10,492 nucleotides of DNA from Candidatus Thorarchaeota archaeon (GTDB lineage Archaea > Asgardarchaeota > Thorarchaeia > Thorarchaeales > Thorarchaeaceae): contig JAEOTX010000052.1 of NCBI GenBank assembly GCA_016839605.1, positions 1-10,492 on the forward strand, written 5' to 3'. This document shows positions 1 through 10,492 of the stretch, piece after piece. Both the position numbers and the translations under genes were made by a program. The notes under the pieces are model-generated. The model worked only from the letters and a program-made list of their open reading frames with translations, made no database searches and was not told where the DNA came from. Position 1 is the first letter of the stretch; every line of letters begins with the position of its first letter.

Positions 1-1886
1 GACATGAGATGATATACATCCTCATTCGGCATTCTGGAGAAGACAATCAGCATCTTTCCAACTTCATCAATCATGACTAATGATGTAGGAGTATACTCAA
101 GGAACGCGGTTGCGAGAGCATACACACTTCCAGGCGCTCCTTGAACAACAGTGAATAACGAAACAAGACCGGGCTCATCTGGCTGATAAACAAGATTCAG
201 GATATTCTTATCCTTGAACTGTGACAGAACCGATTTGATTTTGTTCCTAGTCAGACCCCAATAGTCCATGAGTTTCTTGTCCTCAAGATCAGCCAAGTAA
301 ATAGTTCTCGCAGCGGCGTCAAGTACCTTGGCCTCATTCTGATCAATTTGATGTATTTGTGTTCCTTTCCATTTTCCATAACGTGATCTAAGTTTACGCA
401 TTGTACCCTTTCTTGAAATGGACTCCACAATCTTGTCTGTAGAAGTCTTCCATCCCTTATTGGTGTCAAAGAGACCGTGATTAGCAACCCGAGCGGACCA
501 AGCAACATCCATCACGTTGGGTAGCACTCTTCGGACTCGTTCTGCAGAATGCGGCGGCATTTGCATGACCTGGAGGTAAGGAGGAGGGGGACTCTCTCCC
601 AACTCTCCCAGTCTCGTGATCCAGGCCATGTGTTTATGAGGCCACCTGTGCGCCGATCCAAAATACGCCATTGTATGAAGGCCGATTGCGTGTGTCTTGA
701 TATGCGCACGTAGCTGCACACCGGAACATAACAGAGCAAATCGGTTAATCCATGCCTTTGTACTGCGTTTTGCTTTTGACCTACTTACAGGCAGCGAATT
801 GGCAACCTTGTCAGAGTGATCGAGATCAACAATGAACTTCCTTACACGACCATACCAACTTGGAAACAATGCACATACTTTGTCCCAGAATAACAACCAC
901 GGTGTCTTCTCAGCCAGTGTGGGTGATGGTCGATCTGGGAGTTCCAGTTGTCTTTTCTCTGCTAAATTCATGAGTCGAACATATTGTGGGGGCTCTACGC
1001 CATCGATTACACACTGAATATGCCCCATGATGAGCGCTCTTAGAGTTGGAGTGGCGTTTAGTCCCCCAAAGAAATCCACAGGATCAACTTTGGGAATCTC
1101 TCGCTTCGTAGTCCAAACGAGAAATGCCATCAGTTCCTCGCGAACATCTGATGGAAATGATAAAGGAATCAAGGGTTCCAATGACTCCCGCATGTCACTA
1201 CCGATTTGCAAATCTGGTATTACAACACCCTTTGTCAGTTCCACAATCTCTTCCCAAGGAGGTGGCGATCCTTTAAGCATCCGCAGTGCATTTTCTCTCG
1301 CTCTTTCAGGATCTTCTTGACCGAAGTATCTGTTCATAGACCTATTTAGCTCCCATTCCTCCTGTAGTTCCAGGACCCCACCCTCATAATTCTGAATCAT
1401 ATGGCTTTCATAAATCGTGTCCGAATTGCTATCAGAAATCGTCAGCCAATAATTCTGGTTGTTCCTTACTGGCTGGACTGTGAAGATTGCCTCCTCTTCG
1501 CCGCCTAGGACTCTGCCATACCATCCTCCAGTAGAAGGGGGCCAAAATGGATCGGGCATTTGTCCCATCCCTCGTGAGTAAGGTTTCCGCGCTATAAGCT
1601 TCGGTCTGAGTGATACTTCGGTTTTCTGGTCGAGTGGGTCCACCTGACTTCTTCCATCCTCGCCTACAACAATTGAAACCCTTGTAGTGAAATATTCGTC
1701 CGACGAACCAGCATGGATTACTTCACCAGTAATTGATCTTATCAACACCTCATCTGATGATATTACTAGTTCACTTCTCTCACCTGAACTGCTGAAGACA
1801 GGCAGGCTTGTGAACCTAGTCCACTCTCTCAACCAGCTACACACTCTTCCCAAGTCAGACTTTGGGTCGAATATTAGATTATCCAT
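1..1886 (-). CDS. Large hypothetical protein (>628 aa, 3' end outside the window), with a possible wHTH plus Lrp/AsnC-like region near the window edge
   Basis: Manual translation gives an uninterrupted frame from ATG at 1886 (MDNLIFDPKSDLGRVCSWLREWTRF...) to the window edge (...MLIVFSRMPNEDVYHLM). The nearest upstream in-frame stop is at ~1944-1946. It is absent from the ORF track because it has no stop in the window. The late segment EAKVLDAAARTIYLADLEDKKLMDYWGLTRNKIKSVLSQFKDKNILNLVYQP resembles a wHTH; that domain call is inference. Confidence 0.85.
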   Translation of the reverse strand, partial: MDNLIFDPKSDLGRVCSWLREWTRFTSLPVFSSSGERSELVISSDEVLIRSITGEVIHAGSSDEYFTTRVSIVVGEDGRSQVDPLDQKTEVSLRPKLIARKPYSRGMGQMPDPFWPPSTGGWYGRVLGGEEEAIFTVQPVRNNQNYWLTISDSNSDTIYESHMIQNYEGGVLELQEEWELNRSMNRYFGQEDPERARENALRMLKGSPPPWEEIVELTKGVVIPDLQIGSDMRESLEPLIPLSFPSDVREELMAFLVWTTKREIPKVDPVDFFGGLNATPTLRALIMGHIQCVIDGVEPPQYVRLMNLAEKRQLELPDRPSPTLAEKTPWLLFWDKVCALFPSWYGRVRKFIVDLDHSDKVANSLPVSRSKAKRSTKAWINRFALLCSGVQLRAHIKTHAIGLHTMAYFGSAHRWPHKHMAWITRLGELGESPPPPYLQVMQMPPHSAERVRRVLPNVMDVAWSARVANHGLFDTNKGWKTSTDKIVESISRKGTMRKLRSRYGKWKGTQIHQIDQNEAKVLDAAARTIYLADLEDKKLMDYWGLTRNKIKSVLSQFKDKNILNLVYQPDEPGLVSLFTVVQGAPGSVYALATAFLEYTPTSLVMIDEVGKMLIVFSRMPNEDVYHLM

Positions 1887-2202
1887 GCATGTACTGCATA
1901 CTGCTTCAGCGGAAATGTGGGACGAGAGCAGTGAATCTATATTTCAATGCCCAACTATTTTGCTACCATGGTTCAGGGCTAAATGGTCGGCCTGGATGCT
2001 TTGAGTTCATTTTATTGCTCACCTACACGGGATTGTTCTGAAGCATCGAACGTTAACTTCCGATAGGCGAATTGTACAGACAGTCTACTATGAATTGACG
2101 AAAATTTGCATCTGAGGGCCTTATGGAGGCATATTTCTGAGTGGCCTTTATTACACCCACTAGGAGAATGACTTGTTTGCCGTGCAACAAAAAAGACGCA
2201 GC

Positions 2203-3072
2203 CTAAGAACCGTCTTTACCTGTGCTGATTCTTCTCAATTTATGCAATGGCAGCTTAATTCTTCCAGTGGTATGCAATACTGCTAGCGCAGAAAATGTGA
2301 AAAATGACCCCAAAAGCATAACCGCTACAACTGCATCAAAGACTACAAACCATGGTGCCGCACCCTCCAGAGTTGCTGTGAAATAATCTGTACTGGAGGT
2401 ATATGTCACGCTATCTGAATCTAGAAGAATGGCTTCCCTAGGTTCAAGCTCATTGTTGTACTTCTCTAGTCTCACTTGGACTTCCTCTTCCGAAACGAGA
2501 ATCTCGGAACCATCTTCCATCACAAAAATGAGTCCTGAGAAGACGAAAGTGCCTCCGAACTCAGAGATATGTGATGCAGCAGCATCATCATCAATAGTGA
2601 TTGTTATCGCTGCCAATTGACCATCCCCAATTGTATCATTGAGCATGAACATCGGAGAAATCGGAAGTAAATCATGCGGGTACCCTGCACTGTCACGCCA
2701 TTTTGGATAGAATGCAATATAATCTGCAATTACGCTGCTAACCACTGGTCGTCCTAACATAGTCTTCCCATAATAGAATCCCACAAGGGCGTACATGTTA
2801 TGTTGGCTGTAGTATGGGTCACTTGCTGTATTTGGTGTCTGCTGTGAGTGTATGTATGTGACTTTGAATGTAGCACGCATTAAGAATATCTCTACTCCGT
2901 CCTCGAGTCGGAATGTCAGTCTATAACCGAACTCGTCTATAGTCCTTCTACTCAAAGCCGGGATTAGATTGTGATTGCGATTGCCAGCAGCATGAGCCGC
3001 GGGGAGCATGATCCCTGGAATCACCATTAGCATGATGAATGCCAACGTCAAAGGACGTGCTATCCGAGCCAT
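2203..3072 (-). CDS. Hypothetical single-pass membrane/surface protein (signal peptide plus C-terminal TM anchor), ~289 aa
   Basis: From the likely start at 3072: basic N-region MARIAR, hydrophobic stretch PLTLAFIMLMVIPGIMLP and an AHA-A cleavage-like site. The C-terminus has a hydrophobic helix (WFVVFDAVVAVMLLGSFFTFSALAVL) and a basic tail (RIKLPLHKLRR). An alternative start lies at 3111. Confidence 0.8.
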   Translation of the reverse strand: MARIARPLTLAFIMLMVIPGIMLPAAHAAGNRNHNLIPALSRRTIDEFGYRLTFRLEDGVEIFLMRATFKVTYIHSQQTPNTASDPYYSQHNMYALVGFYYGKTMLGRPVVSSVIADYIAFYPKWRDSAGYPHDLLPISPMFMLNDTIGDGQLAAITITIDDDAAASHISEFGGTFVFSGLIFVMEDGSEILVSEEEVQVRLEKYNNELEPREAILLDSDSVTYTSSTDYFTATLEGAAPWFVVFDAVVAVMLLGSFFTFSALAVLHTTGRIKLPLHKLRRISTGKDGS

Positions 3073-3176
3073 GATAACGAATCTACTCCAACATTGGAAA
3101 GGACTACCCATAGCTAAAAAGTGGTTGTTATCTGAGCAATTATGGTAAAAGGAAAAAACTAGCAGTACCCAATTGA

Positions 3177-3192
3177 CGAAAGGTTCTTAACA
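3177..3192 (+). promoter_or_regulatory. Putative archaeal BRE/TATA promoter of tRNA-Trp
   Basis: CGAAAGG followed by TTCTTAA, with the TATA-like part about 28-33 nt upstream of the mature tRNA 5' end. This fits a BRE-TATA arrangement with a short leader. Confidence 0.55.
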
Positions 3193-3217
3193 CGTTCTAG
3201 CTCATGACCCTCGATTC

Positions 3218-3355
3218 GGGGCGGTGGCCTAGTCCGGTATGGCGACGGGCTCCAGATCTAGGCGCATTTCGCGTCTGAACAGCGGGGTCAATACGCTGAC
3301 CGTCGTCGTAGAAGATACTCGTCGATCGTGGGTTCGAATCCCACTCGCCCCACCA
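3218..3355 (+). tRNA. trnW: tRNA-Trp (CCA) with a 61-nt intron at canonical position 37/38 and an encoded 3' CCA
   Basis: Acceptor stem GGGGCGG (3218-3224) / TCGCCCC (3345-3351). D arm GCC..GGC. Anticodon stem ACGGG (3245-3249) / CTCGT (3318-3322), loop CT-CCA-G|A with anticodon at 3252-3254. T arm GTGGG-TTCGAAT-CCCAC. Discriminator A plus CCA at 3352-3355. Confidence 0.95.
3256..3316 (+). other. tRNA-Trp intron (relaxed bulge-helix-bulge junction; two CTGA box D-like motifs)
   Basis: Removing 3256-3316 restores a 7-nt anticodon loop. The central helix CUCC/GAAG has one mismatch. CTGA occurs at 3275-3278 and 3296-3299. Confidence 0.85.
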
Positions 3356-3508
3356 ATATCTCCTTACCCAATCCTTGGCTGCTGCACCAAGCATTTGAGA
3401 AATATATTCAGCTTCGAGTCTATTTCAGATTGGTCCATTCATCTTGTGTAAGAGTGTCTAATTCTAATGAGCATAATAGTGAGTAGCCATACGAGTTTAT
3501 GGTTGACG

Positions 3509-4837
3509 ATGGTGTATGAATCAAAAGATGATGATAACAAGCGCGAATACATTCATGACATTCTCCCGAACAGAGGACGTCAAGTAAGCCATCATCAATA
3601 TCAATACCACCTTCGCACATCTTTCAGTTCAATCAACAAAAAAGAGCAAATCTGTCCTAATCTCATTACAGCATATAGTCAACAGTTTTTCTATTTCAAA
3701 TCCCCAAAGGAATTGATAAAGCGTCTGCGAGATACATGCGAGAACCTTGGAATTGACGGGAATGACATCCTTCTACGTCTTAATGAATTGCTGAAAGAGA
3801 TGCAATCAAAGAGAACTATGTTTGCAGGCAATGAGGCCAACCCAATTAATCCAAGAAATGGAAGAATCAAAGGTGAATCTTTAGGGTTTATCATGGAATT
3901 GTTGGGTGAGTCAATTCAGGATCTAGAAGGGGAAATTAGTAGAATTACTGGCGTGAATGGTCAGGGAGGCCTTCTAGAGCCTCGGTTTCCGGATGAGAAC
4001 CAGCTACTTGTTGTCCTGACAAGATTATATTCAGCCATGGCTAGTGATGGCCACATAAGAAATGAGTCAGGGAAAGGAGAGTATTACGACCCCAAAATCA
4101 GCAGAATTGAGAGGGTAATTGAGAATCTGAATGAACTTGGTCAAATCAAATCCAGAATCATTGAGAAAACAAGAGGAATGTATAGACTTCACATACCTAG
4201 TGTTGTCGGATCTCTACTACTTCTGATTGGCTTTCCTATAGGGGACCGTACTATGCAGAATAAGGGACTCTCTCCATTCATTGTTGAAGGGCCATCAGAG
4301 GTTCTGATTGCATATCTAGAAGAAATGGTGCCGGAAGAAGGATGTTTCAATAATACAACTGGGATATCTTGGAATAGGACACATTGCATCTATGGTCCTG
4401 GAAAAGCTGGGAAAAAGTATGAGCAACCTTCGTTATCCAAAGAGCAAGCAGATTACATCAAGAAAATTGCATCTGATACTGGTGATACAAAAGATAGGAA
4501 GACTCTACCTTGGAGCGAGCTCGTTTTGAAGGCTGAAGATGGTAATGAAATAGCAAAGAGTATAGCGGACTTCGTGAATAACAATCCAAATCAGCTAATC
4601 AAGGATGAGGTAAGAATTGCAGGACGTTTGGGGATCGAAGTTGATGAGGGACCTTATCGTTTAAGGTACTACAAGAAAACAGGAAGAATCACATTTGTTA
4701 CATCCGCCAGGACTAAGAGCTTTGATGATGCGGAGAGATGGGGTCAGATTTGCCCTCCAAATGATGTAGAGAAAAGGAAGAAGATGCTGAATTGGCTAGC
4801 AGGACGAAAAGGCATAGTGAGTGCTTCAACAGATTAG
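3509..4837 (+). CDS. Free-standing LAGLIDADG-like (double-motif, intein-endonuclease-like) protein, ~442 aa
   Basis: Motif 1 is RLYSAMASDGHI (4022-4057). Motif 2 is AYLEEMVPEEGCF (4310-4348), about 97 codons later. Motif 2 is preceded by GFPIGDRTMQNKGLSPFIVEGPSEV, which resembles the 'G-K...IP-I...AFL-G...DG' linker of intein LAGLIDADG domains. No Hint/splicing motifs are visible. The start is 3509 (MVYESK) or 3467. Confidence 0.7.
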   Translation: MVYESKDDDNKREYIHDILPNRGRQVSHHQYQYHLRTSFSSINKKEQICPNLITAYSQQFFYFKSPKELIKRLRDTCENLGIDGNDILLRLNELLKEMQSKRTMFAGNEANPINPRNGRIKGESLGFIMELLGESIQDLEGEISRITGVNGQGGLLEPRFPDENQLLVVLTRLYSAMASDGHIRNESGKGEYYDPKISRIERVIENLNELGQIKSRIIEKTRGMYRLHIPSVVGSLLLLIGFPIGDRTMQNKGLSPFIVEGPSEVLIAYLEEMVPEEGCFNNTTGISWNRTHCIYGPGKAGKKYEQPSLSKEQADYIKKIASDTGDTKDRKTLPWSELVLKAEDGNEIAKSIADFVNNNPNQLIKDEVRIAGRLGIEVDEGPYRLRYYKKTGRITFVTSARTKSFDDAERWGQICPPNDVEKRKKMLNWLAGRKGIVSASTD

Positions 4838-4862
4838 GAATCCTACCCCATCCGCCCCACCA
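4838..4862 (+). repeat. Second copy of the tRNA-Trp 3' end (attR-like remnant)
   Basis: GAAT-CCTAC-CCCAT-CCGCCCC-ACCA versus the tRNA's GAAT-CCCAC-TCGCCCC-ACCA. It starts immediately after the ORF's TAG stop (4835-4837). Confidence 0.8.
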
Positions 4863-4867
4863 TTTTT
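4863..4867 (+). terminator. Oligo-T tract, putative archaeal terminator (plausibly the original tRNA terminator)
   Basis: TTTTT directly follows the CCA of the downstream copy. No T-tract follows the upstream copy. Confidence 0.5.
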
Positions 4868-4891
4868 AGTCCTGCAGCGAGCAGTCGAGAG

Positions 4892-4899
4892 TATAATAA
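4892..4899 (+). promoter_or_regulatory. Putative TATA box for a leaderless rnhB transcript
   Basis: TATAATAA ends about 24 nt before the ATG at 4923 and has purine-rich GAGAG upstream. Confidence 0.4.
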
Positions 4900-4922
4900 G
4901 CAAGATAGAATGGTCACATAAC

Positions 4923-5612
4923 ATGAGCAGCAAGGGGGACATCTTGGAAGGAGTAGCCGGGGTCGATGAAGCGGGCCGAGGACCAATGATAGGGCCCCTC
5001 GTTGTTGCTGGTGTCTTAATCCAAGAAGTTGAACTGGCGAAGCTTGAAGCCAGCGGAGTAAAGGACTCCAAGACACTCACCCCAAAACGGAGGGGCATAT
5101 TGGCAGAAGTGATTACCGGACTTGTTGACAAGATTGAGATACGAACTGTGACAGCAGCCGAGATTGACCGACTCAGAGGTAGAGGTATTTCTCTCAACGA
5201 GATTGAGGTTCAGCAGTTCGTTTCAGTACTTTCAAAACTTAATCCAAAGACCGCTTTTCTTGATGCAGCAGATGTCAAAGCAGAGAGATTTGGGGACACT
5301 ATTGGAGACCGGAGTGGACTTACCGCGCTTGGATGCAAAATCATCTCAGAACACAAAGCAGATTCAAAGTTCCCAATCGTGTCAGCCGCATCAATTATTG
5401 CCAAAGAGGAGCGAGAGCGCATTGTTTCACGTCTGCACCGGAAATATGGGGACTTTGGTTCTGGTTATCCCTCAGATCCCAAGTCCATAGATTTCATCCG
5501 TTCACTAATCGAAGACGGAGCAAAGGTACCGTCAATCGTGAGACAGAGCTGGGAATCTGTCAGAAGACTTCAGAATGACGCAGATACAACACAACAGACG
5601 CTTGATGTCTAA
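4923..5612 (+). CDS. rnhB: Ribonuclease HII
   Basis: Motifs GVDEAGRGPMIGPLVVAG, GVKDSK, LDAADV, EHKAD..PIVSAASIIAK..R and DFGSGYPSDP. The C-terminal QQTLDV resembles a PIP box. The likely start is ATG 4923 (MSSKGDIL), not GTG 4821. Confidence 0.97.
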   Translation: MSSKGDILEGVAGVDEAGRGPMIGPLVVAGVLIQEVELAKLEASGVKDSKTLTPKRRGILAEVITGLVDKIEIRTVTAAEIDRLRGRGISLNEIEVQQFVSVLSKLNPKTAFLDAADVKAERFGDTIGDRSGLTALGCKIISEHKADSKFPIVSAASIIAKEERERIVSRLHRKYGDFGSGYPSDPKSIDFIRSLIEDGAKVPSIVRQSWESVRRLQNDADTTQQTLDV

Positions 5613-5616
5613 CAGG

Positions 5617-6576
5617 TCATTCCGACCGTTCATTGATTATCTTTTTCAGTTCACGAGGTTCGTCTATCTCCTCAAGCTCCAACTGTCTGATAACCGGCAG
5701 GTCTGAAACGGCCTCTTCGGTCTTGCCCTCTTCTACAATGATTACTGCATCTGACTCTGTGACCTCAGAAACGCTCTTGAGAATATCCACTCGCTTTTTC
5801 AGAGCCCGGCTCCTGATTGAACCAACACCTGACATCAAGGGTGGGCCGACTTCTTTTGCGATTATGTGGAATGGAGCTCTATCAGTCCACATTACGCTCA
5901 TCTCCAGCTTCTCAAAGAAGTCGTTAACTCGTTGGGCAAGGTCCACATTTTCTATAGGCGCTTTTGTCTGAGGCTGATCCTTAGGAATTGCTACAGAACT
6001 TAGCAAATCCACAGGAATTATGAGGTCTGTTTCCAGTTCCCTCTCAAGTTTCTCGGCTGCCTCAACACTGACTGCCATCTCATTCTTCTCATAAGCCAAG
6101 ACCGCCCTGGCCGACACCTGAATACAGTCAGCCAGCTCCTCCTGGGTCATGTTCAGGGAAAGTCGAACTTCCTTCAGTTTCTCACCATCTATTGATACGA
6201 ACCGCCCTCCGCGTTGAATAAACTCTCGGGGCTGCTGCTCTTCAACAATCATACTCTCAAAACTATGAGGTGCAATGGTTGGAACACCATACCTCCTGTA
6301 TAACACGCCGTCGTCAAGAGCCCCTCTCCGTGTAGTCCTACCCACAATCAGTGGTATGGCATCGAAAAACTGGGCTACGAGCTGCAATACGATGGCATCA
6401 TCCTTCTTGAACGCATCAATATTAGCAAGTGTCTTGACCAGGATAATCTTGTCACCCCTTCGGGCAACCATGTCAAAACAGCTTGGCCTGACGTCACACT
6501 GCGATGAGATATCGAACCCAGCCTTCACTAGATGTGATGTGACCTCTTGTATTAGCTGAGTTCGTGCTTTGGTCAT
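5617..6576 (-). CDS. Archaeal Cro/C1-type HTH transcriptional regulator (COG1395-like)
   Basis: N-terminal RPSCFDMVARR..IILVK..NID and GVLYRRYGVP, then RGGRFVSIDGEKLKEVR..LNMTQEELADCIQVSARAVLAYEK (XRE HTH), and C-terminal DRAPF. Confidence 0.9.
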   Translation of the reverse strand: MTKARTQLIQEVTSHLVKAGFDISSQCDVRPSCFDMVARRGDKIILVKTLANIDAFKKDDAIVLQLVAQFFDAIPLIVGRTTRRGALDDGVLYRRYGVPTIAPHSFESMIVEEQQPREFIQRGGRFVSIDGEKLKEVRLSLNMTQEELADCIQVSARAVLAYEKNEMAVSVEAAEKLERELETDLIIPVDLLSSVAIPKDQPQTKAPIENVDLAQRVNDFFEKLEMSVMWTDRAPFHIIAKEVGPPLMSGVGSIRSRALKKRVDILKSVSEVTESDAVIIVEEGKTEEAVSDLPVIRQLELEEIDEPRELKKIINERSE

Positions 6577-6658
6577 TGTTTGGACCTAAGGTTTCATCTG
6601 CCTTTGAAGGTTTTTAGCAATTGCTGATTGTGAAAAAACTCGGTAGTGGAGATACTTC

Positions 6659-7102
6659 CTACTCATTTTCTACAGAAGTGACAAAACCAACGCATGATGT
6701 AGATGGCAATTTCTGTCTTATTGCCTGCACTTGAGGACGCATCAGCTTCTCAATCGGCTTCCATTTCTGAAAATTGGTCCATTCTAGGTCAACATATCCT
6801 AGCAAATGATGGACCAGAAAGAGCTCTGGTTTCCCTCCGGCAATGGTATAGATTCCAGTTCCATAGTCCATTCGTCGCAGAATCACTATAGGCAGTCTGA
6901 TTTCATCATGGAATCTTGGAGGCACTTGACTCACAAGTTCAGATATCTCCTCTTTTTTGAGGATAGATTTTTCGCCATTTCTAGTCATATAGTGTGGGTC
7001 ATCAGATCTAGCCAACTCCCTCAGACTGAATCTGGTTGCTGGCATATGGTCATTTATTGAGTCAATCTCATGCTGTACTATCTTGTCAATTGGTGGAGTC
7101 AC
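6659..7102 (-). CDS. DUF61 / UPF0216 family protein
   Basis: The pattern EIDSINDHMPATRFSLRELA..DPHYMTRNG...EEI..L...P...IRLPIVILR matches DUF61 as recalled. The GTG start at 7102 overlaps the fibrillarin stop (GTGA) and has GGAGG upstream. Confidence 0.8.
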   Translation of the reverse strand: MTPPIDKIVQHEIDSINDHMPATRFSLRELARSDDPHYMTRNGEKSILKKEEISELVSQVPPRFHDEIRLPIVILRRMDYGTGIYTIAGGKPELFLVHHLLGYVDLEWTNFQKWKPIEKLMRPQVQAIRQKLPSTSCVGFVTSVENE

Positions 7103-7800
7103 ATCTGGTCCTCCGTGACACGGCACACCACGAACCTATGATCCTTTTCCAAGGGGTCAAGGGTAACATTCTCAATAACCTCAAGGCCCTGGTCATCTAA
7201 TGTGGCTATCTCGCTGCTATAGATTTCATCAATCGGCGCTGCTGAATCAATACTTCTTGCTTTGATAGCAATCAATCCCCATGCACCAAAACCGCAGAAG
7301 ACCCTGATATTGTCAATTAAAATTCGGGCTTGATGTGGCTGGGCAATGTCCTGATAGACCACATCAATTGGTCCAGCTACGAACGGAGCATACTTTGTAG
7401 GGTGTCTGGCGTCCTCGATAATTGGAACAATATTACTGCGGGACTCAGCCAGCTGCAGGAGTCCTCGAGCTGTTCGTGCTGAAAACTCGACTGCATAGAT
7501 AACACCCTGGGGGCCTACTATATCTGAGCAATGGCTTACTGTAGTGCCTGATGCAGCTCCAAGATACAAGACTCGCGATCCCGGCTGGATTGGCATCTCT
7601 CCGACCCCCTTCTGAATAGCCGCAGCGAGCTTAGACCTTCGTGGATTCCAAATACGAAAGTCACCCTTTTCCTCGATGGTTAAGACTTTCTCACCGTAGA
7701 CGCTCTGTCCGGGAACAACACTCCGTGTAGCAAGAGAGGATTTGGCTTTGTCACCAATCCGGAAGACGCCAGGAAACCTATGATTCTCCACAATGGTCAT
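7099..7800 (-). CDS. flpA: Fibrillarin-like rRNA/tRNA 2'-O-methyltransferase
   Basis: Motifs VYGEK, RIWNPRRSKLAAAI, VLYLGAASGTTVSH.SDIVG, YAVEFS, NIVPIIEDARHP, DVVYQDIAQP.QA, IKARSID and LDPLEKDH. Confidence 0.98.
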   Translation of the reverse strand: MTIVENHRFPGVFRIGDKAKSSLATRSVVPGQSVYGEKVLTIEEKGDFRIWNPRRSKLAAAIQKGVGEMPIQPGSRVLYLGAASGTTVSHCSDIVGPQGVIYAVEFSARTARGLLQLAESRSNIVPIIEDARHPTKYAPFVAGPIDVVYQDIAQPHQARILIDNIRVFCGFGAWGLIAIKARSIDSAAPIDEIYSSEIATLDDQGLEVIENVTLDPLEKDHRFVVCRVTEDQM

Positions 7801-9047
7801 TGTTTCTTGCCTCCTCGTTTCTTCTTCTGATTACCACGAGATCTCCCCCGCTTTGACGGTTTCTTAGTGAATTTCTTTGCAGGCTTTGGCGGAGGTTCTT
7901 CAGCATTCTGCCTTTGAATCTCACTCACTCTTTCAAGGAACTTCTTCTTGAGTTCCGTTCCAATATTTCTCTTGGAATACGCATCAATACGTGCCGCAAT
8001 TGAGATTTTCCCTGCCAACGCTCTTGCAATCTTACCCCTTTGCCAATAGGGGGCACTATGAATTTCAGGAACCTGATAGATGATGCCATGTTTTGGCGGG
8101 TCTGTTCCAGTCTTCAGACTTCGAAACAACGCCTTTTCCGCGCCATAGATTTGGACTGTGCTAGAGGGCTTTTTGGCTAAGTCTATCAATGATCCTGCAA
8201 GGCTGATTAAACGGGCTCCCACCAGTGGGCCGACGAGAGTAGTTATGTTAGGCGCAACAGATTCCATAATCTGGCCAACATATTCCTCAATCTCGCGTCT
8301 CTTGACATAAAGGGTCTGAACGGTGTTCGCCAAGCTTTGTGCAATAGACAAATCGTTGGTTTCGAAAGGTGCCCCTAGGTCTCTGAGCATTGCATTCATA
8401 ATACTTTGAGCTTGCTGTTCTGGAACTCCTGCTTTGGACAGACAATCAATTTCGATTTTTGAACGCTCTCCACAATTGCTCACCACATTAGCAAATACCT
8501 CATGCTCCTCTACTAAATCATTCAAAGAAGGATGGTGAAGCGAGTACCATTCTCTCAGTCTCATCGCTAGAATGTTGATGGACCTATCAACTTCACCGAT
8601 TGCATCTATTGCATGTTTCACGAGAAGGTCTTTCTCTTCACTAGCGGCAGTTATCGCTGCCCGAGAGATATGAATAGCCACCTCTCTTCTAAATGAAGCA
8701 ATGCCTTCCTTCTCCTTCAGAAGGCCCGATTCCAAGAGATACGTGTCTTGAGTATCGCGGAAGGACTTGAATACAGTTGATGTTTCATTCACACTTACTG
8801 GAACTTGAGTCAAGCTGGACAGAGCGCGGCTTACCATCCCGTTCTCAACTACAACACTCTCGACTCCAAGACTCGCTAATTCCTTAGCTATGTTCCCTAA
8901 GCAGTCTGTAGGTTGTCCTTCTCCTAGAATGGCGAACTCGGAAGATATCGCTTCCACGTCAGGGTATACAACCTGTTCTGAGATGACCTTCCCCTTCTCA
9001 TCAAGTAAGAAGAGACCAAAGCTGGTGAGGACTAGATGGGCTATCAA
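7797..9047 (-). CDS. nop5: Nop5 (Nop56/58) box C/D RNP core protein
   Basis: Motifs RLREWYSLHHP, APNITTLVGPLVGARLISLAG, PSSTVQIYGAEKALF, PPKHGIIYQ and RGKIARALAGK..IAARID, with a K/R-rich tail. TTG start; ATGA overlap with flpA. Confidence 0.97.
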   Translation of the reverse strand: MIAHLVLTSFGLFLLDEKGKVISEQVVYPDVEAISSEFAILGEGQPTDCLGNIAKELASLGVESVVVENGMVSRALSSLTQVPVSVNETSTVFKSFRDTQDTYLLESGLLKEKEGIASFRREVAIHISRAAITAASEEKDLLVKHAIDAIGEVDRSINILAMRLREWYSLHHPSLNDLVEEHEVFANVVSNCGERSKIEIDCLSKAGVPEQQAQSIMNAMLRDLGAPFETNDLSIAQSLANTVQTLYVKRREIEEYVGQIMESVAPNITTLVGPLVGARLISLAGSLIDLAKKPSSTVQIYGAEKALFRSLKTGTDPPKHGIIYQVPEIHSAPYWQRGKIARALAGKISIAARIDAYSKRNIGTELKKKFLERVSEIQRQNAEEPPPKPAKKFTKKPSKRGRSRGNQKKKRGGKKQ

Positions 9048-9170
9048 TCTGTTCTTCCCCGAGCTTGATTGACTACTCGTGAGTCGGATAAGTTTAGTGT
9101 TAGGCCACGTTTACCAGCTGCCGTCTACCTTATTACGAGATAACCGCCAAATTAGCGCCTAGGTGCTCTC

Positions 9171-10037
9171 TTGAAGATACAAGGATATTGGCTTGCTTCA
9201 GGGATTCTGGGAGTCACCAGTTCTACTCTACGTCGTGTACATGAGTCGGGAGCAGATGCTGTCGTCACGAAATCTATAGGTCCTAGACCCAGAAAGGGAC
9301 ATCCCGGACCCATTTTGGCTACTTCTCACGGCGGATTACTCAATGCAGTAGGTCTGACAAATCCTGGTATTGATTTTTTTGCGGAGGAAATGGCTGAACT
9401 CAAGAAGAGTGGTGTTCCAATTGTCCTCAGCATCTTTGGGAACTCGCCTCAAGAGTTAGCTGACGTGGCATCCAAAGGAGTAGAGATGAAGCCGGAAGCG
9501 ATTGAGCTCAATCTATCCTGTCCTCATGCTGAAATTGCGCAGATTGCTCATGACCCCAACCTCACACATGAATATGTGAAGGCCGTCAAGGAAGTCGTCG
9601 AGTGTCCTGTATTTGCTAAGATCACTCCAAATGCCTCTGATATTGTTGCAGTGGGAATAGCTGCAGAAAAAGCTGAAGCCGATGCTATTGTGGCAATCAA
9701 CACTGTACGTGCCATGAAGATCGACATTCACCAGAGGCGTCCTGTTCTAGGGAACAAAGTAGGTGGCCTATCTGGCCCTCCTGTATTTCCAATCGCTGTA
9801 AGATGCATATACGACCTTCACAACTCACTCTCAATACCCATCATAGGTGTGGGAGGAGTGACCGCATGGCAGGATGCCGTGGAGATGCACCTTGCTGGTG
9901 CGAGTGCAATTCAAATTGGAACTGCAGTGATAGATGGATTAGACGTGTTTGGAGAAATCAAAGAAGGCGTTCTGAATTATCTCAAAGCTGAAGGATTCTC
10001 ACAGGTGTCTGACATAGTGGGTCTAGCAGGGAGGTGA
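9171..10037 (+). CDS. pyrD: Dihydroorotate dehydrogenase, catalytic subunit (family 1B)
   Basis: Motifs LASG, VVTKS, NAVGLTNPG, ELNLSCPH (catalytic Cys), KITPN, AINT, GGLSG, IIGVGG and GASAIQIGTA. TTG start with AGGTG upstream. Confidence 0.96.
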   Translation: MKIQGYWLASGILGVTSSTLRRVHESGADAVVTKSIGPRPRKGHPGPILATSHGGLLNAVGLTNPGIDFFAEEMAELKKSGVPIVLSIFGNSPQELADVASKGVEMKPEAIELNLSCPHAEIAQIAHDPNLTHEYVKAVKEVVECPVFAKITPNASDIVAVGIAAEKAEADAIVAINTVRAMKIDIHQRRPVLGNKVGGLSGPPVFPIAVRCIYDLHNSLSIPIIGVGGVTAWQDAVEMHLAGASAIQIGTAVIDGLDVFGEIKEGVLNYLKAEGFSQVSDIVGLAGR

Positions 10038-10043
10038 TCAGTC

Positions 10044-10492
10044 TTGAATCTTGATAGACTAATGGGCCGACCAAAATCTGTGAGAATCAATGATATGGTG
10101 GAGGAGAGCGACAAGACTCGAACAGTCAGATTCAGCTACCCATATGATGACATCGAGTTTCACCCAGGCCAATTCATGATGATCTGGGTACCAGGCGTTG
10201 ATGAGGTTCCAATGAGCATTTCATACTGGAATCTTCCTGATGTAGGAGTGACAGTAGCACCAATTGGCGAAACTACTAAAGCTCTGGCCTCATTGGATGT
10301 TGGACAGCTAATCGGAATACGCGGTCCATTTGGCACATCTTTCAAGACGAATTCTAAGAATGCACTTGTTGTTGGAGGTGGTATTGGGATGGCCCCGCTA
10401 AGACCACTGACCTATGAACTTCTTAGCCAGAATGTGCAGGTGACACTGCTTATTGCTGCCAAAACAAAGGGCGACCTGGTCTATCTGAAGGA
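10044..10492 (+). CDS. pyrK: Dihydroorotate dehydrogenase electron-transfer subunit (partial, runs off the window)
   Basis: Manual translation gives PGQFMMIWVPGVDEVPMSIS, GIRGPFG and LVVGGGIGMAPL. GAGGTGA (10031-10037) is an SD-like motif before TTG 10044; an alternative ATG lies at 10062. The gene follows pyrD directly. Confidence 0.93.
   Translation, partial: MNLDRLMGRPKSVRINDMVEESDKTRTVRFSYPYDDIEFHPGQFMMIWVPGVDEVPMSISYWNLPDVGVTVAPIGETTKALASLDVGQLIGIRGPFGTSFKTNSKNALVVGGGIGMAPLRPLTYELLSQNVQVTLLIAAKTKGDLVYLK

Follow-up and report, generated by a model that had tools for sequence, protein, structure and literature searches.

A LAGLIDADG nuclease gene in an exactly bounded insertion at a Thorarchaeota tRNA-Trp gene: a candidate mobile element without a recombinase

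Positions 3356–4846 of the window, by which we mean the whole 10,492-nt stretch of Candidatus Thorarchaeota DNA that was analysed, are an insertion with exact borders. In the reading that we favour, and consider reasonably probable, this is a mobile insertion into the T-arm/acceptor part of a tRNA-Trp gene, made without a recombinase and carrying a single gene, which codes for a monomeric LAGLIDADG nuclease. The features concerned are collected in Table 1.

Borders of the insertion and its empty sites

The tRNA-Trp gene to the left of the insertion was recognized by one Rfam match (RF00005, positions 3218–3352, 48.2 bits, E 5e-8); it carries a 65-nt insertion after the anticodon loop, has the anticodon CCA and ends in a gene-encoded CCA at position 3355. 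Because of this intron ARAGORN found no tRNA in the window in its default mode, and its intron option produced too many calls and several wrong names; tRNAs were accordingly verified with Rfam and by inspection. The acceptor 11-mer has its sole site in a tRNA context at this locus, which is therefore the only tRNA-Trp gene found in the assembly.

The last 16 nt of the gene (3340–3355) are found again at 4847–4862, both on the forward strand, with two mismatches (14/16). This duplication had been noticed in an earlier, sequence-only reading of the window, and it holds against chance: shuffling (n=200) gave an expectation of 0.01 such matches, and no shuffle produced one with two mismatches. The repeat is also longer than first noted. 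GAATCC at 3336–3341 recurs at 4838–4843, so that the downstream copy consists of a 20-nt tRNA end plus a 5-nt filler, TACCC, which occupies 4844–4848 and extends into the remnant. That a single ORF lies between the copies, with its stop codon abutting the GAAT…ACCA remnant, was likewise correct; the right junction, defined against the empty-site allele GAATCCCATCCGCCCCACCA, begins directly after that codon.

The upstream and downstream copies represent distinct natural alleles, in each of which both base pairs are kept. The upstream allele (C65/U66) is the functional tRNA-Trp end in G014, G002, G011 and most of the genus, and the downstream remnant (U65/C66) matches, at 16/16 positions, the end that is functional in the tRNA-Trp genes of G015 and G005; the last 13 nt of this remnant are conserved in L005 and L007. 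As both 16-mers are functional tRNA ends in relatives, one of the window copies was imported, in line with the earlier proposal that the gene had been supplied with a new 3′ end, and on these sequence grounds we read the upstream end (3336–3355) as the copy that came with the insert.

Empty sites exist in five genomes of the same genus, in which the tRNA-Trp gene stands approximately 60 nt before rnhB without the ORF, and two of them read exactly as the predicted empty allele, …GAATCCCATCCGCCCCACCA. The site is occupied on four contigs (the window and the metagenome contigs L005, L006 and L007), each with the ORF between tRNA-Trp and rnhB. Two BLAST pieces of the window overlap by 16 nt on the empty sites, and the 60 nt between the remnant and the start of rnhB (4923) equal the tRNA-to-rnhB spacing found there; rnhB is a host gene of the right flank, outside the element, and its promoter region begins right after the remnant. 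The 111 nt at the left end, which include a small hairpin (3375–3392) and an A/T-rich, TATA-like stretch approximately 60 nt before the ATG, are absent from L010–L014 and conserved in L005. These data show a presence/absence polymorphism with exact borders at a conserved site, one mark of a homing endonuclease gene. The GC fraction of the insert (0.38–0.43) is lower than that of the flanks (0.45–0.51), and no terminal inverted repeats of the insert were seen. An IS-like repeat was ruled out, as the genome contains no second copy of the insert's DNA. No larger integrase-bearing island, of which the insert might be a decayed remnant, was found at the tRNA-Trp site in relatives. In a separate observation, four spacers of a CRISPR remnant on contig C106 were found to match their own locus only.

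Table 1 Features of the insertion and its flanks (window coordinates)
Feature	Position	Strand	Remarks
tRNA-Trp(CCA) gene	3218..3355	+	~65-nt intron, gene-encoded CCA, intact
Functional tRNA 3′ end, allele GAATCC-CACTCGCCCCACCA (C65/U66)	3336..3355	+	
Insert left end	3356..3466	+	111 nt, no counterpart in empty sites
P0001 ORF, 456 aa	3467..4837	+	stop TAG 4835–4837, directly before GAATCC
LAGLIDADG motif 1 (…LYSAMASDGHI…)	4016..4057	+	Asp194 codon 4046–4048
LAGLIDADG motif 2 (…AYLEEMVPEEGCF…)	4307..4348	+	Glu291 codon 4337–4339
Right junction	4838..4846	+	GAATCC (T-loop remnant) plus TAC of the filler TACCC
tRNA 3′ end read as the displaced resident copy, CCCATCCGCCCCACCA (allele U65/C66), then T-run	4847..4867	+	
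rnhB (RNase HII)	4923..5612	+	Pfam PF01351, E 1e-47

The nuclease, its family and the age of the window's copy

The product of the ORF, P0001, is confidently predicted to fold as a two-motif LAGLIDADG nuclease, with the pseudo-dimeric αββαββα core, and two LAGLIDADG helices at its interface, that characterize such enzymes. Its AF2 model (pLDDT 92.7, pTM 0.90) had only LAGLIDADG proteins among its top 50 Foldseek matches, and VIA-align superimposed 165–191 residues on TliVMA, PI-PfuI, I-Tsp061I and I-DmoI with Z values of 15–18 and rmsd values of 2.2–3.0 Å. Residues ~60–456 form a conserved family module of ~385 aa with a monomeric two-motif LAGLIDADG core, and residues 1–60 are lineage-specific. 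The catalytic position of motif 1, which aligned with motif 1 of the TliVMA intein endonuclease, is Asp in 53 of 54 family members, and that of motif 2 is acidic in all 54 (Asp in 42, Glu in 12); the suspected LAGLIDADG fold is thus borne out, with the catalytic acids kept. Searches with P0001 gave no match to a LAGLIDADG or other family in Pfam (E≤0.01) and no relevant match in NCBIfam, and a family profile aligned both motifs to an intein endonuclease with an E value of just 0.013, so the sequence family is uncatalogued although its fold is clear. A PDB sequence match to IpaD (E 0.01), which covers the non-conserved N-terminus, was set aside as chance.

This Thorarchaeota family comprises 282 representative clusters. 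Of 121 related genomes 54 contain it, some with as many as nine copies, and fragments are numerous; this genome has four copies. Residues ~60–456 of P0001 align end to end with 150 or more members. In a related-locus search with P0001 none was found in genome contigs, and one distant fragment was found in metagenome contigs. The module usually forms the C-terminus of an acidic protein of 500–1600 aa that adjoins a membrane HerA-like ATPase, and a three-gene set of ATPase, nuclease and ~200-aa partner was present at half of the context loci examined (10/20). The window has neither the upstream HerA-like ATPase nor the downstream ~200-aa partner gene. The nearest relative of P0001, P0008 (71% identity), is an 893-aa long form with a 773-aa gene upstream in the ATPase position, and no tRNA-Trp remnant is present on its contig. 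Because this nearest relative is a long form, the minimal state is probably derived, and by sequence relationship the window's copy has probably arisen by reduction from a long form coupled to the ATPase. A long-form ancestor in situ was considered and rejected, no trace of the N-terminal 498 aa of P0008 being found in the window or the genome. Of the free-standing cassette put forward in the sequence-only reading, the lone nuclease gene therefore stands, but it is no one-off, being the short form of a large family of long forms with a HerA-like ATPase.

Comparison of P0001 with its counterparts in L005 and L007 gave dN/dS values of 0.16–0.26, by which the ORF is under purifying selection. The dS value of the ORF (0.32) is close to that of rnhB (0.34), the ORF having co-diverged with its flanks in the window's clade; it equals the flank value for the window against L005 and is somewhat lower against L007. 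This near equality of ORF and flank dS argues for vertical inheritance and not for ongoing homing, and the insertion looks old and vertically inherited within a small clade, with no recent homing.

Islands at tRNA genes and the route of integration

At some other loci of the family the stop codon lies 0–21 nt from the 3′ end of a tRNA gene, which is tRNA-Ala in five genomes, tRNA-Glu in this genome and a tRNA-Lys-like gene in G064. Approximately 85% of the ~47 family loci examined lack a tRNA within 400 nt of the stop codon. Where the two are adjacent, the common geometry is an ORF that is convergent with an intact tRNA gene and abuts it; unlike this family norm, the ORF in the window is co-directional with its tRNA and abuts the remnant. 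Two complete islands were found at tRNA-Ala. That of G018 spans 12 kb and that of G049 25 kb, each running from the tRNA gene to a tRNA 3′ remnant of a different allele (48 and 39 nt respectively) and each with the nuclease gene at its tRNA-proximal end. The direct repeat of a 3′ tRNA part at the distal border, a trait of integrase islands, is thus present in both, as it is in the window (16–20 nt), and the anticipated link of homologues with tRNA 3′ ends was found, their islands ending in a second tRNA 3′ piece. The cargo is of a defence type (a STAND-TPR NTPase, Schlafen/AlbA_2, Mrr-like and NucS-like nucleases and a deaminase), and the G018 island also encodes an LRR protein. No second copy of a tRNA end was seen within ±10 kb of the other tRNA-adjacent copies, nor in L051 after tRNA-Thr; the G018 and G049 remnants themselves lie beyond that range, at 12 and 25 kb.

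Turnover at these sites is also apparent. At the same tRNA-Ala gene, G049 and G018 have flanking proteins that are 95–97% identical and nucleases that are only 56% identical, which argues for replacement. Next to the displaced remnant, G049 still has the final 34 codons of an earlier copy, and G062 has two extra 44-nt copies of a tRNA 3′ end, with tandem remnants on its contig C9.

From this anatomy we infer cleavage of the tRNA gene followed by copying driven by repair. The nuclease, or a long-form ancestor acting with its HerA-like ATPase, would make a site-specific break in the 3′ region of the tRNA gene, and this break would be mended by host recombination or end-joining with an element-bearing copy as the template. 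The incoming element would bring a slightly different but functional 3′ end, so that the tRNA stays intact, and the resident 3′ end, together with the terminator and the rnhB promoter, would be shifted 1.5 kb downstream, where the 3′ end would persist as a dead remnant. The allele differences may then protect the occupied site. On this reading no other member of a family of archaeal tRNA-gene islands with integrase-free entry would be as small as the 1.5-kb insert. More broadly, and tentatively, the family nucleases may be the integration engine of integrase-free Asgard islands, acting through a nuclease-made break, host repair and replacement of the tRNA 3′ end by a cleavage-resistant one. 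If this is true, the 1.5-kb element would show that nothing beyond the nuclease module and the replacement tRNA end needs to travel together.

The same borders might instead have been left by a recombinase of the tyrosine or another type, either encoded outside the insert or later lost, that integrated a circular element through an attP site copying the tRNA 3′ end, with the LAGLIDADG gene as cargo or as the last survivor of a decayed island. We regard this as unlikely, but it has points in its favour: the direct repeats start at the T-loop in the window and at the anticodon loop or stem in G018, G049 and G062, all typical att sublocations; island boundaries are sharp and repeated; the tandem remnants in G062 resemble serial integrations; and gene loss has occurred in the ORF's lineage, its nearest relative being a long form. 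The T-loop and anticodon loop are reportedly, after Williams in 2002, the classic crossover positions of tyrosine integrases, and as the remnant boundaries lie at these positions the anatomy alone is compatible with a recombinase acting in trans. The insert, however, has no Pfam or NCBIfam recombinase or transposase, in agreement with the sequence-only reading, and PF00589 has no match in the whole 3.08-Mb assembly (80% complete); in G061, G049, G018 and G063 all PF00589 matches lie on contigs without family copies. Pfam scans of the complete 12-kb and 25-kb islands, covering most ORFs of at least 90 aa, gave no recombinase or transposase. The genome-wide search covered PF00589, and serine recombinases were covered by the Pfam scans of island proteins. 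Moreover, it is the nuclease gene that holds, across several tRNAs, the tRNA-adjacent slot usual for integrase genes, and the 5 nt of filler at the right junction are more readily explained by repair than by conservative recombination.

A further possibility, to which we give little credence, is that the family represents a conflict or defence module of HerA-like ATPase, nuclease and small partner that rides in tRNA-linked islands, the lone nuclease of the window being a domesticated or orphaned effector inserted by an unrelated process. The conserved module at many loci, the defence-type cargo and the majority of family loci without an adjacent tRNA all fit this account, and the ORF, vertically inherited and under purifying selection in the window's clade, may well benefit its host. 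It leaves unexplained, however, why stop codons fall 0–21 nt from the ends of several different tRNAs and why the nuclease is the sole gene of a cleanly bounded 1.5-kb insertion. The window also has neither ATPase nor partner gene, and the exchange of one nuclease for another at a single tRNA, in hosts that are 97% identical, shows that the unit itself is mobile. That there is no mobile element at all, and that an ordinary lineage-specific gene is flanked by a locally duplicated tRNA end or by a fortuitous match, is scarcely credible: several other imperfect repeats of 16–19 nt do occur in the same 2 kb, but the chance expectation of 0.01 matches, a remnant identical with a natural allele exactly where the original tRNA end lay, the empty sites in five relatives and the multi-copy, patchy family all speak against it.

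Relation to known elements and wider meaning

Textbooks ascribe the insertion of islands into tRNA genes to recombinases. The tRNA islands and proviruses of tyrosine integrases, including archaeal elements, likewise have an intact tRNA on one side, with its 3′ part directly repeated on the opposite side, supply a new 3′ end and accrete in tandem at one tRNA (PMC8371274); unlike them, the present elements yielded no tyrosine recombinase in the insert, the assembly or the scanned ORFs of two complete islands. In its core fold P0001 is the same as I-DmoI, I-Tsp061I and the endonuclease domains of PI-PfuI and of Thermococcus VMA inteins and, like I-DmoI, it has two LAGLIDADG helices in one chain with a D/E acidic pair ending the motifs. 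Enzymes of the I-DmoI type, however, reside in rRNA introns or inteins, whereas P0001 is encoded by a stand-alone gene, carries additional domains at both termini (about 385 aa in all) and gives no Pfam LAGLIDADG match.

Similar in arrangement are free-standing homing-endonuclease ORFs of fungal mitochondria, for instance at cob and atp6 of Endoconidiophora resinifera, which lie between a gene and a partial 3′ (C-terminal) duplicate of it (PMC6279837). The anatomy of intact host gene, endonuclease ORF and displaced 3′ fragment is the same, but here an archaeal chromosomal tRNA gene is the target, the duplicate is only 16–20 nt long and the family also heads cargo islands of 12 and 25 kb. SegB of phage T4, a free-standing GIY-YIG homing endonuclease in a tRNA gene cluster, drives the preferential inheritance of its own region (PMC2330249); it resembles P0001 as a free-standing endonuclease gene at tRNA genes, and differs in nuclease fold, in its phage setting and in having neither duplication or replacement of a tRNA 3′ end nor a chromosomal island. 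An archaeal case is HeimM2 of Ca. Heimdallarchaeum, a single 8-kb element between a 16S rRNA gene and tRNA-Arg that encodes a homing-endonuclease homologue and a leucine-rich-repeat protein, and whose authors (Wu et al. 2022, PMC8813620) suggest that the endonuclease had been recruited to integrate the element at a specific site. By description it is alike in being an Asgard mobile element next to a tRNA gene, and the G018 island likewise has an LRR protein; that study, unlike the present one, contains no analysis of tRNA-end duplication, empty sites or a family (PMC8813620). The earlier remark that such a system was not known to have been described in archaea accordingly holds only in part, HeimM2 having foreshadowed the idea.

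Should a nuclease-and-repair route give the same anatomy as recombination, island finders based on integrases miss a class of elements, and some islands taken to be integrase-less and decayed may have been misread. The window is the cleanest object on which to test this, as its insertion has a single gene and exact borders and empty sites occur naturally; the two natural tRNA-Trp alleles may mark the target and the immune form. The predicted enzymes would be new long-target meganucleases directed against conserved tRNA sequence. As Asgard elements that move defence genes and remodel tRNA loci, these islands would matter for how genes are exchanged in the lineage closest to eukaryotes.

The tRNA-Trp locus and its insert

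The single tRNA of the window was detected with Rfam (48.2 bits), but missed by ARAGORN in its default run; it has the anticodon CCA and an insertion of 65 nt after the anticodon loop. As the sequence-only reading had reported, its 3′ end occurs twice (14/16 positions identical, against 0.01 such matches expected by chance from shuffles), and a single ORF, P0001, precedes the second copy. The P0001 stop codon, TAG, runs directly into GAATCC, followed by five extra bases, the 16-mer CCCATCCGCCCCACCA (the remnant) and a T-run, the last two of the extra bases falling inside the 16-mer. The GC fraction of the insert interval is 0.38–0.43 compared with 0.45–0.51 on either side, where ordinary host genes are found (RNase HII, an HTH protein, DUF61, fibrillarin, Nop5 and dihydroorotate dehydrogenase). 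The relatives of Nop5 assign the genome to Candidatus Thorarchaeota, which belongs to the Asgard archaea.

Coordinates of features in the window and at the loci compared
Feature	Locus	Position	Strand	Remarks
Host ORF	window	3-1886	-	628 aa, open at window edge
Host ORF	window	2203-3111	-	302 aa
tRNA-Trp	window	3218-3352		encoded CCA extends end to 3355
tRNA-Trp own 3′ end	window	3340-3355
ORF P0001	window	3467-4837	+	456 aa, starts 111 nt past tRNA
Remnant	window	4847-4862
HTH_3 protein	window	5617-6576	-	319 aa, directly after rnhB
Fibrillarin-Nop5 operon	window	7099-9047		4 kb from tRNA-Trp
Region with nuclease-family fragment	L004 (G000:C106:33628-36122)	1300-2340		fragment 244 aa, C-terminal
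Intact tRNA-Ala end	L201 (G062:C9)	27-77
tRNA-Ala 3′-part copies	L201 (G062:C9)	1167-1210, 5487-5530		44 nt each
tRNA-Ala(GGC) halves	L202 (G046:C19)	~2174-2211, ~2754-2795		~540 nt apart
tRNA-Ala(GGC) orthologue	L073	10694-10800
tRNA-Ala(GGC) orthologue	L062	8441-8577
tRNA-Ala(GGC) orthologue	L072	9075-9182
Nuclease-family fragment	L080 (G024:C2)	8971-9228
Nuclease-family fragment	L081 (G003:C15)	7597-8055

Neither the 628-aa nor the 302-aa ORF matched Pfam or NCBIfam, and the latter is kept beside tRNA-Trp in relatives. For the HTH_3 protein, the homologue on metagenome contig L007 is annotated with a PDDEXK_19 nuclease domain as well. The tRNA-Trp intron of Euryarchaeota harbours a box C/D guide RNA; inspection by eye of the ~65-nt intron in the window revealed no clear C box.

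We recovered the tRNA-Trp locus from 19 related genomes, and the empty alleles sought by the sequence-only reading were found in five congeneric genomes (G015, G005, G014, G002 and G011), in which rnhB follows the tRNA after ~60 nt with nothing between. BLAST of the window against these genomes yields a left and a right piece whose overlap is precisely the duplicated 16 nt. Two alleles of the tRNA-Trp end exist among the relatives, CCCACTCGCCCCACCA in the majority and CCCATCCGCCCCACCA in G015 and G005, the difference being that C and T are exchanged between the neighbouring positions 65 and 66; each allele keeps both base pairs, one Watson–Crick and one wobble. The working tRNA of the window carries CCCACTCGCCCCACCA, whereas the remnant matches CCCATCCGCCCCACCA at 16/16 positions. 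The two ends are therefore natural alleles rather than an original and a degraded copy of it, and one of them must have been imported with the insert. The remnant still lies 60 nt from rnhB, as the tRNA end originally did, and still has the original T-run; it is therefore the displaced resident end.

Short nuclease-family fragments also lie 0.25–2 kb past the gene that neighbours tRNA-Trp on its upstream side in two other genomes (L080 and L081) with an empty tRNA-Trp/rnhB-like junction; these fragments may be left over from earlier elements in the neighbourhood.

Close relatives of P0001 (81–83% identity) occur on four metagenome contigs, and the three examined (L005, L006 and L007) have the ORF at the tRNA-Trp locus with the same remnant before rnhB. 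Conservation of the remnant in the metagenome contigs is limited to its last 13 nt, and the spacer between stop codon and remnant varies from 2 to ~57 nt. The synonymous divergence of P0001 (0.32 from L005 and 0.67 from L007) is similar to that of the flanking genes (rnhB, 0.34 and 0.81), and its dN/dS is 0.16–0.26. The insertion is therefore not recent; it is older than these lineages and has been retained as a working gene. Within the clade that carries it, it looks vertically inherited.

A LAGLIDADG-type nuclease family

P0001 has no match in Pfam or NCBIfam, but an exhaustive homologue search gave 282 representative clusters sharing a conserved part of ~385 aa (P0001 residues 60–456), which is usually the C-terminus of proteins of 500–1600 aa. 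The LAGLIDADG fold proposed from sequence was borne out by a structure model built from 54 members (pLDDT 92.7, pTM 0.90), for which the best 50 Foldseek matches were all LAGLIDADG proteins. Re-alignment with the TliVMA and PI-PfuI intein endonuclease domains, I-Tsp061I, I-DmoI and WhiA gave Z values of 15–18 and an rmsd of 2.2–3.0 Å over 165–191 residues. Both LAGLIDADG motifs of the family profile align to an intein endonuclease, with Asp at the first catalytic position in 53/54 members and Asp or Glu at the second in all 54; the P0001 pair, D194 and E291, has the D/E pairing of I-DmoI. The family looks catalytically competent, unlike WhiA.

The family is present in 54 of 121 related genomes with up to nine copies each and with many fragments at contig ends. 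A HerA-like ATPase (PF01935), followed by the nuclease protein and then by a ~200-aa protein belonging to no known family, forms the unit that recurs among the 20 neighbourhoods of 20 kb examined. The nearest relative of P0001, P0008 (71% identity, 893 aa), is a long form preceded by a 773-aa gene in the position of the ATPase. As no trace of the P0008 N-terminus was found in the window, and this nearest relative is long, the minimal state of P0001 is probably derived.

The association with tRNA genes suggested earlier holds for part of the family. At 7 of ~47 distinct loci the nuclease stop codon lies 0–21 nt from a convergent tRNA 3′ end (<0.1 expected by our estimate from tRNA density), namely tRNA-Ala(GGC) in five genomes of three genera, tRNA-Glu in the window's genome and a tRNA-Lys-like gene in G064. 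Elsewhere the module is just downstream of tRNA-Leu or tRNA-Thr, or separated from tRNA-Asn by only the small partner gene, but the majority of loci have no tRNA within 400 nt. The window's genome has four copies. One ends a 1119-aa acidic protein, and the gene before it encodes a membrane protein of 1042 aa in which a Walker A motif is present; another, at L004, has three degenerate CRISPR repeats (...GGATTGAAAC) on one side and, 14 nt away on the other, the convergent tRNA-Glu(TTC) 3′ end. The four spacers of this array matched none of the sequences compared.

Islands at tRNA-Ala

In G018 the nuclease gene follows tRNA-Ala with the ATPase, an LRR protein, a STAND-TPR NTPase and others, and after 12 kb there is a 48-nt copy of the tRNA-Ala 3′ half; this copy represents another allele, in which the T-stem changes are compensatory. 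At the same tRNA in G049, nuclease and ATPase are followed by 25 kb of defence-type genes (a deaminase, two Schlafen/AlbA_2 proteins, and Mrr-like and NucS-like nucleases), ending in a remnant of 39 nt together with what is left of an older nuclease gene, its final 34 codons. The flanking proteins of the two genomes are 95–97% identical, whereas the nucleases share just 56%, which points to recent replacement of the island, the newcomer apparently again supplying its own tRNA 3′ part. At L201 the two tandem copies start sharply at the same anticodon-loop base, each preceded by AAT, and look as if a single tRNA had received one insertion after another; the stretches between the tRNA-Ala copies showed no homologue of the nuclease or the ATPase.

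At L202 the tRNA-Ala(GGC) is split exactly after the anticodon loop, the canonical intron site, by a stretch that is either inserted sequence or an intron of exceptional length. Orthologues in related genera (L073, L062 and L072) have introns of differing lengths at non-canonical D-arm-region positions, which defeat ARAGORN and the Rfam filters.

Mode of insertion and precedents

The window holds the smallest version of this kind of element, in which the nuclease module is accompanied by a replacement tRNA end and by a short leader that bears a promoter. Its ORF adjoins the remnant; in the common family arrangement the ORF adjoins the intact tRNA. The most economical mechanism, in line with the cut-and-repair spread first proposed, would be nuclease-initiated, repair-mediated insertion, in which a break in the tRNA-Trp T-arm would be repaired using an element-bearing template; both the imported allele and the 5 nt of filler at the right junction are consistent with this. 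The main rival is insertion by a trans-acting recombinase, given that the remnant boundaries fall at classic integrase crossover positions. No PF00589 integrase was found in the window's assembly; those in G061, G049, G018 and G063 lie solely on contigs other than the family-bearing ones, and the scanned proteins of the G018 and G049 islands included no recombinase.

Our literature search found no paper on the nuclease family, its ATPase partner or tRNA-end replacement. Wu et al. (2022) reported a single Heimdallarchaeum element with a homing-endonuclease homologue beside a tRNA, and suggested its co-option for integration (PMC8813620). Other close published cases are fungal mitochondrial endonuclease ORFs flanked by a gene on one side and a second copy of that gene's 3′ end on the other (PMC6279837) and T4 SegB, a free-standing homing endonuclease among tRNA genes (PMC2330249). 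The window contributes exact borders, empty sites and an allele swap.
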